Assembly: GCA_963808235.1 (NCBI GenBank) | Contig: CAWEEQ010000004.1 | Span: 2,976,001-3,040,000 of the forward strand | Length of the DNA stretch: 64,000 bases | Source of the DNA: an uncultured delta proteobacterium | GTDB lineage: Bacteria; Desulfobacterota; Binatia; Binatales; Binataceae | Direction of reading: 5' to 3' | Shown here: one piece after another, positions 1 to 64,000 of the stretch | How the letters are laid out: each line of letters starts with the position of its first letter | Position numbering within the stretch: the first letter of the stretch is position 1 | Made by a program: the position numbers and the translations under genes | The notes under the pieces: model-generated | The model's input: only the letters and a program-made list of their open reading frames with translations | Told to the model about the DNA's origin: nothing | Database searches by the model: none

Positions 1-183
1 CCGCCTTCTTTCCGCCATATAAGCGTTCGGCTCGATCCGTGTCAATACTATCAGACGCCGACAAATTAATCATACCAGCGTGAACGCCACCCAGACCAGC
101 TTCGTTATGATCTCGAGTCAAGATCTCGAGTCAGAATCGTTGATCGCAAATTCCCGAAGTCTACTCTCGCGCGCTCGCCGGAC

Positions 184-1773
184 TCAGAATCCGAACATGT
201 TGCCCGGCACCACAGTGATCAAATTCGTCCTGACATGAACCGGCGACGCGCTCTCCGCGATCGTGACGGCTTGATTCTTCTGCGCGTCGGTCGTGACCGT
301 TCCGCCCAGGTACGCATCATGATCGATCACCTTGATCGTGACCTGGTTCAGCCCCGCGTTGGCGAGTTGTTGCGCTATCCGAGCTTGACGCGCGGCCCAG
401 TCGCTTTCGTCCGTCGCCAATGAATCGATCACATTGCCGACTCCCGGCACCCCGCGCACCACGCGCTCCGCGTATTGCTTGGCCTGGGCATCGAACACTT
501 TGCCGAAAATCGTCACCGTGCTGCCGCTCGTATAACAGTCAACCCGGCGCAGTCTCGGATTTGACGAAAGCACCTGCTTGACGCTCTGCTGCAAGGTAAG
601 CGTCGGCGGCGGTTCGCGCGACGCAAGTTCGCGCCTCACGGTGTGCTTGCGAGGGCGAGGAGCCGACGCCGGCGGAGCCTCCGAGGAGGGCACTCCCTCC
701 GGCACCGCGGCTACGGCAGGCGGCGGTGCGGCGGGCGCCGCCGCTGCTTCCGTCGCGGGAGACGGCGCCGACGCGGCTTCAGAAGGGCCTGCTGACGGCG
801 CAGCCGGGGCGGGTGCACTCGCAAATTCCGGCGCCTCGGTCGGGCTTAGATTGGTCAGCTTCGAGTTCAGCTGCGAATCAAGCGAATCTTTCGTGGCCGG
901 ATCATTGGTGAAAATGATCGGATAATCAACTTCAACTTCTCCGCCACTGAAGGCCGGAAAATTCCACGCCGAGACATCCTTCACGACTTCGGCGTCGAGA
1001 CCCGGATTTGGATTGGTCGAGGTCCTTACCGAGGCTGCGTCCACGCTGCCATTGGGCAGTATTCGCGCCCGCAGCACCATCGCGTCGCGGATCGTCGCAT
1101 CGCCCGCGAGCGCGCGCGAATAGCTCTCAACCAACGCTGCCTTGTGATCATCGAAAACCTTTCGCGCTGCATCCTGGTTGCGCTCCGGTGCCGAGGCCGA
1201 CTCGCCGGTGACCTGAACCGTCATCACTTTCGATAGGTCCACCGACGGCACGGTTGGCATCGATGCTGCCGGGGCCGCCGGCGCGGCCGGCGAGGCTTGC
1301 GCCACCGGCTGCTCCGCGTTTCTGTTGCTCAGATGAAGCGCCAGCCATGCGCCACCGCCGAGCGCGATTATCGCCGCGAGCAGGTAGCCGAGGACGCCAA
1401 ACATCCCGCGGCTCTTTTCGTCTTCGTCCTGGCTGTCGGGCATCTTGCCCGTAAATCGCATCGACGGCGACGGATCGCGCGCGGCTTTTGTGCCTCGCGG
1501 TGGTGAGGCTGGAGGCGGCGGCATGTATTGGTTCGCGGGCGCTTCCACGCCCAGCCTCGCACCGCAGAAATTGCAGATGAGTTCGCCCGGCTGCGCTTTA
1601 CCGCCACAGACCGGACATTCGATCGGCGCATCCGCAGCGGAGACAACGCTGGTGGCCGGGCGCTTCGCGCTCTCCGAAAATGTGGGCCCCGACTTGACCA
1701 GGGCAGTGCCGTCAGCTTCGCAAAACGTTTCCGAATCCGGGAATATCTTATCGCAGCGCGGGCATCGTTTCAT
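184..1773 (-). CDS. Membrane-anchored protein: two N-terminal Zn-ribbons, TM helix, TonB_C/AgmX-PglI-like domain, Pro/Ala linker, two C-terminal BON domains
   Basis: CPRC..CEAD and CPVC..CNFC motifs; TM GVLGYLLAAIIALGGGAWLAL; 'ILPNGSVDAASV...WNFPAFSGGEVEVDYPIIF' TonB_C-like; 'VTIFGKV..AERVVRGVPGVGNVIDSL' and 'AYLGGTVTTDAQKNQAVTIA' BON-like. Confidence 0.75.
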   Translation of the reverse strand: MKRCPRCDKIFPDSETFCEADGTALVKSGPTFSESAKRPATSVVSAADAPIECPVCGGKAQPGELICNFCGARLGVEAPANQYMPPPPASPPRGTKAARDPSPSMRFTGKMPDSQDEDEKSRGMFGVLGYLLAAIIALGGGAWLALHLSNRNAEQPVAQASPAAPAAPAASMPTVPSVDLSKVMTVQVTGESASAPERNQDAARKVFDDHKAALVESYSRALAGDATIRDAMVLRARILPNGSVDAASVRTSTNPNPGLDAEVVKDVSAWNFPAFSGGEVEVDYPIIFTNDPATKDSLDSQLNSKLTNLSPTEAPEFASAPAPAAPSAGPSEAASAPSPATEAAAAPAAPPPAVAAVPEGVPSSEAPPASAPRPRKHTVRRELASREPPPTLTLQQSVKQVLSSNPRLRRVDCYTSGSTVTIFGKVFDAQAKQYAERVVRGVPGVGNVIDSLATDESDWAARQARIAQQLANAGLNQVTIKVIDHDAYLGGTVTTDAQKNQAVTIAESASPVHVRTNLITVVPGNMFGF

Positions 1774-1899
1774 CTTCTTTCAGGTGCGCCTCCGGCGGGT
1801 AGTTTTGGCGGAGTATCATCGATACCAATCATCACTTACTGATCATATCGATTTATTGATCATACCGATCATAGCCACAAATTGTGGAAGCGCAAATTG

Positions 1900-2751
1900 C
1901 TATTGTCGTGCGATCACCTCGGCGCCGAACTTCTCCATCGACGCGATATGGTCCCGGGTCGTCGCCCCCGGGCCGACAATTATTCTGGACACGCCCATCT
2001 CGGCGAACTGTCCTATCTCCTCGGGTTTCAACTGCTCGCGAAGACGGCTCACCGTCAACTCGAGCGGGACGGTCCGGCCGACTGCGCGTTCATGCTCGCG
2101 AAGTCGCTTGATCGTCGCGCCGATCTGACCGGTATCTTCCGCGATTCCGTACCATCCGTCGCCGAGTTTTGCGGCGCGCTTCAGCGACGGTTCGGTGTTA
2201 CCGCCAAACACAATCGGCGGATGCGGTTTCTGCGCGGGCTTGGGCATAAACTTGAACCCTTCCGTCGCGATCGTCTTGCCGTGATAATTTGGCGAATCGC
2301 TGGTCCACAGTTCTTTCATCAGTGCGAGATATTCGCGGGTGCGCAGCGCGCGATCCTTGAAGTTCATTCCGACCGCCGCGAACTCTTCCTCGAGCCATCC
2401 GATTCCGACCCCGAAAATAAACCGTCCACCCGACAGAACGTCGAGACTAGCAACCGCCTTTGCGGTCGTGAACGCATTGCGAATTGGCAAGACGAAAACT
2501 CCGGTGGCAAGACGAATTTTGCTCGTAATCCCGGCGACGTAGGCCAGCGCCAGCATCGGATCGTGCAGCGGCGTCTCCGGCGGCGCACCCATCCTTCCAC
2601 TTGAAGAATACGGATACGGCGAGCGGTAGGTTACAGGCAGAATTATGTGCTCGGGAATCCACAGCGACTCGAAGCCGCACTCCTCCGCCTTGCGCGCGAC
2701 CGCGCCAATACTGTTCGGCGAAGTCTGATACAGAAAGGTTCCGAACTTCAC
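1900..2751 (-). CDS. LLM-class (luciferase-like) probable F420-dependent oxidoreductase
   Basis: AEECGFESLWIPEH, IRLATGV, LDVLSGGRFIFGVGIGW, PKPAQKPHPPI motifs. Confidence 0.9.
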   Translation of the reverse strand: MKFGTFLYQTSPNSIGAVARKAEECGFESLWIPEHIILPVTYRSPYPYSSSGRMGAPPETPLHDPMLALAYVAGITSKIRLATGVFVLPIRNAFTTAKAVASLDVLSGGRFIFGVGIGWLEEEFAAVGMNFKDRALRTREYLALMKELWTSDSPNYHGKTIATEGFKFMPKPAQKPHPPIVFGGNTEPSLKRAAKLGDGWYGIAEDTGQIGATIKRLREHERAVGRTVPLELTVSRLREQLKPEEIGQFAEMGVSRIIVGPGATTRDHIASMEKFGAEVIARQ

Positions 2752-2984
2752 TTCTTTCTTCCTCCGGTCACTGGATCGCCCTCCAGACGAAATCCGATCC
2801 GCACCTCGACCTGGAACTCCACCGCGCCGGTCTTGCTGACCGCGCCGCGGATCGGCCCCACTTCGAACCAGTCGATATTGCGAATCGTCTGGCGCGCTTT
2901 GGCGATCGCGTTACGCACCGCCTGCTGGACGCTGTCCTCGGACACTCCCACCACTTCGATTATCTTGTAGGTCTTATCCGGCAT
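2748..2984 (-). CDS. Dodecin (flavin-binding)
   Basis: YKIIEVVGVS..AIAKA..TIRNIDWFEV..IRG..FQV..GF dodecin signature; 4-bp overlap with the LLM start. Confidence 0.92.
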   Translation of the reverse strand: MPDKTYKIIEVVGVSEDSVQQAVRNAIAKARQTIRNIDWFEVGPIRGAVSKTGAVEFQVEVRIGFRLEGDPVTGGRKK

Positions 2985-3029
2985 GATTCCTCCGCGCGGC
3001 GCGCGCCATCTGATGTCCTTATTTCAAGT

Positions 3030-4451
3030 CTAGTCGCTTGCCAGCTTCACCGCGAAGACCGCGGGATCCTCAATCGCACGCAGATCGAGCTGAAACGAAT
3101 CATCGACAATCCTGCCGATGATCCGCGCGCGCCGGAACATCGCCGCGATCGCATTCGCCGATTTCTCCCGATGCGTCACGCGCAGCGCAACCGTCTCCAG
3201 TTCCTTGACCGGCAGCGCGCCCGAGCCGACCTGCGAACTCGCATCGACGATTTCGACCCGGTACTCGACGCCGAGCCGCTCGAGCAGTATCTCTCGCGCC
3301 CGCGGCGCCATCGCGGCAATCTCACTTACTTTGCGCCCGAGAATTCTCAAGGTCGGAAGTTCCGCGCCGATGTCTCGCGAGCGCAGGTAGAGCCTGAGTG
3401 TCGCCGACAGCGCCGCCAGCGTGAGCTTGTCGCATCTGAGCGCGCGCTTCAGCGGATTGCGCTTGATTCGCTCGATCGCCTCGCGACGACCGACGATCAC
3501 TCCCGCCTGCGGACCGCCGAGCAGCTTGTCCCCCGAGAACGTCACAATCGCCGCGCCCATCTCGATTCGCTCGCGCACAATCGGTTCGCGCGGCAATCCG
3601 AACTGCTCCAGATCGACGAGCGCCCCGGACCCGAGATCCTCCATCACGTCAACACCGCGCTCGCGCCCAATTTCCACCAGGTCTTCGAGCGTAACTTCGC
3701 TGGTGAACCCGACCACCCGGTAGTTCGACGGATGCACCTTCAGCAGCAGCGCCGTCTCGGGCCCGATCGCATCCGCATAGTCGCCGCGATGCGTCCGATT
3801 GGTCGTTCCCACTTCCCGCAAACGCGCCCCGCTCTTCGCCATCACGTCGGGCAGGCGAAACGATCCGCCGATTTCGATCATCTCGCCGCGCGAGACGACG
3901 ACCTCACGTCCTTCCGCCATCGAGTTAAGCGCGAGCACGACCGCGGCCGCATTGTTGTTCACGACCGTCGCAGCTTCGGCACCGGTCAGCGCACAAATCT
4001 CGTCCTCGACGATCGTATCGCGATCTCCACGGTCGCCGGTTTCGAGATCGTATTCCAGATTGAGCGGCGAGCGCCCCGCCTCTTCGACCGCTTCGATCGC
4101 CGATTCCGCCAGGATTGCCCGGCCGAGGTTGGTATGCAGCACGACGCCGGTAGCATTGACCACCGGGCGAAGCCGCGGCTCGTCGGCGGCGATCGCCCGC
4201 TCGGCGGCGCGCGCGACTGCGTCGATCATCGCCGCACGATCGCCGAGCGCTGCGCGCCCCGCGATGATCGCGGCGCGCAACTCCGCCTGCGCCCGCTGCA
4301 CCTGTAGCTTCAGGTAGCTGCGGCTGAATCCGCCGAGCGCCGGAAGAGACTCCAATGCGCGCAGGCACTCGTCGATCGGCGGCAGACCGCGCCGTATCTC
4401 CGCGCTACGCTCGTCGCCTGCCGCAACTTTCTTTCCCGATTTGTTCGACAC
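3030..4451 (-). CDS. selA: L-seryl-tRNA(Sec) selenium transferase
   Basis: VNATGVVLHTNLGRA, VVNNNAAAV, SRGEMIEIGGSFR, EVGTTNRT, FSGDKLLGGPQAG (PLP lysine). Confidence 0.97.
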   Translation of the reverse strand: MSNKSGKKVAAGDERSAEIRRGLPPIDECLRALESLPALGGFSRSYLKLQVQRAQAELRAAIIAGRAALGDRAAMIDAVARAAERAIAADEPRLRPVVNATGVVLHTNLGRAILAESAIEAVEEAGRSPLNLEYDLETGDRGDRDTIVEDEICALTGAEAATVVNNNAAAVVLALNSMAEGREVVVSRGEMIEIGGSFRLPDVMAKSGARLREVGTTNRTHRGDYADAIGPETALLLKVHPSNYRVVGFTSEVTLEDLVEIGRERGVDVMEDLGSGALVDLEQFGLPREPIVRERIEMGAAIVTFSGDKLLGGPQAGVIVGRREAIERIKRNPLKRALRCDKLTLAALSATLRLYLRSRDIGAELPTLRILGRKVSEIAAMAPRAREILLERLGVEYRVEIVDASSQVGSGALPVKELETVALRVTHREKSANAIAAMFRRARIIGRIVDDSFQLDLRAIEDPAVFAVKLASD

Positions 4452-4499
4452 CGTTGATGCGATTATCGAAGAGCGCCGCCCGTCAGCGCAATACGTCCG

Positions 4500-5807
4500 C
4501 TATGCCGGCGAGTCTTCGATTTCAGCCTGTGCGTGCGCGATCAGCTTGAGCCGCGTGAGCAGAAGAAATCCGCACAGCAGCGAAAACGCCGCGCAGAACA
4601 GCACCGCCGTGCGAGGATTCCAATGCTCGCCGATAAATCCAACCGCGAGACTGCCGATCGGCGCCGTGCCGATGAACGACAGCGTGTAGATGCTCATCAC
4701 GCGCCCGCGCAGCTCGTCCGAAACGAACATCTGCAGCAGCGTGTTGGTGGTCACCATGTGATTCATCAGGCCGACCCCGATAAACATCTGCGCCACCAGC
4801 GAGAGCGCCATCCATTTCGAAACTCCGAAGACGGCGGTCGAAATCGCCATGCAAAAAATTCCGAACACGAGGTTCTGGCGAAGCGCTTTGGGAGCCGTCG
4901 AGCGCATGTTCATCACAATCGCGCTCGCCACCGCGCCGAGTCCCTGCGCCGCCATCAAAAATCCGTAGCCATGCGCGCCGACGTTCAGCAGGTCGCGAGC
5001 GAAGACCGGAATCAGCACCGAGTACTGCATCCCGAATCCCATGTTGATCGCGACCAGCACCATCAGCCAAAGCGTCGGCCGATGCCGCCACACGTACCCG
5101 AGCCCAAGCCGCACCTGCCGCATCATCATCGCGCCAAATTGCCGTCGCTCCCGGCGCGGCACGTCCATCTCGGCCAGGCTCCAGATGACCGCGAGAAAGC
5201 TGATCCCGTTGAGCAGGAAGCATCCCGCCACGCCAATCACCGCGATCGAAAGACCGGCTATCGCCGGCCCGATCATCCGCGCGCCGTTGAAGATCATCGA
5301 GTTCATCGCGATCGCATTCGGCAAGTCCTCGCGCCCCACCATCTCGACCACGAACGCCTGCCGCCCCGGCATGTCGAACGAACTCACGAACCCGTTGAGC
5401 GCGGCGAGGATTATCACGTGCTCGACTCGCACCACTCCGGTAAAGGTCAGCGCCGCCAGCACGAACGCGCTTAGCATCAGCAGCGTCTGCGCCGCGATTA
5501 TCAGCCGGCGTCGATCCACGTGATCGACCACCACGCCCGCAAACAGCGCGACCAGCACGATCGGCGTGAAACTCGCGAACGACACGACTCCAAGCATGAA
5601 CGCCGAGTTGGTGAGCTTCAGGACCAGCCACGCCTGCGCGACCGATTGCATCCAGGTGCCGATCAGCGAGACGAGTTGTCCGGCGAAAAAAAGTTTGAAA
5701 TTCCGATGCCGCAGTGCGCGAAAGGCGGTCAGCCTCCCGCCCCAAAAATCCTGTTCTGGAATGTCGCCGCCGCGCTCGTCAACTTCGGCAGCTTCAATCT
5801 CGGGCAC
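4500..5807 (-). CDS. MFS transporter (MFS_3/EntS-like)
   Basis: RNFKLFFAGQLVSLIGTWMQ start, D(R)RR loop motif, ELRGRVMSIY, about 12 TM segments. Confidence 0.9.
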   Translation of the reverse strand: MPEIEAAEVDERGGDIPEQDFWGGRLTAFRALRHRNFKLFFAGQLVSLIGTWMQSVAQAWLVLKLTNSAFMLGVVSFASFTPIVLVALFAGVVVDHVDRRRLIIAAQTLLMLSAFVLAALTFTGVVRVEHVIILAALNGFVSSFDMPGRQAFVVEMVGREDLPNAIAMNSMIFNGARMIGPAIAGLSIAVIGVAGCFLLNGISFLAVIWSLAEMDVPRRERRQFGAMMMRQVRLGLGYVWRHRPTLWLMVLVAINMGFGMQYSVLIPVFARDLLNVGAHGYGFLMAAQGLGAVASAIVMNMRSTAPKALRQNLVFGIFCMAISTAVFGVSKWMALSLVAQMFIGVGLMNHMVTTNTLLQMFVSDELRGRVMSIYTLSFIGTAPIGSLAVGFIGEHWNPRTAVLFCAAFSLLCGFLLLTRLKLIAHAQAEIEDSPA

Positions 5808-5937
5808 CGTGTCGATGACTATCTCTCCGAAAAATTTCTACGCCGCGTGCCAGTGGCACTTCGGCGCGCGTCCAGCGCGACGGGTGAGGGCGCTCGCCCG
5901 TCTTCAATGATCGCAGTAAGGATCTCTTTTCGATACT

Positions 5938-7905
5938 TTGCCAGACCCAATCTCCTCAATCGAGTGGCTTGCCGCGAACTCACCTCTTTGCAAACTTGAG
6001 CGCGTGAACCTCTCGCGCATCGAATTGCGTTACGCCGATTCGAACGGCCATGCGCATGCGCTAAGCTTTGCGCCCTCGCCGACGGGAGAGAACGCCACGA
6101 CGGACCGCGACGTCGCGCTCTCGGCGCGCCTCGAACACGCGCTCGGCGGCACCATGATCCATGTCGCGATCGCAAATCGCGGCGACCAGCCGATTCGCCT
6201 CGACGCCGTGCTGTTCGAAGTCGCAACCGGGATCGCGCCCAACGCGCCGGCACGATTCTTCAAGCACGGTTACCAGTCATGGAGCGGCTCTGCCGCTGTC
6301 GATATCGGCGGATCGAAGTCTCGATCTCACCCCCGCGACGGTGCGAATTTCATCATCCGTCTAAATCATCAAAGCGAATCGACCCGCACCGCCGAATTCC
6401 CCGAAGTACTCACCTCGGAACTATTCACGGTCGTCGAGAGCCCGACTATTTCCGAACGCATCATGGCCGGCTTCGTCGGGGCCGCGTCCACGCTCACGAC
6501 GATCACCGTTCCCTCGCCGGAAAAAATCATCGCACGCGCGATCCTCGACGGCGTCACTCTCGATCCGCGCGCGCGTCGCGAACTCGATCCGCTCCTCATC
6601 ATCGCCGCCGCCGACTCCTCAGCGCGACTCGCCGCGCGATGGGCCGACGCGACCGGCCGATGGATGAACGCGCGCGTCGGCGCGCCGTTCCAGCGTGGAT
6701 GGTGTTCCTGGTACCACTACTTTCACGCCATCACCGAAGACGCACTCCGCGCCAACATCAAGGCGCTCGCTGCGATGCGCTCCGAGTTTCCGCTCGAAGT
6801 GATCCAACTCGATGACGGCTTCCAGTCCGCACTCGGCGACTGGGATATCGCCAACGCAAAATTCCCGAGCGGTCTCCGCAAAATCGCAGAAGAGATTCGC
6901 GCCAGTGGATTCAAAGCCGGCATCTGGACCGCGCCGTTCCTCGCCGCGCGCGACTCACGCGTGATGCGCGAGCATCCCGACTGGTTCATCATTCACGAAA
7001 AAACTGACGAGCCGATCCGCGCCGGTTACAACACCAATTGGACCACGAGCAAAGACGCGTTCGCATACGCACTCGACCCGAGCCATCCGGGATTCCGCGC
7101 GCACCTTGAGCATCTGTTCGAAAAGCTCACGCGCGAATTCGGCTACTCGTACCTGAAACTCGATTTTCTGTACGCGGCCGCCGCGCCTGGACGTCGCCAC
7201 AATCCAAACTTCACTCGCGGCGAGACTCTCCGCCGCGGCCTCGAGGCGATTCGCGCCGGCGCCGGCGACGACGCGTTCATCCTCGGATGCGGTTGCCCGC
7301 TTGGGCAGGCGGTCGGCATCGTCGACGGGATGCGCGTGGGCCCCGACGTCGCGCCGTTTTGGGGATCGACCGCGACCGGCACCGGCGATCCTTCGACGGT
7401 TTACGCCCTCGACGCGATCGTCGCGCGCAGCTTCATGCATCGCCGGCTATGGCTCAACGATCCCGACTGCCTGATGCTCCGGGCGCGCGAAACCCGTCTC
7501 ACTGCCGACGAGCGCGCCGCACTGGCCGCAGTCATCGGCGCGAGCGGCGGGATGCTGCTCATCTCGGACGACATGTCGCTGCTCGGCAGCAACGAGGGAA
7601 AGTTGTACCGCACGGTCGCCGAGATGAGCGCGAAGATCGATTCAATCTCAGCGCACGAACCAATTCTGCCGCTCGATCTGATGTCCAGCGCAGACGTGAG
7701 AGGCTTCAAAATTGTTACTCCGGTGGGTGCGATCGCGATGGTCCTGAATCGGGGCGACTCACCAGCCCAGGTGCAGTCTTCAGAAATCAATCTCGGCAGC
7801 GGAGAAGCGACCACACTCGACTTGGCGACGGAAGAAAAAAACGCCGTCTTCGACACAATCGATCTCCAACCGCACTCAGCCCGAATCATCCGTGCTCGCG
7901 GGTGA
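5938..7905 (+). CDS. Glycoside hydrolase family 36 (alpha-galactosidase / alpha-GalNAcase-like)
   Basis: GWCSWY, IQLDDGFQ, KFPSG, YLKLDFLY (nucleophile), MRVGPDV (acid/base), WLNDPDC. Confidence 0.9.
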   Translation: MPDPISSIEWLAANSPLCKLERVNLSRIELRYADSNGHAHALSFAPSPTGENATTDRDVALSARLEHALGGTMIHVAIANRGDQPIRLDAVLFEVATGIAPNAPARFFKHGYQSWSGSAAVDIGGSKSRSHPRDGANFIIRLNHQSESTRTAEFPEVLTSELFTVVESPTISERIMAGFVGAASTLTTITVPSPEKIIARAILDGVTLDPRARRELDPLLIIAAADSSARLAARWADATGRWMNARVGAPFQRGWCSWYHYFHAITEDALRANIKALAAMRSEFPLEVIQLDDGFQSALGDWDIANAKFPSGLRKIAEEIRASGFKAGIWTAPFLAARDSRVMREHPDWFIIHEKTDEPIRAGYNTNWTTSKDAFAYALDPSHPGFRAHLEHLFEKLTREFGYSYLKLDFLYAAAAPGRRHNPNFTRGETLRRGLEAIRAGAGDDAFILGCGCPLGQAVGIVDGMRVGPDVAPFWGSTATGTGDPSTVYALDAIVARSFMHRRLWLNDPDCLMLRARETRLTADERAALAAVIGASGGMLLISDDMSLLGSNEGKLYRTVAEMSAKIDSISAHEPILPLDLMSSADVRGFKIVTPVGAIAMVLNRGDSPAQVQSSEINLGSGEATTLDLATEEKNAVFDTIDLQPHSARIIRARG

Positions 7906-8217
7906 GGGCGCCCATCACATCACGCAGCCCGCATCTCGATCACGCTCGCGCCCACAGCTTCGTGCCTCGTCCCCTTTTTTTGTGTCATTCTGAGCGAAGC
8001 GAAGAATCCCGGATCTTTCTCAGCGCCAATTCCACCACGCCTTGCGCGCACCCCCCGATGCGCCCGCGCACAAGATCCGACTCCTTACGTCAGGGAGAAA
8101 CTCTTTGAACACTCGCCTCGCCCGCCGCTGGCGACTTCGTCACCATCCGTGATCGGGTGAGGGCGCCCGACACCAGCACTCACTCACACAGCCCGCATCT
8201 CGATCACGCTCGCGCCC
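7887..8217. repeat. Imperfect ~70-bp direct duplication of the junction between two convergent genes (copies 7887-7953 and 8144-8217)
   Basis: Both copies read CATCCGTG..GGGTGAGGGCGCCC..TCAC(G/A)CAGCCCGCATCTCGATCACGCTCGCGCCC. Confidence 0.85.
7981..8020 (+). repeat. REP-like repeat family A (TGTCATTCTGAGCGnAGCGAAGAATCCCGGATCTTT)
   Basis: Similar copies at 49291, 49353, 50938, 62467 (partial) and 62673. Confidence 0.85.
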
Positions 8218-9581
8218 GCGCCCGCACGCAGCACCGACCTGAACTCTTCAACTGCGTCGCCCGGATAAAACTTCGCGTAATATCCACGATCGATCGATTC
8301 GATCACCGACACCGCCGCGTCCGCCTCGCACAGCGCCACGATCGATCCTCCAAACCCCGCGCCCGTAAGCCGCGCCCCAAGCGCACCGCCATCGCGCGCA
8401 CACTCAACCATCGCATCGAGCCGCGCGGTGCTGCATTCGAAATCATCGGCGAGACTCCGATGCGACCGGTTCATCAAATCGCCCATCTCTGCGAGGCGCC
8501 CCGCTTCGAGCGCGTCCGTCGCGCGAATCACCCGCTCCGTTTCACTGAGCACATGACGCGCGCGTTTCAGAATTTCCAGCGGCCGTTTCGCGTCGAGCAC
8601 GATACGAGTCGCCCCCTCGCCAAGCAGCTCCGCCTCGAGCAATGAATGTGGCACGCCGATAATTTGCGCAGCTTCCTTCAGATCGGCGCCGAGTCGCTCG
8701 GGCGCACTATGCGCCAGCGTCGCGATCAACTCCGCCGCACTCCAGTCGCTCAGCGTACGGACGACGTCGCCGAGGATTCTCATCTTGTCGAGCTTCAACG
8801 CCCGACCCAGTATTCGCGCCGCGACCGCGCATTCCACCACGCGCCGATTATATTCGGCGCGCACTTTGCCCGACTTGTCCGCGACCTCGCGGCTGTCGGC
8901 TACCACAAGAGCCGCGTTCGACGGCATCTTCACGCGACGCACTCTGAGCGGATCAAACTCAATAAACAGCACATGGTCGCGACGCCCGAGAATCGACGCC
9001 GCCTGATCCATTCCGCCCGCCCGCGTCCCGACATACCACTCGCTGCGCGCAATCATCGCCGCCGCTTCGAGCGGTTCGAGCTCGAGCCCATTCACCGCCA
9101 TAAACGCCATCGCACTGGACACGGTGAGCGCAGCTGACGACGACAGCCCCGCAGCCGCCGGCACGCGCCCCTCGACGACCATCACCGCGCCGCGCAAATT
9201 TTCGACCTCGATAGCTCGCGCACCGAAGTGATCGACGACGCCCTGCACCGCCGCCTTGACGTAGTTAGCCCAATCGCCGGTTTGGTACGGCGGTATCTGC
9301 CGCTCGACTGTGAAACGCCGCGACGCCCATCGCGAATCAGCATTCGAGATTTCGATCTCACGTGCAGTGTTCGCGGATGCGACCACAATCGTAGATCGAT
9401 CGATCGCAACCGGCAGCACCGGCAGCCCGCTATAGTCAGTATGCTCCCCAATAAGATTCACCCGCCCCGGCGCCCGCACCGCAAACACCCGCGCCTCCGC
9501 ACCCACCCGCCCCCGCACCTGGGATGCGAGCCGCCCCGCCCGCTCAAGCTCCGCACTATCCCATCCATTCGCGTCAATCAT
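8184..9581 (-). CDS. galK: Galactokinase (GHMP family), eukaryote-like Gal1/GALK2 type
   Basis: PGRVNLIGEHTDY, PAAAGLSSSAA, GGMDQ, GARLTGAGFGG. Confidence 0.9.
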   Translation of the reverse strand: MIDANGWDSAELERAGRLASQVRGRVGAEARVFAVRAPGRVNLIGEHTDYSGLPVLPVAIDRSTIVVASANTAREIEISNADSRWASRRFTVERQIPPYQTGDWANYVKAAVQGVVDHFGARAIEVENLRGAVMVVEGRVPAAAGLSSSAALTVSSAMAFMAVNGLELEPLEAAAMIARSEWYVGTRAGGMDQAASILGRRDHVLFIEFDPLRVRRVKMPSNAALVVADSREVADKSGKVRAEYNRRVVECAVAARILGRALKLDKMRILGDVVRTLSDWSAAELIATLAHSAPERLGADLKEAAQIIGVPHSLLEAELLGEGATRIVLDAKRPLEILKRARHVLSETERVIRATDALEAGRLAEMGDLMNRSHRSLADDFECSTARLDAMVECARDGGALGARLTGAGFGGSIVALCEADAAVSVIESIDRGYYAKFYPGDAVEEFRSVLRAGAGASVIEMRAV

Positions 9582-9605
9582 CGCCGAATTTCTATTGATC
9601 CGGTT

Positions 9606-9640
9606 CCCCTTCCCACATGGGAAGGGGTTGGGGGTTAGGT
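9606..9640 (+). repeat. REP-like repeat family B (CCCCTTCCC-N4/5-GGGAAGGGG..GGGGTTAG hairpin)
   Basis: Near-identical copy at 51035-51069; related CCTCTCC..GGAGAGG hairpins at 51548, 60660, 60806 and 62895. Confidence 0.8.
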
Positions 9641-9650
9641 TGACTGAGGA

Positions 9651-10454
9651 TCAGTGGTTAGCTTTCCTCTTCGGCCGAAACCACGCCCGCGCCTTTTCGA
9701 GATCCTCCACCGTCCCCACATCACTCCAGAACCCGCGCATATCCACCGCGCTCACGATGCGCCCGTCCGCGATCATCTTCGCGATCGCACCCGGCACCTC
9801 GATCTCTCCGCGCGAGGACTTCTCGAGCCTCGCAATGTAATCGAAAATCATCGGCCCCGCCGCGAACAGCCCCGCATTGTTCCACTCCGTCTTCGCGGTC
9901 CCTGCCTCCGGCTTTTCCTCGAGCCGCTCGACCTGCATATCCTTGCTCACGTAAACCGCCGCGCCGCGAAAAGGATCCTTCACCCGGTTCACTGCCAGCA
10001 GCAGGTCGTACTCATCCACGCGCGCATGATGCATAAACCGCGGATAGTTCGCGCGGTCCATCAAAATATCGCCCCACCCGAAAACAAACCGCGCCTCGCC
10101 GCCAAGATGCGTTTTCACCGCGAGCATCGCGCCGCCAGTCCCATTCAGTTCCGGCTGTCTGACCGTCGTAATTTTGATTCCCGGATTCTGTCGCGAATAA
10201 CTTTTCGCCCATTGTTCGATTTGTTCCGGCAAATAACCCGTCACCACGACGAAATTCGCCAGCCCAGCACCAACAAACGCATCGACGATATGCGCAATCA
10301 GCGGCGACCCAGCGATATCCAGGATGGGCTTGGGCGTATCGATAGTCGCATCGCCCAGGCGCTTCCCGCGTCCCGCCGCGAGCAGCACCGCCGTCGTGAT
10401 TTCAACCGCCACGCGGTCAAGGATAGCAGTTTGCCTAATGCACAGGATCGCCAC
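9651..10454 (-). CDS. Sugar-1-phosphate nucleotidyltransferase (NTP_transferase family); real start probably GTG at 10412
   Basis: AVLLAAGRGKRL..T..PKP, QPELNGTG, WGD, EEKP, WSDVG motifs. Confidence 0.88.
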   Translation of the reverse strand: MAILCIRQTAILDRVAVEITTAVLLAAGRGKRLGDATIDTPKPILDIAGSPLIAHIVDAFVGAGLANFVVVTGYLPEQIEQWAKSYSRQNPGIKITTVRQPELNGTGGAMLAVKTHLGGEARFVFGWGDILMDRANYPRFMHHARVDEYDLLLAVNRVKDPFRGAAVYVSKDMQVERLEEKPEAGTAKTEWNNAGLFAAGPMIFDYIARLEKSSRGEIEVPGAIAKMIADGRIVSAVDMRGFWSDVGTVEDLEKARAWFRPKRKANH

Positions 10455-10601
10455 AAAAGTTCAGGGATGAACTGTTCAGCCTGACGCGACGCAAAAATCC
10501 ATGGAATTCTGTCTCCGTGACGAATCCGCATGAAACCCCGGCTACCCACCCGGTCCCACTTAGAGCAGCGTGCGGAAAACAAGATTTTTTTCTCCCACCA
10601 G

Positions 10602-10632
10602 AGGAAGTGCGAAACCCACTATGGGTTTCGCA
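10602..10632 (+). repeat. Hairpin repeat family E (AGGAAGTGYGAAACCCAC-N3-GGGTTTCRCAT)
   Basis: Second copy at 60942-60973 with a compensatory C-G to T-A stem change; related reverse copies at 62271 and 62778. Confidence 0.7.
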
Positions 10633-10730
10633 TCCTGATCTTCCTGCCCTCTCCCTTAGCGCTTGGCTGACGGCATATACTTGGATATGAGTTGAACCAC
10701 AGCGCCCAAAAGCAAGTTGAAAAATACAAA

Positions 10731-11903
10731 ATGTTTGGTGAGATAAGTCCCCGCAAGAAAGCCCGTGCCCCCTTTATTTCCATCGAGGAAGCCCTTGAGG
10801 AAACTCGCCGCGGCCACATGATCATCATGATGGACGATGAGCAGCGCGAAAATGAAGGCGATCTCTGCATGGCGGCCGAAAAGGCCACCCCCGAAGCAAT
10901 CAACTTCATGGCCAGGTTCGGACGCGGACTCATCTGCCTCCCGATGTCCGCGGAGCGAATCGATCGCCTCGGACTCGGCATGATGGTCGGCGACAACCAG
11001 GCTCCGCTCGGCACCGCATTCACTACCGCAATCACCTCGCGCCGCGCGTCAGGCTCCGGTATCTCGGCGCAGGATCGTTCGATCACGATTCTGTCCGCCG
11101 TGCGCGAGGACGCCACCGGCGCCGAGTTCATCACTCCCGGCTACGTCTATCCGCTGCGCGCGCGCGAAGGCGGCGTGCTGGTCCGCACCGGCCAGACCGA
11201 AGGTGCGGTCGATCTCTCGCGGCTGGCCGGCCTCAAGCCAGCCGGCGTCATCTGCGAAATTCTGAAAGAAGACGGCACGATGGCGCGGCGCGACGATCTC
11301 GTCGAGTTCGCTCGAGTGCACGGACTAAAAATTATCACCGTCGCCGATATCATCGAGTACCGGCTTCGCAACGAGACGATGGTCCAACGCATAGCCGAGG
11401 CGAAACTGCCGACTGCGTTCGGCGAGTTCAGCGCGCTGGTTTATCGCAACCTCGTCGATTACACCGAGCATCTGGTCCTCGTGATGGGCAAGGTCGATCC
11501 GGCCAAGCCAATTCTGGTCCGCGCGCATCGCGAATACCTGCCCGGCGACGTGTTCGGCTACACCACCCGTAACACCCGCAGCCTGCTGCGCTCCGCGATG
11601 GAACGAATCGCGGCCGCCGGCGAAGGCGTGCTGCTCTACTTGAAGCGCGAGTCCAATGCGATCGCCGCGGAGCTCGACGGCGGACGTAAACCTGGCCGCG
11701 CAAGCACGGGCCACAACACCCCCGAGGCCGATTTCCGCGACTACGGAATCGGCGCGCAGATCCTCCGCGACGTCGGCGTGCGCAAAATGATCATCATGTC
11801 CGACGCGACCCCGCGCCTCGCCAACCTGCCCGGCTACGGACTCGAGATCGTCGGTTCAGTCCCGCTATCGACCAACGGCAAGCACAGCGCCGCCGCAAAA
11901 TAG
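10731..11903 (+). CDS. ribB: 3,4-dihydroxy-2-butanone-4-phosphate synthase fused to a degenerate GTP cyclohydrolase II domain (RibBX-like)
   Basis: DDEQRENEGD, GLICLP, TAFT, GISAQDR, GVICEI; C-terminal domain RAHREYLPGDVFG lacks the Zn cysteines; ATG at 10731 preferred over TTG at 10692. Confidence 0.88.
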   Translation: MFGEISPRKKARAPFISIEEALEETRRGHMIIMMDDEQRENEGDLCMAAEKATPEAINFMARFGRGLICLPMSAERIDRLGLGMMVGDNQAPLGTAFTTAITSRRASGSGISAQDRSITILSAVREDATGAEFITPGYVYPLRAREGGVLVRTGQTEGAVDLSRLAGLKPAGVICEILKEDGTMARRDDLVEFARVHGLKIITVADIIEYRLRNETMVQRIAEAKLPTAFGEFSALVYRNLVDYTEHLVLVMGKVDPAKPILVRAHREYLPGDVFGYTTRNTRSLLRSAMERIAAAGEGVLLYLKRESNAIAAELDGGRKPGRASTGHNTPEADFRDYGIGAQILRDVGVRKMIIMSDATPRLANLPGYGLEIVGSVPLSTNGKHSAAAK

Positions 11904-11943
11904 ATGCTCACGTTACACGTTAAAGTGGAACCGGAGCCGCCGC

Positions 11944-11988
11944 GACGTTGTTTTGATTACTGAACAGACGTTGTTTTGATTACTGAAC
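11944..11988 (+). repeat. Perfect 22-bp tandem direct repeat GACGTTGTTTTGATTACTGAAC x2 just upstream of dsbD
   Basis: 11944-11965 and 11967-11988 are identical. Confidence 0.9.
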
Positions 11989-11990
11989 CA

Positions 11991-13802
11991 ATGATCTTTT
12001 CCGAATCCCGCACTTTGCCGCACCGGAAAGCTCGCCTCCTTCGGGCCGCGCTGATGTCGCTGGCGCTCGCTGGATTGATTTTCGCTCCGGTCGCAAGCGC
12101 GCAGACTCCCAAGGCAAATGAACTCGTAAAAATCACCTCCGCAAAAATCGACCCGCCACTTCACGCCGGCAGTGCAACCACTCTGAAAGTCGCCGCCCAG
12201 GTCGTCGCCGGATGGCATATCAACTCGAACAAGCCCTTCAGCGAGGATTACATCCCGACCAAGCTCGAGGTGAAAGGTCCCGTCAGCATCGCGCCCGGCG
12301 CGATTAAGTATCCGCCTGCAGAAACGATGACGCTCGAGTTCGCGGCCGGCGACAAGCTCTCCGTCTTCGGCGGCGACATCAACTTCGAAGTGCCGCTCAA
12401 AGCCGCCGCCGATTTCGCGCCCAAGCCGGGCGACGCGCTCACCGTCACCATCGATTACCAGGGATGCAACAACACCGAATGCCTGCGGCCGGCGTCAGTG
12501 AGCACCACCATACCGCTCGCAACCTCACCCGCTAACGCATCGGAAGGTTTGCAGGCAATCGGCGCGCTCGCATCGGCAGGCGAAATCGGCGGCAACGGTC
12601 GGCAAGGCGGCGCGATCGACGGAATTTTCAAAAATCACGGATGGTTGCTCGGTTTCCTCGCCGTATTTCTCGGCGGCCTCGCGCTGAATCTCACCCCCTG
12701 CGTCTATCCGCTGATCGGAGTGACGATCGCATACTTCGGCAACCAGAGCGGGAGCCATCGTCGCGTGATGACGCTGGCGATCTTTTTCGTACTCGGAATC
12801 GCGATCACCTTCTCGTCGGTCGGCGTCGCGGCCGCTTTGTCTGGCGGACTGTTCGGCGCTGCGATGCAGAATCGATTCGTCCTGATTGCGCTTGCCGCGA
12901 TGCTCCTGGTGCTGGCCGCGTCGAGCTTCGGCTTGTTCGTCCTGAACCCTCCGCAATGGCTGCTGCAACGGGCGGGCGCCGCGCATCCCGGCAATGCGGG
13001 CGCGCTCGCGATGGGCCTCGGGATGGGCGTGGTCGCGGCGCCATGTATCGGGCCAATCGTGCTGGGCTTGCTCCTGATGGTCGAGCGGAGCGGTAGCGCG
13101 ATTTTCGGCTTCGCGCTGTTCTTCACTCTCGCGCTCGGACTCGGCCTGCCGTATATCGCACTCGCGATGGCGGCCGGGCACATCCGCCGGATGCCGCGCT
13201 CGGGCGAATGGCTCACGTGGGTCGAGCAGCTTTTCGGTTTCGTGCTGGTCGGCCTCGCACTCTATTTTCTCGATCCGGTCTTTCCTAACAACCTGATGAC
13301 ACGCATCCTGCCCTACTACGCCGCCGGCGTCGGAATCTTTCTCGGTTTCGTCACGCCCGAGGGCAGAAACTGGCGGCCGTTCCTGGTGCTCAGATCGGGT
13401 CTGGGGATCGTCGCGGTAATCGCGCTCGGATTCCTGCTCTACCAGCGCCAGGCGTCGCAGCCGCTTCGATTCGAACCGTTCACCTCCGAGATGCTCGCGT
13501 CGGCGGCCGAACAGCGCAAGCCCGTGCTGATCGATTTCAGCGCGGAATGGTGTATCCCATGCCGCGAGATGGAGCATTCGACCTTCATCGATCCCTCAGT
13601 CGTCACCGAGTCGAAACGATTCGTGCTGATGAAGGCCAATCTGACCGCGCAGGATAAGCGCACCGAAGAGCTGACCAGCAAGTACGAAATCCAGGGCGTG
13701 CCAACCACGATGCTTATCGATTCTGCGGGCAAGGTTAGGGAACGCAAGGTCGGTTACATCGGCCCGCGCGAGTTCCTGTCCGACCTCCGCAACGTCGACT
13801 GA
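11991..13802 (+). CDS. dsbD: Thiol:disulfide interchange protein DsbD
   Basis: Signal peptide; alpha domain GWHI..YQGCNNTEC; TM domain LTPCVYP and AAPCIGP; thioredoxin domain DFSAEWCIPC and GVPT; exact start uncertain (11976/11991). Confidence 0.93.
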   Translation: MIFSESRTLPHRKARLLRAALMSLALAGLIFAPVASAQTPKANELVKITSAKIDPPLHAGSATTLKVAAQVVAGWHINSNKPFSEDYIPTKLEVKGPVSIAPGAIKYPPAETMTLEFAAGDKLSVFGGDINFEVPLKAAADFAPKPGDALTVTIDYQGCNNTECLRPASVSTTIPLATSPANASEGLQAIGALASAGEIGGNGRQGGAIDGIFKNHGWLLGFLAVFLGGLALNLTPCVYPLIGVTIAYFGNQSGSHRRVMTLAIFFVLGIAITFSSVGVAAALSGGLFGAAMQNRFVLIALAAMLLVLAASSFGLFVLNPPQWLLQRAGAAHPGNAGALAMGLGMGVVAAPCIGPIVLGLLLMVERSGSAIFGFALFFTLALGLGLPYIALAMAAGHIRRMPRSGEWLTWVEQLFGFVLVGLALYFLDPVFPNNLMTRILPYYAAGVGIFLGFVTPEGRNWRPFLVLRSGLGIVAVIALGFLLYQRQASQPLRFEPFTSEMLASAAEQRKPVLIDFSAEWCIPCREMEHSTFIDPSVVTESKRFVLMKANLTAQDKRTEELTSKYEIQGVPTTMLIDSAGKVRERKVGYIGPREFLSDLRNVD

Positions 13803-13810
13803 GGTATGCG

Positions 13811-14503
13811 ATGACTACACCGAGCGACGGATTCGTGCGCGAGATTTTCGCGATGGTCAAAGAGCGGCGCTCTTTCGGACGGCATCCGATCTGGCTGCAG
13901 ATTCGCGACGGCAAGGTCTCGCAGGCCGGGCTCTGCAACTTCGCGACCCAGTTCTTCCTCCAGGTGCGCGAATTTCCACGCGCTCTCAGCGCGCTGCATT
14001 CGCGATGCTTCAATGCCGACGAACGCGTGAAGCTGGCGGAGAGCCTGTACGAGGAAGAGACCGGAAAGATTTCCGGCAGCGCGCCGCATCCCGAGCTCTT
14101 CATCCGGCTCGGTCTCGGACTCGGCCTCAGCCGCGACGACATGGTTCACGGCAAGGCGCTGCCCTCCACGGCGGCGCTGATCGATTGGTTCGAGCTCTCG
14201 ACCAAGGATCGCTCATTCGCGGAGGGAATCGGCGCGATCAACATCGCCGCCGAAGGCCAGGTGCCGGGCAACTTCGCGCCGTTCGCGCGCGGTCTCGAAA
14301 AACATTACGGACTCTCGCGCGAGCAGGTCGCGTTTTTCGACGTGCATGAAATCGCCGACCGCGACCACAGCGACGTCGGCGACAATATCTTGAGCCAAAC
14401 TCCGATGAGCGAAATTGAACGCGCGAAAGTGTGGGCCGCAGTCGAGCGCTCACTCGACATGTGGTGGCAATTCTTCGACGGAATTCAGCGCGTCTGCGAT
14501 TGA
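13811..14503 (+). CDS. Heme-oxygenase-like diiron enzyme (TenA/PqqC/CADD family)
   Basis: LSALHSRC, EEE..H, E(GQ)VP, H-x3-D-x2-H metal-ligand pattern as in CADD. Confidence 0.85.
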   Translation: MTTPSDGFVREIFAMVKERRSFGRHPIWLQIRDGKVSQAGLCNFATQFFLQVREFPRALSALHSRCFNADERVKLAESLYEEETGKISGSAPHPELFIRLGLGLGLSRDDMVHGKALPSTAALIDWFELSTKDRSFAEGIGAINIAAEGQVPGNFAPFARGLEKHYGLSREQVAFFDVHEIADRDHSDVGDNILSQTPMSEIERAKVWAAVERSLDMWWQFFDGIQRVCD

Positions 14504-14598
14504 AAAGCGAAAATTCCGGGTCGGTCAGGCAAGCCATTTTCGTTTCCATCTTTTCGCGAAATTCTTTGGCGCGCCGGGGGCCCTTTTTGGAGAGGATC

Positions 14599-17272
<2,674 letters not shown>

Positions 17273-17344
17273 CGCGCGGCCGATGAAGCGCGGCAAACAT
17301 TCTGAAATCATACGCGCCGCGTGGCGCGCGCAGGTTTAGCGTAA

Positions 17345-19888
17345 ATGGCTGAGACCAACGGGAACACTCCGCTTCATAACGAACCCACGCTCCTGAATAT
17401 CGAAGACGACATGCGGCAGTCCTACCTGGACTACGCGATGTCGGTAAATATCGGGCGCGCGCTGCCGCAAATTCGCGACGGCCTGAAACCGGTGCATCGG
17501 CGGATTCTCTACGCGATGTTCCGCGAAGGGTTGCTCGCGAACCGGCGCTATTCGAAATGCGCTGGCGTCGTGGGCGAGGTCCTCAAGCGCTACCATCCGC
17601 ACGGCGACATGTCGGTGTACGACGCGCTGGTTCGGATGGCGCAGCCGTTTTCATTGCGTTACCCGCTGGTCGACGGGCAAGGAAATTTCGGCTCCGTCGA
17701 TGGCGACCCGCCCGCCGCTTATCGTTACACCGAGTGCAAATTGACGCGGCTGGCGGAGCGGATGCTCGCCGATATCGACAAGGACACCGTCGATTTCGTC
17801 CCGAACTACGACGGACAGCACACGGAGCCCGAGATCCTGCCCTCGCAGATACCGAATCTTTTGATCAACGGCTCGGACGGAATCGCAGTTGGGATGGCGA
17901 CCAATATTCCGCCGCACAACCTCGGCGAGATTTGCGACGCCCTGCTCGCGCTCATCAACAAGCCGGGTATCACGCACGAAGAAATCCTCGACATCGTGCC
18001 GGGTCCCGACTTTCCGACCGGCGCGCAGTTGCTCGGCAAGCAGGCGATTCGCAACGCGTACCTGACCGGCCGCGGCACGCTAACGATGCGTGCGTTGGCG
18101 GCGATCGAAACCGACAAGCGCAGTTCGCGCGCGTCGATCATCGTCCGCGAAATTCCGTACCAGGTGAACAAGGCGCGGATGATCGAGCGGATGGCCGAGC
18201 TGGTCAACGAAAAGCGAATAGAAGGAATCAGCGACCTGCGCGACGAATCGGATCGCGACGGGATGCGGATCGTAATCGAGCTCAAGCGCGATGCCGAGCC
18301 CCGGATCGTGCTGAACCAGCTCTACAAGCTGACCCAGATGCAGCAGGGTTACGGGATCATCTTACTGGGCATCCACGAGGGGCGGCCCAAGGAAATGAAT
18401 CTGCTGCAGATGCTCGACGCGTTCCTCGAGCATCGCAAAATAGTCATCACGCGGCGCACGCGCTTCGAGTTGAAGGAAGCCGAGGCGCGGCGTCACATCC
18501 TGGACGGGCTCTTGATCGCGCTCAAAAACCTCGACGCGGTGATCAAGCTGATTCGCGGATCGAAGGACGCCGAGACTGCACGCGGCGGCCTGATGAAGCA
18601 ATTCGGGCTCTCGCAGTTGCAGGCGCAGGCGATCCTCGATCTCACGCTGCGCCGGCTTACCTCGCTGGAGCGCGAGAAGATCGAAACCGAGCACAAGGAA
18701 ACCGTCGAGCTGATCGCGCGGCTCAAGAAAATTCTCGCCGACGAAAAGGAACTGCTCAAGATAATCGCCAAAGAACTCGAAGAGATCAAAAAGGAATTCG
18801 CGGATCCTCGTCGCACCCAGATAATCGAGGCCGAGGGCGAGTTCTCGATCGAAGATCTTATCGTCGAAGAGGACCAGCTCGTCACCGTCACTCACGGCGG
18901 CTATATCAAGCGCACTCCGCTCTCGCTGTATCGCACGCAAAAGCGCGGCGGGCGCGGAAAAATCGGCGCGACCACAACCGAAGAAGACTTCGTCGAGCAC
19001 CTCGAGCGCGTCTCGACGCACGACCGCCTGATGTTCTTCACCAGCGCGGGAAAAGTTTACGAGCTGAAGGCCTACGAACTGCCCGAGGGCGGGCGCGCGG
19101 CCAAAGGGCGCTCGATCGCGAACCTGCTGAGCCTCGCGAACGACGAGACGCTGTCCGCATTCATCCCGGTGCCACGCGACACCGCCAGCAAATTCGTCTT
19201 TTTCTCGACTCGTCGCGGACGGGTGAAGAAAACCGCGCTCGACGAGTACGAAAATATTCGCTCGACCGGAATCATCGCGATCAACCTTGAAGACGGAGAC
19301 ACGCTCGTCGACGTACGAATCACCGACGGCAATCAACAGATCGTGCTCTCGACGCGCGAGGGGCAGGCGATTCGCTTCAAGGAAGAAGAGGCGCGCCCGA
19401 TGGGCCGCGCGACTGGCGGCGTGGTCGGCATGGAACTCGAGTCGCAGCCGATCAAAGAAGGAAAGACCGTCACCCTGGTCGAGGACGAAGTCGTCTCGAT
19501 GTCCACGGTGCGCGACGACGAAACGCTGCTCACGGTTTCGGAGCTCGGCTACGGCAAACGCACGCCCGCTTCGGATTACAGATTGACGCATCGCGGCGGC
19601 AAGGGGGTCATCACGATGAACGTCACCGACAAAACGGGCAAAGTAATCAGCGTCCGGCAGGTCGGAATCGACGATCAGATGATGCTGATAACCGACGGCG
19701 GCAAAGTGATCAGGCTCGCGGTCAAGGGCGTGCGCATCACCGGCCGCAACGCGCAGGGCGTGCACATGGTGAGGCTCGAGGGCAACGAGCGCGTGCGCGC
19801 GGTCGCCGGCATGGCCGAGCGCGACGACGAAGACGCCAACGGCAACGGATCAAATGGTGACGGCGGCGCAGACGATTCTGACGAATAG
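17345..19888 (+). CDS. gyrA: DNA gyrase subunit A
   Basis: [30 protein letters not shown], GyrA-box QKRGGRG, C-terminal beta-pinwheel repeats. Confidence 0.98.
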
Positions 19889-19921
19889 CTAATGGAGTGA
19901 CTATCTCAGATTAGTGACTAA

Positions 19922-20530
19922 CTATGCCTGCGCGCTCGGGCGCGACGACACTGCGCGATACCATCGGGCGAGATTTTTCTGTAACGGTTGAATCCGAATA
20001 TCCACGCTTCGCGCAAAGTCGATCATACATAGCGTCGTGATGTCGGCGATCGAGAACCGGTCGCCGGCGATGAATTCGCGATTCTCGAGATCCTCGTCCA
20101 GCCACGCGATTCGGTCGATTGCTGTGCGCTTCTGAATCTCGCCGAATTCCGCTATTCGGCGGCCACGTCCTTTCGCGACTTCGCTCAGGTGCGACCAGAC
20201 GTGGCCGACCGGCGCGAATATTTCGAGCTCGATTCTCCGGTTCCACATCTCGACCAAAGCCCGCTCGCGCGCGCCGACGCCGAACAGCGGAGGCTCTGGT
20301 TGCAGTTCCTCGAAGTAGCGGCAGATCGCGACGCTTTCCGCGAGGCAACTGCCGTCGTCGAGTTCCAATATCGGAAGCGAGCCCGACGGATTCTTTTTGT
20401 AGAACTCGGGCGTGCGATTCGCGTTCTTCATGATGTCCACTTGCACCAGTGGAACCGCGATTCCCTTCTCCGCGAGGAAGATTCTCACTCGGCGCGGGCT
20501 CGGCGCGAGCGTAAAGTCATACATCTTCAT
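19922..20530 (-). CDS. Glutathione S-transferase family protein
   Basis: APSPRRVRIFLAEKG, NPSGSLPIL, ESVAICRY, FSIADIT. Confidence 0.92.
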   Translation of the reverse strand: MKMYDFTLAPSPRRVRIFLAEKGIAVPLVQVDIMKNANRTPEFYKKNPSGSLPILELDDGSCLAESVAICRYFEELQPEPPLFGVGARERALVEMWNRRIELEIFAPVGHVWSHLSEVAKGRGRRIAEFGEIQKRTAIDRIAWLDEDLENREFIAGDRFSIADITTLCMIDFARSVDIRIQPLQKNLARWYRAVSSRPSAQA

Positions 20531-20539
20531 CGGAGTTTT

Positions 20540-21799
20540 CTAGTCGCCGGTCGGCGGTTCGCCGGCGCCGAGACCCTCTGCTACGTACGCGGCGTCGGCC
20601 GCTGCGAGTGCGCGACCGCGAGCAATCTCGAAGCCCATCGAGCTTAAGATTTCTTCGAGTGCGTTCAGAACCAGCATCACGTTTTCACTGTGCGAGCCTT
20701 CACCCATCAGTCCGATCCGCCAAATTTTGCCCTTCAGTGGCCCGAGCCCGGCAGCGATCTCGATATTGAACAGCCTGAGCAACTCCGCGCGGACCTTCGC
20801 CTCGTCGATTCCTTCCGGCACCGCGATCGTCGTGAGTTGCGGCAACCTGTAGCCCTCCTGCGCTGCGAGTTGCAGGCCCATCGCGCGCATTCCGGCTTGC
20901 AGAGCCGCCGCGTTGGCGCGATGCCGTGCCCAGCGTGTCTCCAATCCTTCTTCGACGACGATCCTGAGCGCCTCATAGAGCGCATAGTTCATCGTGATCG
21001 GAGCGGTGTGATGGTACAGGCGGTCCGGTCCCCAGTACTGCTCGATGAGTGCGACGTCGAAATACCACGATCGGCATTTGGTCTTGCGCTTTCGAATCGA
21101 ATCCATCGCGGATGCGCTAAACGTCACCGGTGACAGTCCCGGCGGCGCGCCGATTCCCTTTTGCGTGCAGCTGTAGCACGCGTCGATTTTCCATTTGTCG
21201 ATCTCGACCGGCACGCAACCGAGCGAGGTTACCGCGTCAATCGCCATCATCGCACCGTGGCGATGCGCCAACTCGGATATTTCCTCGATTGGCTGATGTA
21301 TCCCGGTCGACGTCTCCGCGTGAACAATCGCGACCAGCTTCGGTTTCTTCGCCGCCTTGAGCGCCGCCGCGATCTGCGACGGTTCGATGATCTGTCCCCA
21401 TTGCGCTTCGACCTTGTGAACCTTGGCGCCCTGGCGTTCGGCGACTTCCGCCAGACGCGTTCCGAACGCGCCGTTAACGCCAACCACCACTTCGTCGCCT
21501 GCTTCGATCAGGTTCGCCATCACGGTTTCCATACCCGCGGATCCAGTGCCGGAAACCGGAAAAGTGATTTCGTTTTGAGTGCGAAAAACGACGCGAAGCA
21601 ATCGCTTGATACCGTCCATCACTTTCATGAAGTCGGGATCGAGGTGGCCGACCACGGGCGACGCCATCGCTTTCATCACGCGCGGATGGACGTTTGAAGG
21701 GCCGGGGCCGAGCAGAATGCGTGCCGCGGGTCTGAGTTCCGGAAATGTATCCGCCAAATTTATTCCCCTACGATTAGTGTTATCGACGAACCTTGGCAT
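20540..21799 (-). CDS. Alanine/serine-glyoxylate aminotransferase (class V PLP)
   Basis: LLGPGPSN, SGTGSAGME, HAETSTG, DAVTSLG, SCTQKG, YHHT, IWRIGLMG. Confidence 0.93.
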   Translation of the reverse strand: MPRFVDNTNRRGINLADTFPELRPAARILLGPGPSNVHPRVMKAMASPVVGHLDPDFMKVMDGIKRLLRVVFRTQNEITFPVSGTGSAGMETVMANLIEAGDEVVVGVNGAFGTRLAEVAERQGAKVHKVEAQWGQIIEPSQIAAALKAAKKPKLVAIVHAETSTGIHQPIEEISELAHRHGAMMAIDAVTSLGCVPVEIDKWKIDACYSCTQKGIGAPPGLSPVTFSASAMDSIRKRKTKCRSWYFDVALIEQYWGPDRLYHHTAPITMNYALYEALRIVVEEGLETRWARHRANAAALQAGMRAMGLQLAAQEGYRLPQLTTIAVPEGIDEAKVRAELLRLFNIEIAAGLGPLKGKIWRIGLMGEGSHSENVMLVLNALEEILSSMGFEIARGRALAAADAAYVAEGLGAGEPPTGD

Positions 21800-21885
21800 T
21801 ATGACGGGATCGATCGCAAAAGCATAAAGCGCGCGCCCTGGCCCTGATGATGGTAGAGTTCTGCATGCGTGGACGCTCGGTCACG

Positions 21886-23319
21886 ATGAACGCAATCGAC
21901 GGAAATCTACTTGGCGAACTTCGCACGATTCTCGGCAGCGACGGAATCGTTTCGCATGCAACCGAACTGAAGGTGTACGAGTGCGACGGATGGACCGTCG
22001 AGAAAAGCATCCCCGACGTGCTGCTTCTGCCGCGCTCGACGACGCAGGTGAGCGCGGTGCTCGCGGCGCTGCATCGGCGCGGCGTCGCATTCGTTCCGCG
22101 CGGCGCGGGCACCGGGCTTTCAGGTGGATGTCTGCCGTTGAATGCGCCCGCAATGATCTGCACATCAAAAATGAATCGGATTCTGGAAATCGACTGCGAT
22201 AACCGGCGCGTCGAAGTTGAGAGCGGCGTTGTTAATCTGCATGTGACCAACGCGGTCAAAGCGAATGGCTTTTTCTACGCACCCGATCCATCGTCACAGG
22301 TGGCCTGCACCATCGGCGGAAACATTGCGGAGAATTCCGGCGGTCCGCATACGCTCAAGTACGGCGTCACGACCAATCATGTGCTGGCGCTCGAAGTCGT
22401 TCTGCCAGACGGCAAAGTTGTCGAGCTCGGAGGATCGGCAGAGGAGCGATGCGGTTACGATCTGGTCGGTGCGGTCGTCGGCGCGGAGGGCACCACTGGA
22501 ATTGTCACGCACGCAACTCTGAAGCTCATGCGCGAGCCGGAGAATCATCGCACGCTGCTCGCTTCATTTCCCGATGTGGACAGCGCGACGCGCACGGTGT
22601 CGACAATAATCGCGTCGGGCATCGTGCCGGCCGCGGTCGAAATGATGGATCAACTGATCATCCGCGCGGTCGAAGAGGCATTTCATGTCGGTCTGCCGGC
22701 TGACGCTGGCGCGGTGCTGATCATCGAACTCGATGGACTCGAAGCCGGGCTCACCGCATCCGCTGACGCAGTTGCGAACATGGCGACGGCGAGCGGGGCG
22801 ATGTCGGTCAAGCTCGCACGCGATGAGTCGGAACGTGCGGCGCTGTGGAAGGCGCGCAAACGCGCGTTCGGGGCGGTTGGTCGCCTCGCGCCAAATTATG
22901 CGACCCAGGACGGCGTCGTGCCGCGCACCTGCCTGCCACAAATCCTGCGCGTGATTAGCGATGTGAGCCGCCGCTACGATTTGCGCATCGGCAACGTCTT
23001 TCATGCCGGCGACGGGAACCTGCATCCGATCATCCTTTACGACGAGCGCGAACCGGGCCAGGTCCGCCGCGCGATCGATGCTGGACGCGAGATCCTCAAG
23101 GCCTGCATCGAGATGGGCGGCAGCCTTACTGGCGAGCATGGAATCGGCGTCGAAAAACTTGGCGAGATGCCGCTGATGTTTTCGCCCGACGACATTCGCG
23201 TGATGACTGAGTTGCGTCACGTCTTCGATCCGATGGATCACTCGAATCCCGGCAAGGTCATTCCCACGCCCGGCGCCTGCGTTGAGGTCGCGTCGCCGCG
23301 ACGCCAGGTCCCGATCTAG
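21886..23319 (+). CDS. glcD: Glycolate oxidase FAD-linked subunit
   Basis: PRGAGTGLSGG, APDPSSQ..CTIGGN..ENSGG.H.LKYG, FHAGDGNLHP, GEHGIGVEK, NPGK. Confidence 0.9.
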   Translation: MNAIDGNLLGELRTILGSDGIVSHATELKVYECDGWTVEKSIPDVLLLPRSTTQVSAVLAALHRRGVAFVPRGAGTGLSGGCLPLNAPAMICTSKMNRILEIDCDNRRVEVESGVVNLHVTNAVKANGFFYAPDPSSQVACTIGGNIAENSGGPHTLKYGVTTNHVLALEVVLPDGKVVELGGSAEERCGYDLVGAVVGAEGTTGIVTHATLKLMREPENHRTLLASFPDVDSATRTVSTIIASGIVPAAVEMMDQLIIRAVEEAFHVGLPADAGAVLIIELDGLEAGLTASADAVANMATASGAMSVKLARDESERAALWKARKRAFGAVGRLAPNYATQDGVVPRTCLPQILRVISDVSRRYDLRIGNVFHAGDGNLHPIILYDEREPGQVRRAIDAGREILKACIEMGGSLTGEHGIGVEKLGEMPLMFSPDDIRVMTELRHVFDPMDHSNPGKVIPTPGACVEVASPRRQVPI

Positions 23320-23340
23320 GCGGCCCGGTTCGCGATTATC

Positions 23341-24605
23341 GTGGCCGTCACTTCGACTTCAGAACTGGCAAACCGGCTCACAGAGCTGGTCGACGCCGAT
23401 CACGTTCGCGAGCCGATCGACGCCGAGCGAGCCGCCGCAAATGTGATCATCGAGCCAACCAGCGTCGAAGAAATTTGCGAAGTTGTTCGGATGTGCGAGA
23501 TCGATCGGATCACGCTCGCCGCGCTGGGAAGTGCACGCACGCTATCGCAAATTCGGCCGTCACCTGTCTCGCTCGGCGTATCGCTCAAACGCATCGCACG
23601 AATCGTGGCGCACGAGCCCGACGACATGACGGTTGTCGCCGAAGCGGGACTCACGGTTGGCGAACTGAACAATGCGGTGGCGCCGGCAGGCCAACGGCTT
23701 CCCGTCGATCCGGGCGATCCCGGCCTGACCACGCTCGGATCGTTGATTGGCGCATCGCATTCCGGACCGCTTCGCCTTTCGGAAGGGACCTCGCGCGACT
23801 TGCTGATCGGAATTCGATTCGTCGGTCATGGCGGCAGGCAAATTCACGGCGGCGGACGAGTAGTCAAAAATGTCGCGGGTTATGATTTGATGAAAGTGAT
23901 GGGCGGATCATTCGGAACACTCGGCATCATAACCGAGGCGACGTTTAAAGTGCGCCCGATACCGGCGCGGTACAGTCTCGCGATCATGTCGTACCAGCAC
24001 GCCTCCGACGCGTTCGCGGCCGCGCACATACTCAACGATGCTCTCCCGCTAAGTCATCTTGAGATCCTGAGTTCAGCTCTAGCGGAGCGATTCGAGGCGC
24101 CCGGCGAATTTCTTCTGCTCGCCGGATTGTCGGGAAGTTCGCTTGAGATCACTTACCAGGCCGGAAGAGTCCGAGAACTGGCGGACGTGGGCGCCGAGAT
24201 TCTTGAGGATGAGGATGCGCTCGGAAAATATCGGCTGTTGCGCGATATCGATTTTCATTCGCGTCCGCTCTCTGCACAGATTGCCGTCGCGCCTGCGCTT
24301 CTCGCTTCAACACTCGACGAGTGTGGATGCGAATTTCGCGCGCATGCCGGTTCCGGAGTCGCGCAATTGTTCCTTGTTGATGAGTGTTCAGCGCAATCGC
24401 GCTCGATACGGTCGCGCGATGGCGCGAAGCTGCGCACTCGGCGCGCGGTAATCTGCGCGTCATAGCCGGTTCCGGAGCCATTCGCGGGGAGCTACGGTTT
24501 TTCGACACGCCGAACGATGGAGCTCTAGCGTTGATGCGTGGCCTCAAGACTGCATTCGATCCTGCCGGGATCTTCAACCCCGGATGCTTCGTCGGCGGAA
24601 TCTGA
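23341..24605 (+). CDS. glcE: Glycolate oxidase FAD-binding subunit, one -1 frameshift near 24399
   Basis: GGRVVKNVAGYDL..GSFGTLG; C-terminus LKTAFDPAGIFNPG lies in another frame (24384..24605); total length 3n-1. Confidence 0.85.
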
Positions 24606-25898
24606 TGGCAGACGTCGCCATATCATCGGTGCCGCTTCGCGACGTTTGCGATTACGAGTTGCTGTTCGACTGCGTTCATTGCGGACTTTGCGCCGAGGCC
24701 TGTCCAACTTACATCGCGACTCGATGCGAGATGGACTCTCCGCGCGGGCGAATCTACCTGATGAAGTCGCTAGCCGAAGGCGCGATCAAACTCGACGACG
24801 AAGCGGTCCGCCATCTCGATTTGTGTCTCGGATGTCGCGGATGCGAGACCGCATGTCCGTCGGGAGTTCATTACGGACGCCTGATCGAAGGCACGCGCGC
24901 ATTCGTCGAGCGAAACCATCGCCGCGGATTGGCCGAACGAATCAAGCGCAGCGTTATCGGCGCCATTTTTCCATATCCGCGCCGACTCCGAATGTTGCTC
25001 GCACCGCTAGCGTTCGCAGAACGCGCAGGGTTCCGACCGGCTCTCAGAGCCAGCCTGCCCGGCGCGATGCGCGACTGGTTGGACTTGCTCCCATCGCTCG
25101 GACCCGATACTCGACCGCTCGCGCCCAAACCTGTCGCCGCGCCGCGCGCCGGCGCGCAGTCGGTCGTAGTACATCGCGGATGCGTCGCGCAGGTGCTCGC
25201 AAATTCGGAGAACGTGAATAGCGAACGTCTGCTCGCAGCCGCCGGCTATCGAGTGGTTCAACTCGAACCAACCGCGTGTTGCGGAGCACTCGATCTGCAT
25301 TCCGGAAACGCCTCGCGAGCGCACGAATTTGCACGCGCGAACGTTCGAGCACTAAAGAATTCCGGCGCCGACGCAATCCTATCGGCGGCTTCGGGATGTT
25401 CGACCGCGATCTCCGAGTATGGCGAGTTGCTCAAGGACGATCCCGAGTTCGCCGAGGACGCGCGTATCGTCTCCGCCAAAGTGCGAGAACTAAGTTCGTT
25501 GCTGCTTGCGTCGCCGGTCGCCTCCTAGGTGGCGCGAGCTGCGATGCACCGTGACTTATCACGACGCGTGTCATCTTGTGCATGGACTCGGAATCCGCGA
25601 GGCGCCGAGAAAATTGCTCGCGTCGATCCCAGGCGTAACGATCTTCGAGATGACAGAATCCGATCTCTGTTGCGGCTCTGCGGGATCATACAACCTGACC
25701 GAGCCAAAGATGGCGCGGGATTTGGCGCGCCGCAAAACCGACAACATTCTGAATACCGGCGCGGATTACGTCGTGCTCGCAAATCCCGGATGCGAGTTTC
25801 AGATCGCGGCGGAATTGCGCCGGCGTGGCTCGAAGACGAGGGTCGTGCATCTCGCGGATTTTCTTGCGATGGCGTCGCGTGGTGATTCGATTCGATGA
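24605..25898 (+). CDS. glcF: Glycolate oxidase iron-sulfur subunit, one +1 frameshift near 25517
   Basis: CVHCGLC...CP and CLGCRGC...CP ferredoxin motifs; CCG domains; YHDACHL and CCGSAGSYN continue in the next frame. Confidence 0.87.
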
Positions 25899-25904
25899 GC
25901 ATTC

Positions 25905-26501
25905 ATGCCGCACGAAATCAAGCTCTACTTCGCGTACACCAGTCCCTACTCGTACCTGGCGATGCAACCCGCTTATGATCTCGAGCGTTCGCATCGCGTG
26001 CGGATACGATTCATCCCCTACGGAATAAACATCCGCAACGTCTATGGTCCGCTCGACAGTGCTGACGCGGATCGGCGCAAGGTCCGCTACCTGTATATAG
26101 ACGCGCGTCGGATCGCGAAGGACCGAGGGCTCATCATCTACCCGCCGAAAAAGATTTTCAGCGCGCGGCTGGCGTTCTACGGCGGCCTTTACGCCGAACG
26201 ACATGGACAGTTCCGCGCTTACTCAGATCGCGTGTTCGAGCGCTTTTGGAAACAAGAGCTCGATGTTGAAAATCGCGATTCGATTTCGGCGATCATAGCC
26301 GAGGTCGGCCTCGACGCGGCGGGATTTCTCGACTATGCCGATCGCGATGCACGGGCGGACCTGGACGCGTGCTTCGCCGAGGCCGATCGCGACAAGGTTT
26401 TCGGAGTGCCCACATTCATCGTAGACGGTGAGCCGTTCTGGGGCGAAGATCGAATCGATTGGGTGATTCGAAAGCTCGACGCAATGGGACTGCGCCGCTG
26501 A
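25905..26501 (+). CDS. DsbA-like 2-hydroxychromene-2-carboxylate isomerase / GST-kappa family
   Basis: [27 protein letters not shown]. Confidence 0.88.
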
Positions 26502-26526
26502 ACTTTTCAACCGACGCTAATAAATC

Positions 26527-27972
26527 TCAGAGATCGGGACTGGTCGGCAGAAAGGTCTCGCCCATCAGGAAAGCATCGACGGCGCGCGCCGCCTCGCGCC
26601 CTTCCCATATCGCCCAGACGACCAGCGACTGTCCGCGGCGAGTATCGCCGGCGGCGAACACACCGGGCACGCTCGACATGTAGTTTCCGCACAGCACATT
26701 GCTGCGCGGATCGAGCTTGAGGCCGAGTTCCGAGACGATGCCCTCGGGCTCGGGGCCGAGAAATCCGAGCGCGAGCAGCACGAGGTCGCACTCGATCTCG
26801 AAGTCGCTGGCGGGAATTTGCTCCATCACCATGCGGCCGTTATCGTGCTTCCAGTTGAGGCGCACGCCGTGGAGTTTTTTCACGAAACCGTTTTCGCCGG
26901 AGAACTTGCTGGTGTTGATGCTCCAGTCGCGCTGGACACCCTCTTCATGTGAGCTCGAGGTGCGCATGATCATAGGCCAGTCGGGCCATGGCATCTCGGC
27001 GGTACGCTTCTCCGGCGGCATCGGGAGCAACTCGAACTGATGAACGACTTTGGCACCTTGGCGATTTGAAGTGCCGAGGCAATCGGAGCCGGTGTCGCCG
27101 CCGCCGAGAATTACAACCCGCTTTCCGTTCGCGGTGATCTCGGACGCGGGATCCAGCGCGTCGCCGAAGTTGCGCTTGTTCTGCTGCGGCAGGAATTCCA
27201 TCGCGTAGTGGATCCCCTTGAGCTCACGTCCGGGAATCGGCAGGTCGCGCGGTTTGGTCGCGCCCATCGTGAGCACGATCGCGTCGTATTTCGAGCGCAT
27301 CTCGTCGGCGTGGAGGTCGAACCCCACGCGGCAGTTGGTAACGATCTCGACGCCCTCGGCCTTCATCTGTTCGACGCGGCGATTTACGAGCCATTTCTCG
27401 AGCTTGAAATCCGGAATTCCATAGGTGAGCAGTCCCCCGACTCGATCTGACCGCTCGTAGAGAGTGACCGCATGTCCCGCGCGGGCGAGTTGCTGTGCGC
27501 ACGCCAGGCCGGCGGGACCCGATCCGACTACTGCGACCCGTTTGTTCGATTTGCGGGCCGGTATTTGCGGCGCGATCCATCCTTCGGTCCATGCATGATC
27601 GATGATGTTCTTTTCGATGAGCTTAATAGTCACCGGATCGTTGTTGATATTCAGGACGCAAGCTTCTTCGCAGGGTGCCGGGCAAATTCGGCCGGTAAAT
27701 TCGGGAAAATTGTTGGTCGAGTGAAGGCGGTCGATGGCCTCGCGCCATCTTCCGCGGTAAATCAGATCGTTCCAATCGGGTATGATATTTCCGAGCGGAC
27801 AACCCTTGTGGCAGAAGGGAATTCCGCAGTCCATACATCGCGCACCCTGAGCGCGCAGTTTCTCTTCGGGCATCTTGAGATCGAATTCGCGCCAGTCCTT
27901 GAGGCGTTCCCCGACGGGACGCCGCGAGGGAGTCTCGCGCTGAATCTCCATGAAGCCCGTAATCTTGCCCAT
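26527..27972 (-). CDS. gltD: Glutamate synthase small subunit
   Basis: [58 protein letters not shown]. Confidence 0.97.
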
Positions 27973-28044
27973 CGAAACCGCGATCTCCAGTCAGCTCTGG
28001 CTAGTAAGTCTATTAGTCAGTCGATTACTCATTGCGCATCTTGA

Positions 28045-32606
<4,562 letters not shown>

Positions 32607-32607
<1 letters not shown>

Positions 32608-33167
32608 TACCCCCGTCTCAGATCGGGGAGCGCTGATTTCGCCGACGCGTGACGACTCCGCTTGCCGTTGGACGAATTCTCCGCGTCGCCGTTGGCATGC
32701 ACCGAGATCAGTCCGCGCTCGGTATGCGTCGAGAGCACGACCATCGTCTCGGTCCGCGACACTCCCTCGATCGAACGGATCGTGCTGATCAACCGTTCGA
32801 GCGACGAAGTGTTGTCGGTTTTGATTTTCAGCATCAGCGTGTGCTGCCCGGTGACGTGATGGCATTCGAGTACGTCTTCGAGCATCGCGACGGTCTCTTC
32901 GAAGAGCGCAATTGTTTTCGGATGGGAAATCGAAACGCCGATGAACGCGGTCACGTCCTTGCCGAGCCGGCTCGCGTCGACCGACGCGTGGTAGCCGGTG
33001 ATGATCGCGCTGTCCTCGAGTTTCTTGACGCGCTCGTTGACCGACGGCGCGGAGAGGCCGACCTGGTCTCCGAGTTTGACCAACGGGATGCGCCCGTGCT
33101 CCTGCAGGAGGTTAATAATCTGCAGGTCAATAGCGTCGAGTTCGGGGGAATCTCCACCGAATTTCAT
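32607..33167 (-). CDS. Lrp/AsnC family transcriptional regulator
   Basis: LDAIDLQII..LQ..GR..L...VGLSAPSV.ERVKKLE HTH, ECHHVTG; its stop overlaps the gltB start (TAATG). Confidence 0.94.
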
Positions 33168-33193
33168 AAGGTTATCCTCGTGGGGTGACGACG

Positions 33194-33222
33194 AACTTAG
33201 TAGGGAAACAGAATTGTGTCAA
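33194..33222 (-). promoter_or_regulatory. Putative sigma-70 promoter for lrp-gltBD
   Basis: Minus strand TTGACA-N17-TAAGTT about 30 bp upstream of the lrp start, in AT-rich DNA. Confidence 0.5.
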
Positions 33223-33443
33223 GTGTTTATAAGGTGATAGCCAAATAAAACAGTTGTTTATGAAAATCCCGTGTCACTCTACCGATGAACTTTAGGCAGG
33301 AAGGCTCCACTGCCATTTACTCGACATGCGAATCGGGTCGGCAAGTTTCTATGGCACTAGTGCGAACGAAAACCAGCCGAACATTAGGAAACGGAGGAAC
33401 GGGGCTATTTTCTGAGCGTATCGTCAAGCCGCGCGCACGAGTG

Positions 33444-34877
33444 TTACGAATGCGGATATGCGTCGCTGCCCATTTCCAGCGCGTCGAGTCCCGACCATTC
33501 CACTTCGACCAGCACGCGGTTGCCGATCGTTCGCTCTATGATCATGAAGAACAGCATCGCGAGGCCGAACACGACGATCAGGTTGACCGTGACGCCAATC
33601 AATTGCGCGAAGAATTGCCCCGGGTCGCCGTAGAGAATGCCGCGCACCGGACCGGCCACGCCGTTCCATCCGTCCCCGTAGGTTCCGTCGGCAAATAGTC
33701 CGAGTGCGAGTGCTCCCCAGATTCCGCACGCGCCGTGCACCGCGATCGCTCCGACCGGATCGTCGATGCGAAGCCGGCGCTCGAGCTCGATCACTGTCCA
33801 GACAACGATGAGGCCGGCGACGACGCCGATCAGTACCGCGGCCGCGGGCGTGACGAATGCGCACGGCGCCGTTATCGCGACTAGTCCGCCGAGCAAGCCG
33901 TTGGATGCCATCGCGATGTCGGGTTTGTTGAATCGATGCCACAGATAGAGCAGCGCTGCGAGTGCGCCGGCCGCCGAGGAGAGCATCGTGTTCACCGCGA
34001 TGATCGCGATACGGGGATCTGACGCGGCCAGAGTCGAGCCGCAGTTGAAGCCGAACCATCCGAAGGCGAGAATCAGCGTTCCGCTCACGGCCATCGGCAG
34101 ATTGTGTCCCGGCAGCGCGCCGATCGCGCCGTCGCGGCGGAACTTTCCGATTCGCGGTCCCACCATGTACGCGCCCGCCAGCGCGGTCACGCCGCCGGTC
34201 ATGTGCACCACTGAAGATCCGGCGAAATCAAGATGGCCATGTCCAAGTCCGAGATTCATGCCGAGCTGAGAGAGCCATCCGCCGCCCCATACCCAGTTTG
34301 CGTAAAGCGGGTACAGAAACATCGACATGAACAGCCCGTAAACGAAGAACGCTTTGAACTTCCATCGCTCCGCCATCGCGCCGGTCGGAATCGTCGCCGC
34401 GGTATCCATGAAGACCAGCGAGAACAGGAACATGCCGAGGCTGCCAGGATCGCGGCTCACATTGAGCAGCGCGAACTTGCTGAAGCCCAGAATCCCGTAG
34501 GAGTGCGACCCGATCGTAATGGAAAGTTCGCGATGCCCGATTGCGCTACTGCCCAGCGAAGGCCAATGCGCGACCCCGCCCATCATGAATGCGTATCCAG
34601 TCAGCCAGAATCCGATGATGCCGATCGGATAGATGATCAGATTCATCGCCATGGTGTTGACCGCGTTCTTCGAGCGGGTGAATCCCGTCTCCACCATCGC
34701 GAATCCGAGCTGCATGAACATCACGAGGAAGCCCGCGACCAGCAGCCATGCGAGGTTGAGCGAGTTGTCCAGCGGCGGCGACGACGCGGCGGTCTGCGCG
34801 CGCGCCGACGACGAAAATAAGATCACCACGGCGAAAGCGGCGGCGCCAAATACGAGATGCGTTCGTCTGGGAATCAT
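33444..34877 (-). CDS. amt: Ammonium transporter (Amt/Mep), copy 2
   Basis: FMQLGFAMVETG, DFAGSSVVH, GWFGFN.GS, NGLLGGLVAITA, DDPVGAIAVHG, E..GLD; ATG at 34877 overlaps the kinase stop (ATGA). Confidence 0.95.
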   Translation of the reverse strand: MIPRRTHLVFGAAAFAVVILFSSSARAQTAASSPPLDNSLNLAWLLVAGFLVMFMQLGFAMVETGFTRSKNAVNTMAMNLIIYPIGIIGFWLTGYAFMMGGVAHWPSLGSSAIGHRELSITIGSHSYGILGFSKFALLNVSRDPGSLGMFLFSLVFMDTAATIPTGAMAERWKFKAFFVYGLFMSMFLYPLYANWVWGGGWLSQLGMNLGLGHGHLDFAGSSVVHMTGGVTALAGAYMVGPRIGKFRRDGAIGALPGHNLPMAVSGTLILAFGWFGFNCGSTLAASDPRIAIIAVNTMLSSAAGALAALLYLWHRFNKPDIAMASNGLLGGLVAITAPCAFVTPAAAVLIGVVAGLIVVWTVIELERRLRIDDPVGAIAVHGACGIWGALALGLFADGTYGDGWNGVAGPVRGILYGDPGQFFAQLIGVTVNLIVVFGLAMLFFMIIERTIGNRVLVEVEWSGLDALEMGSDAYPHS

Positions 34878-35890
34878 CTCAACTGACCTCGGTAAGACCG
34901 GCGCGCCGGAGTTGACGCAGCCGGGTAACGGTTGGCGAGCCAAATCAAAAAAATGAAAATTCCGATCAGCGAGCTGAAGAAGAGCCCGTATACAATCCCG
35001 CGCCGCACTCGTTGCATCGCGAGACTGCGCGGATGCAAGTGCTTCGCGCGGCCCTTGGGCACGACCCGCGAGGGATCGCGAAGATCCTCGAGCATTTCCT
35101 GGGCGCTCGCGTAGCGGTCACGCGGTGCGCGCTCGATCGCATGCAGGATGATCTCTTCGAGATGCGGATCGATATCCGGCTTGAATGCGCTCGGCGGCTG
35201 CGGATCCTCCGCGGTCTTCGAGCGCATCACGTTGTACACGTTGGGACCCGAGTAAGGCAGATTGCCGGTCAGCATCTCGTAGAGGATCACGCCGAGCGAA
35301 TAGATGTCGGTGCGAACGTCGCCGCGCCGCCCGCTGACCTGCTCCGGCGCCATGTAGTCCGGGGTTCCGATCGTCGAGGAAAGACCGGACCAGGTGAGCC
35401 GCCGCGCCGATTCGTCGAGCGCGATTCCGAAGTCCATGATTTTCGTCTTGCCCTCGGCCGTGATGAGCACGTTCTCCGGTTTCAAGTCGCGATGCACCAC
35501 GCGCTCGCCGTGCATGTACACGAGCGTCTCGCAAATCTGGCACGCAATATCGAGCGCCTTTGCGGTCGGTAACCCGCCGGCTTCGCGCATCGTGGCGCGC
35601 AGCGAATCACCTTCGATGTACTCCATCGCGATGTACATCCGGCTCTTGCGCCGAGGTTTGAGCACCTTGACGATCCCGGGATGGTTGAGGCGCTGCCCGA
35701 CTTCTTCTTCGCGTTGGAAGCGGCCGTAGAAAACAACGTCGCTCTCGAACTGCATGTAGGGAACTTTTATCGCGACGGTTGCGCCGCCGATCTGATCGAT
35801 AGCCTTGAAGATCGACGCCATTCCGCTGCGCGCGATCACCTCGGTCAGTTTGTACTGATCGAGGCTTTCACCGACGCTGACCTCGCGCAT
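34874..35890 (-). CDS. Hanks-type Ser/Thr protein kinase with a C-terminal TM anchor
   Basis: VAIK, HRDLKPEN, DFG, GTPDYMAPE, DIYSLG; atypical P-loop ARSGMA; TM GIVYGLFFSSLIGIFIFLIWL. Confidence 0.95.
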   Translation of the reverse strand: MREVSVGESLDQYKLTEVIARSGMASIFKAIDQIGGATVAIKVPYMQFESDVVFYGRFQREEEVGQRLNHPGIVKVLKPRRKSRMYIAMEYIEGDSLRATMREAGGLPTAKALDIACQICETLVYMHGERVVHRDLKPENVLITAEGKTKIMDFGIALDESARRLTWSGLSSTIGTPDYMAPEQVSGRRGDVRTDIYSLGVILYEMLTGNLPYSGPNVYNVMRSKTAEDPQPPSAFKPDIDPHLEEIILHAIERAPRDRYASAQEMLEDLRDPSRVVPKGRAKHLHPRSLAMQRVRRGIVYGLFFSSLIGIFIFLIWLANRYPAASTPARRSYRGQLR

Positions 35891-35985
35891 GTTTGGGGCC
35901 GTCCGGGAAGAAGAGGCGGTTAGCGCAGGCTAACATCGCGCGGACTCGGCAGGCAATGCGGACGCGGTCGAAATCCCGCGTCGCT

Positions 35986-36813
35986 TCATCGCCCGAATAG
36001 TCCGCGCAGTCGCTCCCGCCATCCGCCGGTCGACGCCGTATGGCCGGTCGGCGCCGTCATTTTGAAAATCGCGCAAGTCAGGTTGTCCGCGGTTCCGCGC
36101 TGATTTGCTGCCTCGACCAGCTTGCGGCATCCGGTTTCGGCGTCGCAGTCGCGAGTCAGCGCTTCCAGCTGGTCGGGCTCGATCACGTTGTAGAGTCCGT
36201 CGCTGCACAGGATCAGGCGATCGCGTTCGACGAGCGGCATCGAGATCCTATCGATCGAAACGATCAGCTCGTGACCGAGACTTCGCAGCAACATCCCGCG
36301 TTCCGGATGATCCTTGGCCCGCGCCGCGGACATCAGACCCATGCGGACGCGGTCGGCGACCATGGTGTGGTCCTTGGTTATCTGGGTGAGATGGCTGTTG
36401 CGGATCAGATGCAAGCGGCAATCTCCGACGTGCACCGCGGAGAGAATCCCCTTATCGACTGCGACCGCAGTCAGCGTCGTCGCCATCCGGCACAATTCGG
36501 GTACGATCAGCGCCTTGTCATGAATCTCGATATTTGCGCGCTGGACCGCGCGATGGAGCCGCTTCGATGCTCCCCACTCGACCGGGCTTTCGCGAAAAGC
36601 CTCGAGCGTGACATCGATTGCGATGCGGCTCGCAATTTCGCCGCCCTCATATCCGCCAACCCCGTCGGCAATCGCGAATACGGCCGAGTCCGCATTCTCG
36701 ACAAAGTGCCCGCAGGAATCTTCGTTATTGCGTCGCTTGGTACCAATGTCGGATAGCAGCGCCAAATCGAAGGCCTGCTCGATGGAAGGCGGAGCGGCGG
36801 GCAAAGGTTCCAT
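35986..36813 (-). CDS. PP2C/PPM-family Ser/Thr phosphatase
   Basis: RRNNED, ADGVGG, HVGDCR, LCSDGL, GTADN. Confidence 0.95.
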   Translation of the reverse strand: MEPLPAAPPSIEQAFDLALLSDIGTKRRNNEDSCGHFVENADSAVFAIADGVGGYEGGEIASRIAIDVTLEAFRESPVEWGASKRLHRAVQRANIEIHDKALIVPELCRMATTLTAVAVDKGILSAVHVGDCRLHLIRNSHLTQITKDHTMVADRVRMGLMSAARAKDHPERGMLLRSLGHELIVSIDRISMPLVERDRLILCSDGLYNVIEPDQLEALTRDCDAETGCRKLVEAANQRGTADNLTCAIFKMTAPTGHTASTGGWRERLRGLFGR

Positions 36814-36944
36814 TGTCAATCAGCTTACCCGGAGATCGCGTGCTCAGGAAAATTCGGTCCACTTTGAAAATGGCCAAGGGCGGGCCGCGATCGCTCGCGG
36901 CTCGCCCATGGAATTATTCGCCAATCCAGCTTGAGTTTCGGGTA

Positions 36945-38612
36945 TCAGGCCGGCTTGGTTACCAGGATAGTTTCCTTCCCACGTCGCTTCGAATTTCGCA
37001 TGAAGTAGATCGCGCCATAGACACCCCAGATTACCGAGAGCGCGACCGCGATTAGTGGCTCCTTCACGCTGCCGAGTCCCTCCAGCGGTCCAATGATGTA
37101 GAAGGCGAGGCACGCGAAGTTCGCGACTGCGCCGAATACCGGTATCACCATGTGCTTGAGGCCGTGGAACTCGTGACGCTCCTGGTAGGCGACGATGCAG
37201 ACGATGTTGGTCAGCCCATAGAGCAGGAACGTTCCGAAGTTCGAGGTCAGCGTCACCAGCAGCAAGCCGTTGGGCAGCGCTGCGAGTGAGGCGTTCGAAC
37301 TCATCCCGATCGCGTACCAGAAGTTATGCGGAAGCGTTGCGATCGTTTTGTCATCGGGAGCCGAGCCGCCCGCGAAATAAAAGAGCGCTGCATAGGCGCC
37401 AATCACTGCCGAGATTGTGGCGAGCACCCAGATCGCGCGATGCGGCGTCAGGTTCTCGCCATGCAGCAAGCCAAAGTGCTCCGGCACTTCCTCGTCACGG
37501 CCCATCGCGTAAGTCACGCGCGCGCCGGTGTTGATGCAGGAGAGCGTGGTGCCGATCAGCGCGAGGAATACCGTCAACGCTTCCATCAGCATGAACGCCT
37601 GGCCGTGGCCGCCCATCAGCGCATTGCCGATGATCACCATCATGTCGCCGAGCGGGGCCGCGGAACCTTTGGCTGCCCCGAGACTGTAGGCGCTGTTCAG
37701 GAAGTAGTTGGCCGCAAAGTATTCGATCAGGTAGCAGAACAAACCCTGAATCGTGAGCGACAGAAGTACTCCGCGAGGAATATCTTTCTTCGGGTTGATC
37801 GCTTCTTCGCCGAGCGCGGTGACGGATTCAAACCCGACCAGCAACAGAATCGCGACCGTCGCCTGCAGCATCACCCAGTCGAAACGATGCGGCAGGATGA
37901 CCGATATTGCGCTCGCGTGCGAGGGATTGTCTCCGCCGAAACCGTACTTGACCGCGGCTGCGACCGTGTTGCCGTTAACATCGAGGCCGAGGCCCATCGA
38001 GCCATGCGGATGCGCCATGCGATAGGCTACCGCCAGCGCCGAGAAGAACAGCAGCGCTACGATCTGGATGCCGTTGATTGCGATGTTGACCATCGTCGAG
38101 CCGTTCACGCCGCGAAACGCGATCCACGCAACTGCGAATGCGAAAATGATCGCGATCAACGCCATGAAGACCGGTCCCGGAATCGACGCGTTGATCGTGT
38201 TGGGCGCGACGTTGCCCACGATGTATCCGATCATGATGCCCATCGTCGCGACCATCACTCCCGGATAAATCCAGTAGTAGAGATGCGACGACCAGCCGAT
38301 CACGAACTTCGCGATACGCGCGAACCTGTAGGCTTTGGTCTTGTTGAGGAACGCCTGCTCGGCGAACAAATACGAACTGCCCGCGCCGGGATACAGCTTG
38401 GCCAGTTCCGAGTACGAGATTGCGGTTGCATACGCGAGCAGCAGCGCGACGAAGATACCGGCCCACATCGCCAGTCCCGACGGGAACGCGTAGCCAGCCT
38501 GCTGGACGAACGTAATCCACAGGAAGGCTCCCGGCGCGATCAGCGCCATCGCGTTGACCGTCACCCCGGTCAGGCCAAGGGTCGGCACCATTTTCTTTTG
38601 TTCTTCAGCCAT
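36945..38612 (-). CDS. APC-family amino acid/amine permease
   Basis: YSELAKLYPGAGSSY, GFESVTALGEEA.NPK, ARVTYAMGRD, TPHRAI; 12+ TM segments. Confidence 0.92.
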   Translation of the reverse strand: MAEEQKKMVPTLGLTGVTVNAMALIAPGAFLWITFVQQAGYAFPSGLAMWAGIFVALLLAYATAISYSELAKLYPGAGSSYLFAEQAFLNKTKAYRFARIAKFVIGWSSHLYYWIYPGVMVATMGIMIGYIVGNVAPNTINASIPGPVFMALIAIIFAFAVAWIAFRGVNGSTMVNIAINGIQIVALLFFSALAVAYRMAHPHGSMGLGLDVNGNTVAAAVKYGFGGDNPSHASAISVILPHRFDWVMLQATVAILLLVGFESVTALGEEAINPKKDIPRGVLLSLTIQGLFCYLIEYFAANYFLNSAYSLGAAKGSAAPLGDMMVIIGNALMGGHGQAFMLMEALTVFLALIGTTLSCINTGARVTYAMGRDEEVPEHFGLLHGENLTPHRAIWVLATISAVIGAYAALFYFAGGSAPDDKTIATLPHNFWYAIGMSSNASLAALPNGLLLVTLTSNFGTFLLYGLTNIVCIVAYQERHEFHGLKHMVIPVFGAVANFACLAFYIIGPLEGLGSVKEPLIAVALSVIWGVYGAIYFMRNSKRRGKETILVTKPA

Positions 38613-38693
38613 CTTCCCTCCTCGAATCGCAAAGCGCGGTCGGGACCTGCGCTTTGGGTGCTCCCGTTACGGGCGGGAACCAAAGAGGCGTAC

Positions 38694-38709
38694 AGCACGA
38701 AAAGTGCCA
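38694..38709 (-). promoter_or_regulatory. Sigma-54 (-24/-12) promoter for the APC-PP2C-kinase-amt unit
   Basis: Minus strand TGGCACTTTTCGTGCT, GG-N10-GC, about 80 bp upstream of the ATG. Confidence 0.7.
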
Positions 38710-38749
38710 TTGAAATTGGCCCGATCAATAGTGAAAAAAGCAATGCCAA

Positions 38750-38766
38750 TGCCCAAGCGATGGGCA
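38750..38766. promoter_or_regulatory. NtrC-like palindromic binding site
   Basis: TGCCC-N7-GGGCA, 17 bp (NtrC consensus TGCAC-N7-GTGCA), upstream of the sigma-54 motif. Confidence 0.5.
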
Positions 38767-38832
38767 TCCGCCTATCAAGTAGTCATCAGCACGCGATGGT
38801 TCGTTCTTTGTGCGACCGATGCCGCGTCGGGC

Positions 38833-39078
38833 TCAGCTAGCTGCGACGATGGCGCGGGCTACCAAGGCTGGAAGTTCGATCGTCATAAAGCAGCTTTCGG
38901 GGAATAGATAGTCTTCGCCGGATTCATCAACCACGCGCACTAGCCGGTGCCCCTCGGCGACCGAGTCGGGAACGACTCTGTAGACCTTGCGGAGTTCAAG
39001 TGATGCCGCGAAACCTCGGTTCCGGACACAGACCACAAAACGAGAATTTCCCGCGCGGTGTTTCAAGATTCCTTTCAA
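38833..39078 (-). CDS. Small conserved-looking hypothetical protein
   Basis: FVVCVRN.G..ASLELRKVY...RVVDESGEDYLFP pattern; 12-bp tandem duplication (39061-39084) at its 5' end. Confidence 0.65.
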   Translation of the reverse strand: MKGILKHRAGNSRFVVCVRNRGFAASLELRKVYRVVPDSVAEGHRLVRVVDESGEDYLFPESCFMTIELPALVARAIVAAS

Positions 39079-39148
39079 GATTCCGAGGATAATAGGCGGC
39101 GGGTCACTCCGAAAGACAATACGCCGTCATCACTTTGCGCGATTCATT

Positions 39149-39640
39149 TTAGTTGCCGCATCTCTCCAGCGATTCAAATTGCCAATTGGCCAGTCGATAC
39201 ACCAGGCCGAGCGACTTGAGTTTCATCCCGAGCGACCCGGCCGTTGCCGCCGCGGCTTCCGCGCGGGTGACTATCCCGGCAACGATTGGATCTCCGGAAG
39301 CCGGGTCGAGCACCCGCAGCTCGATCTCGTCAGTATCGGGCAGAGTTGCGAACAGCCGGGAGATCGCGGCGTCGACATCCTGGAGGCATTGCTGCACGAA
39401 TAACTGCGCGGCCCGCTCCGGAGGCACGCCGCGATCCCAGGGATGAATTTTTCTTGCGTGCCATTCGACTTCGAGCCGATTGCGCATCCTCTTGAGCGAA
39501 AGGCCGTCGTTGCGAATTCCCGCCCGACGATTAACCTCGAGCGCCCCGATCACCTTGCGCCGCAGTCGCTGCTGAGCCAGATAGGTTACAAATTTTTTCG
39601 CTGCGCTTATCACAATCCGGTTCCATGCTCGGGCCGGCAC
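39149..39640 (-). CDS. Hypothetical soluble protein downstream of amt copy 1
   Basis: 163-aa ORF with globular composition, co-oriented with amt; no family recognised. Confidence 0.6.
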   Translation of the reverse strand: MPARAWNRIVISAAKKFVTYLAQQRLRRKVIGALEVNRRAGIRNDGLSLKRMRNRLEVEWHARKIHPWDRGVPPERAAQLFVQQCLQDVDAAISRLFATLPDTDEIELRVLDPASGDPIVAGIVTRAEAAAATAGSLGMKLKSLGLVYRLANWQFESLERCGN

Positions 39641-39754
39641 GAGTCGTTGGCTGAATACCGACTCGGGCCGGCCCGTCTGCTTCGCGCACTTTAGATGACT
39701 TCCCGCAAAGCCATCGGTGCAGTTAAAAGTTAACCGTTCACTTCGAAGGCGCGA

Positions 39755-41317
39755 TCAGCTTGCCTCCTTCATCTTGATTTTCGGAAGCTTCACGCCGGTG
39801 CGCCGGCCGATTGGTACGTCGTCGATAGTCTTCGGGCACCCGTCGTCACCGTTAACCACATATTCCGGGTACGCCGGGAATCCGTGCTCGTGCAAGTCGA
39901 GTCCTTCAATTTCTCCCTCGGTCGGAATGCGCAGTCTGAAGCTCCACTTGATTGCGTACATAAGGGCCATCGAGACAACGAAGGTCGCGATCGTGATCGA
40001 AAAACTTCCGATCATCTGCGCCTTCAGAACCCCAAAGCCGCCTCCGTAAAAGAGGCCGGTAACAACACTGCTAGTGTCCGCGCCCATCGCGGTCGGCGCG
40101 CCGTACTTGCCGGCAGCGAACAGCCCCAGCGACAGCGTGCCCCAGATTCCCGCGATCATATGCACCGGGACCGCCCCGATAGGATCGTCAATGCGCAGGT
40201 ATTCGAGCAGGTCGATACCCCAGACCACTACGATTCCAGCGCCGATTCCGAGCAGGAACGCGCCCTCGGGATCGACCCAGTAGCAGGGGCAGGTTATCGC
40301 AACCAGTCCGGCCAGGAATCCGTTGACGGTCAGCGCCAGATCCCACTTCTGACCCTTGATGTACGAATAAAAGAGCGATGTCAGGCCCGCCGAGCAGGCT
40401 GCTATCGTCGTGTTGAACGAGACGCGGCCTATGCCTTGTGCATCCATGGCCGAAAGCGTGCTGCCTGGATTGAACCCGTACCATCCGAACCACAGGATGA
40501 GTCCGCCGGTCGCACCGATGATCAAGTCGTGTGGCTTCATCGGTTGACCGCCGTCGCGCTTGAACACGCGTCCGAGCCTGGGTCCGAGTGCGATTGCGCC
40601 CGCCAGAGAGATCGTTCCGCCGATCGTATGGACCACGGTCGATCCCGCGAAATCGTGAAAGTTAACCGGGTTCAGATTCGCCAGCCACCCGTCCGGACCC
40701 CATGCCCAGTGACCGATGATCGGATAGATGAAGCCGGTGACGCCGACGCTGTAGAGCAAGTCGCCGATAAAATCGCAGCGACCGATCATCGCGCCCGAGG
40801 TAACCGTCGAGCAGGTGTCCGCGAATGCATACTGGAATACCCAGTACGCGAGCAGCGGAACGCCGGTGGTGCCGTACGTCGGCGCGAGGCCATGCAGCAT
40901 GAAGCCGGTGGTGCCAATCCATGGCGTTCCCGGACAGAACATGAATGCGAAACCCCACAGCCAGAACGTGACACCGCAGATGCAGGTGTCGGCGATACCT
41001 TCCACCAGGATGTTGACCGTCTCACGTGACCGGGCAAATCCCGACTCCAGCATCACGAATCCAACCTGCATGCAGAAAACCAGGTACGCGGCGACCAGCG
41101 TCCACACCGTATTGATCGCGTTGATATGCGGCGGCGGTAATGCCGGCGCGGTGTCGGCATATGCCGAGGCCGGCAGATACCACTTCGTGATCAGTAACAG
41201 CACCAGTCCGAGCCCGATCATTTTGCCGGCCAATAGCGATCCCGCGTTGCGGCGGACCATCGGGTCACGCCATGCTTCGCGGATCCTCTGCGGTAATCCT
41301 ACTAATCCTGAGTACAT
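39755..41317 (-). CDS. amt: Ammonium transporter (Amt/Mep), copy 1, with N- and C-terminal extensions
   Basis: MQVGFVMLESG, HDFAGSTVVH, WFGWYGFNPGS, NGFLAGLVAIT, DDPIGAVPVH, EIEGLD; RBS GGAGGGAG before ATG at 41317. Confidence 0.95.
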   Translation of the reverse strand: MYSGLVGLPQRIREAWRDPMVRRNAGSLLAGKMIGLGLVLLLITKWYLPASAYADTAPALPPPHINAINTVWTLVAAYLVFCMQVGFVMLESGFARSRETVNILVEGIADTCICGVTFWLWGFAFMFCPGTPWIGTTGFMLHGLAPTYGTTGVPLLAYWVFQYAFADTCSTVTSGAMIGRCDFIGDLLYSVGVTGFIYPIIGHWAWGPDGWLANLNPVNFHDFAGSTVVHTIGGTISLAGAIALGPRLGRVFKRDGGQPMKPHDLIIGATGGLILWFGWYGFNPGSTLSAMDAQGIGRVSFNTTIAACSAGLTSLFYSYIKGQKWDLALTVNGFLAGLVAITCPCYWVDPEGAFLLGIGAGIVVVWGIDLLEYLRIDDPIGAVPVHMIAGIWGTLSLGLFAAGKYGAPTAMGADTSSVVTGLFYGGGFGVLKAQMIGSFSITIATFVVSMALMYAIKWSFRLRIPTEGEIEGLDLHEHGFPAYPEYVVNGDDGCPKTIDDVPIGRRTGVKLPKIKMKEAS

Positions 41318-41405
41318 CAGATCGTCTCCCTCCAAGTTTGATTTTGGCGTTGGCCTGCGCGCCCCAGCCGGCGCGAACGGACGCGGACTTCGCGCCCAGC
41401 AGTGG

Positions 41406-41421
41406 AGCAACTGCGATGCCA
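41406..41421 (-). promoter_or_regulatory. Sigma-54 (-24/-12) promoter for amt copy 1
   Basis: Minus strand TGGCATCGCAGTTGCT; upstream palindrome ATCGTGCA-N3-TGCACGAT at 41451-41469. Confidence 0.75.
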
Positions 41422-41565
41422 TGCAAATTGCAGCTATTTCAAAACAGGAGATCGTGCACTTTGCACGATTTGCAGGCATACGGCGACTGCGGAGTCATCA
41501 CTGGAGGAAGTGTCTATACCGCGCGCAAATGGGCAAGGCAGTGAAGCAAAGTGGAAGAGACCAGC

Positions 41566-43095
41566 CTATTTTGCTCGCGAGCGCGGAACACCCAGCGCCA
41601 CCATCAGCAGAGGACTTTTGCCCGCGGCGTGCGGCGCGAAAAATTTTGTCGTGTCGTCGTCATAGAAAGTAAGTCCCGTCGCACCGCGGCCGAGCGAGTA
41701 CGCGGCCAGGTAGGCGCGGCCTCCCAGAATTCCCGCTTCGAGATGAGCTTCGCCGTAGCCGCGATTTCCGAATGCGCCGAGCACGCGCTCGAGGTCCGTC
41801 ATGTAAACGACCAGCGCGCTGCAATCCATTCCGAGCGGCTGCTCGAGGCACAGGTATCCGGCCTCGCCGCGGAAGTTGCCCGGTTTCAGCAGCTCGAATC
41901 CGCGCTCGCGCCGATTGTAGTAGTACGCGCCGGACTCCATCCCGCTCGCCGCGTTGACGATCAGGTAGGTATCGGTCAGGGGCGGAAAGTCGGCGCGCGG
42001 ATGCTCACTCGAGGCGGCCATGATAGTGGCGAGTTCCTCCGCGGTGATCGCGTCCTGGGCAAACGCTCGCGTCGAGCCGCGGCGCAAAATTGTCTCGCCG
42101 AGGCCAATCGCCTCTTCGGGCTCGATCACGTTGAAGCGACGCATCCCGATGGCCGGATGCTCTGGCCTGGGTTCGAGATTTGCGTTTGCGACCAGCCCGA
42201 CCTCGTCGGCGGTCACCAGGCGCGACTCGCGATGTATCTTCACCAGATCGTTGTAGACCACCTCGCTCGCTGAGAGTGGAATCGTTTCAAGTTCGAGCGG
42301 CGAAAGTGCCGGCGACGGTGCGGCCGGCTCTTCCGAACCGCCGAGCGCAATCAGCACGACCATCCCTTCTCGTTCGCCGTCGATTCCGAGCAGCGTCTCG
42401 AGTGCCGGATCCTCGAAAGCGGTAATCACTTCAGCGGAAATTCCGTCCGCCGCGGCTGCGGCAAGCAGATTCGCGAGCATCGTGCCCGCGTCCCAATAGC
42501 AATAGCGATAGGCCCGCGCGCGATACTTCCATTCGCTTCGCCAATAGATCGCGGTGAGCGCAATCACCGCGCTCGCGCGCCCGATCGACGGACGCATCGC
42601 GGCCGCTTTTGCCAGGTACTCGCGCCAGTCCCCGCGCCGAAGACCGGTCATCCGCAAATCCGCGGGCGAAAAGTGATAAAGGCCGGCCTCCAGTCCTTCG
42701 ACCGCAGTCGCGCTCACGTAAATCTCTATCGGGTAGAGCGCGCCGGCCGATGGCGCCGCGCGAAAATGGTAATCCTCGTTGCCGACGCGCTTTTGCCGCG
42801 TGAGTCCGTCGGCGCAGAACAGTATCCGGGTGAGCGCGGCAATATCGACCGGCGCGGACGACTGCGGCGCCGGACTCATCTCAAGCGCGGCCAGAGTGGG
42901 CATCGCCGCCAGGTTCAGATCGCGTGGCAGCGCGACCGATGCGGCGCCGGGATAGATCTTGTACGGGATCGGCTTGTTGTCCCAGTCGAGAATATGCGGC
43001 GACGAACGAACGCTCGTGTAGGAGTGCTTGGTGACCTCGTGAAAAACGCGAGCCGCCTCGATGTATTCGTTGCCCAATTCGATACCTCGCACCAT
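41566..43095 (-). CDS. SagB/ThcOx-family dehydrogenase with tandem nitroreductase domains
   Basis: FRAAPSAGALYPIEIY, WKYRARAYR, DAG; second domain RRGSTRAF..AYLAAYSLG.GATG. Confidence 0.88.
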   Translation of the reverse strand: MVRGIELGNEYIEAARVFHEVTKHSYTSVRSSPHILDWDNKPIPYKIYPGAASVALPRDLNLAAMPTLAALEMSPAPQSSAPVDIAALTRILFCADGLTRQKRVGNEDYHFRAAPSAGALYPIEIYVSATAVEGLEAGLYHFSPADLRMTGLRRGDWREYLAKAAAMRPSIGRASAVIALTAIYWRSEWKYRARAYRYCYWDAGTMLANLLAAAAADGISAEVITAFEDPALETLLGIDGEREGMVVLIALGGSEEPAAPSPALSPLELETIPLSASEVVYNDLVKIHRESRLVTADEVGLVANANLEPRPEHPAIGMRRFNVIEPEEAIGLGETILRRGSTRAFAQDAITAEELATIMAASSEHPRADFPPLTDTYLIVNAASGMESGAYYYNRRERGFELLKPGNFRGEAGYLCLEQPLGMDCSALVVYMTDLERVLGAFGNRGYGEAHLEAGILGGRAYLAAYSLGRGATGLTFYDDDTTKFFAPHAAGKSPLLMVALGVPRSRAK

Positions 43096-43176
43096 ACCGA
43101 TCGTTCAATTGACAAGAGCGCGGTCGGGCGTGCTATACGAAAATTTCCGCGCGCCCGCGCACCAGGAGAGTTTATC

Positions 43177-44103
43177 ATGGCTCGGAAACTGACGCCTTCG
43201 GACGTGAAAGGTTTGTTCGAGAAGCTGAGCAATTGGGGCCGCTGGGGCAAGGACGACGAACGCGGCGCGCTCAACTTCATCACCAACCAGAAACGCGCGG
43301 CCGCGGCCCGGCTCGTGCAAACCGGAGAGACCATCTCGATGGCGCTTCCGCTCGCTACTATTCCGGCAGCCGACAATCCGATGCCAGTGACCCATCTGAT
43401 GGTTCAAGCCGGGACCGACGCGCACGAGCAGGCGCTACCCTATGCCGGCGACTACTTCGCGATCGCGCCGCATGGAATGGCGAATACTCATCTCGACGCG
43501 CTCTGCCATGTGTTCTGGCAAAACAAAATGTACAACGGTTTCGACGCCAAGGAAGTCGGCTCGCACGGCGCGAAAAAGTGCGCTATCGACGTCACTCGCG
43601 CGGGTGTCTTGAGTCGTGGCGTTCTGTTGGATATTCCACGGCTCAAAAAAGTCGAGTGGCTCGAGCCGCGCGATCCGATCTTCCCCGAAGATCTCGACGC
43701 CGCCGAGAAGGCGCAGCGCGTTCGCGTCGAAGAGGGCGACGTCCTGCTGGTCCGCACAGGACGCTCGACGCGACGCAAGTCGAAAGGCGGATGGGATCCG
43801 ATGGGTGTCGGCATGCCGGGGCTCGATGCGAGTTGCTTGCCGTGGCTCCACGAGCGGAAGATCGCGGTTCTTGGCAGTGATGCGGTGAGCGACGTGGTGC
43901 CGAGCGGATACGACGGAATCCTCCTCCCGATTCACGTCGGAACCCTGGTCGCATTGGGTATACATCTGATCGACAACGCGGATTTCGACGCTCTGTCAGA
44001 GACATGTGCGCGCCTTGGACGAAGCGAATTCATGTTCTCGATGAGCACGCTCATCCTGGAACGCGGCACCGCATCGCCGGTCAATCCCCTGGCAATATTC
44101 TGA
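43177..44103 (+). CDS. Cyclase family (kynurenine formamidase-like) metal hydrolase
   Basis: SNWGRWG.DDE.GALN, HG..THLDAL.H, GDVLLVRTG, SPVNPLAIF; RBS AGGAG. Confidence 0.9.
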   Translation: MARKLTPSDVKGLFEKLSNWGRWGKDDERGALNFITNQKRAAAARLVQTGETISMALPLATIPAADNPMPVTHLMVQAGTDAHEQALPYAGDYFAIAPHGMANTHLDALCHVFWQNKMYNGFDAKEVGSHGAKKCAIDVTRAGVLSRGVLLDIPRLKKVEWLEPRDPIFPEDLDAAEKAQRVRVEEGDVLLVRTGRSTRRKSKGGWDPMGVGMPGLDASCLPWLHERKIAVLGSDAVSDVVPSGYDGILLPIHVGTLVALGIHLIDNADFDALSETCARLGRSEFMFSMSTLILERGTASPVNPLAIF

Positions 44104-44121
44104 AACGATCGCGTCAACAGG

Positions 44122-45330
44122 ATGAATATGAAAACGGAAGAATTAGTAATCGATTGCGACGGACACATACTCGAGCCGCCCGACCTCTGGGAGAAATATA
44201 TCGATCCCAGGTATCGCGACCGCGCGATGCGAATCCGGGTCGGCGACGATGGCTTCGAATATCTGGAGATCGATCGCAAGCGCGCGAAGATGACTGCGCC
44301 CGGACTGCTCGGCTCGCTCGGTGGGATGGGCAAGCGGGTCGAGGATGCAAAGAAACTCCGTGAAGCTGCGATGAGTGGCGGCGAGATCAAGCCGGAGCAG
44401 ATGCGGATGATGGCGCCGAAGCCCGAAAACACCTACCTCAAGGGCGCCGCGTTCGGCACCATGAACATGAAGGAGCGCCTCGAGCTGCTCAAGCAGGAAG
44501 GGATGGAAAAAGCCATCCTCTATCCAACGATCGGATTGCTCTGGGAGGCGGAACTCTTCGACGCGGAACTATCGGCGGCGTATTGCCGTGCTTACAACCG
44601 ATGGATCGCGGACTTCTGCCGCGACTCCGGCGGCCGCTTGATCGCGATCGCGCACCTATCGCTCGGCGATCCCGCCGAGGCCGCGCGCGAACTCGAGCGC
44701 GCCGTGAAAGACGGATGCAAAGGCGCATTCGTTTGCCCCTTTACGATCACGCGCGTACCGCACGGCGACAAACGTCATGACGCGGTGTTCGCCGCCGCGC
44801 AGGATCTCGACGTGCCGCTCGCCATTCATCCCACCTTCGAGCCCGCGAGCTTCGGTATCCATCATCGTTACGACAACTTTGGATGGGCCGCGTGGTACTT
44901 CGATCTGTTCGCTGGCCAGGGCGTGCAGCACGCATTTGGCACGTTCTTTCAGTTAGGCGTATTCGATCGTTTTCCGAAGCTGTGCACAGTGGTCCTGGAA
45001 TCGCAGGCCGGATGGATCGGTTACTTCCTGGATCGCGGCGACGCAATTTTTAACGGAACGACGCTCGGCGCGACCGTCCGGCTGAAGGAATCGCCGTCAT
45101 ATTATTTCAAGCGCCAATGTTATATCTCGGCGGATCCCGATGAGCGGACAATCGCCGCGATGATGCAAATCGTCGGCGAGGACAAGTTTTTCTGGGCCAG
45201 CGACTATCCGCATCCCGACCATCCGGGAAACTACCTCGAGGAGTTGAAGGGTATGATCGCGCCCATGAAAGACTCCGGCCGCCGCGCAATCCTCGGCGAA
45301 AACGTAGCCCGCGCCTACAAACTCATGTAA
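44122..45330 (+). CDS. Amidohydrolase_2 family protein
   Basis: IDCDGH, YNRWIADFC, AIHP, LE..GW, WASDYPH. Confidence 0.9.
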   Translation: MNMKTEELVIDCDGHILEPPDLWEKYIDPRYRDRAMRIRVGDDGFEYLEIDRKRAKMTAPGLLGSLGGMGKRVEDAKKLREAAMSGGEIKPEQMRMMAPKPENTYLKGAAFGTMNMKERLELLKQEGMEKAILYPTIGLLWEAELFDAELSAAYCRAYNRWIADFCRDSGGRLIAIAHLSLGDPAEAARELERAVKDGCKGAFVCPFTITRVPHGDKRHDAVFAAAQDLDVPLAIHPTFEPASFGIHHRYDNFGWAAWYFDLFAGQGVQHAFGTFFQLGVFDRFPKLCTVVLESQAGWIGYFLDRGDAIFNGTTLGATVRLKESPSYYFKRQCYISADPDERTIAAMMQIVGEDKFFWASDYPHPDHPGNYLEELKGMIAPMKDSGRRAILGENVARAYKLM

Positions 45331-45472
45331 GCAAATCTCCCGGCGAGGGGCGCTTTCGGTAAAGGACTTTGGTTGTCGATGGTGATACAAGCATTTTTCC
45401 CGACGCGTTTTCTCAGGGCGATTCGGGCTTTTTCGAGGTAGGGCTCATCGGTCAAGGACAGGAGTTTGAGCG

Positions 45473-45797
45473 TCACCCGCCGACGCGAACAATCTCGCCC
45501 GCCCGGCTCTTGGAAATCGCTTCCAGGGCAGGAGTAAACGAGTGGAAGTAGATCGTTCAGCTTGCTGCTCGATGCGACCAGTACAACGATGCCCAGCCGC
45601 GCGCCCGCAAGATTCTGTTAGAACTGAAGGTTCTGGTCGGCGGTTAAGAAGATTTCGAATCCCGCATTTGCAGCACGGCGCAAGAGCTCTCCGTTCTTGA
45701 GGCCAGCCCAGCCCTGCTGTTGGACGGTACGAACATCGTGCCCAGTTAGCTCACGAGCCAGACGACGCGGAAGCTGCTCATCGAGGAGGACGCGCAC
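45473..45797 (-). pseudogene. DUF5615/PIN-like (VapC45-type) toxin with an in-frame TAA (45618-45620) and a +1 frameshift
   Basis: Manual translation VRVLLDEQLPRRL..HDVRTV..GW.G.KNGELL..A...F..FLTADQNLQF*QNL; lies directly downstream of DUF433. Confidence 0.8.
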
Positions 45798-46017
45798 TCG
45801 CCGTCAGAACCTCATGAGCCGCCTCAAGCGCCGCAATTGCCTGGTCGCGGGAAACCGAAGGGAAGTCGTCCAGGAATTCGTCCAAACTCTGTCCGCCCTC
45901 CAGGTAGTCGATCAGGTTGCGCAAGGGAACGCGGGTCCCCACAAAGACGGGCGTTCCGCCAAGAATTTGCGGGTCGCTGTGCACGACCGGAGTTTGACTG
46001 TTGATGGAGTGTTCCAT
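45778..46017 (-). CDS. DUF433 antitoxin-like protein
   Basis: DPQILGGTPVFVGTRVP..L.DYL..G.S..EFL.DFP. Confidence 0.92.
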   Translation of the reverse strand: MEHSINSQTPVVHSDPQILGGTPVFVGTRVPLRNLIDYLEGGQSLDEFLDDFPSVSRDQAIAALEAAHEVLTASARPPR

Positions 46018-46098
46018 CTGGGTTGAATTCTAGCGCAAGAATCGTGTCCTTCATAACAAACGTGGCGCGTGCGTACAAACTCAGGTAGGTATTTCCGC

Positions 46099-46581
46099 AT
46101 GCTTACTGGATCGATCAACCACGTCTCGATCACGGTCAGCGATCTGACCGGGGCGATGAAATTTTTCAAGCCGTTTTTGGAATTTCTCGGCTATGGCATC
46201 GGCGATGTCATTCAGGATCCGAACGGGCAGCGCCTGACTGTCAACATTCTTCCGGGACTTCGCGGCGTTGCGGTTAACATCTGGGAAGCAAAGCCCGAGT
46301 TCGCAAAGCATCGCTTCGAAGTCTACGAGGTCGGGCTCCATCACCTGGCCTTCCACGTCGAAAAACGCGAGCAGATCGATCAGGTCCATGAGCTGGTGAA
46401 AAGTCTGGGCGCGGAAATCCTCGACGGCCCCGCAGAGTTCCCATACGGCGGGCCTGACGGCTGGTACGCGGTTTATTTCCTCGGACCGGATCGAATGAAA
46501 TTCGAAGTCGTCCACATACCGGGCGCAGAGAAAGTATTTAAAGAGGTCATGAACGCGTTGGCGCGAGGCTCGTCGCGATAA
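46099..46581 (+). CDS. VOC/glyoxalase family protein
   Basis: INHVSITVSDL, GLHHLAF, YAVYF.GPD.MKFEV. Confidence 0.9.
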   Translation: MLTGSINHVSITVSDLTGAMKFFKPFLEFLGYGIGDVIQDPNGQRLTVNILPGLRGVAVNIWEAKPEFAKHRFEVYEVGLHHLAFHVEKREQIDQVHELVKSLGAEILDGPAEFPYGGPDGWYAVYFLGPDRMKFEVVHIPGAEKVFKEVMNALARGSSR

Positions 46582-46661
46582 AGTGTTCTGCTATGCTGCT
46601 GCCCGAGCGCCGAGCCTCTTGTCGGCGATCGGAGTACATCATCGGCTCGCTGGAGGAACCT

Positions 46662-47198
46662 ATGCGCGACCGCTCACGCTCACGAACCGCCATCGCACTG
46701 CGCCTGCTCGCACTTGCGCTCGCATGCGTGGTCGCCGCGTGTAATTCGCAATCGTTCCAGCAAAGCAACGGGCCTTCGATGCCGACGCCGCCGCCCGCTC
46801 CTGTGCAGGCGCCTCCGCCACCGATTAATCCGGCCGACCGTCTCGACGGAAATTGGTTTGCCACTTACCCGGGCGGTCCGCTGCGAGTCGTGATTGGGCT
46901 CGATCCGCTGCAGCGAGGCCGCAACTACGTCGCGACGCTGGTCGATGGCAATAAGGATGTCCCAGCCGGCCAGGTGATGTGGCGAGGCATCCTCGATCCA
47001 AACGTGTCAGGCCTCGTGCTCGCCGATCAGGTGTGCGCCAAGCGCGGCGATAGCGCGGAGCGAACTATCAAGGCGCGACTGCTCGTAGCTGACGTCGATC
47101 ACATGAAGGAAGAACTGGTCAACCCGAAAGATTGCGCAGGGTTCCCGGTTCATTACACACGTGCCGGCGCGTCGGACGCTCCGCAACGCAAAAACTAA
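46662..47198 (+). CDS. Putative lipoprotein, hypothetical
   Basis: Basic N-region, hydrophobic stretch, VAAC lipobox, Pro-rich linker; RBS GGAGG. Confidence 0.7.
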   Translation: MRDRSRSRTAIALRLLALALACVVAACNSQSFQQSNGPSMPTPPPAPVQAPPPPINPADRLDGNWFATYPGGPLRVVIGLDPLQRGRNYVATLVDGNKDVPAGQVMWRGILDPNVSGLVLADQVCAKRGDSAERTIKARLLVADVDHMKEELVNPKDCAGFPVHYTRAGASDAPQRKN

Positions 47199-47221
47199 GC
47201 GCATCGCGCTCGCCGCAAAAG

Positions 47222-47252
47222 AAAAGGCCGTCCCGCTAAGGACGGCCTTTTT
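47222..47252. terminator. Bidirectional rho-independent terminator
   Basis: AAAAGGCCGTCC-CGCTAA-GGACGGCCTTTTT between convergent genes. Confidence 0.85.
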
Positions 47253-47279
47253 ACGTTCGCTCGATTACTCGCGCCGTTT

Positions 47280-48473
47280 CTACACCTGCATCCCGGCCTG
47301 CACGATCACCGGCCCGTCGGTCTTTGGAATCTTCGGCTCGCGCTTGCGCTTCATCGCCTTTTCGAGGATCGGCGCGATCCGTTCCGCCTTCTGCTTCGCG
47401 CGAGTTTGTTCGCGCTCCTTGAACTCGGGCAGGATATTTTCCGCAAACAGATTGAGCGACGAGCAGATGTCCTCATGCTTGTTGTTGCCGGCCTGCGAGA
47501 TGAACACCACCTGGTCGACGCCCACCTCCTCGAACTCGCGCAGCCGCGTGCGTATCTCGTCGGGTGAGCCGACGCACGAGTTCGATCCGTCCATCCCGGG
47601 CAAACTGATCGGGTTCGTTTTGAAATTGTTCCAGATGTCCGTCTTGCCCGGCTCGTGCCGCCCGAAGCCGTAATGATGACCCAGCGCGTACGAGAAAAAC
47701 TTCAAACCCTCTTCGCCCATCTGATGCGCGCGCTCCGCGTTCTTGTCGCACATGAAGCCGGTCACGATCGCGATATTCGGATTGATTGCGTATCCGATCG
47801 GCTCGCACTCATTCTCCAGCGTCGTGTAGTAGTCGGTCACCCACTGCCGCGCCTCTTCGGGAGAGACGAACGCGAAAGTAAGCGCGCCGATTCCGAGCTT
47901 CGCCGCCAGATGAATCGTCTCGCGCCGCGAGCACGCGACCCACAAAGGCGGATGCGGCTTCTGCACCGGCTTGGGCACCACGTTGCGCACCGGCATCGAG
48001 AAGTACTTGCCCTCGTGCCCAAGGAACGGATCCTCGACGAACATCCGCGTAATCGCGCCAAGCGATTCCTGCCACATCTCGCGCTTGTCCGCACGCGGTA
48101 TGCGAAATCCGCCCAGCTCCAGCTCCGCCGACGATTCACCAGTGCCGAACTCCACTCGTCCGCCACTGACCAGGTCGAGCGTGGCGATCCGCTCCGCGAC
48201 GCGCGCGGGATGGTTGTACGCCGGCGGTAGCAGCACGATCCCGTGACCAAGCCGAATCCGCTTGGTGCGCTGACTCGCCGCGGCGAGAAAAATTTCCGGC
48301 GCCGACGAATGCGCGTACTCCTCGAGAAAATGATGCTCGACTTCCCACATGTGATCGATTCCGACCTTGTCGGCCAGTTCCACCTGGTCAAGCGCATCCT
48401 GAAAGAGCTTTAGCTCCGCGCCTTCTTTCCACGGACGTGGTAGCTGATGCTCATAAAATGTTCCGAACTTCAT
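47280..48473 (-). CDS. LLM-class flavin-dependent oxidoreductase
   Basis: W.VEHHFLEEY.HSSAPE, IRLGHG, ERIATLDLVSGGRVEFGTG. Confidence 0.92.
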   Translation of the reverse strand: MKFGTFYEHQLPRPWKEGAELKLFQDALDQVELADKVGIDHMWEVEHHFLEEYAHSSAPEIFLAAASQRTKRIRLGHGIVLLPPAYNHPARVAERIATLDLVSGGRVEFGTGESSAELELGGFRIPRADKREMWQESLGAITRMFVEDPFLGHEGKYFSMPVRNVVPKPVQKPHPPLWVACSRRETIHLAAKLGIGALTFAFVSPEEARQWVTDYYTTLENECEPIGYAINPNIAIVTGFMCDKNAERAHQMGEEGLKFFSYALGHHYGFGRHEPGKTDIWNNFKTNPISLPGMDGSNSCVGSPDEIRTRLREFEEVGVDQVVFISQAGNNKHEDICSSLNLFAENILPEFKEREQTRAKQKAERIAPILEKAMKRKREPKIPKTDGPVIVQAGMQV

Positions 48474-48551
48474 AGCCGCGTCTTCTCCTTTGACTTATTC
48501 ACAATCGATCTCGCTCCGCGTCGATCGCAGTTGCGAGTCTACTTCGCCGCG

Positions 48552-49235
48552 TCACCGCTCGGCGGCGCTCGTGAACAGCGTGCGTTCGACCATATCGATC
48601 ACTTCGCGCTTGCGCCGTTCGATCATCGCTGGTTCGAGCAGGTTCATACTCCACAGCCGCCGGATCATCGCGGCGGTCGTGAAATAGCCAATCGTTATCG
48701 AGTTCAGGCTCCACATAAAATGAAGCGGATCGACTTCGGAACGAAACTCGCCGTCGCGCTGTCCGCGGAAAATAAAATTCACCGCGGTGGAAAACAGCGG
48801 CGGCAGGCGTCGCTTCAGCACCTGGCGCCCCACCCCGCTTTCGTCGGCCATCTCCTTCCACATGATGCGCACGAAATCCGGATGCCCCGCGATAAAATCG
48901 AGCGCGTCGCCAACCGCCCGGCGCATCCGCTCCTGCCGGCTCCCGCGTCCCCACGCGATCGCGTTGGCCGCGTCTTCGAGACTCTCGAACATCTTGTCCA
49001 GCACCGCGAGATAGAGCTGCTGCTTGGAGGGAAAATGATGCAACAGCGAGGGCGCCTTGATTCCGATTCGCTTCGCGATGTCGCGCAGACTCGTCCCGCG
49101 ATAACCGCGCTCCGCAAACAGCGCCTGCGCCACCTGCAGCACTCGCTCGCGAGTGTCCGGCTGCCTGCGGATATCGACGACTTTGCCACTCGCCCGCGAC
49201 GGGATATTTTTCGAAACGCTCCGCACGAAATTCAA
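48552..49235 (-). CDS. TetR/AcrR family regulator
   Basis: LFAERGYRGTSLRDIAKRIGIKAPSLLHHFPSKQQL HTH. Confidence 0.92.
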   Translation of the reverse strand: MNFVRSVSKNIPSRASGKVVDIRRQPDTRERVLQVAQALFAERGYRGTSLRDIAKRIGIKAPSLLHHFPSKQQLYLAVLDKMFESLEDAANAIAWGRGSRQERMRRAVGDALDFIAGHPDFVRIMWKEMADESGVGRQVLKRRLPPLFSTAVNFIFRGQRDGEFRSEVDPLHFMWSLNSITIGYFTTAAMIRRLWSMNLLEPAMIERRKREVIDMVERTLFTSAAER

Positions 49236-49241
49236 ACCTAT

Positions 49242-49255
49242 CTAACGTCTGTTAG
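49242..49255. promoter_or_regulatory. Putative TetR operator palindrome
   Basis: CTAAC-GTCT-GTTAG immediately upstream of the tetR start. Confidence 0.5.
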
Positions 49256-49290
49256 GCAGTCAATTGCGCCCCTACCCTTTCCCTCTTTTC

Positions 49291-49466
49291 GTCATCCTGA
49301 GCGGAAGCTGCTGGAGTCGAAGGATCTCCGCGAAGCGATGCTCTTTTTTTGATGTCATTCTGAGCGCAGCGAAGAAACCCGGATCTTTCTCCGCGCAAAA
49401 AAATTCGACTTCACTTTGGGTATGCGAAGCCGAACGCCGAAGAGGTGAGGGGTTAGAGCTTAGGTT
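49291..49466 (+). repeat. Composite REP-like element (two family A copies plus a B-like tail)
   Basis: GTCATCCTGAGCG..GAAGGATCT, TGTCATTCTGAGCGCAGCGAAGAAACCCGGATCTTTCT, ..GCGAAGCCGAAC..GGGGTTAG. Confidence 0.8.
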
Positions 49467-49515
49467 GGCCCGCCCGCCACTATCGTAGTAAGTATCGTCC
49501 CACGAGGAACCACCG

Positions 49516-50925
49516 ATGTCCGAACTTTACTGGAAACCAGCCCACGAACTCGCCGCGATGATTCGCAAGCGCGACATCAAGGCAAGCGAGTTGATGGACG
49601 TTACGATCCGGCGAATCGAGCAGACCAACTCCAAGCTCAACGCGTTCTGCGCACTCCGCGCCGACGACGCGCTCGCCGACGCCCGCGCGCTCGATGAGAG
49701 AATCGCCCGCCGCGAGGAAGTCGGCCCGCTCGCCGGCCTCCCGCTCGGTGTCAAAGACCTCGAGGATGCCGCCGGTCTCGTGACCACCTTCGGATGCAAA
49801 CCCTTCAAGAACAACCTCGCCAAGTCCGACTCGATCCAGGTCGAGCGCCTCAAAGCCGCCGGCGCAATCGTGATCGGCAAAACCAACGCGCCCGAGTGGG
49901 GTTACACCGCACACACCAAAAATCTGCTCTTCGGCGTCACTCGTAATCCGTGGAATCTCGAGCGCACGCCCGGCGGCTCGTCGGGTGGCAGCTCGGCTGC
50001 GATCTCCGGCGGCGTGGTTCCGATCGCCACCGGTTCCGACGGCGGCGGCTCGGTGCGAATCCCCGCCTGTTTCACCGGATGCTACGGTCTCAAAACTTCG
50101 TACGGGCGCATCCCGCACAACATGGCGCTCGGGATGCAACAATGGAACGACACTTCCGTGCACGGACCCCTCACCCGCACCGTGCGCGATGCCGCCATCT
50201 TCATGGATGCCGTCGTCGGCTACCATCCGCACGATCAGGACTCGCTGCCGCATCCCGGAATTTCCTACGCCGCGATCCTCGATCGCCTTCCCAAAAAACT
50301 TCGCATCGCTTTTCATCCCGACTTCGGCCAGCTGGTGCAGCGCGACGTGGCGCGCGAAATCGCGAAAGCCGCCGCGGTCTTCAAGGACCTCGGCCACGGC
50401 GTCACCACTATAGACGATCCGGTGCCCGACACCGGCCGCGCATGGATGCAGGTAGGCGCGACCCAGGGCTACGCTTCGCTGCATGAGTACTTCGACAAGT
50501 ATCACGACGATTTCGGGCGCGCATTTATCGCCGGCACTGAGGGCGCGACTCGAGTCACCTGGAAACATTACGGCGCCGCGTATCGCCGCCGCCACGAGTT
50601 CAACCAATGGTGCCAGCGCGTGTTCGAGCGCTTCGATTTGCTCCTATGCCCCGTGCTCCCGATCGAAGCATTCCCCGCCAAGGGCCCGATGCCGACCGAG
50701 ATCAACGGTGAGCCGCTCAAGGACGCACTAGGAGCCGTCGTGTTCACCTATCCCTTCAACCTAAGCGGTCATCCGGGCGCATCAGTACGCGCGGGACTCA
50801 CCGACGCAGGCCTCCCCTGCGGCTTGCAGATCGTCGCCGAGCGTCATCGCGACGACCTGGTCCTGCAAGCCTCCTACGCCTACGAACAAGCCCGCCCCTG
50901 GAACAACAAATGGCCCGAAATTTAG
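49516..50925 (+). CDS. Amidase signature family enzyme
   Basis: GVKDL, GKTN.PE, PGGSSGGS, GSDGGGSVRIPA (Lys-cisSer-Ser triad). Confidence 0.94.
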   Translation: MSELYWKPAHELAAMIRKRDIKASELMDVTIRRIEQTNSKLNAFCALRADDALADARALDERIARREEVGPLAGLPLGVKDLEDAAGLVTTFGCKPFKNNLAKSDSIQVERLKAAGAIVIGKTNAPEWGYTAHTKNLLFGVTRNPWNLERTPGGSSGGSSAAISGGVVPIATGSDGGGSVRIPACFTGCYGLKTSYGRIPHNMALGMQQWNDTSVHGPLTRTVRDAAIFMDAVVGYHPHDQDSLPHPGISYAAILDRLPKKLRIAFHPDFGQLVQRDVAREIAKAAAVFKDLGHGVTTIDDPVPDTGRAWMQVGATQGYASLHEYFDKYHDDFGRAFIAGTEGATRVTWKHYGAAYRRRHEFNQWCQRVFERFDLLLCPVLPIEAFPAKGPMPTEINGEPLKDALGAVVFTYPFNLSGHPGASVRAGLTDAGLPCGLQIVAERHRDDLVLQASYAYEQARPWNNKWPEI

Positions 50926-50937
50926 ATTCTCTATTTT

Positions 50938-51069
50938 TGTGTCATTCTGAGCGGAGCGAAGAATCCCGAATCTTTCTCGGCGCAAAACACGGCTACTTCG
51001 CTGAAGGCACGCGAAGCCGAACAATTGATTTTGTCCCCCTTCCCACTATGGGAAGGGGTTAGGGGTTAG
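50938..51069 (+). repeat. Composite REP-like element (family A plus family B)
   Basis: Collinear with 49353-49466: A core, GCGCAAAA, ACTTC, GCGAAGCCGAAC, GGGGTTAG. Confidence 0.8.
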
Positions 51070-51111
51070 CCGGTATCAATCACCACTTACGAAAACAGAA
51101 AGGAGATCACC

Positions 51112-51547
51112 ATGCCCGAGTTCAACGAAAAAGCAATGCAGCGAATTCAACCAGAGACTGATCGTCGAGTTCCGCGCCAACGGCGGCAAGGTCCTTAGCG
51201 GCCCATTCGTAAACGCGCCCCTGCTCTTACTCACCACCACCGGCGCAAAGAGCGGCCGTCCCTTCACCACTCCGCTCGTCTATACCAATGACGGCAATCG
51301 AATCGTAATCATCGCCTCGAAGGGCGGCTTCCCGACCCATCCCGCCTGGTACCACAACCTTAAGGCTCACCCAACGACGACGCTCGAAGTAGGCAAAGAA
51401 AAATTCCAGGCCAAAGCTACTATCACCAAGGATCCCGAACGCCAACGCCTCTTCGACGCCCAGGCCAAAGTGATGCCCAACTTCAACGAATATCAGAAGG
51501 CCACCACGCGTCAGATCCCGGTGATAACTCTGGAACGAATCTCCTAA
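51112..51547 (+). CDS. Deazaflavin (F420H2)-dependent nitroreductase Ddn family, +1 frameshift near 51142; absent from the ORF track
   Basis: Manual translation EFRANGGKV..PLLLLTTTGAKSG..TPL..IIASKGG..HPAWYHNLKAHP..YQ..T.RQIPV; RBS AAGGAG. Confidence 0.88.
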
Positions 51548-51607
51548 CCTCTCCTTTGTCCGAGGAGAGGTCGGCGCTAGCCAAAGGTAGCGCCGGGTGA
51601 GGTGCAA
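51548..51607 (+). repeat. Family B-type element; inverted homologue at 60764-60830
   Basis: CCTCTCCTTTGTCCGAGGAGAGGTC..CGGGTGAGGTGCAA closely matches the reverse complement of TTGCACCTCACCCG..GACCTCTCCTCGGACAAGGAGAGG. Confidence 0.75.
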
Positions 51608-51699
51608 TGCCGGGCAACGCACCATGTCAACTCGTCTAGAAGCAGTAGATAGAGGGTCCGTCGTCAGAGGAGTCATAACGAATGCCCGATAGGAGCACG

Positions 51700-52062
51700 A
51701 TGCCCGATACGATCGATCCCACGATCATAAGTTGCTACCACGCGCACATCTACTACGACGATTCCTCGCGAGAGACCGCCGCGCGTCTGCGCGAAGCCAT
51801 CGAGCGCAACTTCAAAGTCGAGATGGGCCGATGGCGCGACGAGCCAGTAGGCCCCCATCCGCAGTCGATGTACCAGGTGAAATTTAATCCGAGCGAATTC
51901 GCCAAAATTGTACCGTGGCTGATGCTGAATCGCACCGGCCTCAACATCCTCGTCCATCCCGAAACCACCGACGCCTACACCGACCATGCAATAAACGCAC
52001 TATGGTTAGGCGAAAAACTGAAGTTACGCCTCGACATCCTCCGCGGTCTGAAGAGCAGTTAG
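51700..52062 (+). CDS. DOPA 4,5-dioxygenase family protein
   Basis: YHAHIYY, PVGPHP..MYQ, WLMLNR.GL.ILVHP.T..DH...ALWLG. Confidence 0.9.
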   Translation: MPDTIDPTIISCYHAHIYYDDSSRETAARLREAIERNFKVEMGRWRDEPVGPHPQSMYQVKFNPSEFAKIVPWLMLNRTGLNILVHPETTDAYTDHAINALWLGEKLKLRLDILRGLKSS

Positions 52063-52072
52063 AGCAGCAGTT

Positions 52073-53139
52073 ATGGCTACCACACCTTACACCAATCTCG
52101 CGCTAGCTAGCGCACTCGATCGCGGCGACACCCTCCCCGCCAATGGTATGTCGATTCCGAGATCTTCCGCGCCGAGAAGGAGCGCATCCTACATCGCTCA
52201 TGGCAATACGTGGGACACACCGGACAAGTAGCTAGCTCCGGCGATTTCTTCACGACCAGCCTGGGTGACAGCCCAATCGTGATCACCCGAAACAACGACG
52301 GCGCCCTTCGCGCATTCGCCAACGTATGCCGTCATCGCGGTAGCGAGGTCGTCCTCGAATGCTCGGGCAATCGCCAAACTCTCCAATGCCACTACCACGG
52401 ATGGACTTACAACCTTGAGGGTTCGTTGCGCACCGCGCCGCGCGAGAATGAGCAGAGCACTTTCGACAAGCAAGCGCTCTCACTCTTGCCGCTCGCGCTC
52501 GAGACCTGGGGACCGCTGATCTTCGTTAACCCTGCCCCCGACGCGAGTCCGTTGAGCACCATCATCGGCGAACTTCCGCAAATCTTCGCCGACGCTGGCG
52601 TCGATCTCGCCCAACTACGGATGCTTCGCCGCGACACTTACGAATTCGCCGCTAACTGGAAAATCGTCGTCGAGAATTTCAACGAATGCTATCACTGTCC
52701 GATCGCCCATCCGAAATTTTCCGAGGTGATCGACACCGAAAGCTATCGCGTCAATACCGATCACGAATACTTCTCGACCTACTACGGCCCCTCTATGCGT
52801 TCGCCTAAGCCGGGCGTCACTTACGCAACTCTGTGGCCCACCGCGATGTTCTCACTCTCGACGAATCCCGCGAGCATGCAGGTGATCTGCGCCATCCCAA
52901 TCGACGCGGAACACACCCGCCAGACCGTCGATTATTTTTTCGCCGAGAATCTAACCGACGAACAAATGCGCGCGAGCGTCGAATTCAGTGACCTCGTGAC
53001 GCGGGAAGACATCGTGCTCTGCGAATCCGTGCAGCGCGGACTCCGCTCCGGCGCGATCAAACACGGCCAGCTGATGCTCTCGCGCGAGCGCGGTATCCAG
53101 CACTTCCAGAAACTCGTCTACCGATTCCTGAGCGCCTAG
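52073..53139 (+). CDS. Rieske non-heme iron oxygenase alpha subunit (choline monooxygenase-like), -1 frameshift near 52140
   Basis: NVCRHRG, CHYHGW, NWK...ENFNECYHC..AH, ED..LCE.VQ.G; N-terminus TLPA/QWY split across frames. Confidence 0.9.
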
Positions 53140-53150
53140 ACTCCTCCGCG

Positions 53151-54326
53151 ATGCCGCTCACTCTCGACGACCTCCGCCGCTACGCTGTCGCCAATAGCCT
53201 CTTCAGTCCGACCACCCTCAAACGCGCCCTCCACAAGCTCGGCTTCGTGCAGGCCGATCCGATTCGCGCGCCGGCCCGCGCCCAGGACCTGATCCTGCGT
53301 CATCGCGTCCGCAACTATCGCGCCGGCGATCTCGAACGCCGCTACTCGAAGCTCGGCCTCGAGGAAGACTTCTTCATCAACTATGGCTTCGTGACGAGCT
53401 CCGTCCATGCGCTGATGCATCCGCGGCTCGCTGCGCTGCCCAGGCCCGGTGAGCAATACTCAAATCCATGGCGCTCGGCGCGTTGGCCGGCTGAAAAAAG
53501 AAAGCGCGCGGCGCAACTGCTCGAGTTCATACGCGCGCGCGGCTCAGTGCATCCGCGCGAGGTCGATCTGCATTTCGCGCACGGCTCAGTGCGCAACTAC
53601 TGGGGCGGCTCGTCCAACGCCACCACGCACCTGCTCGACAGCATGCACTACTGCGGGATTCTCCGCGTCGTCCGCCGCGCCGAAGGCATCCGCATCTACG
53701 CGGCACATCAGCATGGGCCCGCACCCGTCGACGACGTCGCACGCCGCGCACGAATCGACGCGCTGCTCGACGTTGCGATCCGCATCTACGCCCCGTTGCC
53801 CGACGCGGGCCTGAGGATCCTTGTGCGCCGGCTTCGTTATGGCGTGCCGCAATGGTACGACGAATTGAAGGGCTGTTTGAGCCGCGCGAAACAGCGCCTG
53901 TCGCACACCCGCATCGACAATGTCGAATGGTACTGGCCGGGAGGCGACAATCCTGCCCGCAGCGCGCCCGACGGTTCCGTCCGCCTGCTCACGCCCTTCG
54001 ATCCCATTGTGTGGGACCGCGACCGCTTCGAGCTCTTATGGGGATGGACCTACCGTTTCGAGGCCTACACGCCAGTGGCTAAGCGCATCCGCGGCTACTA
54101 CGCGCTGCCGATACTCTGGCGCGACCGCGTGATCGGATGGGCCAACGTGTCAGTCAAGAACGGCGAGCTCGAATCTGATTTCGGCTACGTCAAATCGCCG
54201 CCGCGCGATCGCGCCTTCAAGCGCGAACTCGCCGCCGAGCTGGATCGCATGCGCGCCTTCCTGGGCCTCGACACCTGCCCTACGCGCCGAACTGCTTCGA
54301 CACCGCCGCGAACGCATCCTGCGTGA
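53151..54326 (+). CDS. YcaQ/AlkZ-like (HTH_42) crosslink-repair DNA glycosylase
   Basis: FVQADP...ARAQDLIL..R, LLTPFDP..WDR, YRFEAYTP..KR..GYYALP. Confidence 0.88.
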   Translation: MPLTLDDLRRYAVANSLFSPTTLKRALHKLGFVQADPIRAPARAQDLILRHRVRNYRAGDLERRYSKLGLEEDFFINYGFVTSSVHALMHPRLAALPRPGEQYSNPWRSARWPAEKRKRAAQLLEFIRARGSVHPREVDLHFAHGSVRNYWGGSSNATTHLLDSMHYCGILRVVRRAEGIRIYAAHQHGPAPVDDVARRARIDALLDVAIRIYAPLPDAGLRILVRRLRYGVPQWYDELKGCLSRAKQRLSHTRIDNVEWYWPGGDNPARSAPDGSVRLLTPFDPIVWDRDRFELLWGWTYRFEAYTPVAKRIRGYYALPILWRDRVIGWANVSVKNGELESDFGYVKSPPRDRAFKRELAAELDRMRAFLGLDTCPTRRTASTPPRTHPA

Positions 54327-55521
54327 CGTTCAGCGTCTGCTCGATATCGCGCTCGGTGTGCGCCGCCGAGATAAACCAGTTGTGCCGCGGATGGAAGTAC
54401 ACGCCCGCGCGCGCACACGCCCCGCAAAATACTCGGGCCCGATCGAAGTGGCCGGCATCCTGTTTGAAACTCATGTACGGCAGCGCCGGAGGCCCCGAGT
54501 AAGTCACCTCGAATCCCGCGCTATGCGCCTGCGCGAGCAGACCGGTCCGCAGCTTCTCTCCCATCGCGCGCATCCGCTCGATTCCGCCGCCTGCGGCCAG
54601 CTCCTTGATATTCGCGAGACTCGCCGCCATCGGCACCGCGCTGGTGAAGTACGAACCGGTGAAGAACACTTCCTGCGCCGCCTGCCGCAAACTGTCGCGC
54701 CCCATGCACGCCGACAGCGGATATCCGTTCGCGATCGCCTTGCAGTAGGTCGATAGATCCGGACGCACTCCGAACAGCTCGCCCGACCCGCCCATATGCA
54801 GACGAAAACCGGCGCGAACATCGTCGAGGATGAACACGATCCCGTTGTCGTCGCAGATTTTTCTGACCCCCGCGAAAAATCCTTCTACTGGCAGCTCGGA
54901 GTCGTGTCCCGCGTCGTGCTTGAACGGCGAGAGAATCACACCCGCGACCTTGCCCCGATTCTGCTCGATCGCATGCCGCAGGCTCTCGAGATCGTTGAAG
55001 TGAAAGTAAACGATATTCGCGCGATCCTCAGGCGTCGTCCCGCCGGGTAGCGGAGTGCACCACGCATGCGCGCCATGATACGCGCCCTGGCACATCGCGA
55101 TCTTCGGACGCCCCGTCGCCTGCCGCGCGACCTCCGTCGCCCACGTGCATACGTCGGAGCCGTTCTTCGCGAACACCGCCCAATCCGCAAACGGCGTTAT
55201 CGATACCAGCTGCTCCGCGAGCTCCACCCACAGCGGCCCCGGCGCGTTGAAGCAGTTGCCGAGCTCCGCCTGTCCGCGCGCCGCCTCTTCGACCTTGGGA
55301 TGCCGATGCCCGAGCACGATCGGCCCGTACGAGCACATGTAATCGATATACTCGTTGCCATCGACGTCCCAGATGTGCGAGCCCTCGCCGCGCGCGAAAA
55401 ACGAAGGGTATGCACCTCGCGTCAGGAGCAGTGGCGTCTGATGCCCATAGATTCCGCCCGGAATAACTTTCTTGGCGCGATTCATCAGCGCTTCGCTCTG
55501 TTCAAATGTGTAAGGTTTCAC
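54280..55521 (-). CDS. Class-III PLP aminotransferase (glutamate-1-semialdehyde aminomutase-like)
   Basis: WDVDGNEYID..SYGPIVLGH, KNGSD, YHG, DDVRAGFR, KAIANGYP; GTG at 55521 with RBS GGAG. Confidence 0.9.
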   Translation of the reverse strand: MKPYTFEQSEALMNRAKKVIPGGIYGHQTPLLLTRGAYPSFFARGEGSHIWDVDGNEYIDYMCSYGPIVLGHRHPKVEEAARGQAELGNCFNAPGPLWVELAEQLVSITPFADWAVFAKNGSDVCTWATEVARQATGRPKIAMCQGAYHGAHAWCTPLPGGTTPEDRANIVYFHFNDLESLRHAIEQNRGKVAGVILSPFKHDAGHDSELPVEGFFAGVRKICDDNGIVFILDDVRAGFRLHMGGSGELFGVRPDLSTYCKAIANGYPLSACMGRDSLRQAAQEVFFTGSYFTSAVPMAASLANIKELAAGGGIERMRAMGEKLRTGLLAQAHSAGFEVTYSGPPALPYMSFKQDAGHFDRARVFCGACARAGVYFHPRHNWFISAAHTERDIEQTLNVTQDAFAAVSKQFGA

Positions 55522-55732
55522 GGCAACTCCCTCGCCCGAACGCAATCGAGGATGCGTCAGGCAAACGCCAGTCTATATCGATGTCAGTGACCGAGAATCC
55601 TATTTTGCGGGGACGAGCGTCAAGCAGGGCAAGTTGGAGACAGATACAAGCGGAGACTATCTGAAAGGTTACGCGCCGGACCCAAGAACTCGAGCCCACA
55701 CCACCTCCCAACTCACTTGGGTCCGGCGCGTT

Positions 55733-56203
55733 TTAGTGACGATAGGAAGTATCGATCGGGCGCTGCGAAACCGGCAGCGCGCCCACCCGCACCAACTCGT
55801 CGCGCAATTTCGCCCGCGACAGCGGCTTGCATAACACCGCCGACGCACCAAGCTCGTAGCTCTCCGCGATATCGCGATCGTAGAGCGAGCTCGTAATCAC
55901 AAACATCGGCACCGACACCAGCGCCTCGTTGGCGCGCGCCGCCTGCAGTACCGAGAATCCACCGTTGTCGGGCAATCGCAAATCTACCAGGAAAAGATCA
56001 GGCCGATCATGCTCGGTAAACTGCGTGATCATCAGCAACGCCTCGTCGGCATTCTGCGCATGCACCAATTCAATCTCGTCGCCGAGCACTTGCTTCACGA
56101 CCGTCAACGCGATGAAGACGTGGTCGGGATTATCCTCGACCAGAAAAATTCTGACCGCTTGGATCATCTGAGTCGGCTCTTTCTGTTCGCTTTCGTCCTT
56201 CAT
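55733..56203 (-). CDS. Single-domain response regulator (Rcp1/CheY-like)
   Basis: LVEDN, LVDLRLP (phospho-Asp), ITSS, GAS..CKP. Confidence 0.9.
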   Translation of the reverse strand: MKDESEQKEPTQMIQAVRIFLVEDNPDHVFIALTVVKQVLGDEIELVHAQNADEALLMITQFTEHDRPDLFLVDLRLPDNGGFSVLQAARANEALVSVPMFVITSSLYDRDIAESYELGASAVLCKPLSRAKLRDELVRVGALPVSQRPIDTSYRH

Positions 56204-56527
56204 AGTCCCCCTTCACCTGACGATATCCGTGGCTACCGGTTCCGAAAAACGTATCCCAACGATGCCTGGACTAGCCGGGTGAATCCTCCCCCGATTCCTC
56301 TTTATCCAATTGCCGTGCCATTTGTACCGTTAAGGTTCCTCTGGTGACAAGACGAGAGATGGTATGCCTAATCGTCGTAAGATATCCCGAGTGCCGTCGA
56401 GACCTCTGATGACCTGTCAATCGCCGATTTTGACGTTGAACACCGCTCCAATATCGCGCTGCCTCACCTTCGCCCCGAATCCTCAGCCTTCCGAAGTGGC
56501 AATCTTGCTACACTCGTTGCGCAGAAT

Positions 56528-58411
56528 GTGCCATCCAGATACATACTCACCGATACGAACAGTTTGATTGCTACTGCCGAACCGACGACCACTCGCGCCG
56601 TTTCGCAGGCAGAAAGGATCTCACTCTTGGGAATCTTGGCGAGCGTTCTCGATTCGAAATTCTTCAAGCACCCGCTCCTCAGTAGGTACACGGCGCTCGT
56701 CAATGAAGACCTGAGCGCTACCTACTCCCGCGACATCCAGAAATGGCTCCTCGTTGCCCCTATCATCGGGATCCTCACCGGCCTCATCACCGCCGGAATC
56801 GCCGTCCTGATCCTCCAGGTAATCTGGGCGGCCCTACTTCCGTACTATCTTGCGCATCATTGGGCAATCGTGGTCGGCGTCGTCGCGGGCTTCTTCGTCA
56901 CCGGGTTGATCATGCAATTCTGCACTGCCGATCCGGACGAGCACTCGACCGAGGAGATCGTCCGCTCCTACCACGAACATCAGGGCGACATCGACATCCA
57001 TCCGTTCTGGTGGAAGTTGCTCGCCGCCATCACCACCGTTGGCTCAGGCGGAAGCGCCGCCCTTGAGGGCCCCGCCATCTACAGCGGTGGCGCGATCGGA
57101 TCCTGGCTATGGACCCGGCTGCGCCGCTTCGGACTCGCCGCGCGCGATCGACGCATCATGCTGATCAGCGGCGCCGCCGCCGGGATGTCCGCGGTCTTCC
57201 GCGCTCCCCTTACCGGCATCGTGTTCGCCCTCGAGATGCCGTACAAAGACGACCTCGCCCACGAGGCGCTGCTCCCATCGCTGATCGCGTCGGTGGTCGC
57301 TTACGCAACCCTGGTGAGCGTCGTCGGCGCGGAGCCGCTGTTCGGTTTCGCCGGCAGCACCACCTTCAGGACCGTCGACGTCGCATGGTCGGCGCTGCTC
57401 GGCGCGGGAATCGGCCTCATCGCGATCGTCTTCGACATCACGTTTCGCCGCGTGCGCACTTTTTTCGTGACCCTGCGGATACCCCATACCCTGAAGCTCA
57501 CCATCGGAGGACTCGGCACCGCGCTATGCGGCCTGCTATTCGTCTCCATCTACGACGGCTCGTTGATTCCGATCGGCCCGAACTACGAGGCGGTGCGCTA
57601 TGTGCTCCGCCATCCGATACCCACCGAGATCCTGCTCGTATTCGCCGCGCTGAAACTGATTGCCACCATTTTCTCACTCGGCTCCGGCGGTGTCAGCGCG
57701 ATGTTCGTCCCCTTGCTCCTGGTCGGCGGATCGATCGGCAACGCATACGCGCAATCCGTCGTCCACGCCCCGACCCATGACTTGTACGCCGCGGTCGGGA
57801 TGGCCGCGTTTATCGCCGCGGGCTACAAGACCCCGCTTACCGCCGTCGTATTCGTCGCCGAGACTACCGGCGGCCATTCGTACATCATCCCGAGTTTGAT
57901 CGGCGCCGCAGTCGCCTACGCAATTTCCGGCGAGGCGTCAGTTTCCGGCGATCAGCATCTTCACGAAACCGCTAAGCTTGCCGATCTCTCCGGGATGACC
58001 GTGCGGGAGGTGATGCGAAAGCACGTCATTTCAGTGCAGGCGGCCACCACGATTCGCGAATTCGTGGCGAGCGTCGCGGTGCATCACCGGCATACTATCT
58101 TTCCGGTCTACGACGGCGACAAAGTTGCCGGAACGATCGAGGTGGCAGATCTAAGCCAGGTCGCACCCGACAATTGGGACACCACCACCGTCGGCAAGGT
58201 GACCGATCGCGGCGCCACCCGGGTCACCGACGACTGCGATCTGAGCGAGGCGCTCAGGTTGCTGGTGCGCGAGGGCGGCAAGCAGATGCTCCTGGTGACC
58301 GGCGATGGCGATGCGCTCGAGGGAATCGTAACCAAAACCGACATCCTGCGCGCCGTCAAACTGGCAGCAGAGTTGCCGGAGGTCGTCGAAGGACGCATCA
58401 CCCGCACCTGA
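56528..58411 (+). CDS. CLC-family anion channel/antiporter with a C-terminal CBS pair (start uncertain)
   Basis: GSGGSAALEGP, GAAAGMSAVFRAPLTG..FALE, GMAAF....KTPLT..F..E.TG, CBS GIVTKTDIL. Confidence 0.9.
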   Translation: MPSRYILTDTNSLIATAEPTTTRAVSQAERISLLGILASVLDSKFFKHPLLSRYTALVNEDLSATYSRDIQKWLLVAPIIGILTGLITAGIAVLILQVIWAALLPYYLAHHWAIVVGVVAGFFVTGLIMQFCTADPDEHSTEEIVRSYHEHQGDIDIHPFWWKLLAAITTVGSGGSAALEGPAIYSGGAIGSWLWTRLRRFGLAARDRRIMLISGAAAGMSAVFRAPLTGIVFALEMPYKDDLAHEALLPSLIASVVAYATLVSVVGAEPLFGFAGSTTFRTVDVAWSALLGAGIGLIAIVFDITFRRVRTFFVTLRIPHTLKLTIGGLGTALCGLLFVSIYDGSLIPIGPNYEAVRYVLRHPIPTEILLVFAALKLIATIFSLGSGGVSAMFVPLLLVGGSIGNAYAQSVVHAPTHDLYAAVGMAAFIAAGYKTPLTAVVFVAETTGGHSYIIPSLIGAAVAYAISGEASVSGDQHLHETAKLADLSGMTVREVMRKHVISVQAATTIREFVASVAVHHRHTIFPVYDGDKVAGTIEVADLSQVAPDNWDTTTVGKVTDRGATRVTDDCDLSEALRLLVREGGKQMLLVTGDGDALEGIVTKTDILRAVKLAAELPEVVEGRITRT

Positions 58412-58460
58412 CTTGAATCGCGCCGTGCCCGTATCTTGTTCCTCACGGCGCGCAATCTGC

Positions 58461-59516
58461 CTACCTGAACCTCGGCATCACCCGCTCCGCAAACTGCCGC
58501 ATCGAGTCCAGCACCTCGCGATGCCCACTCAAGCCGCCCGTCTCGAACCAGCACACCAGCCGCGAAAATTGGAACTGCTCTTTCAGTTGCGCGATCCGAT
58601 CGATGCAATATTCCGCATCGCCGAAAATCCCCATCATCGAATCGACGGTTGGATACTCAATCGTGCGCAAGCGCTCGCGCACCTTCTGGAATTCCGCCTG
58701 ATGCCCCCGCGCGAGACTCTCCGGCTCCACGATCTCGCCGACCGCGTCGAAGTAGTTGCGCAGGCTCGCCTCGATCGTCGCTCGCACTTGCGCGCGGTCG
58801 CGCCCGACAAACACCATCAGCGCCGCCGCCAGCCAATCGTCGGGCCGCTCATGCCCCGCATCTTTCAGCGCACTCTCGTAAATCTTCAGCCGCTCGGCCA
58901 GCACCGGAATCGGATTCACCGGTCCTCCGGCGAAAATCGGATAACCGTTCCGCCCCGCAAAGGTAAACGTGTCCGCACTGTTGGCCGCCAGCCGAATCGG
59001 CGGATGAGGTATCTGGATCGGCTTCGGCACCACCTCGACGCTATGCGCACCGCCGCCCGCGCCGGAACCTGCGGGAAGCGTGATGCGCTTTTGCGTCCAC
59101 GCCGCCTTGATAGCATCGAGTCCATTCTGAAATAGCTCGCGGCTGTCCGCCATCTCCACGCCATAACCGCGATAGTTCAGCGGGAACGCGCCGCGGCCCG
59201 CGCCGAACTCGACCCGCCCTCCGGACAGCACGTCGAGCGTCGCAACTTCCTCGGCGAGGCGCACCGGATGATGCAACGGCATCAGGTTAACCGCCATCCC
59301 GAGCCGAATTCGCGTCGTGCGCTCCGCAATCGCCGCAAGCAGCATCAACGGCGTAGGCATCACCGAAAAGCGCGGCGCAAAATGCACCTCCGCCAGCCAC
59401 ACCGTATCGAACCCAAGCACATCAGCCTCCGCCGCCTCCGCGATCAACTCGCGATACCGCTGATGCGTGTTCTGCGTAACCGCCTCCGGGAGTTGATAGA
59501 AGATGTCGAACTTCAT
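58461..59516 (-). CDS. LLM-class flavin-dependent oxidoreductase
   Basis: GFDTVWLAEVHF, IRLGMAV, HPVRLAEEVATLDVLSGGRVEFGAGRG. Confidence 0.92.
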   Translation of the reverse strand: MKFDIFYQLPEAVTQNTHQRYRELIAEAAEADVLGFDTVWLAEVHFAPRFSVMPTPLMLLAAIAERTTRIRLGMAVNLMPLHHPVRLAEEVATLDVLSGGRVEFGAGRGAFPLNYRGYGVEMADSRELFQNGLDAIKAAWTQKRITLPAGSGAGGGAHSVEVVPKPIQIPHPPIRLAANSADTFTFAGRNGYPIFAGGPVNPIPVLAERLKIYESALKDAGHERPDDWLAAALMVFVGRDRAQVRATIEASLRNYFDAVGEIVEPESLARGHQAEFQKVRERLRTIEYPTVDSMMGIFGDAEYCIDRIAQLKEQFQFSRLVCWFETGGLSGHREVLDSMRQFAERVMPRFR

Positions 59517-59522
59517 CGCTAC

Positions 59523-60629
59523 TCAATAATCCCCCAACACAGCCACGCGCTCGCGATGAAACCCCGGCGATCCAAAATACGACTCGTTGAAGCGCGCCCG
59601 TTTGAACCACAGATGCATATCGTGCTCCCACGTGAACCCAATCCCGCCATGCATCAGCACCGCGCGATCGGTACCGCGACTGTAGATCTCGCACAGCCGC
59701 GCCTTCGCCATCGAGGCCTCGCGCGAGCACTTCCCGTCCGCGCGATAAGCCGCGTACCACAAAAGCGCGCGCGCCGGCTCGAGGTCCGCGACGATCTCCG
59801 CCGCCGCATGCTTCAGCGCCTGGAACGATCCGATCGGCTTGCCGAACTGCTCGCGCACTTTTGAATATTCCACCGCCATCTCGAGTGCGCGCTCAGTGCC
59901 TCCGAGCGAGTCGGCCGCAATAGCAATCGCGCCGACGTCGATCAGTTTCGCGAAGAGATCGCTCCCGCCGCGAAGCAACTCCGCCGGAGCACCTTTCAAT
60001 TCAACGCTCGATATCCGCCGCGTAAGATCGAGATTCTTGAGCGCACGGACCGTCACTCCCGGCGCTTTCGCATCGACGACATACAGAGCAATTTCACCAA
60101 CATCATTTTTGACGACGACGACAATAAAATCGGCAACGTTCGCATACGGCACGAACATCTTGATGCCATCAAGATGAACCAGCCGCCACCCCGTGCCAGT
60201 TTTCTTCGCAACTCCCGCGATATCCGCGGGATCGATACTTCCGGCGCTCTCGACCACCGCAACCGTGCCGATTACCTTTCCCTCCGCGAGCGGAGCGAGC
60301 CATTTCGCATTGAGCTCTTTCGATCCGCCAAGTTTGAGCGCCATTGCCGCCAGCACCGACGAAAATAAAAACGGCCCCGGCATCGCAGCGTAGCCGCCCT
60401 CTTCGAGGATCATCGCCATATCAAGCATCCCGAGCCCCGCACCGCCGAACTCCTCGGGCACAATCAATCCACTCCAACCCAGCTTGGCGATTTGTCCGTA
60501 AAGCTCGCGCGGATACCCGTCGTCGCTAGCCATGATCTTTCTCACGACCTGCGTCGAACATTCCCCATTAAGAAACGCCCGCGCACTTTCCTTGAGCTGA
60601 TGCTGCTCGTCGCTAAGTCCAAAATCCAT
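59523..60629 (-). CDS. Acyl-CoA dehydrogenase (short partner of a heteromeric FadE pair)
   Basis: PEEFGGAG, REQFGKPIGSFQALKH, HGGIGFTWEHD.HL..KRA. Confidence 0.92.
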   Translation of the reverse strand: MDFGLSDEQHQLKESARAFLNGECSTQVVRKIMASDDGYPRELYGQIAKLGWSGLIVPEEFGGAGLGMLDMAMILEEGGYAAMPGPFLFSSVLAAMALKLGGSKELNAKWLAPLAEGKVIGTVAVVESAGSIDPADIAGVAKKTGTGWRLVHLDGIKMFVPYANVADFIVVVVKNDVGEIALYVVDAKAPGVTVRALKNLDLTRRISSVELKGAPAELLRGGSDLFAKLIDVGAIAIAADSLGGTERALEMAVEYSKVREQFGKPIGSFQALKHAAAEIVADLEPARALLWYAAYRADGKCSREASMAKARLCEIYSRGTDRAVLMHGGIGFTWEHDMHLWFKRARFNESYFGSPGFHRERVAVLGDY

Positions 60630-60659
60630 GCTTCGTATTCTCCGTCCTAAGTCCTAAGT

Positions 60660-60973
60660 CCCCTCTCCTTGTCCAAGGAGAGGGTTAGGGAGAGGTCTCA
60701 CGCCCAATGCCACACCTAGCCTCGATATCTACACCAGCGAGCAAGCGTAGATGCGACCTCCCGCGTTGCACCTCACCCGCGCTCGCTTCGTTCCTCACTC
60801 GCGCGACCTCTCCTCGGACAAGGAGAGGTGAAGACCCCCGCACCCAACGCAGAACAATCCTCTCCTCACTATCAATTTCTAACAGGCGCTCCGCGCCGCA
60901 TCTTTCTTATTCTCACTAGGTGCAGGGGTCACCCCTGCCGAAGGAAGTGTGAAACCCACCGCGGGTTTCACAT
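60660..60973. repeat. Intergenic mosaic of repeat families B (two copies, opposed), C (reverse, 60877-60905) and E (60942-60973)
   Basis: CCTCTCCTTGTCCAAGGAGAGG; CCTCTCCTCGGACAAGGAGAGG; TTCTAACAGGCGC..CGCGCCGCATCTTT; TGTGAAACCC..GGGTTTCACA. Confidence 0.75.
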
Positions 60974-61008
60974 TAAATAAAGTGATTTCCCCTTCCCACT
61001 CTCCCTCT

Positions 61009-62195
61009 CTATCTCGACTTCGGCATCTTCAGCCCGCGCTCTGCGATTATGTTTTTCTGGATATGCGACGTGCCGCCGCCGATCACCAGCCCGAGCGAGA
61101 ACATCCATTCGTATGGCCAGTACGCATGGTCCAGCGCCGATTCCTCGTCGCGCGCGAGCATCGCGTAGTCGCCCATCGCGTCCATCGCCGCCGTCGCGAG
61201 ATCGTGGTTCAGCTCGGTGCCGACCAGCTTGTTGATCATCGCCTCGATCCCCGGATTCCTGCCGCGAATCTGATCGGTAAGCTGACGCAGCGAATGCAAC
61301 CGCATCGCTTCGACGCGCGTCTCCAGCTCCACCAGCCGATTCCGGAAGACCGGGTCTTTGGTGAGCGGTATGCCGCCGCGCTTGATCGATTTGGCCAGCG
61401 CGAGCAGCCGATTAAAGCGTTGCTCGCTGCCGCTGGCGGAGCCGAGCATATTGCGCTCGTGAAAAAGGGTGGCGTTGGCGACGATCCATCCTTCGTTGAG
61501 CTTGGCGACCAGGTTTTTGCGCGGCACCCGGACGTTGTCGAAGAAGACTTCGTTGAATCCCTTGTCGCCGGTCATCTGCACCAGCGGACGGACGGTGATT
61601 CCCGGCGAATGCATATCGATCAGGATGTACGAGATCCCCCGATGCTTCGGCGCTTCGGGATCCGTCCTCACCAAACAGAACATCATGTCCGCGTATTGCG
61701 CGCCGGAGGTCCACACTTTCTGTCCGTTGACGACGAACTCGTCGCCGACGATTTCCGCGCGCGTTTTTAGCGACGCGAGGTCGGAGCCTGCGCCGGGCTC
61801 CGAGTATCCCTGGCACCAGATTTCCTCGGCGGTGAGAATTTTCGGCAGGTAGCGTTTTTTCTGTTCCTCGTCGCCCCACGAGATCAGCGTCGGCCCGAGC
61901 ATCCCGAGCCCCGACCCGCCAACCAGGTACGGCGCCTTGGCCCGCACCAATTCATCATTGACGATCGACTGCCGAACCGGATCCAACTCCTGCCCGCCAT
62001 ATTCTTTCGGCCATGCGAGCGCGACATACCCGGCCTCGTACAATTTCCGCTGCCAAGCTTTGGCCTTCGCGAGCCACTCCTTATCTTCCCGCCCCTCCCG
62101 CCCCGCCGCGAGATCACCCTGAGGCATATTCGCGTCAAGCCACGCCGAACCGAAAGCCGAAACTCTTCTTCTTCAGAATTAAATTGAAGGTCCAT
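61009..62195 (-). CDS. Acyl-CoA dehydrogenase (FadE26-like), -1 frameshift near 62145
   Basis: MDLQFNSEEEEFR..VR/AWL split across frames; WCQGYSEPGAGSDLASL, GQKVWTS, FNEVFFD, IGGGTS.IQ.NII.ER.L. Confidence 0.9.
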
Positions 62196-62270
62196 AAATG
62201 ATACGCCAGCATAGTCAAAACCGCCCCACCACGAAAAGCGATGCCGGCGCGGCAGAAAAGATCCATTTCT

Positions 62271-62931
62271 CCCGAAACCTCACGAGGTTTCAGCCTTCCC
62301 GTTGTGGGAGACAAAGATGCGGCGCGGAGCCTGCCCTGAGCGAAGCCGAATGGGCGCCTGTTAGAATTTGAATGAGGAGGAAAAGAAAATCCTCACGTCG
62401 CCGCACGCACACGCGTCGGGGCGATGGCTCGTTCACGCTTCTGAGCTATTTTCGTCTTCCAATTTTTGTGTCATTCCAAGCGAAGCCGAGAGCCTGTCCT
62501 GAGCTTCGCCGAAGGGTTTCAGCCTTCCCATTGTGGGAGAAAAAGATGCGGCGCGATGCGCCTGTTAGAAGTTTGAATGAGGAGGAAAAGAAAAATCCTC
62601 ACGTCGCCGCACGCACACGCGCCGGGGCGATGGCTCGTTCACGCTTCTGAGCTATTTTCGTCTTCCAATTTTTGTGTCATTCCGAGCGAAGCCGAGGAAC
62701 CCCGGATCTTTTTCGATGCGCATCACACCACGCCATCCCCAACATCACCGACCCGCCCGCCAAGTCGATCCACTTCCCCCGAAACCTCACGAGGTTTCAG
62801 CCTTCCCGTTGTGGGAGAAAAAGATGCGGCGCGATGCGCCTGTTAGAAGGTTTCGGGAGGACGGTTCGGTTCCGGTTCCCTCGTCCGTACGGTTCCCTCC
62901 CACGTTCGTCGGGGGAGGGTTAGGGTGGGGG
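62271..62931. repeat. Partly tandem-duplicated, nested REP mosaic (families A, B, C, D, E)
   Basis: A ~120-bp block occurs twice (about 62355-62476 and 62558-62682); GGTTTCAGCCTTCCCRTTGTGGGAGA.AAAGATGCGGCGCG occurs three times; AGCCTG(C/T)CCTGAGC..GCCGAA.GG is inserted twice. Confidence 0.85.
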
Positions 62932-63095
62932 ACACCATGTGCGGCGCGATTTGTCCGGTGCGCCGCACATTCTCTACTGCCCCCGCACCGACGCTTTTCC
63001 GTCACCCCGCGCTACCGCCATCAAAAAAAATTGGTGTCGGAGCCCATCTGCGGCGGATTGCTAGGAGATGGCGCGCGCAAAGGCGACGGTACCTT

Positions 63096-63680
63096 TTACT
63101 GCGCGTTGAATAGACTCTCGCCGGACAGCGAGTACAGGTCGAGGGCAGGATTGCCGTCAGCGTCTACCAGCATGTTCGCCGCAACGTCACCTTCGTTGTT
63201 ATGAATGGAAAGCGCAGAGATCACTTGGTCTCGCGGGAGGTTCTCCCGAGGATCGGACGACGCCAGCATCAGCCGGGGTCTCTCGTCTCCGTCATAGAGC
63301 GCGAGCACTGCCGCGCCGTTCAGAGCCGTCGCGTACAGCGCTACCCGAGCCCGTCCGGCACCATCATAAAGGGCCAGCAACGCGCTGTCTGTATCGGTTG
63401 TCCCAAGCTCCGCGCGCTTCTTACCATTGGAATCGCGAAGAACGAAGCGTCGTGCCTCGATTAGCTCATTTGGTTGACTGCTCACGGCGGTGCGCTCTTC
63501 GATCTCTCCGGCCTCTGGCACGTTCCGAAGAGTCGCCTTCGCGCTTACTCCCTTCCTCCCGATCTTGAACTCTAAAGCACGGTCGAGGAATCGGCCCAAG
63601 GGGCGACAAAAGACGAGCATCGTAATCAGCGCTACCCATTGCCATGTTAGAAGTTTCGTGATCTCGGTCGCGATTTGCAT
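63096..63680 (-). CDS. Hypothetical membrane-anchored protein with beta-repeat 'L.D..G..R..L' units
   Basis: N-terminal TM (WQWVALITMLVF); repeats LRDSNGKKRAEL / LYDGAGRARVAL / LYDGDERPRLML. Confidence 0.7.
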   Translation of the reverse strand: MQIATEITKLLTWQWVALITMLVFCRPLGRFLDRALEFKIGRKGVSAKATLRNVPEAGEIEERTAVSSQPNELIEARRFVLRDSNGKKRAELGTTDTDSALLALYDGAGRARVALYATALNGAAVLALYDGDERPRLMLASSDPRENLPRDQVISALSIHNNEGDVAANMLVDADGNPALDLYSLSGESLFNAQ

Positions 63681-63866
63681 GATCCGCCTCTCAATCGTCA
63701 GCTTCCGCTCGTCTTTTTCCGCCGCGCGCTGTCTTTTCAAACTCTCGTTCGGTATGAGATCGTGCGATGAACATTTGCGCATACGGGTTCAGCCAAGCCG
63801 AGTGAACTCAGACGATCATCGGCATCGTGACCGGCGTTTCGAAAGGTATTGAGGAGAGAGGTTCAC

Positions 63867-64000
63867 TTACTTTCCCTTGAGCCAAGGATCGTCCGTCGCG
63901 ATGCATCTAGCCATCATCCATTCGGCACGTCCCGCCGAATTTCCTTTGCTGTCCTCGATAGCGCTGTTAGCCAAAAGGTTTTGTTGGTTAGCACACTCCC
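63867..64000 (-). CDS. 3' end of a hypothetical protein running off the window
   Basis: Open frame ..ECANQQNLL..MMARCIATDDPWLKGK* to TAA at 63867. Confidence 0.45.
   Translation of the reverse strand, partial: ECANQQNLLANSAIEDSKGNSAGRAEWMMARCIATDDPWLKGK

Follow-up and report, generated by a model that had tools for sequence, protein, structure and literature searches.

To our knowledge, post-translational control of ammonium uptake in prokaryotes is known only via PII proteins, and control by phosphorylation is regarded as a eukaryotic solution: in yeast, the kinase Npr1 acts on Mep2 of the Amt family and on Gap1 of the APC family, and in plants AMT1 is phosphorylated at its C-terminus. The locus described here, from a soil bacterium of the Binataceae, shares with the glnK-amtB operon, whose PII protein plugs the ammonium channel, a regulator gene that apparently forms one putatively nitrogen-regulated operon with an ammonium transporter gene, but differs in that amt2 is coupled to a Ser/Thr kinase gene, for which a covalent modification is proposed, and in that the window, the whole 64-kb stretch of DNA analysed, holds no PII gene. 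With Npr1 and Mep2/Gap1 it has in common the association of one kinase with an Amt-family and an APC-family transporter and a conserved C-terminal Ser/Thr in amt2, although the kinases belong to unrelated families. The Stk1/Stp1, PknB/PstP and PrkC/PrpC pairs likewise combine a Hanks kinase with an adjoining PP2C phosphatase. In SAR11, an Amt is fused to a PPM-type phosphatase domain (PMC11796062), which equally joins a bacterial Amt with Ser/Thr phospho-signalling; this link is covalent and involves a phosphatase only, the consulted part of the source reporting neither kinase nor permease. As reported in the respective sources, Ks-Amt5 and Sd-Amt1 are ammonium receptors (PMC5764959, PMC11152129), and cyanobacterial PII receives a phosphate on Ser49 that the PP2C enzyme PphA removes again (PMC11863333).

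Largely as read in an earlier note on this DNA, the genes follow each other on the minus strand in the order amtA, a gene for a 163-aa protein, APC permease, PP2C, kinase, amt2 and lrp-gltBD. The ORF of amtA spans 39755..41479 (PF00909, E 4.7e-107), with the true start probably near 41317, later than the listed ORF start, and amtA is found in only some relatives. The product of amt2 (477 aa, 33444..34877; PF00909, E 1.1e-109) carries a signal-like segment at its N-terminus and is 40% identical to AmtA; both score above the TIGR00836 cut-off, and alignment bears out that both keep the two pore histidines. Between amtA and the permease two hypothetical genes had been proposed, of which one stands. 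The 163-aa protein (39149..39640) is kept across relatives, being encoded 3' of amtA in eight Binataceae loci (67-87% identity) and, as a relative of 35% identity, beside an amtA-type gene in a Terriglobia locus; Pfam and NCBIfam profile searches gave no match to it, nor did its structural model (mean pLDDT 72) give a PDB fold match at E <= 0.001. The 81-aa ORF of the ORF list (38833-39078, minus strand) is probably not a gene, since it has no filtered tblastn match among 158 fetched loci. The permease (555 aa, 36945..38612), the phosphatase (277 aa, 35986..36819) and the kinase (338 aa, 34874..35890) are followed by amt2, the start of which indeed overlaps the kinase stop in an ATGA (...CAG TTG AGA TGA, with the ATG at 34877-34875). 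Further downstream on the same strand lie the glutamate synthase genes gltB (28045 to about 32607), which loses the reading frame in its middle part in the present assembly, and gltD (26527-27972), with a gene for an Lrp/AsnC-family regulator (32607..33167, by profile matches) directly upstream of gltB; the Lrp-gltBD synteny is kept within the family.

The conserved core of this arrangement is APC-PP2C-kinase, not kinase-Amt, and the kinase/phosphatase pair has its constant partner in the permease. Among APC loci with at least 2.5 kb downstream, the trio is present in 35/37 from other phyla and in 18/25 from Binatia, and eight phyla, assigned as named in the sequence records, carry it. Amt or PII genes are found within 16/18 Binatia trio loci and 22/39 trio loci of other phyla, in several different arrangements; these counts refer to loci of 17.8 kb or less, in relation to a whole genome of 4.6 Mb that encodes only three Amts and one full PII. 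The other Hanks kinases of the genome adjoin FHA genes, which the module kinase does not. The dedicated kinase/PP2C pair postulated for the nitrogen transporters is stably linked to them, but across the eight phyla its constant companion is the permease instead of an Amt, and the neighbourhood search that had been suggested for permease, PP2C, kinase and amt finds the trio widespread, the amt part narrow and no rule of adjacent PII absence. A literature search found no description of the APC-PP2C-kinase module.

Within Binataceae, the adjacency of kinase and amt2 is far from chance. An Amt gene lies within 400 bp 3' of the kinase in 13/16 same-genus loci, 12 of them overlapping, and in 31/40 loci from other genera (44/56 in the family overall). 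Outside the family, the loci examined had an Amt immediately 3' of the kinase only in two Myxococcota: one Myxococcales locus has it within 400 bp, and one Anaeromyxobacteraceae locus shows a 17-bp overlap between the matches to kinase and Amt. That 17/17 loci from other families of the same class have no Amt after the kinase rules out an Amt as the sole or the ancestral target.

The kinase (PF00069, E 3.8e-48, 164.6 bits) possesses, as the note had observed, a single hydrophobic segment (residues 297-321 of 338), no sensor domain and ARSGMA in place of GxGxxG; the atypical loop and the tail anchor are shared by the whole kinase family and not peculiar to one gene. In the other subclade the loop reads A(Q/K/R)GGMS, G23 and M24 being the only invariant loop positions, and all 25 family members compared have the catalytic residues K42, E61, H133-R134-D135, N140 and D153-F154-G155 unchanged. 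The anchor is predicted in 35/40 kinase ORFs, with three of the five misses cut by a contig end, and its sequence varies across the family, as fits a simple tether; that of the juxtamembrane region varies too. Analysed together with four other kinases of the genome, the module family forms one clade (support 96/94). While the best NCBIfam matches, NF033483 and NF033484, are those of the Stk1/Stp1, PknB/PstP and PrkC/PrpC pairs, both stay below the cut-offs: NF033483 covers only the kinase part (positions 7-269 of 563; 293 bits versus 450), the module kinase having no PASTA repeats or other extracellular domain and just 17 residues beyond the anchor, and NF033484 (Stp1/IreP) gives 210.7 bits for the phosphatase, just under 230. 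The phosphatase matches PF13672 (57 bits) and PF00481 (38 bits), displays the metal-binding Asp motifs NED, DGVGG, SDG and DN in its translation and, with no hydrophobic segment in a hydropathy scan, is soluble.

The permease has about 12 hydrophobic segments by hydropathy and scores above the cut-off of PF00324 (39.2 bits), but far under those of TIGR00909 (85.8 bits versus 556.8), NF053761 and TIGR00906; its best PDB match is CAT1 (E 3.4e-6). Across phyla the family retains 47-63% identity with more than 100 invariant residues. On the same strand, 82 nt upstream of its start codon, lies a sigma-54 type promoter-like motif (TGGCAC-N5-GTGCT, 38694..38709) with GG at -24, GC at -12, the fixed spacing and one mismatch to the consensus, and rpoN is present in the genome. 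Such motifs stand some 100 nt ahead of the permease gene in 26/56 and 19/82 scanned regions, by the strict pattern 45/138 APC genes in all, mostly from Binatia, compared with 0/131 PP2C, 0/134 kinase and 1/74 amt2 upstream regions and a background of 0.0056 per 275 nt. Sigma-54 serves functions beyond nitrogen control.

With respect to PII, the absence of an adjacent glnK from both Amts is confirmed, as PF00543 has no match within the 64-kb window. The genome has a single full-length PII gene, about 191 kb past the window end and without an adjoining Amt, and the third Amt of the genome equally has no PII beside it. The cluster can be called PII-free at this locus, but the genome itself encodes PII, GlnD and GlnE, so that PII may control the Amts in trans. 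As a conserved trait PII freedom fails, the cluster including a PII in 10/57 Binataceae loci and in 12/39 trio loci of other phyla.

The explanation we favour, albeit with somewhat less than even confidence, is a nitrogen-regulated scavenging operon in which the kinase and the phosphatase have the transporters of the same operon as their targets. The sigma-54 type promoter would drive the permease, PP2C and tail-anchored kinase genes and, in Binataceae, also the translationally coupled amt2, presumably under nitrogen limitation. Tethered to the cytoplasmic side of the membrane by a generic anchor at its C-terminus, the sensor-less kinase, together with the soluble PP2C, would reversibly phosphorylate the permease everywhere and Amt2 in Binataceae, and such a switch could adjust uptake quickly as the nitrogen supply shifts, alongside the PII/GlnD system and not in its place. 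A candidate site is offered by the conserved C-terminal region of amt2, EVEW[S/T]GLDxLEMG[S/T]xAY, with Ser/Thr at the EMG[S/T] position in 43/44 distinct tails listed; two amt2-like proteins from other phyla, which have the glnK partner that amt2 does not, carry Val or Ala at this position. What we take to be the position of T460 of AtAMT1;1 is not Ser/Thr in amt2, while other Ser/Thr in the region are conserved. Against phosphorylation of the permease speak its short tails of only about 10-20 residues.

The signal might conversely run from the transporters to the kinase, with the permease and/or Amt2 as sensor whose substrate occupancy is passed on via the kinase to downstream nitrogen regulators as in a split analogue of Ks-Amt5, a reading that we regard as unlikely. 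The kinase lacks an input domain, and among PDB entries amt2 matches best the receptors Ks-Amt5 (6eu6, 226.7 bits) and Sd-Amt1, with AmtB lower at about 166 bits. Mapped via a HMMER alignment to 6eu6, the N1/N2 ligand set (Q, E, K/R, N, D, F/Y/T, T, S/T) is incomplete in both Amts, reading QEMNIYTT in amt2, QEEGDTTS in amtA and QEKND(F/Y/L)TS in seven fused homologues. Five of the eight positions are retained in amt2, namely Gln, Glu, Asn and two Thr, and the Glu stands, according to the excerpted source, where assimilatory Amts have Tyr (PMC11152129). Yet the Asp of the receptor site and its switch Lys/Arg are absent, and amt2 ends three residues beyond the conserved AY without the fused cytoplasmic transducer of the receptors. 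Among the 120 longer homologues listed as matches, none carries a Pkinase domain, the fusions seen being to histidine kinase, GGDEF, MCP or cyclase modules. In one same-genus genome (G331) kinase and amt2 do form a single 816-aa ORF, but this may be an indel error, and its topology is hard to square with an N-out Amt. The variable membrane and juxtamembrane sequence of the kinase also argues against signalling from the transporters.

That the kinase and PP2C act on PII, as in cyanobacteria, or on some other soluble nitrogen regulator we consider quite improbable. The only full PII of the present genome has Ala49, and GlnD is present; nor are the hosts cyanobacteria. In sister genera, however, a PII with the T-loop YRGSEY (Ser49) is encoded directly upstream of the permease in seven Binataceae loci; three Ignavibacteriota loci also have a Ser49 PII, and in all five genomes checked the permease-upstream PII is an extra paralogue beside other PII genes. 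In two loci a PII gene is divergent to the kinase; in another, genes for an ANTAR regulator and a nitrite reductase come next after the kinase, with matches to both at that place in two more. On the other hand, position 49 of PII encoded beside amt is occupied by Thr, Ala or another residue, and 27/39 trio loci of other phyla have no PII within reach. The cyanobacterial PII kinase itself is, as described in part of the source, still unidentified (PMC11863333).

That the distant PII/GlnD system controls the Amts while kinase and phosphatase serve another process is very unlikely, as, even with PII, GlnD and GlnE all encoded, it leaves the trio kept in eight phyla, the recurrence of Amt and PII beside it and the overlap of the kinase stop with the amt2 start without explanation.

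Returning to the kinase and phosphatase acting on co-encoded transporters, the locus and the recurrence of its gene set in many phyla suggest a possible phosphorylation-based control of bacterial nitrogen uptake similar to that in yeast and plants. In its boldest form, which we find rather doubtful, an Npr1-like logic would apply, in which one tethered kinase and its PP2C gate an APC permease and an Amt by nitrogen supply in at least eight phyla and, where the module of a lineage includes a Ser49 PII, also phosphorylate this PII. The module would be a candidate for the missing PII kinase and, should the Ser49 PII be phosphorylated, the first identified PII kinase family; it is small enough for heterologous expression. 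If the proposed control exists, a function would be assigned to a highly conserved APC permease family, and many soil and sediment phyla would possess a second, widespread control layer for nitrogen uptake.

The APC permease, PP2C phosphatase and Ser/Thr kinase genes of the cluster constitute a widespread, undescribed module that sits within nitrogen-assimilation loci. In the window the order on the minus strand is a SagB-like nitroreductase gene (41566-43095), the ammonium transporter gene amtA (ORF 39755-41479), a gene for a 163-aa protein (39149-39640), the APC-superfamily permease (36945-38612), the PP2C phosphatase (35986-36819), the Hanks-type kinase (34874-35890), the second transporter gene amt2 (33444-34877), Lrp (32607-33167) and beyond it gltB and gltD, with an ATGA in which the kinase gene ends and amt2 begins; the gene arrangement reported in the earlier note is thereby confirmed. 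Both Amts keep both pore histidines. An 81-aa ORF (38833-39078) has no counterparts in any of the fetched loci by filtered tblastn and is therefore not counted as a gene. The record titles of close relatives, with which the Atlas neighbours of the permease agree, place the genome in the lineage Candidatus Binataceae, class Binatia. The nitroreductase is a SagB-type protein of 509 aa containing two nitroreductase stretches; in Binataceae its gene usually lies upstream of the cluster, with no evident connection to the module. At the other end gltB (28045-32865, minus strand) is read in three pieces, of which the middle one (about 29978-30871) is in a different frame from those around it, while the three pieces share one frame in 31 of 32 relatives; either the assembly has two indel errors here or the gene is broken.

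A -24/-12 motif of the sigma-54 type (38694-38709) precedes the permease start by 82 nt, and the strict motif recurs about 100 nt ahead of the permease gene in 26/56 and 19/82 of the regions scanned, against a background of 0.0056 per region; the corresponding counts are 0/131 for PP2C, 0/134 for the kinase, 1/74 for amt2 and 0/51 for Lrp. Window-wide the pattern is not enriched (26 matches versus 21.7 expected), so that the sigma-54 argument is one of position and conservation only. As rpoN is encoded in the genome and the promoter/terminator scan detected no terminator-like sites in the gaps between permease, PP2C, kinase and amt2, the position of the motif fits a single, putatively sigma-54 dependent operon of these four genes, the activator of which, we infer, responds to nitrogen. 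A further motif upstream of amtA (41406-41421) is kept in only one of 14 relatives and is not claimed.

The kinase possesses one hydrophobic segment (residues 297-321 of 338) followed by 17 residues, and the PP2C protein has none. The 40 kinase ORFs from permease-anchored loci are about 320-330 aa long, and 35 of them have the hydrophobic C-terminal segment, three of the five exceptions being cut by a contig end. In a 25-member alignment the catalytic Lys, Glu, HRD, Asn, DFG and a TP..PEQ segment are invariant, only G23-M24 is left of the glycine loop, and the anchor and the juxtamembrane region show no sequence conservation. These 25 kinases form one clade (support 96/94) versus four other kinases of the genome, a thin outgroup. 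An Anaeromyxobacteraceae kinase (locus L195) is nested in the Binataceae clade (100/100) and overlapped by an Amt 66% identical to amt2, which suggests that the kinase-amt unit may have moved between phyla. The search for a GarA-type FHA partner gave nine FHA matches genome-wide and none within the window, and a permease-kinase complex prediction, with a score of 0.00 and without controls, speaks on neither side of the question of binding.

Within Binatia, 34 of the 36 species in the genus possess a kinase orthologue (76-87% identity), a tally that takes in the unpublished genomes G018 and G023. At E <= 1e-70 the kinase is present in 83/94 genomes of the family and 105/401 of the class, including the unpublished genomes G241, G018, G387, G023 and G236. 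Window proteins were mapped by tblastn onto 78 loci around Binatia kinases, and conservation of the neighbourhood, the check called for in the earlier note, was borne out in the family: the kinase has an Amt no more than 400 bp downstream in 13/16 loci of the genus, 12 with start-stop overlap, in 31/40 loci from the family's other genera, none overlapping, and in 0/17 loci from the class's other families. PP2C and permease lie upstream of the kinase in 11/15, 29/38 and 10/13 loci with enough sequence, respectively. Kinase and amt2 form one continuous ORF of 816 aa in a congeneric species (L115, G331:C3, 6341-8791), perhaps a genuine fusion, perhaps the product of an indel error. Three loci from a different Binatia family have an ANTAR regulator after the kinase, joined in two of them by a nitrite reductase. 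Several Binataceae genera carry an extra 2.1-2.7 kb between permease and PP2C (L064, L067, L068, L071, L073, L076-L078, L080, L082-L084, L088, L090 and others), encoding, in 12 loci, a protein of about 500 aa, possibly a porin, with a signal-like N-terminus and, in 18 loci, a small ORF of about 130 aa.

Beyond the class, with an alignment of nine Binatia permeases as query, 80 loci were retrieved from species genomes. Outside Binatia, PP2C and kinase genes follow in the same order in 35 of the 37 permease loci whose downstream sequence extends to 2.5 kb or more, the exceptions being L165 and L193, and the record titles assign the carriers to Acidobacteriota, Ignavibacteriota, Bacteroidota, Chloroflexota, Spirochaetota, Planctomycetota and Myxococcota, eight phyla once Binatota is added. 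In Binatia the trio is present in 18 of 25 permease loci, the other seven being permease paralogues without partners. Of the module's parts the permease is the best conserved, with 47-63% identity between phyla. Among the 39 trio loci of other phyla (up to 17.8 kb), 18 contain an Amt, 12 a PII and 22 either; as a 4.6-Mb genome such as the one under study has only four Amt/PII genes, we infer a linkage far above chance. Its layout varies by lineage, with amt-PII downstream or upstream, amt transcribed divergently, or amt as the next gene after the kinase, which argues for selection rather than the inheritance of one layout. In Terriglobia/Acidobacteriota loci (L160, L161, L171-L174, L177, L182) the trio-linked Amt-like genes have the first pore histidine replaced by Gln and the Tyr of assimilatory Amts by Asn; they are divergent from the permease in most loci and downstream of the kinase in two.

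The 163-aa protein has no family in Pfam or NCBIfam, its Atlas neighbours are all hypothetical proteins, and its predicted model (mean pLDDT 72) has no PDB fold match at E <= 0.001. In Binataceae its gene follows amtA-type transporters, and it adjoins one in a Terriglobia locus (window, L041, L045, L046, L053, L117, L122, L124, L125 and L166 in all); the protein may be an Amt partner. The pair of amtA and the 163-aa gene occurs in only some of the loci fetched around Binatia kinases.

The cluster had been described as PII-free, which holds for adjacency but not genome-wide. None of the three Amt genes of the genome adjoins a PII gene; one full PII gene without an adjoining Amt is located about 191 kb past the window's end, two further PII matches are short and partial, and GlnD and GlnE are encoded. 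The proposal that the kinase and phosphatase replace PII in gating Amt finds only partial support, and a GlnK encoded elsewhere, the alternative that the earlier note itself had set against its reading, could account for the regulation.

As to the direction of signalling, we favour, tentatively and with its general form included, that the kinase acts on the transporter: a sensor-less kinase on a generic tether, translationally coupled to amt2, would act on the transporter. The C-terminal region EVEW[S/T]GLDxLEMG[S/T]xAY is present in 43 of 44 distinct amt2 tails, the 44th being mis-extracted, and the second [S/T] is replaced by Val or Ala in two amt2-like proteins that are paired with glnK. 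The reverse, that the transporter signals to the kinase, is kept as a rival, since the ammonium receptors Ks-Amt5 and Sd-Amt1 are nearest to amt2 among solved structures and amt2 has Glu where assimilatory Amts have Tyr; however, amt2 is without the Asp and the switch Lys/Arg that belong to the receptor site according to PMC11152129, and a PF00069 kinase is fused to none of 120 longer amt2 homologues among the matches listed, weak evidence since scoring was limited to the 7999 candidates with the most shared words. PII is likewise kept as a possible target of kinase and phosphatase: in seven Binataceae loci the gene immediately preceding the permease encodes a PII with a YRGSEY T-loop, this T-loop recurs in three Ignavibacteriota loci, and such cluster PIIs are extra paralogues in all five genomes checked, but the PII of the genome under study has Ala49.

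Each part of the module can be assigned to a known family (Amt, APC, PPM or Hanks kinases), but not to a subfamily, as no cut-off at that level is reached. Neither the module nor control of a bacterial Amt by a Ser/Thr kinase is described in the literature searched outside subscription journals, including passages of a 2023 review of prokaryotic Amts; an Amt-phosphatase fusion is reported from SAR11 in PMC11796062. The kinase mentioned in the earlier note from Pseudomonas nas clusters was looked up as PA1782, for which the literature found gives no nitrogen link. The window holds the Binataceae form of the module, with its coupled Amt.
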